Source: Macrostomum lignano (taxonomy: Eukaryota). From it: DNA of 64,000 nt. Under the pieces are notes generated by a model, which saw only the letters and a program-made list of their open reading frames with translations, was not told the DNA's origin and did not search any database. The stretch spans positions 1 through 64,000 of the forward strand of contig NIVC01003264.1 in the NCBI GenBank assembly GCA_002269645.1, read 5' to 3'. A program made the position numbers and the translations under genes. Each line of letters starts with the position of its first letter. Position 1 is the stretch's first letter. Shown here piece after piece: positions 1 through 64,000 of the stretch.

Positions 1-419
1 TTAATTTTAGCTTCGCAGTTTATAAAAGTTGACTAAATATTAGGACACTTGGGCGCTTAACACGTCGACTGTCGCGCCACAAGCAAAATTCTGGTTGCTT
101 CGAATAATCATTTTATGCCATAGCCTGACATCACTGTTCATGTACCTGCAACCCCGCAGGTAACAATGTCCTCCTCCGCATCAGGCGAGGCGAAATGCGA
201 AAGTGCACCATGCATTCAGTTCGAAGAGTATCACGAGCCCAAATCAACTGGTGGATTTTAAGTCGGTCAAATCGACTAACGAAAGTTGTTCGTAGAAATC
301 GAATAGTGCTCTGGCTTGTTGCATTCAGGTAATGGCTTTGAATAGTGTTTAACGTAATAGGGCAAGGCGATATGTTAGCGACTAATTAACAGATATTTGA
401 CAGAGTTCTAAAGCCTGCG

Positions 420-790
420 TGGTCGTTTGGTAGCCAATCAGCGAGGAGAGAAAGGTAGAGAGGAAACGGAAGGCGGTAGATTGGCAGCCAATTATCACAG
501 AGAGAGGGGTAGAGATGGAGGGCAGGGTGGTAGATTGGCAGCCAATTATCACAGAGAGAGGGGTAGAGATGGAGAGGCAGGGTGGTAGATTGGCAGCCAA
601 TCAGTGCATAGAGAGGGGATAGTGAGGGAGGTTGGCACTCGGCAGCCAATAAGCACAGAGAGCAGGGGTTAAAAGGAGACGGAGGGCGGTAGATTGGCAG
701 CCAATCAGTACAGAGGAAGGGGTACATGTAGATAGGAAGGCTGGCAGCCAATTAGCACAGAGAAGTGCTCTCAGCCAATCAGCTGATACA
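420..790. repeat. Imperfect ~53-55 bp minisatellite carrying ATTGGC-A-GCCAAT (intronic copy)
   Basis: Repeated gtagattggcagccaat(t/c)a..cacagagagaggggtagagatgg units. Confidence 0.85.
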
Positions 791-889
791 ACTCTGAAAT
801 CCAGAGATGCAGCAAAGTGAAAATTTATGATTTCCTTGCGGAAAAGTTTTTTTTTTACTTTTTGAGCACTACTTTTCCTTCCCGCTCAG

Positions 890-1801
890 AACACGCAAAT
901 CTCTGGTCGAATTGGAGGCTGGCGAAATCGACTGGAGGAGCGAGAAAATTAGCGTCCTGGCCACGGTGAAGTGGGACCTCCAAGTGGCCATCGACATCGA
1001 CCCGGACCAGAGTCTTGGCAACCGGGTCCGCGGCTGCCGTAGGTGCCTGATCGGACCCAAGGTCTGCGAAGGAGAGCGCCGACGGCTGCCAGCCTCCGCG
1101 TTGAGCTCGCTGAGCGCTGCCGACTGCCAGAGCCTCATCTGGTATCCGAGGCGGGGTCAAGTGCAGCTGGATGACAGAAAATGTAAGTGAATATTTAAAC
1201 TGATCTCCGTTTCCTGTTTGATCTCTGTCGAACTTTCTGCCTTCGCTTCCTTGTCGCTGATTGGCTGGAATCTCTCTCCTACCCTGTCTTTGCATCCCTG
1301 CCCCACCTCGTGCCACTGATTGGTTTGGGAAAATATTACCTTCCCTTTGTTTCCCTGCATCTCTGTCCATCCTGATTGCTGATTGGCTGGTGAAATTACC
1401 TCTCTCCAGTTAATTTTCGTACTGAGTATCTGCAGTGTCCAAAATTTAATTATTTGATAATTGCAGCGAAAGTACAAATCCTGGTGCCTCCAAGGAAGAT
1501 CATCGCGGACAGCTGGGAGCAGTGGGTCACAGAGATGACCGGCTCAGTTAGCAAGGTGGACATGAGCGTCAGGCCGGATTATCTATACGTAGATCATTGC
1601 ATTGATGATCCATTCATCAGCACCTACCGCAGCAGGGCCCGCCGCTGCCTAGTGCCGCTGGTGAAGGAGGAGCCCCAGAAACAACAGCAGCAGCAGCAAC
1701 AGCAGAAGCAGCAGCTGCGACAGCCGCAGCGGCAGTCGACGGTGTCGGCAAACGTCGAAGCATCGATGGGCGACGAGCCGCCAAGACAGCGCAGCCAGTG
1801 A
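890..1801 (+). CDS. Partial multi-exon gene of unknown function (exons 890-1182 and 1467-1801; possible upstream exon 160-328), with a poly-Q tract near the C-terminus
   Basis: Acceptor ttttccttcccgctcag|890, donor t|gtaagt at 1183, acceptor ttgcag|1467. Phase 1 joins ORF 912..1190 to ORF 1454..1801 in frame (..DDRK-S-KVQIL..). GC-rich and coding-like. Exon 160-328 is phase-compatible but uncertain. No family recognised. Confidence 0.55.
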
Positions 1802-2179
1802 GCAGCTCTAATCTTATAGCTGGTCTTCACAACCAAACTCAAGCGCAATCTGAGCAGTTATTAAATAATATTAACAATATAACTTATCACGTTTTATTAA
1901 AAGCTAAAGAGGTATCAACACTGCGTTTCAACTCTTTTTTGCAGTCGAATTTTAGCTTGTAAAACCGACGCAGCTTATGTTGCCGTCTACAGTCAGTGGT
2001 CACGTGACTGCAGCGAAATGAGACGAAAGGCTCGCATAAAAAGGCTTTTTATAATATTTTCGTGCTACAAATACACCATTGATAATTTCTGAGTATTTGC
2101 TTCCGTTCAACGTAGAAACACAATTATTTTGCCTCTCTTACTTACAACTGGCTAAATAATTAACGAGAAAGTGATTAGA

Positions 2180-2400
2180 TACTGCAAGCCAATCAGCACA
2201 GAGAGAGGGGTAGAGATGGAGAGGCAGGGTTATAGATCGGCAGCCAATTATCACAGAGAGAGGGTAGAGGTGAAGAGGCAGGGTTGTAGATCGGCAGCCA
2301 ATTATCACAGAGAGAGGGTAGAGATAGAGAGGCAGGGTGGTAGATTGGCAGCCAATCAGCGCAAGGGAGAGCGGTAGAGATGCAGAGGTAGTGCGGTTGG
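2180..2400. repeat. Second cluster of the same CCAAT-palindrome minisatellite
   Basis: Same units as 420-790 (tagat(c/t)ggcagccaattatcacagagagagggtagag). Confidence 0.8.
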
Positions 2401-2927
2401 TGAATTGGGAGTGACATGATAAGAGTGACTGGAAAGTACTAAGTTTATTGAGAGTGACAGGGGAGAGTACTAAGTTGAGAGTAATAAGGGAAGAGTGGCA
2501 AGTCGATAGTGAACGGGGAGAGTGACAAGGTGAAAGTAACAAGGAGCAAATGACTTTCGCAGCAAGTGGGGATGACCACAAATAGATTGCATTTATTTAA
2601 TCGCAACAGTACCTGATACCTATAAAAGTATATCTTTTATCAAAGCGGAAAAACGCTCAGTTAAAGTTTGACAACTCGATTTCTTATCAAGCAACTGCCA
2701 GCCGTTTCTCGCAGCGGCCCCTCGCGTGCAAAGCTGTGCCTGCCGGCATTCCAAAGCAGCTCAAATCTTTTTTTTCAATAACACTAAAGCACTTGTACTA
2801 AAACTGAGTTTTTGAGCAATCGTACGGCTGAGTGTGCACCCTACTGTGCAAGTGCGGGTCAATTAAACCTTTTTTTGTCTGCGTTAGCAGAAAAATGAAA
2901 CAAGAACGAAAGACGCGTAATTTTTTG

Positions 2928-3451
2928 CACAGATTGACTGTCACAGATTGACTGTCACAGATTGACTGTCACAGATTGACTGTCACAGATTGACTGTCAC
3001 AGATTGACTGTCACAGATTGACTGTCACAGATTGACTGTCACAGATTCAGATGGACTGTCACAGATTGACTGTCACAGATTGACTGTCACAGATTGACTG
3101 TCACAGATTGACTGTCACAGATTGACTGTCACAGATTGACTGTCACAGATTGACTGTCACAGATTGACTGTCACAGATTGACTGTCACAGATTGACTGTC
3201 ACAGATTGACTGTCACAGATTGACTGTCACAGATTGACTGTCACAGATTGACTGTCACAGATTGACTGTCACAGATTGACTGTCACAGATTGACTGTCAC
3301 AGATTGACTGTCACAGATTGACTGTCACAGATTGACTGTCACAGATTGACTGTCACAGATTGACTGTCACAGATTGACTGTCACAGATGGACTGTCACAG
3401 ATTGACTGTAACAGATTGACTGTCACAGATTGGCTGTCACAGATTGACTGT
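2928..3451. repeat. 14 bp tandem satellite (CACAGATTGACTGT)n
   Basis: Near-perfect array read directly; the unit contains the inverted 4-mers ACAG/CTGT. Confidence 0.97.
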
Positions 3452-3550
3452 TGATCGATTGATTGATTGATCAATTGGGGTTGCTTTCACAGGCTAGAAC
3501 TTCGCAAGCATGAAAACTTACATTGTCAAAATTGTTTAAGTTTCGCCGTA

Positions 3551-3790
3551 GAGAGTTTTAGCTTAGTGGTTAGAGTGTCGGACTCTTGACTGAAAGGTTG
3601 GGGGTTCGATTCTTGACCCAATCGGAACAATTTGTGTCCTTGAGCAAGACACTTACCTCTGCATTGTTTCATTTCACTCAGTTGTAAAATGGGTGCCAGC
3701 ATTAGCTGTGGTAATTGAGGGTGTGTGTGGCGACCCCCAGTCCTTGGACTGAACAGCCGTACGCAGCCTTCAGATGCGCCGCGCAATAGC
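3551..3790 (+). mobile_element. tRNA-derived CORE-like SINE, copy 1
   Basis: A box tagcttagtgg (3559), B box ggttcgattc (3603), then tgtgtccttgagcaagacacttacc...gtaaaatggg, which resembles the MIR/CORE domain. Second copy at 37157-37388. Confidence 0.8.
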
Positions 3791-4291
3791 TTCGTCTCGA
3801 GCTTATGAAACTCCACTATTCCTGTCCTATTCCTGACATTGCCTGAATTTCACAAACTCTAAAGCTGTGCTGAGCAGGTCAGGCCTATCTGCCAGCACTG
3901 AGTTCTAAACCAAGATAGTTTCAAAAAGTACGAGAACTCTTGCCGTAATCTACTGGGGTAGCTCGATTTTTTCCAGGTGCCAGAATCTGCTCCGAGCTTC
4001 ACTTTTATCACGGCAGGCAGCTTGCGCAAGTTCAGAGCGGCCCTCTGCAAGCCCCCCCCCCTCAAGAAATGTTGCGTTCAAATCGTTTTTTAAAAAGCGC
4101 TGCCCGACAAGCAAAGGTTGTGCAAACTGGCCTCAGATCAGACCCTGCGAATTTCTTTCTTCTTCAAAGTCGGAGCTGGTGAGATAAACAGTGAGCACTT
4201 CTTCGCCTTGGAGAGAGCTCATGCTCTGCATAAAAAGGTGTTGGCAGAAGATTTTTACAGGTGCAACCAGCCAGTAAAAGCAGGCAAAAAT

Positions 4292-7200
4292 ATGGGTAGC
4301 AACGGAACAAGCGACCGGGAGGACCTGTCATCCTGCGATGCCGAGGAGGCCAGCGACGCGTTTGATGATCCCGGAGTCGAGGAGACCAAGGTGAGTACCG
4401 GATCACCGAGAGTTGAGTTCACTGGCTATTGGAATTAAACTAGATAGAGATCCGACAAGATCCGATCAGATAGGATGCGATAACAGGATGGGATCAGACA
4501 GGATGGGATCAGACAGGATGGGATCAGACAGGATGGGATCAGACAGGATGGGATCAGACAGGATGGGATCAGACAGGATGGGATCAGACAGGATGGGATC
4601 AGACAGGATGGGATCAGACAGGATGGGATCAGACAGGATGGGATCAGACAGGATGGGATCAGACAGGATGGGATCAGACAGGATGGGATCAGACAGGATG
4701 GGATCAGACAGGATGGGATCAGACAGGATGGGATCAGACAGGATGGGATCAGACAGGATGGGATCAGACAGGATGGGATCAGACAGGATGGGATCAGACA
4801 GGATGGGATCAGACAGGATGGGATCAGACAGGATGGGATCAGACAGGATGGGATCAGACAGGATGGGATCAGACAGGATGGGGTCAGACAGGATGGGATC
4901 AGGAAGATCCGGTCTCGTCTCGACCAGATCGAGTTCGGCGTGCTGTTTGACATCGACGGGGTGATCGCGCTGGGCCTGAACCCGCTGCCGCAGGCGCGCG
5001 AGGCCATTCGCATGCTGATCTGCCCGGAGACCGGCCGGCCGCGGGTGCCGTTCGCCTTCGTCACTAACGGCTGCGCATTGGGCGACAGCAAGGCGAAGAA
5101 GCTGTCGCAGTGGTTCGACGTGCAGGTGAGACCTGGCGGGGCTCGAGTTTGATTGCCCAAATAAATTAAAGTTTTCATCAATTCAACTCTGCTAATGGAC
5201 AGCAAGACCCAGGGGGTACCTTACAGTACTTTAGGAAACGTTACTGCCCACTCCGACGACTCCCCTCAGCAGGCACACAAGTGCGCGGATACGTACGCAG
5301 TCACACAGGAGTGTACACCGGCCCTAACTTTATTATCGTTAGGCATGTACACTTCACTGTGCCTTGGGGTTGGCCCTCAAGGCCGTTAATTGCACAAGCA
5401 AAGAGCCAAGCTGAGATTAAAATTTAGCCCCAAATTAATGTGACTGCACTGGGAATCGAGCCTGGGCCGCTGGTACACCAGAGGCCATTAGGCTACGGAC
5501 CCTTACGTTTGGACGTATGTTAGTGCTTGCGTTTTTGTACGTCTATTATATCGTAATTTAATTGTACACAGAGTGCATGCTCATAGTTGATAATATCCAC
5601 ATAAGAGTCCTCTGTACCTATGGCATTAAATACCGCCATAAGTAATCGCTCATAATTGCTCAATCCGAATCCGCCCGCAGGTCAGCCCGGACCAGTGCAT
5701 CCACTCGCAGTCGCCGCTCTCCGTGTTCACCAAGTGGCACCACAAGCGGGTCCTGTTCGTTGGTCAGGGACCGATTCTGGAGATTGCTGAGAGGCGAGTG
5801 GCGGGGGGGCTGCTGCAACATGGACCCCTAATTAATCTCTGGACTGGAGGCGAATGAAATAGGAAACAGTTTTCCGTGATCAGCTGAAGAAGAAAGCTGG
5901 TGCATATCGAGAAATTGGATTTTTCTAGCCAAGCCCCTAGAGTGGGGTTCCCCGCGGGAGTCCATTGCGCCTGGAGCACTATTTATTACTCCAAATCATC
6001 TCTGATCTTTTTAGTCTGGGCTTCACAAATGTTTGCGAGCTCGAAGATGTGAAGAAAGCTTATCCCCTGCTGGACATGGTGGATCACAACAATAGAAAGT
6101 CGGTGGTGAGCAAATTTTTTAATACTAATTTTAGTAGTTCTAATAATATTGCTCTAGTTAATAGAACCGTTACTTATCAACATTTCAGGCAAACGGCTAT
6201 GTGGAGAATCCCGACTTTCCAAGAATCGAATGTAAGCCTGTGGTGATTCGAATATAGAGAATCCACAACTGAGGATCTCACTTGGCAAATTGGAGGGAGA
6301 ATCCACAATAGGGAATCCCAGTTGTTTAACTTGAGGGGAATCCATAATAGGGAATCTCAGTTATTGAACTGAATGGGGAATCCATAATAGGGAATCCCAG
6401 TTATTGAACTGAATGGGGAATCCATAATAGGGAATCCCAATTATTGAACTCGGTGGGGAATCCATAATAGGGAATCTCAGTTATTGAACTGAATGGGGAA
6501 TCCATAATAGGGAATCCCAGTTATTGAACTGAATGGGGAATCCATAATAGGGAATCCCAATTATTGAACTCGGTGGGGAATCCATAATAGGGAATCCCAG
6601 TTATTAAACTGAATGGGGAATCCATAATAGGGAATCTCAGTTATTGAACTGAATGGGGAATCCATAATAAGGAATCCCAGTTATTGAACTGAATGGGGAA
6701 TCCATAATAGGGAATCCCAATTATTGAACTCGATGGGGAATCCATAATAGGGAATCCCAGTTATTGAATTGGATGGGGAATCCATCATAGGGAATCTCAG
6801 TTATTGAACTGGATGGGGAATCCATAATAGGGAATCCCAGTTATTGAATTGGATGGGAATCCATAATAGGGAATCCCAGTTATTGAATTGGATGGGGAAT
6901 CCATCATAGGGAATCTCAGTTATTGAACTGGATGGGGAATCCATAATAGGGAATCCCAGTTATTGAATTGGATGGGAATCCATAATAGGGAATCCCAGTT
7001 ATTGAAGTTATTGAACTGGATGGGGAGTCCACAATGAAAATCCCAAAGTATCAAGTGGAAGGGAAATCCATTTGGAGAATTCCAAACATCGAAGGATAGA
7101 GGGAATTCCAGTTAGTGAAATGGAAAGGTCAGGAGTTCCCCAGCCTATGAACGCGAACACGAGCTGGTCACATATCAAATTGCAATGTGACGAAACGTTA

Positions 7201-10200
7201 AAATCCCAAAATCCCTAGGCATAATCTCAATCGGCGAGCCGGACCGCTGGGAGTCCTACCTGCAGCTCATCATCGACCTGCTGGTGACCAACGGCAAACC
7301 GGACAAGGCCCCGGAGCGGTACCCGGACACACACCTGCCCATCCTGGCTTGCAATATGGATCTGGTCTTCAAGGCGGAGGCCTGTATGCCGAGGTGTGAC
7401 AACTATCATTATTGTGTATGTTTTACTGTTATCGACTTGTTCAACTACTTATTTAGTAGTATTCGCACGCTTATACCTTTACAGGTTTGGCCATGGCTCA
7501 TTCCTGCTCTGCCTGGAGGCTCTCTACGAAAAGATCACGGGCAACGCGCTGCAATACACGCACCTGATTGGCAAACCGTCGGAGATCACTTATCGATTTT
7601 CCGAGCACACGATCGCCAAACTGGCTATGCAGATTCCGGGGGCTGGGCCCATCAAGAGGATCTACTTTGTAGGGTGAGTTCATATTGCTTATGTAGGCTT
7701 TCAATCAGCCGAATGCGTCAGGTGTACCTGAAATTTATCGATGAAACTGGAACCCCTAGGGTGACACTGAGGCCCCTAAGGTGACACCAGAAGGTCCGGA
7801 ACCCATTAAATGAACCAGGAATGTGTTTGATACCAGTAGCTTCTATCACCACTCTATCAACTGCAAACCCCGCAGCGACAACCCCGAGGTGGACATCAAG
7901 GGCGCAAACCTGTACAACAAGTACCTGGGCCGTTACCGGCGCCTCTCAGGCTCCCTGTCGGGCCCGCCGACCATCGAGCAGATCCGGGCGATCAGGCGTC
8001 AGATCGACATTTCAAAGTCCCGTATGATACCGGATGATGCCGAGTTTATGGAACACTCCGCCAAGCTCTTCATCTGTAAGTGAAGTTGGAGTCTACTTAC
8101 TGAAAACTGGTCCACAGACTAGTCTACTAGTCGCACTTCAGCAAACAACCATTCTAAACTGTACATTCCATTCCGTAAATCCTATTGTGTACATTCGCCC
8201 ACCCACCTCCCTCTTTTTTGCCTATCTGTCCTTGAGAGACGCTAATTAAACTTTACGCTCGTAGCAATAAAAAACAAAATACGGTCATTAAGTTTAGCAA
8301 CAGTTCTGGCTCGAGTAATTATTAATCTACATTCCTACCCTACCCACCATTAGGGAATACAAAATCCCGAGTGATCTAAAGGCATCTAAAGGGTGTCCTG
8401 ATAGTGCTAAGAATGAGGTCTTTCGCATAGGGGGGGGGGGGGCTTCTGATCTGCGCAAGGTCGAGACCCCCTGATTTTCGCTGGGTTTGAGATAGAGGGA
8501 GAGTTCAAATGAACAATCGTTTGACTCCCGTCTGGCAAGCTATAGCGCTGTGATCGGAAACAATGATAAATTGGTCTCTATTGCTTTAGACTCTGTGCAC
8601 AGGTTTTAGAAGAATAAACTAGCAATCTACGCCCCCCGTTGGGGAGCCAAAGAAATGCAATACACGTTTTTTTAATAAGCTACATGTATCCTTGAAATCT
8701 TAAAAAATCTCCTGTCAAACCTTGTAAGCCTTGACATGTCAGTAATTCCCCCCCACAAGCTTTAACATATCAACTTCCCCCCTTGACATCTCAGCAATGC
8801 CCCCAATAAGCCTTGGAAATCTAAAAATATCTGTCGACCTTCTAACCCTAACCCTAGCCTAACCCTAACCCTAACCTAACCCTAAAGCATTGAAATTTCA
8901 GTAATTCTCTCTAAGAGTCATTATAGATTTCAGCATTATAGCGATTCCCTGCAAGCCTCGACATCGTAGGGATTCCCTTCTCTTAACTGATGAATCTCTT
9001 AACTTCGACATGAAGCTTCTTTTATTTTTTACATTACGCTTTTTTTATCAGCGATCCCTCCCCTGAGGAGGCATCAAATAATGTAATAAAAAGTTTTCAA
9101 TAAACTACATGTAGCTTCTGACTTTAGCCTTGAAATCTCATTTATACCCCCGTGAGCCTTGACATCTCAGCTATTCCCCCCGTAAGCCTTGACATGTCAG
9201 CGATGGCCCCCATAAACCTTGAAATCTAAAAAATCCCCTGTTATTCTGTTAACCTTGAAACCCGATAAAATATAACCCTCAACCCACACCTGACCTAAAC
9301 CTAACTTTAACCCAACCTAAAGCCTTGAAATCTCAGCAATTCTTCTCCCCTAAGCCTTGACATTTTAGTGATTCCTTCTCTTTTCGAATCCCGGACAAGT
9401 GTGATCCCGGGTAAGGAATACAATCTCGGGATCCCGGGATCCCGAAATCCCGGCATTAGGCCCAAATCCCGGGATTCGACCTTGCGCAGATCAGAAGCCC
9501 CCCCATCTTATGCGAAAGACCTCATTCTTAGCACTATCGGGACACCCTTTAGCTGCCCAGCATAGTGGTGGTGGCAGAACTATGTACTTTAAGCAGTCCC
9601 TACCTTCAAAACTCCTTGGCCGTAGTATGGGATTAGAACAGTGGGACCTTGCATCGGACCACAACCCAAGCTACCAGTTCTCCATCTAGGGCGGGTGCCT
9701 CTGGGAGGGTGAGGTCTGATCCCCTTCTACCCTGGCATCAGAGCCTCGATAGCTCTGTAAGCTATCATTCCCCAGGTTACATCACAATCAAGTGTGATTT
9801 TCCTGAGCTGATACTGGCATGTAAAGAAGCACGTCTATTGCGCCAGCCCGTACATCAGACTCCAATTCAGGGCTCACTGTCAGCTTCTTGTTTGCAAAAT
9901 ACTTTGTTTTGTTCTACTTTATTATTGAAAGCCCTTTAAAATCAGGTTAGATGGCTTCGTACACCCAAATTGCACCAACAAAGATTATAAACTTTTTTTA
10001 ATCCTGGGATCACGAGATCCCCGCCCAATATGTTGAGATCCCGGGATTGGCAAAGTCCGGGATATCCCGATCCCGAGAATCCCGGGATTTTCAAAGTCCG
10101 GGATATCCTGATCCCGAGAATCCCGGGATTTGGGCCTAATCCCGGGATTTCGGGATCCCGAGATCCAGGGATTGTATTCCTACCCACCTTTCTCTGTAAG

Positions 10201-10825
10201 CTACCCTTAGTCCCAACATCTCCTATTACGAGTAATCTCTGGTCGTCTCGCGCAGACCACATTTTACCAATCGAAAAACAGCCATAAAAGCCTCAAATAC
10301 CATACATTCTCGCCAGTCGCCACATTCTAACCTCTGCTTATCTTCCCCTGATAGACACTAGCCCATCTTCAGCAATAATAAGAGGCGGTCATTAAATTCC
10401 GTAACTGTACATTCCTACCCACTCGCTGTTTTCTCTAACCTCTTTCCCTCACCTCTCATTGGCTAGCATTAGCCAAATTTAACCAATCGATAAAAACGGT
10501 CTTTAAACCCAAAACTGTACATTCTCGACACTCCAAATTCCTCTCTGACAGACTGACCTATCTCTCCCTAAGAAGCGCTCAGAATTTCAGCAATAAAAAA
10601 ACGACCTATAATTTCTGAAAATTGACTAATTACATTCTTAACCTTGTAGCCATCCTCGTGGGCACCGGGGTGTACAATCCGAGCGCCACCTCAATGTGCG
10701 GTCCGCACGTCTACCACGGCCACCGGGACATCGAGCGAGACGACGAGCTCACTAAGCCGCACTTCTACTTCGACGACTGCCACAAAGCCGTGCAATTCAT
10801 CTTTTCTAAGGAGAAATTCAAATGA
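4292..10825 (+). CDS. HDHD5: HAD class IIA hydrolase, HDHD5/CECR5 family; 9 coding exons 4292-4390, 4928-5125, 5681-5793, 6015-6105, 6189-6231, 7219-7393, 7485-7673, 7876-8075, 10650-10825 (427 aa)
   Basis: All splice phases join in frame (1284 nt including stop). HAD motifs FDIDGV, VTN, GKP and GDNPEVD. HDHD5-type segments GEPDRWESYLQL, LPILACNMDL, PRFGHGSFLLCLE, SILVGTGVYNP and HGHRD. AATAAA at 11243. The exon 2 acceptor (4928) is the best pyrimidine-rich choice; 4907 is also in phase. Confidence 0.93.
4483..4902. repeat. 15 bp tandem satellite (GGGATCAGACAGGAT)n filling HDHD5 intron 1
   Basis: About 28 near-perfect copies. Confidence 0.97.
5240..5508 (-). mobile_element. Second tRNA-derived SINE family, copy 1 (in HDHD5 intron 2)
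   Basis: Reverse-complement match to 32965-33279. The minus-strand head has A-box-like tagcctaatgg and B-box-like ggctcgattcc. Confidence 0.75.
6296..7030. repeat. ~40 bp minisatellite (GGGAATCCATAATAGGGAATCCCAGTTATTGAACTGAATG)n in HDHD5 intron 5
   Basis: Tandem units with degenerate edges. Confidence 0.95.
8351..10182. mobile_element. Non-autonomous hAT-like DNA transposon (outer element) in HDHD5 intron 8
   Basis: TIRs tagggaatacaaaatccc (8351) and gggattgtattccta (ends 10182). 8 bp TSD-like flanks cccaccat (8343-8350) and cccacctt (10183-10190), 7/8 identical. CCCGGGAT-rich subterminal repeats. Confidence 0.7.
8386..9552. mobile_element. Non-autonomous TIR element (inner) with ~77 bp terminal inverted repeats, possibly Tc1/mariner-type (TA-flanked)
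   Basis: ctaaagggtgtcctgatagtgctaagaatgaggtctttcgcata...ctgcgcaaggtcga (8386-8464) is the reverse complement of 9476-9552. Internal degenerate aagccttgacatctcagcaat repeats. No transposase ORF. Confidence 0.8.
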
Positions 10826-11420
10826 TTAAATAGTTCGCATAATTTGCTGAATCCAGTCTTCGTTACTGTGTCCTATTGTGCCCAGTTTTTGCCCGCTTCC
10901 AGCACTTCCTGACCAAATTGAAAGAAGAAAACAATTCAAATGGACACACACGATGCTTTCTCTATACTGTAGACATTGATCCAAGCTAAGATCAAAGTTC
11001 AATTGCTTATTGTCGCTCGAGACTTTTTAAGTATGATCAGCTTCCAATAATGTTTGCACGCTGGAATATAATACTTTAAGTAGAGTGCTGACGGGTTTAC
11101 TATTACAAGCGTAGCCTCATTGGGAGTTCGAATTAAATGTTTTTTAGCTTAAATGTGCTCAGAGATAGAAAACGGCATGGTAAGCTTCCAAATGTCTTTG
11201 CAACAGCTACAGCAATGAAAGATTTCTAAATATTTCATACTTAATAAATCAATTTACAGAACACTTCAAAGTTGCAATTTCTCATGCTCACAGTTCAAAC
11301 TGGATTTTACATGTGGATAAGCTGGGACGAGTAGAGAGGAGGGGAGGACGAGGGGAGAGGTTAAACAACTCATATGATTAAGGGGTGATGCAGGATGATG
11401 AGGGCATAAGGAAGGGATTA

Positions 11421-11953
11421 TGAAGGAAGAAGGAAGGGATGAGAAGCGGATGATGAAGGGAGAAGGAAGGGATGAGAAGCGGATGATGAAGGGAGAAGGA
11501 AGGGTTGAGAAGCGGATGATGAAGGGAGAAGGAAGGGATGAGAAGCGGATGATGAAGAGAGAAGGAAGGGATGAGAAGCGGATGATGAAGGGAGAAGGAA
11601 GGGATGAGAAGTGGATGATGAAGGGAAAATGAAGGAATGAGAAGCGGATGATGAAGGGAGAAGGAAGGGATGAGAAGCGGATGATTAAGGGAGAAGGAAG
11701 GGATGAGGAGCGGATGATGAAGGGAAAATGAAGGAATGAGAAGCGGATGATGAAGGGAGAAGGAAGGGATGAGAAGCGGATGATGAAGGGAGAAGGAAGG
11801 GTTGAGAAGTGGATGATGAAGGGAGAAGGAAGGGATGAGAAGCGGATGATGAAGGGAGAAGGAAGGGATGAGAAGCGGATGATGAAGGGAGAAGGAAGGG
11901 TTGAGAAGTGGATGATGAAGGGAGAAGGAAGGGATGAGAAGCGGATGATGAAG
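11421..11953. repeat. 33 bp purine-rich minisatellite (GAAGGGAGAAGGAAGGGATGAGAAGCGGATGAT)n
   Basis: Tandem units read directly. Confidence 0.95.
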
Positions 11954-12170
11954 AGCGGGACGATACAGAGTGACAAAGCGAGTAGGCTAGCAATGTGTCA
12001 GCAGGATAGAAAAACAACAAGTTCGAGCTTGAGCCCTGCATCAAACACGGTCCCAATGCTTTCACAAACGGCAAGCAATGTGCAGCTAAATCTCTTTAGC
12101 TTCGGAGCGGCTCCGACCTTGGCATTCGGCTGGTGGAAGACGGCGCAGGGGGCAGCGAAAGCGCATCCCG

Positions 12171-13226
12171 TCAGATCAGATTGGCCCGCGTCACCCTGGT
12201 GGCCACCACTGGCTGGGCGGCCGCCGCTTCCGCCTTCTTCGATTCGGCTGCCTCGGCTGCTTCGAGGTCGCAGGTGACCTGGCCGCTCCAGGCGCCAAGG
12301 CAGGAGCGGAGGCGCCAGCAAATCAGCGCCAAAAGCAGCTGCGGGTTGGGCGTTGGCGCGGGAGCTGGCTGTGAGACTTGTTGGCGTGATAATGGGATAA
12401 GGGACGTGGGGTATGGGATAAGCATTTGGAGTATGGCTAGCGGGTTGAAGGAATGCGGGGTGTGGGATTAAGGGTGTGGGGTATGGGATAAATGATGTGT
12501 AGTATGTGATAAGGGATGTGGTGTATGTGATAAGGGGTGTGGGGTATGGGATTGAGGGATGTGAGACATGGGATGTGGGATAAGAGATTTGCTATTTGGA
12601 GCGTGGGGTCTGGGGTATACTCGTAAAATGGTCGATGAGGTTTTATGAGATCATATGATGTGGGATGTGGGATTTGGGGATATGAAGAATAAAACTGATT
12701 ATTTTCCCTATCGTACTTATGAATTAAAAACAGTTAAAGCTTCAAAAGCTTCACTGACCAGAGCCAGAATGTACAGCATGGCCAGGCAGACGGCCAAGAT
12801 GCTGTCCCATCGAGTGGGGCCCGGAGCGTCAGTCGTGGAGGCCAGTGCGCAACGCTGCGGCATGGTGCTCTGGGTACCATTCGAGCTGGCCTTGAGAGTG
12901 TGGATGTCGATGCACACTGAGAAGTTCCTGCCCGCCTGCAGGCCGCGGAAAGTGTGCAGCAGGTCCAGCTGCTTGCTGCCGGGCAGCTGTCTCAGCGAGT
13001 TGATCACGTGGCGGCTCAGAACCGTCCCGTTTGCCGGCCGGATTGACAGCTTCGGAGCGGCCGAGGTGCCCATGCCAGCCAGGGTGCAGGCCGGAGGCAG
13101 CTGCAGTCGGACTCGAACCCAGGACCGCTCGCCAGCCACCTGGAAGAGGCGGACCTGACCGGAGCATGCGAGGCTCAGAGCCGGCAGTCCGGCCATAGAC
13201 AGCAGGAGCAGCAGGGTTAGGGACAT
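12171..13226 (-). CDS. Orphan single-pass type I membrane protein, 2 exons (13226-12759, 12338-12171; 211 aa)
   Basis: Signal peptide MSLTLLLLLSMAGLPALSLA; ectodomain with NGT/NFS/NGT sequons; donor ctg|gtcagt and acceptor cccaacccgcag|ctg, both phase 0. Splicing assembles the TM helix ILAVCLAMLYILAL-LLLALICW followed by RLR. Confidence 0.75.
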
Positions 13227-13905
13227 TGCGCCAATAGCTACGCAGGAGCAACAATGTCTGCTGGTTGAACCTCGGCCCTCTCAACTCACCCGGTTGAGTC
13301 TCCTCCTGCCTCTAACCCAGGCTTTTCTGCTGAGCTGCTGTCCTCAGAAAGCCACTCCCCCTCCTCCTCTCACTGGGGGCGGCTCAGCAGCAACCACATT
13401 CACGCCGCAGCAGCACTGGGCAGAACTGGATTGCTCCTCTGCTCCCTATTTCTCTGCCTCTCAGTCACTTCCTGCAGTCCTGCTCCCCCCAAATATCCCA
13501 GTCAGAGCCGCTCGCTCCCCATATTCACCCTTTCGCGCATGCACGGGAAGGTCGAGGGAACAGCAGCGGAAAAGGGAGAATGGGAATTGGGGCTGCTCCG
13601 ACGTGGCCGCATGCAGTGGAATGGCCGGGAGGGTGGCTTTGCTGAGTAGAAAACTGCTGGGCCGAATTTGGTGGACAAAAGGAAAGCTTTTCTTTGCATA
13701 GGGGAGCGAAGGGCTTGGTGCGTGTTGAGCACGCTGCGCACTCTGGGGGGAGGGGCAGATTAACAACGAAGCTCTCAGGGACAGTTTGCTGAACAAAGAA
13801 ACGCAACAGTGTCGTTATAAGTGTGCTCAAAGTGCGTCTCCTGGCCCCAAATTAAAATTATGGCACTGAACTGGATGACGGCGCATCGAAAAATGGCTAT
13901 CTGGG

Positions 13906-14614
13906 TGACAATGGGGTTCATTGCGCGAATAAAAATGTCTGTAAGGGACACAATGGGGTTCATAGCGCGAAAAATGTCTGTAAGGGACACAATGGGGTTC
14001 ATAGCGCGAAAAATGTCTGTAAGGGACACAATGGGGTTCATAGCGCGAAAAATGTCTGTAAGGGACACAATGGGGTTCATAGCGCGAAAAATGTCTGTAA
14101 GGGACACAATGGGGTTCATAGCGCGAAAAATGTCTGTAAGGGACACAATGGGGTTCATAGCGCGAAAAATGTCTGTAAGGGACACAATGGGGTTCATTGA
14201 GCGAAGAAAAATGTCTGTAAGGGACACAATGGGGTTCATTGAGCGAAGAAAAATGTCTGTAAGGGACACAATGGGGTTCATTGAGCGAAGAAAAATGTCT
14301 GTAAGGGACACAATGGGGTTCATTGCGCGAAGAAAAATGTCTGTAAGGGACACAGTGGGGTTCATAGCGCGAAAAATGTCTGTAAGGGACACAATGGGGT
14401 TCATTGCGCGAAGAAAAATGTCTGTAAGGGACACAATGGGGTTCATTGCGCGAAGAAAAATGTCTGTAAGGGACACAATGGGGTTCATTGCGCGAAGAAA
14501 AATGTCTGTAAGGGACACAATGGGGTTCATTGCGCGAAGAAAAATGTCTGTAAGGGACACAATGGGGTTCATTGCGCGAAGAAAAATGTCTGTAAGGGAC
14601 ACAATGGGGTTCAT
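13906..14614. repeat. 39/42 bp minisatellite (AAAAATGTCTGTAAGGGACACAATGGGGTTCATAGCGCG)n
   Basis: Two length variants that differ by AAG. Confidence 0.96.
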
Positions 14615-15335
14615 GATGCTAATTATCCTGCTTTTTATTTGCTTCCTTAATCATCGAAATCAAATAAGATAGACTCTTCTATTCTAGCCTGCCTACTATA
14701 AGTAGGAGTTGCACATTTGAACACCCATAAGTCCCATCCGTTGTAAAAAACTGTATTTTTATTCGACAAGACAAAATAATGATGATTGGGCGGAGTAGCT
14801 GAATGCAGGTGAGAAAGCCAGGTAGAGATACGGAGAGACAGAGTTCGGAAGCTCCGGAAGTTCGGAAGTGCCGGATTCTTCCGAACAGGGTATTCGGGAG
14901 AACTCAGCTCGGAAAGGCATAAAAGATGAAGCGACGGCCAGGCAAGAGAAGGGATGCTGAAACAGACGCGAGTCCATCGAATGCCGGATATGCGAAGCAG
15001 AGCTGCCGCTCTGACAGCCCCCCCCCCCGAAAGTCGCTGTTTGACCGAGAGTATCTGCTCAGCCTCCCCGGGGTCACCGGAGTCCCCGACTGGGCCGCCG
15101 AGGGATTTGTGCGCCGCATAATAAATCCCATATATCTCTGAGCCGCATCAGCCTGCCTGTGTTGCTGTCTCCCCGATTTTTGAGCTCCACAGTGTCCTGC
15201 GGTCCCCGGGTGATGGTCCCTGTGGGCTGCTTTGCTTAGCAGCATCAAACTGATTGGTACACTCAATAGTACACTGCAGACTGCCCCGCTTTCCTTTGGA
15301 GTTCTCCAGATTTCATTCATTTTTCAGGCTAACTG

Positions 15336-15697
<362 letters not shown>

Positions 15698-16117
15698 ACA
15701 AGAGTTTGCTAGCAGGAACCACAGCAAAAAGTACTCACTGCAGGGTCAGTCTGTAGGCGGAGCAACTGCATCCCAAAACACTGTCCAATCGTGTCCCATC
15801 CAGCCCGGATCCCCAGCTGCATAATGCATGCCAGTTGTTCTCCTGTCTCCCTCATTTACCCACACAAAACGAACGGGTCAGCAGGTGGCCCGAAGCTCAG
15901 CCAGCGGAATCGCCAGCTGCCTCTGCTGAATAATTGAGTCACTGCCCCCATTGATCCGGGGCGTCCGGCGGCGTCTGGGCCAGGTCGGCGGGCTCCCTGA
16001 ATTGAACAAAATTGTCAATCTCATTTTCGGTCGCCACTTAGACGATTGGGGGCCGGTTCTTCCGTTGGCTGGGAATATCTTGACTTCAGTGTCTGGCTTG
16101 GGACAAAACCGCAAAAA

Positions 16118-17035
16118 CCCCAAGCTTCACAATCCCCAAGCTTCACAACCCCCAAGCTTCACAACCCCAAGCTTCACAACCCCCAAGCTTCACAATCCCC
16201 AAGCTTCACAATCCCAAAGCTTCACAATCCCCAAGCTTCACAATCCCCAAGCTTCACAATCCCCAAGCTTCACAATCCCCAAGCTTCACAATCCCCAAGC
16301 TTCACAATCCCCAAGCTTCACAATCCCCAAGCTTCACAATCCCCAAGCTTCACAATCCCCAAGCTTCACAATCCCCAAGCTTCACAATCCCCAAGCTTCA
16401 CAATCCCCAAGCTTCACAATCCCCAAGCTTCACAATCCCCAAGCTTCACAATCCCCAAGCTTCACAATCCCCAAGCTTCACAATCCCCAAGCTTCACAAT
16501 CCCCAAGCTTCACAATCCCCAAGCTTCACAATCCCCAAACTTTACAATCCCCAAGCTTCACAATCCCCAAGCTTCACAATCCCCAAGCTTCACAATCCCC
16601 AAGCTTCACAATCCCAAAGCTTCACAATCCCCAAGCTTCACAATCCCCAAGCTCCACAATCCCCAAGCTTCACAATCCCCAAGCTTCACAATCCCCAAGC
16701 TTCACAATCCCAAAGCTTCACAATCCCCAAGCTTCACAATCCCCAAGCTTCACAATCCCCAAGCTTCACAATCCCCAAGCTTCACAATCCCCAAGCTTCA
16801 CAATCCCCAAGCTTCACAATCCCCAAGCTTCACAATCCCCAAGCTTCACAATCCCCAAGCTTCACAATCCCCAAGCTTCACAATCCCCAAGCTTCACAAT
16901 CCCCAAGCTTCACAATCCCCAAGCTTCACAATCCCCAAGCTTCACAATCCCCAAGCTTCACAATCCCCAAGCTTCACAATCCCCAAGCTTCACAATCCCC
17001 AAGCTTCACAATCCCCAAGCTTCACAATCCCCAAA
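16118..17035. repeat. 16 bp satellite (CCCCAAGCTTCACAAT)n
   Basis: Highly homogeneous array with an AAGCTT core. Confidence 0.98.
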
Positions 17036-17645
17036 CTTCCTGTCTCAGAATCCGATGACTTCAAAGGTCATCACTGATTGCGTACTTTATGCAGATTTTC
17101 TCGTACATTTCAAGTCAAGATTTTGATCAAGATCTGGGCCCGAGTGACACCTTGGGCTCATCCGCATCATTCCAAAAAAGTTACCATGATGACTGTCGCG
17201 TCCTCTCTCAGGCACTAATCCCACCCATCCCCATCTTGTCAGTTGGAAATCCCGACCAGCATAAATTCGTCCCAGAAAAGAAAGCCAAAGCGGATAAAGT
17301 GTGTTTCTAAGAAAGAAAACACGCGCGGCCCATCGCGGCAGGGCAAGAGAAGGGCGCCCGCTGACAGGGGAAGCCAGCTGGTGCCAGACAGCTGGCCGGG
17401 GGTGCAACGGCTTCCTTGATCTCCTTCTCCCCGGATTCGCATGCAAGCGCACCGGAAGAGTCCCCTGTTTGCCTGCTTTTTTATGCTTCCAGCCCAATGA
17501 TTGCCTCGCCGGAGGAAGCAGAAGAAGCAGTATGAAACAAATGATTCCACCAATGCCGATAACCTCTGCTAATAATTATGCAAGCGCAGATTGATAGCCC
17601 AATTCAGATTGCATTTCCAACTGTGCACGCCCCGTTGTCACTACA

Positions 17646-18188
<543 letters not shown>

Positions 18189-18797
18189 CCTTGAATTATA
18201 AATAGTGAAGCCCCACTCAGGAAAAACTCTACAATACACCAATTGCAGGCTTTAATTATTCACAGCAATTTATTGCATTGCATTCGACTGTGCCACTGCA
18301 AAACCGCTTTTACTTGTGGTGCTGCAACTGCAGTTCACAGCTGGTGGATTAAAAATAATTAAATGATTAGCGCAATAAAATACCTGCAGCTGCTCCGTAA
18401 GAACACTGCAGGGAACACGGGTTGAGACAGAATACAAGGCAAAACTTATTGTACAAGAGAAGAATAACCTTCACAGCTTGACACAAGGTGAGTAAAGTCA
18501 GTCTGTTCGGGTACATGGCCGCCGCTATGTGTTGCATCGGATACCAACGCACAGTGAGGAGGGAAGCACCTTAGTCAGCAGGTAGGAGAATGAGAGGTGA
18601 GGTGAGCACTGGCAGAGGAACGCGCGTGAAGGATTTCGGGATGCATTAGCGAGACAGGCATCTTTCAATTGCTAGAAGTACATCGCCTACTTTCTCTCTG
18701 TTTATAAAAATGCTCGCAGGTCAGAAGGGCCGTGATTTGCTTAAACAGCGCTTTTAACCTGTCTGTCTCGGATACTTTTTAGGCTTGTGAAACCTTC

Positions 18798-18874
18798 GGG
18801 GCGGAGCAGCTGAGCGGTAAACCCGTCTGGCTCTGGCGCCAAGACGCCCCCTGGTTCGATTCCAGCTCTTTTTA
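18798..18874 (+). pseudogene. Degenerate tRNA-like Pol III unit or SINE head
   Basis: A-box-like cagctgagcgg, T-arm ctgg-ttcgatt-ccag with B box at 18853, then TTTTT. The acceptor stem does not pair, so it is not an intact tRNA. Confidence 0.4.
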
Positions 18875-19052
18875 TTTTTCGCCTTTTTTCAAAAATGAAT
18901 GTTGGAAAGTCTGAAAGTCAAGAAAATGAGCAAACTGGCAACTCAAGGCTGAAGGTACAGAATTTCCTGTCTCGCCAATGCGTCTTGGATTCCTAGAAGC
19001 CTCTCGCGACTTGCGGGGGGGGGAGCGCACAGGGCCAACTGGAGCATCGGCC

Positions 19053-20645
19053 TCAGTGCCTGCCCCGTCCAGTCTTGTGCGTGTAGAACTTGTTGAAGTT
19101 CTCCGTGATGATCGGCACGGGGATCGCCAGGGTCAGCACGCCCGCCACGGCGCACACGGAGCCGACGATCTTGCCCAGCGGGCCCTTCGGCACCTTGTCG
19201 CCGTAGCCCACGGTGCACATGGTGATGACCGCCCACCAGAACGCGTCCGGGATGCTTTCGATCTGAGAGCCGCGCACCTCGCTCTCAACATAGTAGATGG
19301 TGGAGGAGAACAGCAGGATGCAGACTATCAACGCCACCAGGAAGAGTCCGAGACCTTCGATGCTGGCCCGGAAGGTGAGCACCAGCACCTGCAGGTCGGC
19401 CGAGTGCTTGGTGAGCTTGAACACCCGGATGAGGCGGACAACTCGCAGGAAGGCCAGCGAGGCGCTCGACCGGGCACCCTCGCAGCTCATCGTGACCAGC
19501 ACATTAGTGAGGGTGACATAGTACGGCACAATGGCCGACAGGTCCACCGCATTCTTGATGTCCTTCATGAACGCCTTCTTGCACGGGCAGACGAGGAAGC
19601 GGACCACCAGCTCGATGGTGAACCAGGCCGTGCAGGCCGACTCGGCCACGAAGAACGGGTCGAAGAAGTTCGGCAGGCCGGACGGCACGCAGTGCGTTCC
19701 TTTGAATTCGTGGAGCGTCTCGGCGCAGAACAGAATGATTGACAGGATGGTGAAGACCACCGACACGATGGCGATGAGGAAGGCGGGCGCGCTGGTCTCC
19801 GGGTACTCGAACAGCATCCAGACGGCTCGCTTGAACGGGTGCTCGGGCAGCACGACAGTCTCAGAGATGTAGCCTTCGTCCTTCTTGTAGGCGTCGATGA
19901 CCTCGCGCTCGATCTCGTAGAACTCCAGCTCGGACAGGAAGATGTCGTCCGTGACGGTGGGCGGCCGCTTCAGCTTGCCGCCGTACTGGTAGTAGTTGAA
20001 TACGGCCTCAAAGGTGGGCCGGTGCCTGTCAAAGAAGTACTCGTGGCTGCGCCTGTCGAAGTAGCGCGCCCGCTTCTGCGGGTTGCCCAGCAGGGTGCGC
20101 GGGTGCTGGTTGAGGACGCCCAGCCGGGTCTCGAAGTGCATGCCGGACACGTTCAGGCGGACCCGCTCGCAGCCCAGCAGGTGGCAGTCGTGGAAGGCGG
20201 ATGCCGCCGCTGATGCCGCTGACACGGCTGGAAGGTGCCGGGCGGAGGGAATCGGCGGGGACCGGAAGCCGCCGCTGCCGCTGCGCTGCTGTCGGTTGTC
20301 GTTGTCGTCTTCGCCCTCTGAAACGGTGACAACCGATGCAGCTTCCTCTTCCTCATCGTTGTCCTCGTTCTCTGCCGCTGTCGCCTGCTGCCTCTGCCTG
20401 TAGAGGCGCAGATGCGATGTCTGCGACTCGAACCGCACCAGCTTGGTGCGCCTCGAGGAGCCGCCGCCGTCCCCGCCGCCCCCAAATTTGTTTTTCTGCT
20501 GATTCTTCTTCTTCCTCTGGTGCCGCTTCTGCTGGTGCTGCTGTCGGCTGTCTGACTGCCCGCCAGACATGCTGAGGTCCTCGCGGGAGTGGCTCATTGT
20601 GCCCAGGCCGCCGCTGGGGCTCATGTAGGAGGGCACGTACAGCAT
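19053..20645 (-). CDS. Shaker: Voltage-gated K+ channel, Shaker/Kv1 family, intronless (530 aa)
   Basis: T1 domain (RVRLNVSGMHFET..EYFFDRHRPTFEAVFNYYQYGGKLKRP), WMLFEYPETS, S1-S6, pore IPDAFWWAVITMCTVGYGD, PVP motif. Confidence 0.96.
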   Translation of the reverse strand: MLYVPSYMSPSGGLGTMSHSREDLSMSGGQSDSRQQHQQKRHQRKKKNQQKNKFGGGGDGGGSSRRTKLVRFESQTSHLRLYRQRQQATAAENEDNDEEEEAASVVTVSEGEDDNDNRQQRSGSGGFRSPPIPSARHLPAVSAASAAASAFHDCHLLGCERVRLNVSGMHFETRLGVLNQHPRTLLGNPQKRARYFDRRSHEYFFDRHRPTFEAVFNYYQYGGKLKRPPTVTDDIFLSELEFYEIEREVIDAYKKDEGYISETVVLPEHPFKRAVWMLFEYPETSAPAFLIAIVSVVFTILSIILFCAETLHEFKGTHCVPSGLPNFFDPFFVAESACTAWFTIELVVRFLVCPCKKAFMKDIKNAVDLSAIVPYYVTLTNVLVTMSCEGARSSASLAFLRVVRLIRVFKLTKHSADLQVLVLTFRASIEGLGLFLVALIVCILLFSSTIYYVESEVRGSQIESIPDAFWWAVITMCTVGYGDKVPKGPLGKIVGSVCAVAGVLTLAIPVPIITENFNKFYTHKTGRGRH

Positions 20646-20910
20646 GGCGATGGTGACTGGCGGCTACTGGCTCAGCTGGGCGGGCTGCTATTGGCTGTCG
20701 GTCGCTGCTGCCCGTCAGCCGCTTGTCGCTCTGGCAGCTGCAGTTGAGTGCGGGAACGGGGCTTGAGTCTTCGAAAAGGGGACTTACTTGAGCAGTTTGT
20801 GCGTGTCGGCAGGGTTAGAAGCTAATCTTTCAGGTCCTCAGAAGCTATAATCATATGAGTTGGACGCTAAGACCTTACGTTGGAAGCTTAATAAATTTGA
20901 TACTTTACAG

Positions 20911-21350
20911 GAGCTAATGACACTGATCGGAAGCTAATGACACTGGTCGGAAGCTAATGACACTGGTCGGGAGCTAATGACACTGGTCGGAAGCTAATGA
21001 CACTGGTCGGGAGCTAATGACACTAATCGGGAGCTAATGACACTGATCGGGAGCTAATGACACTGATCGGAAGCTAATGACACTGATCGGGAGCTAATGA
21101 CACTGATCGGGAGCTAATGACACTGGTCGGGAGCTAATGACACTGGTCGGGAGCTAATGACACTGATCGGGAGCTAATGACAGTGGTCAGGAGCTAATGA
21201 CACTGATTAGGAGCTAATGACACTAATTGGGAGCTAATGACACTGGTCAGGAGATAATGACACTGATTGGGAGCTAATGACACTGATCGGGAGCTAATGA
21301 CACTGGTCAGGAGCCAATGACACTATTCGGGAGCTAATGACACTGGTTAG
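20911..21350. repeat. 20 bp satellite (GAGCTAATGACACTGGTCGG)n
   Basis: Tandem units with point variants. Confidence 0.96.
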
Positions 21351-22039
21351 AAGCAAACGACCCACATTGAAAGCTTTTTAAGTTCGGAAGCTAATCCAGA
21401 TCTCTAGAAGCAGAATCCAATAATCCGCAGGCCCGTCGAGCAGACATCAAAGAAACTGAAAAGCGATTTCGCACAGTCTGTCTCCAGCTGCCTCACGATA
21501 GAAATTAGGAAATTCATTTCTCGCCGCCCATCCGCCGTGGAAGTCTCTCAGCCACCCCCCTCGGGAATGCGGAGCGCAGCAACTTCCCAGGTCGAGTTTC
21601 CAGGCCGCCCCGCCCAGACCGATCGCGATAACTGAGTTACCGAATTGAGTTGCGAATTGCCGCGACCCCCAGGGCCTGACTGATGGACGCGGGCCGCGGT
21701 GCTCTATTAAATGCCTCTCAACTTACTCGAGTCCCACGGCTTCAAGAAGAGTTGCTTCTTTAATTGAAAAAAGCATTTTGCTTCAACGAAAAATGTCTCC
21801 TAACAATTTTCAACAAGTGCGCCGCGTCGGCCCGCTAGGCTAATGGCGATGACCGAGCTACTTATTATCGGCGACGATTGATTTCTGATTTTACTACTTT
21901 TAGTAGCAACGCAATTTTTTGTGCTGCCATTTCTGCTGAAAGCTACATGTTAAAACTTTAAAATAGAAATTAGACCAGAGAGAACATTTCAGAAGATAGC
22001 TAAACGTTATTCTTATAAAGTAGCTTAGAATTAGCGTAG

Positions 22040-24975
22040 AAAGTAGCTCAGAAAGTACGCTCGTAGCTGGTAGCTCATGCAGTAGCTCAGAAAGAAGCTC
22101 AGAAAGTAGCTCAGAAAGTAGCTCAGAAAGTAGCCCAGAAAGTAGCTCAGAAAGTAGCTCAGAAAGTAGCCCAGAAAGTAGCTCAGAAAGTAGCTCAGAA
22201 AGTAGCCCAGAAAGTAGCCCAGAAAGTACGCTCGTAGCTGGTAGCTCATGCAGTAGCTCATGCAGTAGCTCATGCAGTAGCTCAGAAAGTAGCTCAGAAA
22301 GTAGCTCAGAAAGTAGCACAGAAAGTAGCTCAGAAAGAAGCTCAGAAAGTAGCCCAGACAGTAGCCAAGACAGTAGCCCAGAAAGTAGCTCAGAAAGTAG
22401 CTCAGAAAGTACGCTCGTAGCTGGTAGCTCATGCAGTAGCTCATGCAGTAGCTCAGAAAGTAGCTCAGAAAGTAGCTCAGAAAATAGCTCAGACAGTAGC
22501 TCAGAAAGTAGCTCAGAAAGTAGCCCAGAAAGTAGCCCAGACAGTAGCCCAGAAAGTAGCTCAGAAAGTAGCTCAGAAAGTACGCTCGTAGCTGGTAGCT
22601 CATGCAGTAGCTCATGCAGTAGCTCAGAAAGTAGCTCAGAAAGTAGCTCAGAAAGTAGCTCAGAAAGTTGCTCAGAAAGTAGCCCAGACAGTAGCCCAGA
22701 AAGTTGCTCAGAAAGTAGCTCAGAAAGTACGCTCGTAGCTGGTAGCTCATGCAGTAGCTCATGCAGTAGCTCATGCAGTAGCTCAGAAAGTAGCTGATGC
22801 AGTAGCTGATGCAGTAGCTCATGCAGTAGCTCATGCAGTAGCTCACAAAGTAGCCCAGACAGTAGCCCAGAAAGTAGCTCAGAAAGTAGCTCAGAAAGTA
22901 GCCCAGACATAGCCCAGACAGTAGCTCAGAAAGTAGCTCAGACAGTAGCTCAGAAAGTAGCTCACAAAGTATCTCAGACAGTAGCTAAGGCAGTAGCTCA
23001 GAAAGTAGCTCAGGCAGTAGCTCAGACAGTAGCTCAGACAGTAGCTCAGAAAGTAGCTGGGGCAGTAGCTCAGAAAGTAGCTCAGACAGTAGCTCAGAAA
23101 GTAGCTGGGGCAGTAGCTCAGAAAGTAGCTCAGAAAGTAGCTCAGAAAGTAGCTCAGAAAGTAGCTCAGACAGTAGCTCAGAAAGTAGCTCAGGCAGTAA
23201 CTCAGAAAGTACGCTCGTAGCTGGTAGCTCATTCAGTAGCTCAGAAAGTAGCCCAGAAAGTAGCTCAGAAAGTAGCTCAGAAAATAGCTCAGACAGTAGC
23301 TCAGAAAGTAGCTCAGAAAGTAGCCCAGAAAGTAGCCCAAACAGTAGCCCAGAAAGTAGCCCAGACAGTAGCCCAGAAAGTAGCTCAGAAGTTAGCTCAG
23401 AAAGTACGCTCGTAGCTGGTAGCTCATGCAGTAGCTCATGCAGTAGCTCAGAAAGTAGCTCAGAAAGCAGCTCAGAAAGTAGCTCAGAAAGTAGCTCAGA
23501 AAGTAGCACAGAAAGTAGCTCAGAAAGTAGCTCAGAAAGTAGCCCAGACAGTAGCCCAGACAGTAGCCCAGAAAGTAGCTCAGAAAGTAGCTCAGAAAGT
23601 ACGCTCGTAGCTGGTAGCTCAGAAAGTAGCTCAGAAAGTAGCTCAGAAAGTAGCTCAGAAAGTAGCTCAGAAAATAGCTCAGACAGTAGCTCAGAAAGTA
23701 GCTCAGAAAATAGCTCAGACAGTAGCTCAGAAAGTAGCTCAGAAAGTAGCTCAGAAAGTAGCTCAGACAGTACGCTCGTAGCTGGTAGCTCATGCAGTAG
23801 CTCATGCAGTAGCTCATGCAGTAGCTCATGCAGTAGCTCATGCAGTAGCTCAGAAAGTAGCTCAGAAAGTAGCTCAGAAAGTAGCCCAGACAGTAGCCCA
23901 GAAAGTAGCTCAGAAAGTAGCTCAGAAAGTACGCTCGTAGCTGGTAGCTCATGCAGTAGCTCATGCAGTAGCTCATGCAGTAGCTCATGCAGTAGCTCAG
24001 AAAGTAGCTGATGCAGTAGCTGATGCAGTAGCTCATGCAGTAGCTCATGCAGTAGCTCATGCAGTAGCTCACAAAGTAGCTCAGAAAGTAGCTCACAAAG
24101 TAGCCCAGACAGTAGCCCAGAAAGTAGCTCAGAAAGTAGCTCAGAAAGTAGCCCAGACATAGCCCAGACAGTAGCTCAGAAAGTAGCTCACAAAGTATCT
24201 CAGACAGTAGCTAAGGCAGTAGCTCAGAAAGTAGCTCAGGCAGTAGCTCAGACAGTAGCTCAGACAGTAGCTCAGAAAGTAGCTGGGGCAGTAGCTCAGA
24301 AAGTAGCTCAGACAGTAGCTCAGAAAGTAGCTCAGGCAGTAGCTCAGAAAGTACGCTCGTAGCTGGTAGCTCATTCAGTAGCTCAGAAAGTAGCCCAGAA
24401 AGTAGCTCAGAAAGTAGCTCAGAAAGTTGCTCAGAAAGTAGCCCAGACATAGCCCAGACAGTAGCTCAGAAAGTAGCTTAGACAGTAGCTCACAAAGTAG
24501 CTCACAAAGAATCTCAGAGAGTAGCTAAGGCAGTAGCTCAGAAAGTAGCTCAGGCAGTAGCTCAGACAGTAGCTCAGACAGTAGCTCAGAAAGTAGATGG
24601 GGCAGTAGCTCAGAAAGTAGCTCAGACAGTAGCTCAGAAAGTAGCTGGGGCAGTAGCTCAGAAAGTAGCTCAGAAAGTAGCTCAGAAAGTAGCTCAGACA
24701 GTAGCTCAGAAAGTAGCTGAGGCAGTAGCTCAGAAAGTAGCTCACAAAGTAGCTCAGAAAGTAGCTGGGGCAGTAGCTCAGAAAGTAGCTCAGGCAGTAG
24801 CTCAGACAGTAGCTCAGACAGTAGCTCAGAAAGTAGCTGGGGCAGTAGCTCAGAAATTAGCTGGGGCAGTAGCTCAGAAAGTAGCTCAGACAGTAGCTCA
24901 GAAATTAGCTGGGGCAGTAGCTCAGAAAGTAGCTGAGGCAGTAGCTCAGAAAGTAGCTCAGAAAGAAAATAGCTC
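22040..24975. repeat. 12 bp satellite (AGTAGCTCAGAA)n with higher-order structure
   Basis: About 2.9 kb array punctuated by a marker unit gtacgctcgtagctggtagctc and by larger duplicated blocks (diagnostic cagacatagcccag at ~22905, ~24155, ~24445). Confidence 0.97.
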
Positions 24976-25637
24976 AGCAAGCATAACAGCAGCTAAGGCA
25001 GTCACTCTGCTCAGTGCTCACTGCACAGCAATATTCGATGCACAAATCAAAGTTTTCCAATTATTAAATTCCATTAAATGCCATAATCCGAATCACTACT
25101 ATAAGTACAGCTAGCGATTGCAGCAGTGAAAACTATCTACTACCCAGGTGCAATGCCTCCAGATGCAATGCCGCAGTTCTCCCTCAGATCGTGTCCCGAT
25201 CGAGTCCCCAGAGCAACTGCGGCTGGGGAGGGGACGGCACGGGCGCTCGAACGTGTCCAACTGAATGAGAACAGAGGCATAATGGGACAGCATCGGCTCT
25301 GAGCATTTTGCTTAGGGATTTCTTATCTAATCTAGTTGGCGGGATCTTGCTCATCAGCGGCTCCTCAGCGTCGGTGGCTCCCGACCTTGCCGGCGGGATG
25401 AGAGGATGAGGAATCCGAAAGGAGACGACGGGGCGGGGATGAAATGGAGTTTTTGAGTAGAGCCCCCGGTGCAGATTTTTCCCAGAGCCGCGAGCTGGCC
25501 GAACGAGCCGTGCCGACTCTGGCGCTTGGCTAAGCATTAATTATTTGATGATGAGGCATGCGGAGCCTGGAAGATTAGCCACACGCTTTTAGGTGAGAAA
25601 ATTTGCGGCCTAGTGAAACTCTGAGTGTATGCTCTCT

Positions 25638-25810
25638 AATAGAGAAGAGAGATAAGAGATGAGAGGCGAGAGAGATGAGAGACAAGAAAGATGAGAGAAG
25701 AGAGATGAGAGACGAAAAATAAAAGGCCAGAGGGATGAGAGACGAGAGAAGAGAGGTGAGAGAGATGAGAGAAGAGAGATGATAGGCGAGAGGCGAGAGA
25801 AGAGTAGAGA
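25638..25810. repeat. Degenerate GA-rich simple repeat (gagaagagagatgaga)
   Basis: Direct reading. Confidence 0.8.
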
Positions 25811-26383
25811 TGGATGTTGGTCCTTAGCTCAGCAGGGGCTGGGGAGAGAAGTGACAGCTAGAAGGTAGTCTTAAGAAACAGAGAATGCAGAGGGCCAGTG
25901 AGAATAAGGGAAGAAAATCCCAAAGAGCCACAGCCGAGGGAGGCCGGCAGCTGGTACGAGTGTAGCCGCTCTCCACTTTCGCGCGGCTGTCAGAATTTGG
26001 CGTTCAGTGGCGCGGAGCGGTTCGGGCCGGCACTCTCACCTTTTGCGCCAGACGATTCACCGCGGGCTGTCCGCGCACCTCCGACCCACAGCAGCAATTC
26101 AGGTGTTCCTTATTTTATGCGGCAAAGTTTGACACCACCGCAATTGGGGAGTGCGTGCGGGGCTCGGCGTGGGGCGAAGATTCGATTCAGAGGTGGGTTG
26201 TGCGCACTTTTATTGCTGCAGCGGCATCTGCCCATTGTCTGTACTAATCTGGTCTGCCATAACACAGCCTTTATGGAGTTTGCCTTGGTGTAGCTGCGTG
26301 ACCTGTATAGTGTCCTACAGTCTCTTACAATGTGGCTAAAATTATCACACAGTGATTTGCCTCAAACGGGGTCCATACAGCGC

Positions 26384-27570
26384 CTCAGTGTGATCTATAC
26401 AGTGTGTCAGTGTGATCTATACAGTGTGTCAGTGTAATCTATACAGTGTGTCAGTGTGATCTATACAGCGCCTCAGTGTGACCTATACAGTGTGTCAGTG
26501 TGATCTATACAGTGTCTCAGTGTGATCTATACAGTGTGTCAGTGTGATCTATACAGTGCCTCAGTGTAATCTATACAGTGTCTCAGTGTGATCTATACAG
26601 TGTCTCAGTGTAATCTATACAGTGCCTCAGTGTGATCTATACAGTGTCTCAGTGTAATCTATACAGTGCCTCAGTGTGATCTATACAGTGTGTCAGTGTG
26701 ATCTATACAGTGTGTCAGTGTGATCTATACAGTGTGTCAGTGTGATCTATACAGTGTGTCAGTGTGATCTATACAGTGTGTCAGTGTGATCTATACAGTG
26801 TCTCAGTGTGATCTATACAGCGCCTCAGTGTGATCTATACAGTGCCTCAGTGTGATCTATACAGTGTCTCAGTGTCATCTATACAGTGCCTCAGTGTGAT
26901 CTATACAGTGCCTCAGTGTGATCTATACAGTGCCTCAGTGTGATCTATACAGTGCCTCAGTGTGATCTATACAGTGCCTCAGTGTGATCTATACAGTGCC
27001 TCAGTGTGATCTATACAGTGTCTCAGTGTGATCTATACAGTGCCTCAGTGTGATCTATACAGTGCCTCAGTGTGATCTATACAGTGCCTCAGTGTGATCT
27101 ATACAGTGCCTCAGTGTGATCTATACAGTGCCTCAGTGTGATCTATACAGTGCCTCAGTGTGATCTATACAGTGCCTCAGTGTGATCTATACAGTGTCTC
27201 AGTGTGGTCTATACATTGCCTCAATGTGTGATCTATACAGTGCCTCAGTGTGGTCTATACATTGCCTCAATGTGTGATCTATACAGTGCCTCAGTGTGGT
27301 CTATACATTGCCTCAATGTGTGATCTATACAGTGCCTCAGTGTGGTCTATACATTGCCTCAATGTGTGATCTATACAGTGCCTCAGTGTGGTCTATACAT
27401 TGCCTCAATGTGTGATCTATACAGTGCCTCAGTGTGGTCTATACATTGCCTCAATGTGTGATCTATACAGTGCCTCAGTGTGGTCTATACATTGCCTCAA
27501 TGTGTGATCTATACAGTGCCTCAGTGTGATCTATACATTGCCTCAATGTGTGATCTATACAGTGTCTCAA
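26384..27570. repeat. 22 bp satellite (TGATCTATACAGTGCCTCAGTG)n grading into a 46 bp dimer repeat
   Basis: Direct reading; alternating 24+22 bp units from ~27205. Confidence 0.97.
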
Positions 27571-27920
27571 TGCACCCCTTTATCCCCCCTTAAAAACGGA
27601 GCCAACCATAGTAATGCTTTCTATTTAAAAAGTTCATTTCGAAAGGAACCCCTATTAGTCGAACTACGCGCGTGACCCTGAACAGAAATTTTCTAATTTG
27701 GCAAAGTTTCTTTTATCCCTTATTAGCTATTCTTCTGAGTAGCTACAGGTTAGCAAGCTCAAAGTGACAGGCCATTATTATAATGATTTGCACTAGTTTC
27801 ATTTTCAGTTTTTCACTCGCATGAGAAACTTAATTAATGCGAATGTCTTTGCTAAAATATTCTTCAAAATCCACTTTGAAAAAGATTTAATATCGTACAA
27901 ATTGTAGTGAGCTAATTAGC

Positions 27921-28738
27921 AGGATCCTTTGTGATCCTGTGTGATACTGTGTGATCCTTTGTGATACTTTGTGATCCTGTGTGATCTTGTGTGATCCTGT
28001 GTGATCCTGTGTGATCCTGTGTGATCCTGTGTGATCTTGTGTGATCCTGTGTGATCCTGTGTGATCCTGTGTGATCCTGTGTGATCCTGTGTGATCCTTT
28101 GTGATCCTGTGTGATCTTGTGTGATCCTGTGTGATCCTGTGTGATCCTGTGTGATCCTGTGTGATCCTGTATGATCCTGTGTGATCCTGTGTGATCCTAT
28201 GTGATCCTGTATGGTCCTGTATGATCCTGTGTGATCCTGTGTGATCATGTGTGATCCTGTATGATCCTGTGTGATCCTGTGTGATCCTGTGTGATCCTGT
28301 GTGATCCTGTGTGATCCTGTGTGATCCCGTATGATCCTGTATGATCCTGTGTGATCCTGTATGATCCTGTGTGATCCTGTGTGATCCTGTATGATCCTGT
28401 ATGATCCTGTGTGATCCTGTGTGATCCTGTATGATCCTGTGTGATCCTATGTGATCCTATGTGATCATGTGTGATCCTGTATGATCCTGTGTGATCCTAT
28501 GTGATCCTGTATGATCCTGTGTGATCCTATGTGATCCTGTGTGATCCTGTATGATCCTGTATGATCCTGTATGATCCTATGTGATCCTGTATGATCCTGT
28601 ATGATCCTGTGTGATCCTATGTGATCATGTGTGATCCTGTATGATCCTGTGTGATCCTGTGTGATCCTGTATGATCCTGTGTGATCCTGTGTGATCCTGT
28701 GTGATCCTGTGTGATCCTGCGTGATCCTGTGTGATCGT
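27921..28738. repeat. 10 bp satellite (GTGATCCTGT)n
   Basis: Direct reading. Confidence 0.98.
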
Positions 28739-29272
28739 GTAAAGAAGATGAATTCAGACACGAAGTTATTTTTCTCCACTTAAATCGCTCGCTTTTAACA
28801 AAGAAAGCATTTTTAGAAACTACAAATACCTTTGCATTACTATAGCATGCCTGTGCTACAGTCAATATTTATCTTAAAGTGCAAAGCGCTCTACAGCAAC
28901 AATATTGGAGCTCGCGGCTACAATATCGGTTTTTATCCTTGCTGCACTTGCTAATTTGCTTCTGGTTAGACAGGGATCCCAGAATCAGGATTTTTACAAT
29001 GGTTTGGCTGCACAGGTAGTTAATAAAAAATTAAACAGGCGTGGACGTGGCTGTTTCAACATCTCAAATATAGTCAATCGTAAAAGCGGAGACAGGGAGA
29101 CCGAGAGCTGCCTGATGCAGCAGCAATCAGCTGATTTTGTGGCTTGAGTTCAATGAATTCAGTGCATCGATCAGTCAGACTCCCCACCAGTTTTGTGTCA
29201 AGTACAGCTTAGGAATCAATCAATAAACCAATATTTCTAACCGTTTCAAAACCAATCAAAATATCAAACAAA

Positions 29273-29416
29273 CAATCAATCAATCAATCAATCAGTCAAT
29301 CTATCAACCAATCAACCAATCAACCAACCAATCAACCAATCAACCAACCAATCAATCAATCAATCAGTCAATCAATCAACCAATCAACCAACCAATCAAC
29401 CAATCAACCAACCAAT

Positions 29417-29475
<59 letters not shown>

Positions 29476-29511
29476 CCAACCAATCAATCAATCAACCAAT
29501 CAATCAATCAA

Positions 29512-29591
<80 letters not shown>

Positions 29592-30132
29592 CCAACCAAT
29601 CAATCAACCAATCAACCAACCAATCAACCAACCAATCAATCAAACAATCAATCAGTCAATCAATCAACCAATCAATCAGTCAATCAACCAACCAATCAAT
29701 CAATCAATCAACCAACCAATCGACCAATCAATCAATCAACCAATCAACCAACCAATCAACCAACCAATCAATCAAACAATCAACCAACCAACCAATCAAC
29801 CAACCAATCAACCATCAATCAATCAACCAATCAATCAACCAATCAATCAGTCAATCAACCAACCAATCAACCAACCAATCAACCAACCAATCAATCAAAC
29901 AATCAACCAACCAATCAACCATCAATCAATCAACCAATCAATCAACCAATCAATCAGTCAATCAACCAACCAATCAACCAACCAATCAACCAACCAATCA
30001 ATCAAACAATCAACCAACCAATCAACCATCAATCAATCAACCAATCAATCAACCAATCAATCAGTCAATCAACCAACCAATCAACCAACCAATCAACCAA
30101 CCAATCAACCAACCAATCAATCAAACAATCAA
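29273..30132. repeat. Compound (CAAT/CAAC)n microsatellite
   Basis: Direct reading; longer blocks recur toward the right end. Confidence 0.97.
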
Positions 30133-30597
30133 TCTCCATCAATAAAAAATCAATAATTCAACCAGTTTAACTACGAGCGTAGTTTAATCATTTTGATATT
30201 ATAATTAGGCCCTACATCAGCATTTTGAGAAACGTGAGAAATCTCAAGGTGCAAAGGGGATATTGAGATGAATGGAGACCCTCCGTCCGTCCGACAGTCA
30301 GAATTTTCACTTAAACAGATTCACAGTTTGTCTTCATCTTAAAACAGCCTCTTCTAACAGACAGAAGCTCAGCGAAAATCAATAATTCTTGAGTTGTGAG
30401 GCAGCTCTGTATTAGAAATCTTGCAGGATTCAGAATGATCGACACAATGACCAAAACTCGATACACTGGACGGACACGACTCCGCACTTAGCACAGGAAA
30501 AATTCAATATTTCAGTACTTCGTAAGAATTGCTAACAAAGGAGAGGTAACATTTAGGAGAATAACTACAAGAAGATTCTGACTTGGATTGTGATATG

Positions 30598-30662
<65 letters not shown>

Positions 30663-30840
30663 GGCAGACTGACAGACTGACAGGCAGACAGTCAGACACG
30701 CACAGGCAGACAGGCAGACACGCACAGACAGACAGGCAGACACGCACAGGCAGACAGGCAGACACGCACAGGCAGACAGGCAGACACGCACAGACAGACA
30801 GGCAGACACGCACAGGCAGACAGGCAGACACGCACAGGCA
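30598..30840. repeat. (CAGA)n grading into a cacgcacaggcagacaggcaga compound repeat
   Basis: Direct reading. Confidence 0.93.
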
Positions 30841-31399
30841 TCAGATCCAGTTCCACGCCATTCGCAGCCTGTCCCAGAGCAGGCGGCAGAGCCCCCAGAG
30901 CGCAGCCAAGCCACACAATGGCGGGCTGCCCAGCAGCTTGGCACTCAGCCGCTCCGCACAGGCGCGGCCAAACAAATTCGCCACTTCCGCAGAATCGCCG
31001 GGCAGCGCGGGCTGCCAGCTGTCAGCCAGGGAGGGAAGGCACCGCGGGGTCGACCAGATCCCCATCCCCACTTTACCTACCTTTCGGGAGTTGTTGTGCT
31101 CAGCCTCTTCACTGGGGCCATTGTTAAAAGCCACTTTGTCACTATGCCAGATAAAGCTCCCAGCCTCTGAGGAAAGCGCTGCGTCAAAGCAGATCGCAGC
31201 ATGTCATTTTTTGGCTTTCAATTCAAAAAGTAAAAAGATTGAAGCTTCTTTTACTCCTTTGTCGAAGCAGACGGCCGCTGCATGATCTGTCAATTAATTT
31301 CCACTTTGGCTGCCAGCCTCAGCACGCATTGCAGCCGCACTAATGAAGCTCTTCTTCTAGATGAACTTGAGGGGGGTTGAGTTTAAAAGCTCAGCCTCC

Positions 31400-32043
31400 G
31401 CTCACTGAACTGCCGCTATACCCCTCGGAGCTCAGTGAACTGCCGCTATACCCCTCGGAGCTCAGTGAACTGCCGCTTTACCCCTCGGAGCTCAGTGAAC
31501 TGCCGCTTTACCCCTCGGAGCTCAGTGAACTGCCGCTTTACCCCTCGGAGCTCAGTGAACTGCCGCTATACCCCTCGGAGCTCAGTGAACTGCCGCTTTA
31601 CCCCTCGGAGCTCAGTGAACTGCCGCTTTACCCCTCGGAGCTCAGTGAACTGCCGCTTTACCCCTCGGAGCTCAGTGAACTGCCGCTATCCCTCGGAGCT
31701 CAGTGAACTGCCGCTATACCCCTCGGAGCTCAGTGAACTGCCGCTATACCCCTCGGAGCTCAGTGAACTGCCGCTATACCCCTCGGAGCTCAGTGAACTG
31801 CCGCTATATCCCTCGGAGCTCAGTGAACTGCCGCTTTACCCCTCGGAGCTCAGTGAACTGCCGCTATACCCCTCGGAGCTCAGTGAACTGCCGCTATCCC
31901 TCGGAGCTCAGTGAACTGCCGCTATATCCCTCGGAGCTCAGTGAACTGCCGCTATACCCCTCGGAGCTTAGTGAACTGCCGCTATACCCCTCGGAGCTCA
32001 GTGAACTGCCGCTATCCCTCGGAGCTCAGTAAACTGCCGCTAT
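31400..32043. repeat. 30 bp minisatellite (CTCGGAGCTCAGTGAACTGCCGCTATACCC)n
   Basis: Tandem units with occasional 28 bp variants. Confidence 0.97.
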
Positions 32044-32315
32044 CCAACATCGCTCCCGAAATAGGCGGTGTTCAGTTATTTCAGCACCGCTTGTGTGGCA
32101 CAAGAGCCTGTCAGAAAACAAACAGCTTTGAACCTCTTCAGAATTGAATTGTTGCTTCGATTCGAAGGCCCAATGTACTGAAGTATTAAATATCTGAGCT
32201 CTCTCTCTCTCTCTACACCTCGCACATATAGATAAGGATATAAATATATAATTTATATTCCGCAACACAGAAATCCAATTCCCTAGATTTCTGACTGGGA
32301 GCAAGGATGGAAGAA

Positions 32316-32367
<52 letters not shown>

Positions 32368-32964
32368 CCGCGAAGAAAAGTAGAAGCGGATGCGCGAAGA
32401 AGCCTGGAGAGCGGTGGCGGGCCATTAAGGACTTATCTGATTATGAAAGAGGCGCAGCTCTCCAGCATAAATTAATGCCATAGTCTCATTCAGACAGGCG
32501 TCATAGCCTTGGGGGCAAGTGATGAAGCGAATGTATATATAGAGAAAGAAGAAATGCAGTCTTTCACTAAAACCGGTGGGTCTCCTATCGCCCATAGCTA
32601 CCAGGATTCGAACGGGAAGAGCAAGAGAGCTAGGGGGGTTGGGGGTTCCGCGCACACAGGATCGGCAAAATTCGAATAGAGAAGAAATTCGAAACGACTT
32701 GCAGAGATTAGCGACATGCCCATGGTAGCGAGGGAACTGGGGAGACGGGGGGACGGGACGAAATCTCATTTTGAATCGAGTTGCGGGGGGAGTCAATCTG
32801 TATCAGCTCAGCCTTAATCCTCAGCTCTGTGACTCTCCCTGCCGTCTGTCATTCTCCGCCACTGCTTCGGGACCGAGTCTGCACGCGAGCCTCTGTTGAA
32901 AAGGGCCACTGGGTCGATTCAGGTAAACGGGGTATTCTTTGTGGAGCTCATTAGGATACATTAC

Positions 32965-33279
32965 ACGTAAGGGAAGGGCCGTAGCCTACCAGTAGTCTGG
33001 CGGCGGCACTGTGATGTGCCAGCGGCCCAGGCTCGATTCCAAATGTGCAGTCACATTTATTTGGGGCTAAATTGAAATCTCGGCTTGGCTCTTCTGCTCG
33101 TGCAATTCACGGCCTTATAATTGAGGGCCAACCTCCCAGGCACAGTGAAGTGTACATGCCTAACGATAAATAAAGTTAGGGCCGCTGTACACTCCTGTGT
33201 GAGTGCCTGTGCGTATGACTGCGTACGTATCCGCGCGCTTGCGTGCCTGCTAAGGGGGGTCGGCGGAGTGGACAGTAAT
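32965..33279 (+). mobile_element. Second tRNA-derived SINE family, copy 2
   Basis: Head gggccgtagcctac...ggcac-tgtgat-gtgcc...ggctcgattcc; the body matches the reverse complement of 5240-5508. Confidence 0.75.
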
Positions 33280-35180
33280 GCCTCTCGCTGGTTGGTGACA
33301 ATGTCGCTTAAAAAGTACTTCATACACAAGTAAAAAATGGAGATACATTGAGCAGCTAATTGAAGACTCTGTATGAATCTCAATGGCGATTCTGTGCATG
33401 CGGAGCTCATTTGTTAAACTGAAACTCCAAACTGTATTCTGACGGAGACCAAATCACAAAAATCAAGCCGCCCACTCACGTGCAGTCAGGCGAATCGGAG
33501 AGAACAGTACGCTTCGCACACAATTAGCCAAAGCCCAATAGTGTTTTGTCCGAGGCAGGCAGGATTCTAATGGTCCGGCAGGTTTTACAATTGCTCAGTC
33601 AGTTTTACAACCCAGCGCGGTGTTTTTGGCAAATTAATGCCGTGCTCGCGGGGCTCCATAGAGCGGACAGCCTCGCTATGCTGCTTTTGTGCAAGGCTGC
33701 CTGCTGTGAACGGTTTGGCTGAAGACCAGCCGGATTGGCCAGGCGGTCAGCCAACCACTTAGGAGATGAGAGCCAGTGCGGGGAGCAGAGAGACGGGAGC
33801 AGGGAAGCTGCACGGATGCAAGGTAAGGTGAAGGGGAAGAGCAGGGCGAAACACGTCCGGTACCCGTCGGAGAGGCGCTGGCAGATCGTGGCAGCCTGGG
33901 CTGGGAAATGAAAAAGTAGTAGAAAAAGGCCGTTCAAATTGAATGGGGTGGCGGCTGAGGGCGATGCCGAGCCATTGCGGCTGACTATGCGAGCGGCTGC
34001 AATTTTCTTTTTTCCTCTAGGCTAAAAATAAAACAAATCAAATCAAATGAAGTCTGCATGGCTCAACGAACAGACGAGTTGACGGATGAGAAAGTCGGAG
34101 ATAGTGAGACAGCCGGCAACCCGCAGTCTGCAATATCGAATGAGCGAGACAGATTCCTCGCGTAGGACCAGAGGCGTAGTCCCGTGCGAAAGTTGAGAAG
34201 CAACAGACAGACCGGAGTGAGATGAGGAGCGAGGGAATTGATTTTTTTCGCAACACTCAAACTCCAGCTCAGAGGGCAGAACCCGCCTGGATGATGGGAG
34301 CGGAGGGGAATATAGAATGACCGTCAGTGAGATTGGTTTAGACTCCAAGCTCGCCACACAAGCATTTGTCCTATTTTATTCCATTGGTCCGCCGCTCTAC
34401 CGGCTGGGTCCACTTTTCTACTGAGTGAAATGGAGCGGGGGCAGGGAGGGACCGCAGCAACTGGATGCAGAGAGGACTCGTCAGCATGCGGACTTCAGCC
34501 AGGCCTATACCCATGCGGGCCGCCTCCCCTTTTTAACAAAAAAGCAAGGAAATCCAATCTGCATCAAATTAATTGGCCTCGACTTCGGCTGCCAGAATGC
34601 GCGGGCGTCTCCTCCGGCAGAAGCAGCAGTTAATTTCGCTCGGCAGACCAAACTACGTACAAGGCTTGCCCCGATATGGCTGGCTGGGTAGCAACGGAAT
34701 TCCAAGGGAAAACTTGTTTTCTGCAGTACGCGATGAAGCCACAACGTTCGGTCGGGTTACAGAGGATGACGCGTTGGCATGGCAACAGAACTTAGCGGAC
34801 ACGGAAACCGGAGATGAGAGACAAACTCCTTCGTCTAAGCCCAGCTGTCGCAATTGGTAGCAAAGTTGCTCAGCTGGTTTGAGTTGCACTGACCGAGCGC
34901 GATAATTAGGGTGGCAGCAGAGTATACGAGCTGTGCTCTCGCTGGGCTTGGCTACGAATTTACTGACTGACTCTGCTTTGTCGCGCGCCAAGTTTGCAGT
35001 TTAAATTCTCTGAAAAAAACTATATAGAACTGCGCTAGAAAGCTTCATGTACTACTTGGACTGATTTGAAAAGTAGAGTATGTTGCTATTAACTACTATC
35101 AGTCTAATAATAATACATGCATAGAACTGACGTTATGCATGATTCCCTATCTCAATGCGGTGCAACAGCTTGGCTCGCAC

Positions 35181-35440
35181 CAGGGGCGTCGCCAACGGGG
35201 GGGGGGCGACACATGTCCCCCCCCAGTAAAAGCTATGGGGAATGCCAATGCTGTCTCCCTGCGCCCCACTTTGTGACCCGTTATGGAAATCTTGCTTCAG
35301 GGCGCCACAATACGAGCTAAATGAGTGCCTGCGGCGCCAAAATGAGTGCCTGCGGCGCCAAAATGAGTGCCTGCGGCGCCAAAATGAGTGCCTGCGGCGC
35401 CAAAGAACTCCCCACCATAGAATCCATGGCAACGCCACTG
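35181..35440. mobile_element. hAT-like MITE with imperfect TIRs and an internal 21 bp repeat x4
   Basis: caggggcgtcgcca (35181) versus tggcaacgccactg (ends 35440); aaatgagtgcctgcggcgcca x4 at ~35319-35403. No TSD found. Confidence 0.55.
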
Positions 35441-35790
35441 AATAACTAATTGTCGAAAATTCCCCATTAACCAGAAATCAAGCGACTTCTCGAAGCATGC
35501 TTTATTTATGGAATTTTTCGCTCAACCGTGCGGCCAGTTCCAGTGATAGTTGATTTATTGCGAGACAGTAAAAAAATCTAAGCCAGATTTGGCGTTGAAA
35601 CCAAGAAAACTAAATTTGAAATATTAAATTCAACAAATTTCTGAACTTCTCGATTAGATTACGAGAGTAGTGCCTTGAAAAACTTGTTGCTGGAGTTCAG
35701 AAAGAGTTTTGCTTCATCAAAAACAGTTTGAAGCAGGATGAAGGCTAACTAAGGCGTTTAACCAAAACTACCAGCCGGACTCCCGAGGCT

Positions 35791-36562
35791 TCAGCCGACG
35801 ATCCACACATCGCCAGTCTCGTTGGCGAAGGCGGTGGCGAACCTGCTGAGGCGGCAGAGGCCGCTGCTGCTGTTGAAGCGATAGGAGGAGCAGCTGGCAG
35901 ACCGGGCGCAGGAGGCTGCGCACTGCATCAGACTCTGCGTCTTGACGTCCCAGCCCAAGGAGCCGGCGAATTCGGCAGTGGTGACCAGCGGAGGGGCGGC
36001 AGCGGCGGCTAACTTGCGGAAATGAAGACTCCGCGGGACTGCACGGGGCAAAATGGGTTCTGCCAATGGACGAGACAGGTTGAGACTTGATAATTCAATT
36101 ATAATCTCAGCTGAATGTGAACTCACTGGTTGAGTACACATTCTCGTAGACAGAGTTTCGGTACGATCCGCCGCAGACTTGGCTAGCATTTCCAGCACAC
36201 TGGTACATGCACTCAGATTCTGGTGCCGGACCCCAGGAGCCGTAGCTGGAGTCGCAGGCGCAGTAATTGATGCCCTGCACCGCAGAGTATCGAAAGCCGT
36301 CGTAGGTGCAGATTTCGATGCACAGATACACCGTCATGTCGCTTCTTCTCACAAACCCGTTGAGCATGTAGGTGACGCTAAACGGTCCAAGCTGGGCGAT
36401 GCCAAACAGACCCAGCATGTCCCTGTTAGGTAGAGCATAGTCAACAAAGCAGCCGACATAGACCCGAGTGGCCTTGCGCTGGCACAGCGACTCAGAGGCC
36501 AGCAGAGCGACTACTGCAACAATAGCGAGGCTAAGACGCATGCCGAGTGGTTTTTGTGGCAT
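35791..36562 (-). CDS. Secreted WSC-domain + PAN/apple-like protein, 2 exons (36562-36127, 36008-35791; 217 aa, or shorter from ATG 36541)
   Basis: Signal peptide. WSC motifs YVGCFVD..MTVYLCIEIC..YCAC..C..QCAGNASQVCGG..NSVY. Donor a|gtgagt and acceptor ttag|cc join in phase 1 to CAASCARSASCSSYRFNSSSGLCRLS, a PAN-like Cys pattern. Confidence 0.88.
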
Positions 36563-37156
36563 TCACTTGTGCAGCTTAACAGGGAGCGCAAAATTTGTTT
36601 CAATGTCTGCCGCTTTATAAATTGGTGATCAAGAAAGCATTGACTGCACACAATAGCCTCTAGAACGGATGCTAAAGCCTGCCGACGGTTTCCTGGCTAA
36701 AAGCAAGAAACCGCAGAAGACCACCAGCTTCGCTACCGCTGACAAGAAACATTTTCTTTTCTTAAACAAAGTCAAGACGCGAAGATGAATGCCGGAGGTA
36801 GAACATTCCGTAGGAAGGCCTCCGCGCAGAAACAAGATACAGAAAACGAGTTCCACAGAGAACTTCACCGGAGGCGTCAAAGCTGCGCAGTAACGGAAGG
36901 CGTCACAGGCACAAAAGAGAATCAAGAAAAGAAAAGCAGGAAAATTGGATGCGAGAGACAGTTAGCGGAGTGGGCGTGAGAATGCCAAGAGGTATGGTAA
37001 TCGGGTACTCGTACACGGACGCTTATTTTATCTTGCAATTTGTTATGGCGACATTTTTCGGGCTGTGCGAAAGATTTCGCGATCCAAAACTTTATTAGTC
37101 TACTAGTCTCAGTAGTCTAAATTGAATCTCACAACATCTCTGGTTTTAAGTCAGAC

Positions 37157-37388
37157 GTAGTTGAAGCCTAGTGGTTAGAACATCGGACTCACGACTGGAA
37201 AGGTTATGGGTTTGGTTCTCGGAACAATTTGTGCCCTTGAGCAAGACACTTAACTCTACATTGCTTCAGTTCACCCAGCTGAAACATGGGTACCAGCATT
37301 AGCTGGGGTAAATGAGGGCGTGTGTGGCGACCCCCCAGTCCTTGGACTGAACAGCCGTAAGCAGCCTTCAGATGCGCCGCGCAATAGC
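37157..37388 (+). mobile_element. tRNA-derived CORE-like SINE, copy 2
   Basis: Colinear with 3551-3790, including the 3' tail gcagccttcagatgcgccgcgcaatagc. B box is degraded. Confidence 0.8.
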
Positions 37389-37730
37389 TGCGGCTGAGCT
37401 GTCGGTTGCACATCTGGCCATAAAACATTTTTCTTAAGCCAAATATTTGCAACAATCATTTTTACAAATTTTCATATTGACATACTGGACCCTCCGACAG
37501 GGGGACCGCGCTGCTGCGGACCACCGGCACTACCGGATTGCTGGCAAACGAAGCCTGCTTATACATGCAAATGCCGATAAGAAAATGAGTCACTAAAATA
37601 ACATCTCGATAATTTTCGTAACTAAACATTCAAGGCAGTCATAATTACTATAGTTATTATATTAAAGACTAAAGAGAATAGGAACTCAGTACAAAATGCA
37701 CTATGCTGAAAATTGCTATATCGCAAGCGG

Positions 37731-38528
37731 CTATTTCTCCGATTCAAATGCAGTTGAAAACTCCACCAGCACTTGTCTAACAGCTTCGGGATCCAGACGG
37801 TTGCTCAGCTGATTGATGCTCGCAGCCAGCCGCTGCTCCGCTGTAGCGCCTTCGGGACCGTCGCCAGCATCGGCTGTCGATGCCAGTTGAGGAAACGCTT
37901 CGACTACCCGGCGGCAAAGGTCGGCCAGCCCGGCAGTCAGCAGCTCAGCGTCGGCTTCTTCTGCGTCCCGGCGAGCCAGCAGATCAGCGACAGCGTCAGC
38001 CAGATCCTCGGTGTGGCGAGCCCGCAGCAGGGCCTCCTCCTCGCGCACGATGACGGAGCGGCGCAGCTGGCGCGCGAGCTTTTCGCGCTGAGCATTCAGC
38101 CGGAGAAAATCGTCCGTGAAAATCCGCACAGCGCCTGGCGGCAGCGGCGCCTGCCCACACGGCAACTCCGGGCCGGATGCGGAGCCGCCGCCCCGGGCCC
38201 GACGTCGGGACTGGCTGCCACCTCCGCCGCTGCGGGCGCCACCGCCGCCGCCGCCAGCAGCGCGCGAGCGGCCACCTCCCGCTTTTGTCGCGGGTCTTCG
38301 GGCAGCTTTGCCGGACTTTGCCTTGGCCGTCGCAGAGGTTCGCGATCGCTGGCCGCCGCCCCCTCCGCCTTGATTAACCCGACGTGCAGCCGCTGCCCCG
38401 TCCTCCATGGTCAAGATGGGCGGCTCCTGAAAGGCCGCGTTTGCAGTAACGGAAGCAGCGGGTTCTGCTGAGGAAGAAGCGGATGCTGATGTCGATGTTG
38501 CTACTGTCGTTGCTGTGTCGCTGGACAT
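37731..38528 (-). CDS. HMG20A/B (iBRAF/BRAF35)-like coiled-coil protein lacking the HMG box (265 aa from ATG 38528)
   Basis: IFTDDFLRLNAQREKLARQLRRS..EEEALLRARHTEDLADAV aligns by eye with the HMG20 C-terminal IFTEEFL..REAELRQLRKS..EERNAALQKHVESMRTAV. The N-terminal half is low-complexity. An acceptor-like tatccagcag lies just upstream of the ATG. Confidence 0.75.
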   Translation of the reverse strand: MSSDTATTVATSTSASASSSAEPAASVTANAAFQEPPILTMEDGAAAARRVNQGGGGGGQRSRTSATAKAKSGKAARRPATKAGGGRSRAAGGGGGGARSGGGGSQSRRRARGGGSASGPELPCGQAPLPPGAVRIFTDDFLRLNAQREKLARQLRRSVIVREEEALLRARHTEDLADAVADLLARRDAEEADAELLTAGLADLCRRVVEAFPQLASTADAGDGPEGATAEQRLAASINQLSNRLDPEAVRQVLVEFSTAFESEK

Positions 38529-38633
38529 GACTGCTGGATAGCAGGTGCTGTGGGAGGTTGGGGTCAAAGTCACCATAAACATTGTCAGCCCCACTATCCC
38601 AGTCTTGAAGTGTCGCTTTAAAGACACGCACCT

Positions 38634-38977
38634 GGTATTGTCAGCTCCGAAATCTCACCCCTTGATTGTCAGCTCCGAAATCTCACCCCTTGATTGTCAG
38701 CTCCGAAATCTCACCCCTTGACTGTCAGCTCCGAAATCTCACCTCTTGATTGTCAGCTCCGAAATCTCACCCCTTGATTGTCAGCTCCGAAATCTCACAC
38801 CTAGATTGCCAGCTCCGAAATCTCACCTCTTAATTGTCAGCTCCGAAATCTCACACCTAGATTGCCAGCTCCGAAATCTCACCCCTAGATTGCCAGCTTC
38901 GAAATCTCACCCTAGATTACCAGCTTCGAAATCTTACCCCTAGATTGCCAGCTCCGAAATCTTACCCCTAGATTGTT
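38634..38977. repeat. 28 bp minisatellite (CCCTTGATTGTCAGCTCCGAAATCTCAC)n
   Basis: Tandem units that diverge toward the right. Confidence 0.94.
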
Positions 38978-39565
38978 GGCCAGGAATGTTTTTATTGGCT
39001 AGTCAAATGCAACCAGGACAGATTACAAGAGTCAGCAAATTATTAATAGCAATAAACATGAGACTTTCTTCAGGGCTGAAGCTGGACGATGCGCCCATCA
39101 TTAATTATATATTATTAAACGGCAGTTTAGCCGTCACAAACAAGTCAGCAGTTTATATTCTCATGGCCAGTGTTGCGAATAGCATTGGAACCTGGGTTAA
39201 GATTGCAGCGCAATGAGCGATATGGCAATGATGCAGAAGCACCATTTAATATATTCAGTTAGGAAATTGTAAAACGCAAAGGACAACAAAAAATTGGCAT
39301 ATATTTTATATAGAATGCTCGGACTGGAACATGCAGTGCATGGGTACTGTTATAATAAAACCAAGTCAATGCAAAATGCACAACGAAAACCGTGTTTTTC
39401 ATATTGCATCGGAAAATATTAATAATGAAAATGTCCCATCGATACTACTAGACAGTAGGGAAAATAATTGGCGGAGTTTGCATTGAAAATAACAACCGAT
39501 AGAACACAGATGGGACCAACAGAGATCCAACAAAGACTAAATAGAACATAAAAATAGAATCCCGC

Positions 39566-40855
39566 TCAAGCAAAAGACTCCCCGTTCTCCTTGTCGCCGC
39601 CCTGCCGCGCTGCTGCTGTCGGAGTCGCCTGCGGCGGCGGCGAGGCGACGTTTTTAAATTTGCGCTGCAAAGCGGCGGCAATGATGGCGGCCGGGTCGCC
39701 GCTGATTGGCGACTGGCGCCGCTCCTGGCGCCGCGGGTCCTGCGCCCGGTTGCGCGGCTTCAGCGGCGTACCGCCGGGCGACTTGTCCTGCCGGGTTGGC
39801 CGCAGGCGGACTTTGCCGATGTCGGCCAGCAGGGCGCCCATGTCGATAGCCGGCATCGTCGGCGGCTTGGAGCCCGACGGCGAAGCTGCTGCGGCACCGC
39901 CATCGCCGGCGTTCCGGCCGCGGCGCGGAATCACTAACGGGGTTGGCGGCGGCGGCGGTGGTGGCGGCGGAGGCGCAGGTGGCGGTGGCGGCGGCGGCGC
40001 ACGAAATGGCGCCTGCGGCGGCTCCTGCTTGGCGGAGCTCTCCTGGGCGGACACGAGGCGGGCCACCTGCTCGCGCAGGGCTGCCAGCTCAGCCTCCAGG
40101 CGCTGCAGCTTCTCCAGTGCGGCCGGATCTGTCGATGCTGGGCATTCGGTAACGACGGCGGCGGCGGCCGCCGAACAGGACGAAGTCCTCGGCCGAGGCG
40201 GCTCCGGCGTTGAAGCGTCGCAGAACGGAGAGTCGGCGTCGGCGTCCTCGGCTGCCAATGGCTGGTTGGTGGGGCTGAGACCGTAGCACAGCCGGTAGGG
40301 ACCCTGCAGGCGCACCATGCGGTTGGGCTCCTGCAGCTCCAGCCAGGCCGGCTCCTCAGTCAGCTCGGCGCCGCCGCCCCCCTCGCAGTCCTCCACTTCA
40401 TCGCCCTCGCTGGCCGACGATGAGAAACCGTCGCCAAAGACCGACGCGCCCAGGCCGTCGTCGTCGTCCTCGGGAAACAGTCGGCCCTCCTCGTCAAAAA
40501 GGACAACTGGCGGGTCCTGCTGCTCAGCGGCGCAGCTATCGTGCTCAAGCTCATCGCAGACGGCTTCATCAGGCGGTGGCTGCAGCAGCGCCGGCATGAG
40601 GCGCAGCCGGCCAGCAGATTCCGAAGTCCGGCAGACCGGCGCCAATCCGGACAGGGCGCGAAACAGGCGCCGTCTGAGCTTACAAATCAAAGCCGGCGCC
40701 AGGCAGCTGTGCAGCCAGGAGGGCAGCGGCTCGGCGGCCAGTTGCAGCAGCCGCAGGAGGGCAGCGGCCCCGGCTAGGCGACTTGCCAGCAGGCCGGCCC
40801 TAGCCAGCTGCCGCGGCAGATGAGGCTGCTGCCACAGTGCGACAGCCTCGAGCAG
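39566..40855 (-). CDS. MTFR1: Mitochondrial fission regulator (MTFR1/FAM54 family); main exon, N-terminus unresolved
   Basis: ALEKLQRLEAELAALREQVARLV, a poly-Pro tract, LLADIGKVRLRP and DPAAIIAAALQRKF are family hallmarks. The track ORF starts at TTG 40690, but the frame stays open to 40879, with a phase-0 acceptor cctcttcag|40855. Paralog identity within the family is not resolved. Confidence 0.85.
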   Translation of the reverse strand: MLEAVALWQQPHLPRQLARAGLLASRLAGAAALLRLLQLAAEPLPSWLHSCLAPALICKLRRRLFRALSGLAPVCRTSESAGRLRLMPALLQPPPDEAVCDELEHDSCAAEQQDPPVVLFDEEGRLFPEDDDDGLGASVFGDGFSSSASEGDEVEDCEGGGGAELTEEPAWLELQEPNRMVRLQGPYRLCYGLSPTNQPLAAEDADADSPFCDASTPEPPRPRTSSCSAAAAAVVTECPASTDPAALEKLQRLEAELAALREQVARLVSAQESSAKQEPPQAPFRAPPPPPPPAPPPPPPPPPPTPLVIPRRGRNAGDGGAAAASPSGSKPPTMPAIDMGALLADIGKVRLRPTRQDKSPGGTPLKPRNRAQDPRRQERRQSPISGDPAAIIAAALQRKFKNVASPPPQATPTAAARQGGDKENGESFA

Positions 40856-43800
40856 CTGAAGAGGCGGGTGTAGACGGGGTCATGTAAGCCCAGTATGTCT
40901 TGCTTAACAAGGGGAAGTGATTGAAAAAAAACAAAAAAGATTAACAAAAGAGACAGAGACCCATAGCATCTGATTAGATTCCGTTGAGCATCCATCGATT
41001 GCATAGAAAAAAAGCTTTCGTAAGGCCGGTTTTTAATCCTCTCTCCTAACACGAGAGTTTCAATGAATTTTGAGCATCTCAAATGGTTCAGTTCAGCAGC
41101 CCCGGATTCTGAAAGGCGAGGCCTCAATTTCCTCAAGTAATTGGAACTGCAGTTTAGGGGAAATTTTGATCATTAGGCGGGCGCGATGGACTGGAGAGAG
41201 GCGGACAGACGGAGAAAGGGGATTAAATTAAAAACAGAAGTCTGTTAAGCCACCATGCGATCGATTGGAAATGGAATCCAGCAAATTGAACTGATGCCAC
41301 GCCTATGCAGTCAGAAGGTAATACAAGAGATTGAAAATCCATTTGAGTGAGCTTATAAAATGTACTTTCTAGTGGTAAGATTTCGTTTTCTGATGCGTGC
41401 GCCGGCAGATTAGAAAAAGCATTTTTGATCGATGAGCAAAAAATTTCACTGCGCCCGAAAAAGTTCGACGTCACATATTTTTCCTAGTTTGCAGTGCAAG
41501 AGGTAGGGAGGAAGCAAAGTAGAAAGCACAGGTAAGACTTGTTCCAGATGGAAATTATTATTATTCTTGTCCACACACACACGCACGAACCAATCGGCCG
41601 CGCGATTTCTCCGACCAGACCAAACCGCGAAAAAAGAGGGCTGTGTGTCCAGAAAGAAAAGGCCTGCCTCGCCTTGTTTCTCTCAGCCTCGTGCCTCCGA
41701 CCTCTCTGCGGGTCGATTCTAAGAAAGCAAGAACGCCACGGCAAAGAAAAATGCTGGAGGCAACTAACAGAGGGAGAGGCGGCCGCCTGAGTAGGGCGCT
41801 CTACAGCCCCGAGCCCCATCAGCCAACAAGAGTCCGGCGGGAAAAAACTCAACTCTTCTGTCTATCCGTCTGCTTTTTCCGCCGGCAGCAGCTGGTCAGG
41901 AATAGTAGGGCCGTAGCCCCTGCCCAAATTAAGCCGCAGAGTTCGCTGCTTCCCATCTAGCACTGTTTTGCCGTCATCAGTGCCACCGCTTCTGCTTGCA
42001 ACCCTCGTCAAATCGAAGTACTGCTCGGCGTACCACATTCTTACGGTTCTTTCTCTCCCTTCCCAAAACTGCTCCGTGGTCCCAGTCCAAGGCATTGATG
42101 GTGATTGCCTGACAAACGAACGGCACATGCAATATTATATTAACGGCTCATGTGGTCGTCCTTTCTCTCTATTGAGCCTGTGTGTGCGTATGAGCGTGCA
42201 CAAGATCTGTATATTTAATGTCTTTGAGTTCTCTGACAAGTCTGTATAGCCTATAGCACTGAAGCGAAATCAGCTCCGCATAGCAACCAGCCGTCGTCTT
42301 AGAAACGTTTTTTATGAGCGCACAGCTGAGCAATAGAATCTGTTGTTATTGGCGTAGCACAATAAGCCACTTCATGTAAAAATGTGCAGTGCAGTTGTGC
42401 AGTTTTTCCTTCGACGTAAGCCAAACTTTTTGTTCTTCGAGACTGTTTCTTCTGCCGAGACGAAGAATGCCAACTCGCGGAGGATGTCATTTTGTCTATT
42501 TTGATGCTCCTAACTCGGCCGCCCAATCGCTCAAATGTCAATTTTTCAAACTTCAGGCTGACTTGCAATTACAAAACACACGAGTATGCCGAACCAGGGA
42601 GTTTACTTTCTATGGTAATCACTTTTACTTAGCTTTCACAAGCTACCAGCTTGTATAAAATTGTGATGTCTGTTCTCTGATGACTCCTGCATGCACGAAA
42701 GGAGTTTCGAATTTCGGAATGCAAAGCCGTAGTGCAATCGCATCCACCTGCAGCCGAAAAATAAGTCCCTGTGACAGCTGTGATCCCATCCTAGTCCAGT
42801 CAGGAGAGCGCGCACTCCGGATATGAATCAATCGATCAATACACTTCATCCAGAACAAAAATGAAGTCATAATAGCGCTCATATTTCAGCTCATGTGAGC
42901 CAGCTAGCCTATTGCCCTCGCAATTCCTTCTCATTATTGTAGCTGAACTATTTCACATCGTATTAGAAGTGCAATAAATAAGGTAGCACTTGGTGCATAC
43001 AGGATACATGAGGAGGGAAAGAATACTCGCATAACAGAGGGCAGCCAGTCGAGAGCAAGGCGGATCCAACGCTGCCTCACTGACCGTTTAGAAGTCTTAT
43101 TTGCTCATTCGACTGGAAAATGAGAGACCCCCACAACGGAAGGGGTAGGCGAGAGGGAGAGAGAGAGAGTTGGCGCGAGTTTAGGCTCCATGGCCTGGGA
43201 GGAATAAAGCCGAACAAAAAAGAAAAGTAAAAAGTGAAGACAGCTTATTTGCACACGCATTGCATTATCATGGATTATATAGCTCAGGCCGCGTTTGTGA
43301 AAAGAAAACAGTAGAAAACTTAATTTCCTCCTCCCATCGACACAACCAGAGACGCTCTTGTCACTGCGCGTCAATCCTGCCTAGTTTTTTTCTTTCCTGG
43401 GCCATGCCGAGTTTCAGTTTGGCGAGGGAAAGAGAGGGGGAGCGGGACTCGGATTTGATTGACTGTCGCGCTTTCCGGAGACGGGTGGAGCACAGATACG
43501 CACGTAGAAGTCTAGAGCATAGCTCGTATATAGATACGAGAGATCGGGAAGACTATAAAACATCGATGAATTTAGATCAAACAGCCATGCACAACTCTGG
43601 GCGGTAGAAACTGGGATATAGACTACCCTGAGAAAACTTTTCTACTTCCGAAAAAGTTGGAGATGGGAAGGGTGGCTCAGAAAGACACAGGGATCATTGA
43701 TTATTTTATCCTCACAGTCACAGATCCATGTTAGCATTGAGCTACTGGCTTCGTGCGCAAAAAAACCAGACAATACGGAGAATAAACGATGATTATAGAC

Positions 43801-46542
43801 AGGGAGAACAGGAAAACCAAAGGGAGATGTGAGGATATGCCAAGTAGGAAAACTGCCAACGATGACAAGTACTGGTACTGGGGTATCTATTTCATAGTTT
43901 ACCCAGTATAGTGAAAAAAACCCAAGGCACACGCTCTAAGTACTTACACTAATACGACAAGCATATTCTAGCCAAAGGACACGAACGCAAAGTTGCACGG
44001 TCTGAATTTCACCTTGAGCTCTTCTCTTTGGAATGCAATAAATCAAACTGACTAACTTTACAATGCACTCACGATAAATAATACAATTGCAGACTAGCTT
44101 TCAGCCAGCATCACCGTAAGTAATGAGAACTATTTCTCATACGAGGAACAAGATGCAGTGTCAGTAATGTTAGAAATAGCTTTGCCTCAAGCGTGTCAGT
44201 AAATAGAAAGGAATGAAGAGTCAAGAGTAGGTGGATTGAGTCTTCTCTAGGCTGGAGGGCTTCTAAAATATTGATACCAAACTGGCCAGTTGGCGAGACG
44301 CTGAGAGGGGTTGACTTGACCAGATTTGGTAGCATCGCATTACATCCAACCCGTCCTGTCCAATCCATTCTAACAGTAGCTAGAGAAGCATGAAGTCGGG
44401 GTTAGTCTGTGTTGCTCAAGCATAAGAAAAAAGCCTCAGCTGCAACGGTCTCTTAAGCCTGAGCGCTTCCATTCACTTTAATTAATTGCCTTTCTTTTGT
44501 CAAGAAGACAGAACAGAAATAAGCTGCTCAAGTAGAAGATAATAATTCTCAAATGCAGCCCAGGAGGAAAGGGAAGATGTTGCTTTTTACAGGAATTCCT
44601 TTTGCTGAAAAAGAGGTCCAAACCCGCTAATTTTCAAGATGCTTTCCTAAAGTGAAGTTTTTTTGTCGCGTAGCCAGTGCATAAGCCGCCTTGATTATAC
44701 CACTGCTAAATTGACGCAATTATTTACTGTTGTCTTAACCAAAACACGAGTAAAGATAAACGTTCAATAGAATAGAAACCAGTAGCAGAGCTACTCTATT
44801 GAGTCTTTTCCATGATTTTCTCCAGTGCGCTGCTACAAGAGTGCAAACAAGCTAAACGTTGCAAATTAAGGTCTGTGATTTTTCTATCTGAAACCCGTTT
44901 GCTTATCCAACATAGCCGCTAGTGCTGTAACGTCACATTTAGAACTGTTTATTAGTAGTTAGAAACTTGTCGAAAATTCAAATAAACAGACAATCACCAA
45001 AAGTATGACAAATGAACTCATAGAAAATTAATCTGTTTGAGAAATACCAACTTGACAAATTATCAGCACGCCTGAATTATATCCATAGTAAGTCAACAAA
45101 ATGTGAACTATCTAGATAGAAAATCTTGCGAATGTAACACAGAGCTGAGGTTGTCATAACACAGATGCTATGCTCAAGATAGCCTTTATAGGTGCTCTTC
45201 CAGCCCGTCTGGCACTTGGCGTACGCGAGTAAAAAGGCTGAGCTATTGAATCACAACTTCAGGGCGGCAAATATGCGGCCCATACGAAAATAGGTGCCGA
45301 ACTTTCCAGAATCTGTCATTGTGCCACGTGAGGAATGGCGTAGACTGGAAACGAGAGCGCACGAGTGGGTGCATGAGGGTAGAGAAAGGTGGGAGAGAGG
45401 CGAGATGGAGTGTCCCAGACTCCCAGAGGAACTGAGCACAGGACGGCGGAAAGCGCGGGATAGGGCAAGTCAGACTCAGGCAGCAACAGAGGATCTAGGA
45501 AGGTGCAGTAAGCGGAAACTCCTTTTTTATTCAGGAAAAATCCCTGCGGCTTACAGTGAATCAGACTCTCTCAGCTGGCCTGGGGAGCATGAGATCGAGG
45601 ACTTCGAAAGGGAACTGAAAAGGAAAGCAGGTTAGGCCAAGTCCTGCTGTAGGGAGGACGAGCAGAAGAAAGAGGCTGAAGAAAATCATTACTGTATCAG
45701 AGTGGAGCCTTCTGACCCCGAGCCGAAGCGCTTGAAGACTGGAAGAGGAACTTGACCTGCATTTCGGACACGGTAATTGGCGGTTCGCCCCGTGTTACAA
45801 AGCCTGAGCCTTAGCCCCTTTATTATCTGCACGAATGGAATTAGACGAGGAGGCAAACGACCGACAGGTGTAGAAGCTACAGGCAACAACAAGCCCAGAG
45901 GTTCACCAGAGGCTGGGAAAATTAGTAAACCAAAACAAAAAACTCGAGAAAGACGTCAGAAATGGCTGCTGAGGCTTTTTATAGGGACTTTGAAGCAGCA
46001 ACATAGAGTCTGACAGCACACGCTTACGCACATAGATTTCCCAGTGCACTTTCTTTACAATGCTCCGTCCGCCAGAGGCGACGCAATAAGGAGGATTAAG
46101 AAAAAATGAGGAATTATTTATCGGACGAGTGAAAGAAAAAATCTTTTTCAGCTAACGGAAAGAAAATCCCAATTGTAAAGCGCAGCCAGTCTTTAGCAAT
46201 CTGCCAGTAGTCCGGCATTCTCCCACACTATTCCTCAATTGTGCGCGAAAATCCCCGCCCATTCTGACAGGGGGAATTCCCCAATGCCTATACCGCTATA
46301 GTAGCTACGCTAAAAAGCGATTCAATTCCTTCATCAATTCTTCTAATACGCAGTCCAATACATCAGCTGTCGATGTCTAGACTAAGGGGAGATTAAGGCG
46401 GGGCCCAGACATCTAAAAGGAAGCGGAGGTATGGGACAGGGCTACAATAAGCTTCTGTGCTAAGGCATGAAAGAAAACGGGACATTGATTTGGGGAGAAT
46501 AAGGCAGGTAAGTAAGGATAGGGATGGGCGAGGCAGAAGGGA

Positions 46543-48405
46543 CTAAAGCTGAGTCTCAAAGGCGGATGCCGAGGCGGCGACAGCGGAGCAATCGGCCGAG
46601 TCATCAGCGGTGGCAGCGGCAGAGGCATCTGGCGGCACCAGCAGCTTCAGGTGCAGTAGGTAGTCTCTGATAAGCCTGGCCGCGTGCAGAGCCCGCCGAG
46701 ACTGCAGGGCCAGCTCGCCGGCGGGACGAAGCCGCAGCTTCAATAGACGCCGGCCCTCGGTGTTGAAGGCTAGAACACAGTCCAGGCGGTAGGACAGGCA
46801 GGGCGGACTGGCGGGGTCGGAGAGTGGCGCCAGCAGGTGAATGCCGGACTCGCCAACCGCCAGAGTGTGGCTCGAATCCGCTCCGACTGACAAGGCAACG
46901 CCGACTGCGCAGGAGCCCGAGGCGGCGAGGACGCGAACGTCAAACTGAGCGCAGCCAAACAGCGGCTGGCAGGATCGGGAGCAGGCTTCGATAAGCATCA
47001 AATCGAGATTAAAGCGCTGATCGGCTTCGCTGACGCTGCCAGTTCCGCTGTTCGAAGTCTCTGCTGCTGCTGCGGCGGCTGTAGCGGCGGCGGCAGCAAC
47101 TCGCCGCGGCGCAACTTGATCGCGCCAGGCCAGAGGCAGGACGCGAAGAGCGGCCGAGGGAGAGGAAGCTTCGCGGGCGGCTCGAATGCCGCACAGTTCG
47201 GCGGCTAGCCGGGCGTCCAACGGCAGCCGTCCATCGTAGACATCGGCGAGGCACTGCTGGGCGAGCAGGGCAGCCTCGGCCCGGTCGCCGGCGCCAACCA
47301 GCGGCGGAACAAAAAGGCGCTTCCGGCAGACCAGGCGAACGGGACTTGAAGCGCTGGGTCCGGCCAGCTGGCAGAGCCGCTCCCAGCGAAACAGGACGTC
47401 CCCGATGCAGTCAGCTGGTCCGGTTGGCCGCTCGAGCCTGCCAAGCTGCTCGTAGAGTGCCCAGCCGACTGCGGAGGCGGCCAGAGGGATGCGGGCCAGC
47501 ACGACCGTCAGAGCCTCTGAGCCGGTCAGGCGGGCATGGTAGTCAAGCCGGCGCTGGTCACCGTCAGGCAGCTGTACTGAGGCTGATGCGGCGGCGCGGC
47601 GGTACAGCGCTAGAAGCTCCGGCGCCGATGGCGGACACAATCGCGGAGGCCGGCCAGGTAGAAGGCAACGATTGAGACAGCGTAGGCAGAATTGTGCGCA
47701 CCTGCCAGCCTCGGTGTGGCCTTCCAGAGCTGCCCGATCCAGGTGGCATCGCAGGTAGGCTAGCACAAGCGGTGCGGACGGCGCGGCAATGGCGCACAGG
47801 GCGCACAGCAGCCGGAAGGCGCGCTCGCAGGCGGCCGACTGCCAGTCGCAGGTGGTCTGGCGCACCAGCAGCAGGCAGAGCTCGCTGCAGAGAGGCCCGC
47901 CGCCAATGCAACGCAGCAGGAGAGCCTGGGCGGTGCGCACCGCGGTCGGCTCGGCCAGAGATTCGACGGCCTCGAGTAGGCGCAAGGCAGCGGGAAATTT
48001 CGCGGCGGCGGCCGCCTCCTGAGCGCCGGCGTGGATCAGAAGCGGCCGAGCGTCTGGTCGACCGGAGCGGCGTCTGGCCCAGTAGGCCGGCCGGTAGCTG
48101 GCCGGGTCGTGGCGCCGACCACTGCTCCCGTTGCTGCCCGGACTGCCACCGTCGGCACCGCTGACGACGGCTGCAGGCGGCGTTGTCTGGCGTCGTTTCA
48201 TCGAGCCGCCGCAGGGTCCTCGAGCCGGCGCTGGCGGTGCTAGCAACCCGGACGCGGCAAGGTCGCGCCTGCAGCGCTGCACATCCTCGGCTAGGCGCTG
48301 CCTGTCGGCATCGGTAGTGGCGACACGTTGCAGCAGAAGCTGGCTGGCCTGCTGCAGCCGGCCGGTTGAATTGGCACAGTTGCCATGCGGATGCTGCTGC
48401 TGCAT
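46543..48405 (-). CDS. Divergent intronless MyTH4-FERM protein, PLEKHH/MAX-1-like (620 aa from ATG 48405)
   Basis: SELCLLLVRQT..AFRLLCALC..YLRCHLDR..TEAGRCAQFCLRCL..RLCPPSAPELLAL resembles the PLEKHH MyTH4 domain. It is followed by FERM-like segments (LPDG, RLVCRKRLF, LFGCAQF, LAVGESGIHLL). Acceptor tattattaacag at 48481. Confidence 0.8.
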   Translation of the reverse strand: MQQQHPHGNCANSTGRLQQASQLLLQRVATTDADRQRLAEDVQRCRRDLAASGLLAPPAPARGPCGGSMKRRQTTPPAAVVSGADGGSPGSNGSSGRRHDPASYRPAYWARRRSGRPDARPLLIHAGAQEAAAAAKFPAALRLLEAVESLAEPTAVRTAQALLLRCIGGGPLCSELCLLLVRQTTCDWQSAACERAFRLLCALCAIAAPSAPLVLAYLRCHLDRAALEGHTEAGRCAQFCLRCLNRCLLPGRPPRLCPPSAPELLALYRRAAASASVQLPDGDQRRLDYHARLTGSEALTVVLARIPLAASAVGWALYEQLGRLERPTGPADCIGDVLFRWERLCQLAGPSASSPVRLVCRKRLFVPPLVGAGDRAEAALLAQQCLADVYDGRLPLDARLAAELCGIRAAREASSPSAALRVLPLAWRDQVAPRRVAAAAATAAAAAAETSNSGTGSVSEADQRFNLDLMLIEACSRSCQPLFGCAQFDVRVLAASGSCAVGVALSVGADSSHTLAVGESGIHLLAPLSDPASPPCLSYRLDCVLAFNTEGRRLLKLRLRPAGELALQSRRALHAARLIRDYLLHLKLLVPPDASAAATADDSADCSAVAASASAFETQL

Positions 48406-49222
48406 CTGGCGCTGCCCGCCGGGCCTGGCTAAGAGGCCCGAGGCCGGATCAGTTAACAACCGCTCGCTGACCCGTTAGAGCTGTTAATAATATAAATGGC
48501 GGACCCCGAGGCCAGCCTGGCGCAGCTTCAATACAGCAAATTAAGTGGAGCAGCGACAGACAGAGCTAGCAGAGTGCCAATGCGTTGAGACCGGCAGGCC
48601 GGAGAGGACATAAATTGGATGGTCAAGAGAGGGGGGGGGGTAGAGAGTTCGAGGCTGGGGAAGGATTGGCCGAGAGCCAATAAGAGTCGCATCATAGGTG
48701 AGAATAGACAGGTCCCAAAAGTGACTACTAGTAATACTATATGCCGTGTAAAGGCAACGCTTGCACTCATTTTTTTAATTACTCCCGCTCTAAACTGCTG
48801 TACAGTTTGATGCGCAGCGAATCATTGCGAGCCAGGTGAGAAAGATGGAAAGTAAAAAAATCTCATACAGCCAAATGTTACACACGCGAGCTGCTGGAAT
48901 GGGGAGGGCGAGTGTTTGCTCTCTCTCTCTCTCTCTCGCCTGTCCTTCTGGCACTCAGCTTTCCTATCTGTGCAAAGAGCAATTAATTATTAGGACACCT
49001 GGAGAGCACTTGCCAAGTGATAGACAGCCAGAGAGCAATTCAATTCGATGCCTCTAGCTGAGCGAGAAATGATAAAATAACCGAATGGCTCTGAGTGACA
49101 ACTGCAGAAATCTAAATCGAACAGAAAAAAAAGATTTATATCAGTGAAAAGGGCTCCTTAAATGTGATGCTACTTTAACTTTTCTCCTAATGATTTGATC
49201 ATATTTATATAAAATTTATTTA

Positions 49223-49380
49223 TATGAGGGCTGTCCAAAAAGTAGTGTTACTTTTCACTATATCTCTTATTCTGCTAATCCAAATAACATCATTTTGCAC
49301 AGATTTATAGTGGCAACTCTCTTCTTCATATTAACTTTAACATGAAAACAATGGAAACAAAAGTTATAAACTAAAATATA
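49223..49380 (+). mobile_element. Possible mariner-type terminal fragment
   Basis: tatgagggctgtccaaaaag resembles the TA-CGAGGG(C/T)TGTCCAAAAAG mariner terminus with CpG decay. The partner end was not found. Confidence 0.4.
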
Positions 49381-50200
49381 GCAGGACCAAGAGGTTCGTG
49401 CCCTGACTAAAATCCTCAGATCTGATGGTTACCTTCTCAGTTTTGTCAGCCAGATTATCAATGCGTCTGTCACCAAGAAAGTTTCCAGCAATATGAGATC
49501 CAGGCAACCAGAGATAGATTCTTGGGACACTCTGTTGGTTCTCCGATTTTTTGGTAAACATTTCACTTGACTTCAGGAAAAAACTTGAGAAAATGTTTAG
49601 CAAATGGCTTAAGTGCACTGTTAGGATTGTTTTTCACATTGAAAATATTGGTCGCTATGCTAGCAGGCTCAAGTCAGCTGTTCCACTTGCTCTAAGGGGG
49701 ATTGATAAACTGTTGTTTATCAATTTTGCTGCTCTGAGGATCATTGCATTTCGTACATTGGAAAAACAAAGCAACACCTGCACACTAGAGCTAGGGAACA
49801 TTGGCTAAAAAGCTATGCAATTAATGACCATCTGCTTGTTTATAAAAAATGTTGTGACAATGAACTGATTCAGCTCTTTAAGTGCTTGATGGGTGCAAAT
49901 TTGACCATAAGCTTAAGATTATTGAAGCTTTGTATATCAGAATGCACAAACCCAGCTTAAATGTGCAGCTTGCTGGCAATGGGGTGGAGCGTGAACTTAG
50001 AGTACTGTGAGCACAGCCATGCCTATTTTTCTCTTTCTCCCTTCATTGTGTACTTGGCACTTTTGAAATTCTATTGGACTGTTTTGACCCACCTTTGGAC
50101 TGTACAGTTTGTTTTGCTTAAATATATTAGTGTTGTGAATTATAGGTTAATTGAATTTGCCCTGATGATGTCTTGTGTTTGACAAAATGCATTGGCTAGA
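49381..50200 (+). mobile_element. Penelope-like retroelement 3' relic (RT thumb/linker + GIY-YIG endonuclease, frameshifted) with 3' repeat region
   Basis: Translations across frameshifts give DQEVRALTKILRSDGY.., RIVF..RLKSAVP, YQFCC..SYIGKTKQHLHTRAREH and KLKIIEALYIRMHKPSLNVQ, all typical of PLE GIY-YIG C-termini. Confidence 0.85.
50159..50196 (+). ncRNA. Decayed minimal type I hammerhead ribozyme (PLE-associated)
   Basis: gcc-CTGATGA-t-gtc(ttgtgttt)gac-AAAA-tgca-TT-ggc: stems I and II pair; GAAA and the palindromic CGCG stem III are altered exactly as CpG decay predicts. Confidence 0.6.
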
Positions 50201-53200
50201 AAGAAAATTTTATTTTTATTTTGTTTTTGTTGACTTTTATTTTCCTACTATTTGTTAGATGAGCTACACTTCCACAGTTCCACCAGTGAACGAGCCAAGC
50301 CTGGCACCATGGAAGGTGGCATTGGGCGAGAGCAAGAGAACCCGAGGCCCTACCAAGGTTGAGTAAATAAGTTAGATTGCAATGCATTTTTAAATTTCAC
50401 ATTTTTCACCAAAAAAGTGCTCTTGTTTTGCAACCATTGTGTTGGGTAAGATATTGATTGATAGAAAACTTTCAGATCTTTGTTTTTTTAGCTTACAGAA
50501 AATTATTGGCTAAAACTTTACAATAAAGTATTATTTTGAATTTTAAAATGTGCATTATGTCTGACACTTTGTATACATTTTTCATTAATGTATATTAGAA
50601 CTTATATTTTATTAGATACTTATAATATATACTTTCCTAAGTATGATATTTCACTAGTGACACAAAACAAAGTTTTTGCATATAAGATTCAATTGGCTTC
50701 CAAAAAGCTCCTTTATTGTCAAAATTGCAAAAAAGGTTCTTTTATTGTTAAAATTGCAAAAAGGTCCTTTAGTATCACAAAGTAGAAAAACTTGCATATT
50801 TAATAATAAGAAACTTGTTATTATTAATTTTAAAGAAGTTCTATTCCAAAATTGCCCTGCAAAGATTCTATCCTACTTCTTATTAAATTAAAAGCATTAA
50901 TAAATTTTGTACAAAGAATAAAAAACACTATTCTCTATAGGCCCTAGTTGCTTATTGGATATCAATGTTATATTTTATTTTATCAAATAAGATAATAAAG
51001 TGACCATGATAGGCAATAAAAGCAAAGTAACCTTAGGCCTTATAAAGATAGGCCTAAGTTATAGCAATATGACAGTGACAACATATTTTAATAATACCTA
51101 GATATATATTGTGTAATAGGCCTCATTTTTATGCCATTAGTTTCTAGGAATTGTGTATTTTGAAAGTACTACTATTGTTATACTGTACAAATATTATAAA
51201 TATTTTCCATAAGCGAAATATTCTATATATTTTGAATATTATCATTTGTTATAAACTGTTGCAAAACTTTATTATGAAAAAGAGCCTACTGGAAGCCAAG
51301 AAAAATAAATTGTTTTCATTTCTATTTCAGTTTACCTTGTCTGTCTTCTTGCTTCAAGCTTGAAATCGTTCTAGTATTTTGAAATTGAAGTCTTGTTCAA
51401 TACTTATTGACTTAGTTATTTAGGTAAAAGCATTAAGAAGCCCCAAAAAGGGCCAAAATTGGGAGAGTTCAAACTGTTCTCAGAAGAATGAGAAATCCAG
51501 ATCTAAAATCTGAGAAATTGCCCTTAGAAGGCAGGAATCCTACCACAGGGTAGGCCTAGAGAAGTCCAGACTCAGAGTCTGAGAAACCTGCCTCAGGGCA
51601 GAATACCCAGCAAATAAGCTGTGACCCTCTGATCCTAGGAACGCCCAGGACTGAGAGAATAATATCTTTAGAAGGGTATAAGAATAGGATAGACAGTGCT
51701 TAAAGACTGCTCAGGCCAGAAAGTACAATAGAAGTACATATGCTACCAATAGAAGTACATATACTACCAATAGAAGTATATGCGCTACCAGTAGAAAGCC
51801 AAGAAAGGCAATTAATAACCAGTAGATCATTAAGAAATAACCACTGTTACAACTTTGGTGACAGGATATTCAGTAATAGGAAATAGAAAAGTACCCATGT
51901 AACAATTACATGCCATAACTCCTTTCAGTTAGTGTATAACAATAGGCCTACTGAACAAAATGAAAAAAAATGATTTTTACAAAATGACCAAAACCAAATT
52001 AGGGTCATTCATAAATACCTTACCCTAGTTGATGAAATAATATGACAAAATTACTAGGCCTAGAAACCTTATCTATAATGTATTTTTAATAAAACCTACT
52101 TCCTGAAGACTTCCAAAAAATATAGGCCTAGTTTCTGCTCCTAATTGAGTAGGCCTAGGCTTAGTCTAAATAAGAGTCTTGGAGACTGACTGAAATAGTA
52201 GTTTGATAAGCCTATTATTATAGGCAACGATACAATTCTGCTGTATAGCTACTAGGCCGTATCTGGGACATGTATTATTAATCATACATCTTTCTCTACA
52301 GTTTATAATAACATAGACCTAGTCTATAGGAATTACTCTGGGATTATAGGGACAAATTTATTTATAGGAAAAATAATTTAACGCGGGAAACTGCATTTAT
52401 GCCAGTCAAAATATATATATCGGCTACTAGGGACTTTTCTGTATATAGCCATAACATATAAATATTAAGGTGTTTGTTTTGGTCGGGTCCCTGCCTCTAA
52501 CTACTTCACGAAATTCAAAATCATTTGACGCGTGAAGCATGGGCCGCGATACTATTTGAAAATTTAGTGCACATAAACAAAGCCGTCTGTAAAACGCTCA
52601 AATTCCTACGAGTTGCATTTAGGTCTATAAAGATCAATTAAAACAGAGGTTTTGAAAACAGCGAAAAACATAATGAAACTCTTGCAACGAAGAAAGTTAA
52701 TTGGTTGCTGAAACCGATTTTTGACCGACTGTAATTGATTTTTGCCTACCAAGCGCAATCATCGGATTCTTATGCTTAATTGAAAGCATTTCTACATGTC
52801 ATTCTTGATGAAGGGTAAAGCTATGACGAAAGATTGGTTGAGTCACACTAAAAGTGGAGCTGGTTAAAGTCAAACAAACGCGCAGGCAGACCGCGAGACG
52901 GCGTGGTTATTTTCTGGCTTGTTTGCCTTAATCAGCAATTAGCTATAGCCGCTTGCCGTCGTCCTCTCCAATCACTCTTACTCTAAGTTTGCAGATGACT
53001 TTTGCTTTCATTTTATTTTGATGACATTTTTCGGGCTATGTGAGAGATTTTACGAATAAAATCTTTGTAATTTATTTGTCTGTTTCAGTACGAATATTTT
53101 AAATCTCAATTGAACGAGCTACAATAATGGTGAACATGTAATGGTATTAAATAAATGAGGCGTAAAGGCGGTGGTTCATTAATATATATTTGAGAACAAG

Positions 53201-53588
53201 ATAGTTCGCAAGAGGGCAGAATAAAGGTAGCCGTTTGATTGTGCATGGGTGCTTTATACTTATAGGCCACTGCATGGTCAGATCGTCATATATTCCACTT
53301 CGTCAGATCGGATGATGCAGTGAAAGGAGCTGGTGGACTTAATTCATTTACTATTTACGAAGGTTATGGTTTTCTAAGTAAATGGAAAATTCATTATCAT
53401 TCATCACAAAATGGAAAAGGATTCTGAAGCAGCGACAGTAGAAAGCGCTCAGCCGCTATCCAGAAAGATTCCGCACAACAACTAGTTAATAAGAGAAGAC
53501 GTCTAGCAGGAAAGGGTACAAGCAAAGGGGAGAAAAAAGCAGCGTCGCAGAAGCAGCGCTATTTGAACTTTTTGACTAGTACGCTGCG

Positions 53589-54965
53589 ATGAACTTGCTG
53601 CTTGGACCAGAAGCGCTTGCGTTGAAGAGTGAATTGTCTATATTTGATCCACCCCATGTACAGTCAAGTGTTGTTCAGAGTTAATTTATGCATTATCAAC
53701 CTCAGCACGGCTTGGCACGAGGGACTCTCAAATTGAATTTGAACTGCCTCTTCCTGGTCATTTTTACATCAACGCTAAACTGAAAGTTTTGACTGTTGCA
53801 TTCCGTGTTCGAGATTCAGACAATACAGCCATTGACGAGGCCAAAAACTACGTGTCCCTGAGTAATCTTCCTTTGGCGGCTCTTTTTCAAGATGTGCAGC
53901 TAAGCATTGGCGACACAGCTCGTCGATGGCGGGAATTTTCTCTATCCTTACAAATTAGCCTATCCTTACAAATGTCTCTAAGCCTGTTGGAATATGATAA
54001 AATTGCTCAAAAGGGACCGATGAAAGCATGGGGATTCCGAAAAGACACTACAGGAGCAATGGCCGGATGTTGTGGGCGACTTTAATGTCGGCTGCATGCA
54101 AAGGCGTGCGCTGATAGCAGACGATAGACTCTGTGTCATTTCGGGCCCGCTGTTTCTCGACATTTTTGGTCAGCCCGGCTATCTAATCTCAAAGCTTGGC
54201 TTGCGCATCAAGCTGATCCCCGCAGACGCCAAGTTTGTGCTTCTCGCAGCAAGCATTGGCACGAACTTTCTGAAGGCCTACAATATCGGCATTGTTCGTG
54301 CAGAGCTTCGTATGCGCTATATTCAACCATCGCCCAGTGTCATTGCAGCACACACGGATGAACTGAAACGACAGAACGCTGTGTACCCGATGAAATCACT
54401 GCAGATGGGCATATTCACAGTGCCGCAGGGAACATCAAGCTACACCAGGGAAAATCTGTTTCAAGGATATGTTCCGAAGCTACTCATAGTAGCGTTTGTG
54501 CCAAATCGCGCTTTTAACGCGAGTCTAGATAGCAATCCCTTCAATTTCGTGCATGCACACGTCTCTTTTTTGGTGTGTATGTGAATGGGGAGCCCTGCCC
54601 CGAACGGCCTCTTCAACCAAATGTTACAGCAAGATGGATGCGCAATGGAGTACACTTGGCTACGGCAGCAACTGGGTCTGTACTTGCGAAACCGAGATAT
54701 CGGTTTTGACATGGACGATTACTTGACTGGATACTGGTCTTTACGCAGAAAATTTGAGTCCAGAACTCGAAGCTGGTGGTGATGCCCAGCCTATGTAGGG
54801 ACATGGACAACAAGAGTAGACTACTCTAGCTGTCCATGAGTAGGGAATGTACGACTGGAGATGAAATTCAGTACCCAGACAGCGGCAGTGTATAACGTAA
54901 TAATTGGAAGCGTCTTTTACAGGAAACTGCCATTGACAGAATTTCGAGACGTTGTACCAAGTACA
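53589..54965 (+). pseudogene. Decayed adintovirus/Maverick (Polinton) hexon-like major capsid protein gene (endogenous viral relic)
   Basis: Across stops and frameshifts: KSELSIFDPPHVQSS, QIEFELP, LFQDVQL, YPYK, GFRKDTTG, SGPLFLDIFGQ, QPSPSVIAAH..NAVYP, ENLFQGYVPKLLIVAFVPNRAF..NPFNF and GNVRLEMKF..NVII..F, colinear with the adintovirus hexon motif series. Confidence 0.82.
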
Positions 54966-54994
54966 TTATGGAATGTAAATGTTCCCATCATATC

Positions 54995-55140
54995 CCGGCC
55001 CTCCATTCTCTTACACTATCATACCCTCCATTCTCTCACACTATCATACCCTCCATTCTCTCACACTATCATACCCTCCATTCTCTCACACTATCATACC
55101 CTCCATTCTCTCACACTATCATACCCTCCCTTCTCTCACA
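54995..55140. repeat. 25 bp tandem repeat (ATACCCTCCATTCTCTCACACTATC) x~5
   Basis: Direct reading; it starts right after the capsid relic. Confidence 0.9.
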
Positions 55141-55556
55141 TTTATAAACTCACATTCATATCTCACCCCCTCTCACCCCCCTATCTTATATCCTACTTAT
55201 CCTAATTTTTGTCGATTCAATTTTTTCTTTCACTCGCTTTAACATGATGCAATTACATTCTTTCCACTTTGGAAGACAGTTGACTTTTCGAACTCAATCA
55301 ATGTTCGCCGCACACAATAGTAAATGTATATTAATCAAACATTGACTGTCCTTGGGAAATCTGCAACAACGACGAAGTTATTATCAACGGGGGGGGCTGT
55401 GTGGTAGTCGAGTTAGTGTAAACTATTTTTTTGTTTTTATTACGAGTAACTAGCTACGGCAAGTAGAACCGATAGATCGAAGGTTTTATCAATCGGGACG
55501 ACAAAACGACTGGAATTCATGTAGGATTCCAGGTAAATTATTTTACAAAGCTATTT

Positions 55557-55761
55557 CGTTCCTAGTCACTTCGTCATCTGATATGACGAAATGAAATATG
55601 ACGATCTGACCATGCCAGTGACCCATGAATTCACTTGGAATTGATACGATTGGTGGATGACGAAATGACTCTCTTCGGGTAGTGGATGCTAATTAAGATG
55701 ACTAAGTGACCCTAATCGAGTTGGGTTGATGACACCCCAGATGACGAAATGACTAGGAACC
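55557..55761. mobile_element. MITE with ~23 bp TIRs and a 4 bp ATTT TSD
   Basis: gttcctagtcacttcgtcatctg versus cagatgacgaaatgactaggaac (22/23 match); ATTT at 55553-55556 and 55762-55765. A related terminus lies inverted at ~53266-53328. Confidence 0.75.
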
Positions 55762-57028
55762 ATTTATAGCTTTTTCATGGAACATTCCGGAAGAATGTTT
55801 TAGAAAGGGTTCGCGCGGGAATTCAAATTACTATGTATGTATTTGGAATATATTTATCGCGGAAATTTCAAGAATGAGATATTTACTGCATGGTTGACAA
55901 GTTCGCGAATGTTTAGTACAAAGTCACTACAAACATTTTAATATAAATTTTCATCCCTGGCACGTACGAATGACCTACTGTACTTTTGTATAGCATATGC
56001 AGCTATAGCTATAATATGGCGTTGTAGTTATATTATACATTTAGCCATGCATACGGTACAGTTTACACATAGACAACTTAAAGCAGTTAATTAACCCTTA
56101 GACCTACATGTACTGTACTAATTCGACCTTGAGTTTGCAGTGTACATGTACAAGCATAATCGTAAACTTTCTTCTTGGGTTTATCGTTAAATTTAATTTA
56201 GAAGAGAAGATCCCTAATTGTTTATATCTTATTTCAAAGTTTAAAATGCATCGTCACAATATAAGGAAACGTCAGCAAACGCGGATTATAATTGTTTCTT
56301 GGACTTGGGGGTGTGTACGTGGAGGAGGCCGGGAATACTTTTTCAATAAGATAGTTTTTTTCAGACGGAACAGGGGAATACAATGCTATACGGGTTGCGG
56401 TCTAGCTTTTTCATTAGTCCCTCAGGAGGTCAAAATAAAAGTAAGCTCGTATAGGTAGCTCGTATGGAATAATTTCACAGAGCAGCTTACCCTGCAGAGG
56501 CAGAGCACGTAACAGCTGGCAAACAACTGCAACAGCAGGCTTCCGAGCTGCTCGCGGCTTCTGCCTGCACAGCTATGGGTCATGCTCAAACTGAGGTTAC
56601 TTAACTCTGGGCGTGTGCTGGATTTTGTGACTGCATAAAATGTAGACCCCGGAAACAAAAATTCCTAGCACAAATTCCAATCACTCGCGAGCAAGCTTTG
56701 GAATCTAATAAAACCTAGCATACTTCTTGAACTGGAATATTGAACAGGCTATAATATGGAATCTGCATGAACATGGTACGTTTAGCACGTGTCTGCAATT
56801 AATCCCCGCAATTAAAATTTCGTCCTCTTCACATCGAAAGGTTATATTTTTAAAACCTCCAAAAGTCTGATCGTAAGCACTGACTTACCAGGCATGCGCA
56901 CATCCTAGTTTCAGTCTAGGCAGAGGTCAGAGGATTCACATCAACTATAATCTATGGTAAAATACACACTCCGTTCCGGTCGGTTATGGCCGTAAGTAGA
57001 ACTTTTAGAACGAGATCTTCCTTGTTTT

Positions 57029-58324
<1,296 letters not shown>

Positions 58325-61300
58325 TTCAAGCTCTTTGAGAACTGGTTTTAGTATCCGACTCAAACCAGACTGAGACGGATAAAGTATAGGGAACAAAAAC
58401 TTAAGGAGCCCAAGAACCACTGTAGTATAAAGCACGACTGTATAAGCTGTTAAAAAAGCTAGACGAGTGAGGAAACAGATCAGCTTCTCTGTTTGAACTG
58501 ACTGGGTCTAGGAAAAAGCACGCTTCTTATACTGTTCGTGTTACCCATCCCTCTTGTACAGGGACCAGTGTGCCTTCAGTCTAGAAACAGGCTACTTAGA
58601 TGTACAGTTTTGTTTCTTTTTCTGCCCTAGTCGGCTGAATCTTTTAATAAGCATTGCTTACCATGCCGACCGGAACGGAGAGAAAAAATATCCATGGCTC
58701 AGTCAGAAGCCAAATAGTCTATGGTAAGCACGGCTAAAAAAGTAATTAAATAAAAAGTTATAAGAAATCATGCATACGCATGCACTTCCTCAACAACCAC
58801 AGAGCAGAGAAGCCACCATGCTAGAAGACGAAGACGTTGTTAGCAAAGCCTCGCAGACGACAAGTTGGCGGACACTGCTGGGCGTTTTCTGCGCGGCTGC
58901 CGTTGTAGGATTCTGCGCTACCTCTGCGATCCTCATGCTGATGTCGCGGACTCGAGGAGCTGCGGGTGTTGCGAATTGAACTGCTGCCGGAAGTCCCCAG
59001 CTGGCATGTGAGCTGAACGAAAGTCGATTGACATGCTCCACGCCACAGTTGGTCATTCTGCAGACAAAATGATTGCCGATGGCAAGCATATTCGTTTATC
59101 CATTCCTCTGTTGCGTGCATGTGATACACAAATGATACTCACACGATTTCATATTTTACCGTACGACATCAATATGATTCAATCATTCTAACATGTCTCG
59201 TCTATGAATCACTTCCCCGTAAAGCAATCTCACGTCTGAGAAGACGTTTTCAACGTCCTGTGTGCGACGTCGATTACTTTATTAAGAACAAAGTACTTTT
59301 GCAGGACTTTCGATTTTCAACCGACGTTAGCTAAGGTACCTAAGACGGGGAAAAACAACTTATCTGCACAAAAAAAGAAAAAAAGATGTTTTTGTGCATC
59401 TGAATCCGTCATGAGTGTAATGTAGAAAAATACCCATTTACAATGGAATCGAATTAGTCTAACCGTAGTATCCCTTGCTAAATCTCTAAATATCCGGAAC
59501 TGTCCCCTGCCAGCTGGTACAAAATAATTGCAGTCACAGGTAAATTACTCGTAAGAACATATCTCTAGGTTCTACATTCATCTACGTGTCTACATATGCG
59601 AGGCTCGTGCATGTACTACAAGTAAAATAGCTATATACAGTCCTGAAAAATTCCCTCTAGCAAAACATCAGGTCAATGCTTCGAGTGAACTACATGTCCG
59701 AAATGTGTACACTTCGTATCCATATAGTATGTTTAAATACAGTTTGACAACATTGGCAAGTATCTCCGGTAAAGCAGATGGAGTTTATCGTTAATAAGTA
59801 TGCGCTCTCGTACAAGACCGAGAGCGCAGGTTAGCCAGTGTATAGAAATAGTTTACAATGCATTCAGGTACAGGACACAGGACACACCTAAAGGAATTGA
59901 GATGAGGCTGCTAAAATCGTGGATACGGAGAATAAAGTGAAAACCCTGCATGCTCGCTCAAAAACTAATTTAAGTTATTGCGCGTAAGAGAAATTATAAT
60001 TAAATGTGTATATGCGCAGGTACTTGCTTAAGTTGTCCATGGCGAAGCAGCCACCACATAGGAATAATAAATGACTAATTTGCTTAGCTAGCACTGTTCT
60101 ACATCTATAAATAGCTGTGAGACTCAGCGCTGCAGTGATCAAGTGGGCCCCGATGGCGCATTCTTGACATAAAATTCTAGAAACAAGCGGGACACGCCCG
60201 AGGCTTTCGCCAAGAAAGAAAATCACTGCCAGCAGACGAAACGGTGGCTAGTAAGCCTCGTCGACGACCAATTGGCAGATCCCGCTGGTTGTCTTCGGTA
60301 TGGCTGCAGCTGCCGGCTTCTGCGCAACGTCATTGTGCATCATTCTGTTGTCTCGGACTCAAGCGTCTATACAGACCTGACCTGCAGAGGGTCGAGTTCA
60401 CTCTTCCAAGTTCCACAAAGTCGAAAGTTTTACGTCTCGGCGCGGACGACGTGGTCCTAGCTGAAGTGACCTTACATGTACATGCCCGGATTTGTCTGCC
60501 GTTACCAACACAGGACTTTACCTCCAGCTGGTGTCACAAATGCTTTACCGAAGTCGGTATGATATTGAAAATCTCCTCTCATCCTTTGACCCTACGTATT
60601 TTCGGTTCTCTCTCAGTACATACAGTATACATACAAGGGTACTATCCTACATATTAAATAATTTTTCCTCAAATTGTTTTCATCAAACATTTGATGCGAA
60701 TAGTTTAATATTAAAAAAATAAGAAGACTAAAATTATGACTAACATGATAAGATCGAACTATTGAAGTTATCGAAACAGGCTAATTTTCATTTTGTTTTA
60801 TTCTTTCAAAAATTAAATTGTTTTTGTTTTACTTAAAGTAGTGTGCTTTAAAAATGAATATTTAGAATAGCTCTTGATTTTATGCGCAAATTGTCTGCAT
60901 GCGGGTTGGGCTTGTCTTGGGGCAAATATCAAGGACAACTTAAGCAGATATGTATGTTACTTAAGTAGTCCTTGGCAAATCTACTGTTAATTGTTCGGAA
61001 AAAGGAAAGGTTATTGATTCACAGATATAGTTAGCTTAGCTACATAAGTACCACATAGTACTGCTAAATAATATATTCTGTACTGTTGTTTACTTTAATA
61101 AATTTCTTTGGTGCACAAAACTGCACAGAATATTTACCGTAAACTCGAAACACGGGTTCGTGCTGCCTTACTTTCCTCTGAAACAAAAATTCCGCGATCC
61201 GCAAAACCAAAAATTCCACTTGAAAGAAGGGCATGCCAGCATGCAACCAGAAGTAGAAAGTGACAATAGCTTAAATAGCTTACTTTTTTCTGGCTGGCTT

Positions 61301-62507
61301 CCATATCCACAGTATTGTCTAAGAATGGGCCAAAACTTGGATAGCTTTAGCAACGCAGATACGACATTTCATACGACTGCAAGGCTAACAGGATGCATCG
61401 CAACACGGTCAAAATTGCAATGAGTGTACAACAAGCAAACGAAACGTCAGTCATATTATCCTGTGCGTGTAGGTTCTCACGTTTTGTTTTTATGTCCCCA
61501 GCTGTTTGACCTTTTCTACAGTCTGTTCGTTCGCGACGTCGATTAATTCAAAAACAAAAATAGACAGAAAAATATTTGAAAAATGACCAATCCTTGCTTA
61601 TCCTTAGTCGCGGTAAATTGAATTCATCCCGTGAGTGCGCGCTCTCCTGTGCAGCAGCTGGGCTGCAAGCTGTGGCATCGAAGACTGCCGTCATGATCCT
61701 TTAACTTTAACTTTAACAGCAGCTGCGCCCGTGACATTTTACTTCGATGCAGGTCGCCAAGATCCTTTATACTCCCGTTCCTTGCTTAATCTTGTCCATA
61801 TAGAATGTAGCCAACAATTTTCTACCGGAGAGTGAGTGTTGTGGACTTTCATTATCTTGTGCAGCAGGAAAAGTCGCGCAAGGCTGAAGCATCCACTTTG
61901 CTGAACTCGTAGATGATCTAGATTGACTCCGCGCGGCCGTCTGCCGTCCTTGCAGCGCATTTGCATTTGATTTCCCGGACTTGCTATGCCACGCTGAACC
62001 CGACACCCGCTGCTGGCCCGCGAACAAATATGCTAATTTCGTGGGAGAGTCAATATATATTCTGCTACAGTCAACAAATCACGCGACTCGGTTAATTTTT
62101 GCAGTTTCGATTCTCAAATTTATTTCCGGGCTTCAGAAACTTTTGCCTTTCTTCCACTATCAATCACAGATTTGCCAACAACATTAAAAAGTGTTTAATC
62201 ATTTTTCTGACTAAAACTAAAGCAGAAACCATTCGCTTTGTCGCAAAACCTTGATATCGAACTTATAATTTAGCGGTGAAAATGTCCGTGGAATAATTAT
62301 GTTAAAATTCACTACTAGTTTGAAATTGACTACAAAACAAGTTGTTTTGAAATTACAGAAAATTTAACAAAGAATAGAAGAGAACTATCTGCAATATTAG
62401 TGAACTCGAGATACAATCAAACGAGTCTATGTCCATACGAGCTGAAGAGTCTTATCTTTAGACAGCCAATTATTGTCCTTTCAAAGCCATTTGTCTTCTT
62501 CAAGAAT

Positions 62508-63848
62508 CTACAATTTCAAAGGCAGCAGGCTCAGAAAAAGCGTCAGGGCCAGCGAAGTCAGCAGCTGAGGCGCCTGAACGCAGAGTTGAGCTGCCCCGCT
62601 GACCTGACAGAGCTCCCGGTTGCCATCATGGCAGGTCAACTGGTGAATGGCGATGCCAAGTGGCCAACTGGCTGAGTAGCCCCTGATGCTGTCCGTGATT
62701 AAGAGCGTTTGATTATCCGCGAACCTGTAGCCTTCGGTAAGCAGAGTTACCACGTAGACACTGTTCATGCAGAGGTACGGCTCGTACTGACCAGTGACTG
62801 GTGGATTGACGCACACTGCCCGAGCTGCTTGGGCTAGTTCGCCGACTTTGACGTTCCCTGGAACCGAGCTGGACAAGAAGCCTGTTCTATTTAACATAAA
62901 GGCAGTGTAGTAGAAGGAGCTGATGGCCACAAAGTTGCCCACTCTGACCCCGGGCGGTTGGTGCACGGGCACGATACGCAGCGGGATGCGAGCGATCTCA
63001 GAGCACAGACGGTGCCGATCGGAGCCGGCGATGCCAGCTTCGCCTCCCACGTTGATTGAAACTGTGCCAAAGCTGAAGGTGGACCGGTAGGCCGGGTTAA
63101 GGCATGGCGAGGTGTACAGGTCCTTATTTGGTTCGCTACTGTTGTGGCCGAACATGTATAGAGCGGCCTGTGACATACCCAAGCCGAGGTAGCTGTGCTG
63201 GTGTAGGACGTAAGACTTTCCGCGAACGGTTTTGAACACCTTGCGATATTTGTCGTTCGCGTTGTCAGTTTTGGGCACAAAGGTGATCTGTGTAGAGCCG
63301 CCGCCGAGGTCCAGCATGCCGAAAGTTTCACCGCCGGGCTTATCGAAGGAATCCATGAGGAAGTTGACGGCTACCCAACCAAATTCTGCCTCTTCCTGGC
63401 CGCTGATGACGCGCACAGCACGCTTATCAGTGCTGGGCACCAGGAAGCTGGACCGACGGAGAATCTCGGCAACAGCGCGGACGACACGGTCTCGCTGTTC
63501 AGGCGTCAGCAGGCGCAGGCCAGCCGTGGCGCGCACGATGACGCTAGTTTCGGCGTGGTACTTAGTGGGAACTTTCTCAGTAGCAAATTCCATCAACGGC
63601 TTGAGGTTCTCACGAAGTCGGGGAAGTGCATTAGGAAAGGCCGATAGGCCGGGATTGACTTTCTCCTCCTCGAGGCTCTCGATGCGCAGACCAGTGGAGT
63701 GGCTGAAGTCGGTGCGGAATGAAAACACATTGATGCGGGTCCCCGTGCTGCCGGCGTCAAGCACCAGAATGTACTTCTTATTGGACGAAACAAGAGGCGC
63801 TGCTGTCGGCAGCAGGAGCAGCATCGGCAGGATCTTCGGCAGCAGCAT
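62508..63848 (-). CDS. GDA1/CD39-family NTPDase (apyrase), ENTPD5/6-like, intronless (446 aa from ATG 63848)
   Basis: ACR1 DAGSTGTR, ACR2 ATAGLRLL, ACR3 ISGQEEAEFGW, ACR4 DLGGGSTQI and ACR5 SWPLG. N-terminal signal peptide and hydrophobic C-terminal tail. The track start at 63887 is a TTG. Confidence 0.95.
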   Translation of the reverse strand: MLLPKILPMLLLLPTAAPLVSSNKKYILVLDAGSTGTRINVFSFRTDFSHSTGLRIESLEEEKVNPGLSAFPNALPRLRENLKPLMEFATEKVPTKYHAETSVIVRATAGLRLLTPEQRDRVVRAVAEILRRSSFLVPSTDKRAVRVISGQEEAEFGWVAVNFLMDSFDKPGGETFGMLDLGGGSTQITFVPKTDNANDKYRKVFKTVRGKSYVLHQHSYLGLGMSQAALYMFGHNSSEPNKDLYTSPCLNPAYRSTFSFGTVSINVGGEAGIAGSDRHRLCSEIARIPLRIVPVHQPPGVRVGNFVAISSFYYTAFMLNRTGFLSSSVPGNVKVGELAQAARAVCVNPPVTGQYEPYLCMNSVYVVTLLTEGYRFADNQTLLITDSIRGYSASWPLGIAIHQLTCHDGNRELCQVSGAAQLCVQAPQLLTSLALTLFLSLLPLKL

Positions 63849-64000
63849 CTTTGCTGTGTAGAGAAAGTTTCTTTCGAAAACGTCCAATGCAGTTGAATTT
63901 AGCTAAGCGTTCGGTACAACATATGAACGCATTCCATTGGCCAGGCAATTCCCTGCCACTGCGCCTCTCTGTGAATGGACCAAAGTCATTGCAAATTTCC

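What the first reader, a model, noticed from the sequence alone, without database searches (positions are those of the whole stretch)
53330..54965. Endogenous adintovirus/Maverick virion-gene relic (core-like ORF + major capsid)
Seen: a full-length but stop- and frameshift-riddled capsid gene (53589-~54965). It is preceded by a Lys/Arg-rich stretch with AGG..F.IYEGYGFLS (~53330-53580). Established: adintoviruses and Mavericks encode a double jelly-roll capsid downstream of small basic GxG-motif core proteins, and they integrate into animal germlines. Inference: a fragment of a virus lineage infecting this host group, possibly undescribed. Polymerase, integrase and protease genes were not recognised in the window.
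Basis: partly seen in the sequence, partly recalled or inferred. Interest (0 to 1): 0.75.

Follow-up and report, generated by a model that had tools for sequence, protein, structure and literature searches.

The report
Decayed Maverick virus capsid gene
This is a broken capsid gene, likely left in an animal genome by a Maverick (Polinton/adintovirus) integrating DNA virus and likely decaying without function, which is an ordinary kind of viral fossil although its capsid sits on a long branch whose other members are unnamed.

Summary
The capsid relic is real. Bases 53589-54971 (+) align end to end (residues 1-441, 59% identity) with an intact 442-aa protein, P0001. The gene has an early stop, about eight frame changes and a hairpin insertion. 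P0001 is predicted to fold as a double jelly-roll (pLDDT 93.6; best solved matches Sputnik and PBCV-1 capsids). Distant relatives lie in the Maverick order integrase, minor capsid, PW, major capsid, protease. Contigs of four runs from four studies carry most of the breaks, so they are not assembly errors. A second version is broken differently, and listed substitutions are 5 silent to 16 replacement, as neutral drift predicts. The upstream 'core-like' claim is weak. Only a basic tail (53428-53589) scores marginally against a PW profile. The AGG..GYG motif does not, and its first letters overlap a host repeat. No other Maverick gene or terminal repeat was found in the 64 kb; the whole genome was not available. 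Degraded Mavericks are common and already described across animals. One lead remains: the relic and five unnamed, full-length proteins form a long-branched clade. Verdict: new member of a known kind, low interest.

The parts
53589..54971 (+). Pseudogene of a Maverick/Polinton major capsid protein (PY, hexon; double jelly-roll), full length but broken
   Evidence: 59% identity to P0001 over residues 1-441; profile hits; fold of P0001; Atlas hits of the window's own piece carry PF21738 DJR-like in 10% of members
54027..54581 (+). Longest unbroken reading frame (185 aa), used as the search query; homologous from about 54057 to 54570
53682..53684 (+). In-frame stop at codon 32 of the capsid gene
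   Evidence: also in contigs of runs X5 and X9 (records 18 and 24)
54802..54838 (.). 37-nt hairpin between two copies of a 7-nt direct repeat (54795-54801, 54840-54846), interrupting the 3' part of the gene; likely a miniature DNA-transposon insertion (inferred)
   Evidence: (pair I20); sequence; insertion
53428..53592 (+). Lys/Arg-rich 54-codon frame whose stop overlaps the capsid start codon; possibly the C-terminal remnant of the PW gene (about 0.55)
   Evidence: position as in L003 and L004; PW profile score reached by 23 of 500 codon shuffles; HMMER E 4.2
53326..53424 (+).
   Evidence: 64 of 500 codon shuffles score as high, record 12
53147..53333 (.). Dispersed host repeat that borders the relic on the left; 53262-53323 is 82.5% like the left part of the inverted-repeat element at 55547-55773, in opposite orientation
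   Evidence: (loose ends, records 12 and 13)
54999..55140 (.). 25-bp tandem array (5.7 copies) that borders the relic on the right, where the protease gene would normally begin
   Evidence: no protease signal in the window

Best explanation
The stretch is a broken, full-length capsid gene of the Maverick (Polinton/adintovirus) family, likely left by a germline integration and likely now decaying neutrally with no product. Shown: homology over the whole gene, the breaks, their presence in other sequencing runs of the same organism, and a second, differently broken version. Predicted: the double jelly-roll fold (AlphaFold model of the intact relative). Inferred: a complete element integrated through its retrovirus-like integrase. 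Later insertions and deletions (a repeat on the left, a tandem array on the right, a hairpin inside) then left about 1.6 kb, holding the capsid gene and possibly the tail of PW. The versions are likely alleles or duplicated copies of one old insertion that were already non-functional when they diverged.
For: End-to-end 59% identity to an intact 442-aa protein. Model pLDDT 93.6, pTM 0.92. Foldseek: Sputnik capsid E 1.6e-16, TM 0.65, PBCV-1 and mavirus capsids among the listed PDB matches. Best BFVD match is a Cotesia sesamiae Mombasa bracovirus protein, 26% identical; a Polinton with a fragmented capsid is listed for that bracovirus in PMC4028283 Table S1, and that the two are the same protein is my inference. 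8 of the 120 listed homologs of P0001 are named F54H12.2-like, in insects, bivalves and a crinoid. Of 9 metagenome loci, L003 carries an rve+chromo integrase (E 4.8e-11) upstream. Weak adenovirus-protease matches (E 0.006, 7e-5, 0.02; all below Pfam's cut-off) lie directly after the capsid in L003, L004 and L001. This is the order given in PMC8097293. Contigs of 4 runs show the stop and at least 6 of 8 frame changes. A second version shares one break and has at least two frame-breaking indels inside the part that is unbroken in the window. Listed substitutions: 5 silent, 16 replacement of 21, against 23% silent expected under neutrality. GC 46.7% against 36.7% and 37.5% in the flanks.
Against: The features that define a Maverick element (polymerase, integrase, terminal repeats) were not found in the window, so membership rests on the capsid alone. 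The 9 loci that give the gene order are only 22-33% identical to the query and lie outside the relic's clade in the tree (4 of them were included). The substitution count uses 21 sites inside the gene from the 40 rows shown (17 rows were not shown), so it has little power. No listed contig spans the whole stretch. The PW remnant is marginal.
Confidence: 0.88

Rival explanations
1. The capsid comes from a related non-Maverick group that shares this capsid family, such as a Polinton-like or other midsize eukaryotic dsDNA virus without the polymerase-plus-integrase pair, and it entered the genome passively.
For: The relic's clade is long-branched and has no named member. No integrase or polymerase lies beside it. 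The neighbours of its closest relatives could not be read.
Against: It nests among capsids that include sea-spider gene models fused to PW-like, protease-like, polymerase-like and integrase-like pieces (P0005, P0039; the last three labels are read from motifs and recalled). Other capsid groups match only by structure, at about 7-14% identity.
Confidence: 0.07
2. The breaks are long-read assembly errors and the organism carries an intact capsid gene at this locus.
For: Most breaks are small indels. All four runs differ from the window at one small indel at full depth.
Against: Contigs from four studies reproduce the stop and at least six frame changes. The difference seen in all runs breaks the frame further rather than repairing it.
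Confidence: 0.02
3. The fragment has been co-opted by the host, for instance as a small-RNA template against related viruses or as a short protein.
For: One run guessed to be RNA holds part of the stretch (X11). A 185-codon frame is open in the window.
Against: That frame is broken in the contigs of all four runs. Substitutions are not enriched for silent changes. X11 also covers the flank and may contain DNA.
Confidence: 0.03

Closest known systems
Maverick/Polinton major capsid protein PY (Polintoviricetes); hexon of adintoviruses with a Beta-class virion module
   Same: Same sequence family, about 440 aa, predicted double jelly-roll; relatives lie between PW and the adenovirus-like protease (PMC4028283, PMC8097293, PMC8502044).
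   Different: Broken and alone: no polymerase, integrase, ATPase, minor capsid, protease or terminal repeats in 64 kb. Its nearest intact relative P0001 is only about 27-39% identical to family members outside its own clade. Alpha or Beta class is defined by the polymerase and cannot be assigned.
Degraded Maverick fossils of vertebrates, such as the human chromosome 7 and 8 relics
   Same: Stops, frameshifts, insertions, lost genes and lost terminal repeats; 96% of 3,511 vertebrate loci are degraded (PMC8097293; PMC9683012 passages).
   Different: Apparently an invertebrate host (inferred), and less eroded: still 59% identical to an intact protein.
Polintons of the planarian Schmidtea mediterranea and Orthopolintovirales insertions in Rhabditophora
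   Same: Capsid-bearing Polintons are on record in flatworms (PMC4028283 Table S1; bioRxiv 10.1101/2025.04.19.649669 passage).
   Different: Their sequences were not compared here, and the window's host was not identified; that it is a flatworm is only my recalled impression of the host genes.
Unnamed proteins P0001, P0151, P0155 (Logan) and P0003, P0159 (JGI metagenomes)
   Same: Form a clade with the relic, SH-aLRT 100 for both the 4-row and the 6-row group.
   Different: They are full-length (442-448 aa); their hosts and neighbouring genes are unknown.

Membership tests
Maverick/Polinton (Polintoviricetes) | Major capsid protein PY with double jelly-roll fold | tested here: met
   the fold is a prediction for the intact relative P0001
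Maverick/Polinton (Polintoviricetes) | [quoted passage not shown] | tested here: inconclusive
   Not found in the window: a 2-sequence partial profile scored at background, top 46 against mean 33.5 over 86 tiles, capsid control 759. The relic is a fragment and the genome was not available.
Maverick/Polinton (Polintoviricetes) | Retrovirus-like (rve) integrase | tested here: inconclusive
   Not found in the window: top 45.5 against mean 32.4, sd 4.1, 86 tiles; tblastn negative. Present beside a distant relative, L003.
Maverick/Polinton (Polintoviricetes) | [quoted passage not shown] | tested here: inconclusive
   All at background in the window with profiles of 2 to 6 sequences; weak profiles could miss a divergent relic.
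Maverick/Polinton (Polintoviricetes) | Terminal inverted repeats with 6-bp target duplication around a 12-25 kb element | tested here: not met
   No such pair in 50800-58800; the only flanking inverted match belongs to another repeat. The locus is therefore filed as a fragment, not as an element.
Maverick/Polinton (Polintoviricetes) | PW gene directly upstream of the major capsid gene | tested here: inconclusive
   Right place and a marginal score for the basic tail; the N-terminal motif is unsupported. The profile comes from other lineages and is weak at a distance: known upstream genes of P0039 and P0005 score only 14 and 7 bits.
Adintovirus (Alpha or Beta) | Class set by the polymerase; Beta virion module has Cupiennin and GasderminX, Alpha has PLA2X | not testable with these tools
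   No polymerase or accessory gene survives in the window; definitions from PMC8502044 section 3.2.
Adintovirus (Alpha or Beta) | Evidence of a free virus (virions or unintegrated linear genomes) | not testable with these tools
   No relative of P0001 was confirmed in viral contigs (53 and 14 pattern matches, none confirmed); these scans find close relatives only.

The most novel reading that the evidence does not exclude
The relic marks an undescribed, long-branched lineage of Maverick-type viruses of this animal group that is still circulating or recently integrated; the full-length capsids P0001, P0151 and P0155 would be its living members and P0003 and P0159 its environmental sisters.
Probability: 0.4. 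Interest if true: 0.4.

Novelty: new member of a known kind. Interest (0 to 1): 0.2.

Why it matters
As a locus it matters little: broken Maverick capsid genes are among the commonest DNA-virus fossils in animals. Its use is as a pointer. It ties an animal host to a capsid clade otherwise seen here only as unnamed proteins, and its polymorphic breaks could date the insertion. If that clade proves to have complete elements in the same host group, it would add a branch to Maverick/adintovirus diversity and a system in which to look for Maverick virions, which PMC8097293 (2021) described as not yet observed.

Full report
Observation. The three + frames of 53200-55010 show a capsid-like protein scattered over all frames. 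The longest unbroken frame (54027-54581, 185 aa) found 2662 relatives at E<=0.001 and 783 at E<=1e-10 among 1.84 billion cluster representatives; most of the 150 listed are 410-450 aa. The best, P0001 (442 aa, unnamed, Logan), aligns from residue 1 to 441 on 53589-54971 with 260 of 440 identities when frame changes are allowed. The alignment shows a stop at 53682, eight frame changes and an insertion with two more stops. Four other homologs gave largely the same break places. A profile of 86 homologs hits only this region among 1284 six-frame segments.

What the protein is. The AlphaFold model of P0001 (86 sequences, pLDDT 93.6) matches double jelly-roll capsids: Sputnik (E 1.6e-16, TM 0.65), PBCV-1, EhV-201, mavirus. 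In BFVD the only listed match above 14% identity is a Cotesia sesamiae Mombasa bracovirus protein (26%, E 1e-29), and Table S1 of PMC4028283 lists a Polinton with a fragmented capsid for that virus. The window's own piece scores 0.97 against Atlas clusters where 10% of members carry PF21738 DJR-like; its recognition value (2094) is under the tool's mark, so this is weak support. Of 120 listed homologs of P0001, 8 are named F54H12.2-like in animal genomes. A metagenome scan confirmed 9 of 235 pattern matches. L003 reads ATPase-like, two small ORFs, rve+chromo integrase, a 272-aa ORF (minor capsid by recalled motif), a 168-aa basic ORF, capsid, protease-like. This is the order integrase, minor capsid, PW, major capsid, protease of PMC8097293 and apparently Integrase, Penton, Cupiennin, Hexon, Adenain on the Beta adintovirus maps (labels read from a figure's text). 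These loci are only 22-33% identical to the query.

The upstream stretch. I built a profile from 120 of 173 relatives of the gene at that position. HMMER gives the Lys/Arg-rich frame 53470-53583 E 4.2 and does not find the motif. Frameshift-aware scoring of 53300-53592 gives 41 half-bits, ending at model column 148 of 160 just before the capsid start. None of 200 shuffles and 14 of 436 tiles reach it. One tile is the region itself; 12 of the other 13 lie in tandem arrays. With composition kept, 23 of 500 codon shuffles reach it; for the motif piece, 64 of 500. Pairwise scores against the upstream parts of P0039 and P0005 were at background (31 and 131 of 200 shuffles), as was hhalign. The frame's stop overlaps the capsid start codon, which fits tight viral packing but is weak. 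I put a PW remnant at about 0.55; nothing I read supports calling it a core protein.

Rest of the element. tblastn with the 154 proteins then held found nothing outside the gene; tblastn with the ORFs of L001-L009 found only short matches at E>=0.017 elsewhere. Small frameshift-aware profiles for seven other Maverick genes scored 41-46 at best against means of 30-34 over 86 tiles, with the capsid control at 759. No terminal repeats were found. The relic is bounded by a repeat on the left and a 25-bp tandem array on the right. The neighbours are host genes (MyTH4, GDA1/CD39) and a broken DDE transposase.

Are the breaks real, and is it under selection? 14 of 24 listed runs hold the stretch or part of it, all labelled one organism, in 4 studies. 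I laid 4 of them. Listed contigs span the stop and at least 6 of the 8 frame changes in the window's form. A second version, about 2% different (12 letters over about 600), lacks several of the window's breaks, shares one, and has at least two frame-breaking indels inside the part that is open in the window. One of these appears in all four runs. 17 substitution rows, 22 indel rows and 198 pieces were not shown. The 21 listed substitutions inside the gene are 5 silent and 16 replacement, against 23.1% silent expected (binomial p = 1.0). Functional Maverick genes of cyprinid fish show omega near 0.001 (PMC8097293). Whether the versions are alleles or separate loci is not settled.

Placement. 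A quick IQ-TREE tree of 62 rows (my selection from about 270 homologs: the best hits, 13 with an organism name, 4 loci, and the window's unbroken piece, which fills 39% of columns) groups the relic with P0001, P0151 and P0155 (SH-aLRT 100, stem 0.55). It then joins P0003 and P0159 (100, stem 0.71), inside a 38-row group whose only named rows are two sea-spider gene models. No Repbase or adintovirus reference was in the tree, so 'unnamed' does not mean 'undescribed'.

Mechanism. Shown: homology, breaks, second version, missing partner genes in the window. Predicted: fold. Inferred: integration of a whole element by its integrase, loss of the flanking genes through later insertions and deletions, neutral decay. 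Rivals (non-Maverick donor, assembly error, co-option) total about 0.12.

Literature seen. PMC8097293: first of 8 parts and passages. PMC8502044: passages, section 3.2 and searches of its supplement, which was cut when stored; no flatworm term was found there, but its host table may lie in the part not held. PMC4028283: passages and Table S1. PMC9683012, PMC11161782 and bioRxiv 10.1101/2025.04.19.649669: passages only; the preprint's supplements were not seen and may list this host. Searches. I found no paper on this locus, but the host was not identified, so that search is loose.

Verdict. A real but ordinary endogenous Maverick capsid fossil; new member of a known kind; interest 0.2. The divergent clade is the only lead worth following.

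Noticed in passing
window:55547-55773: A 227-bp element with inverted ends (23 nt at 96%, 36 nt at 86%) and internal short repeats, MITE-like; a partial inverted copy lies at 53262-53323.
   Followed up: partly
window:57656-58298 (-): Broken DDE transposase (Pfam DDE_Tnp_1_7, E 5e-10 and 9e-11) in two frames; piggyBac-like by recall.
   Followed up: partly
window:53005-53066 and 37032-37093: A 62-bp dispersed repeat, 76% alike between the two places; many loose ends and high depth at 53023-53066 in the runs.
   Followed up: no
window:62508-63902 (-): Uninterrupted 464-codon frame for a GDA1/CD39 nucleoside phosphatase (E 9e-68).
   Followed up: partly
window:46543-48474 (-): 643-codon Ala-rich frame with MyTH4 and RA-like domains.
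   Followed up: partly
window:19053-20663 (-): 536-codon uninterrupted frame that reads like a Shaker-type potassium channel (recalled motifs).
   Followed up: no
window:8842-8885: Short interstitial array of a six-base telomere-like repeat.
   Followed up: no
window:1-45000: Very dense tandem arrays, including a 12-bp unit repeated about 243 times at 22017-24965.
   Followed up: no
P0005, P0039 (Nymphon striatum gene models): Host gene models that splice several Maverick genes into one 'hypothetical protein'; likely mis-annotated endogenous elements in a sea spider.
   Followed up: partly
P0257: A capsid homolog annotated under 'Solemya velum gill symbiont' groups with a scallop protein; likely host DNA in a symbiont assembly.
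   Followed up: no
L003:181-6138: A metagenome contig with ATPase-like, integrase, minor and major capsid and protease-like genes all on one strand, unlike the two-strand layout of most vertebrate Mavericks.
   Followed up: partly
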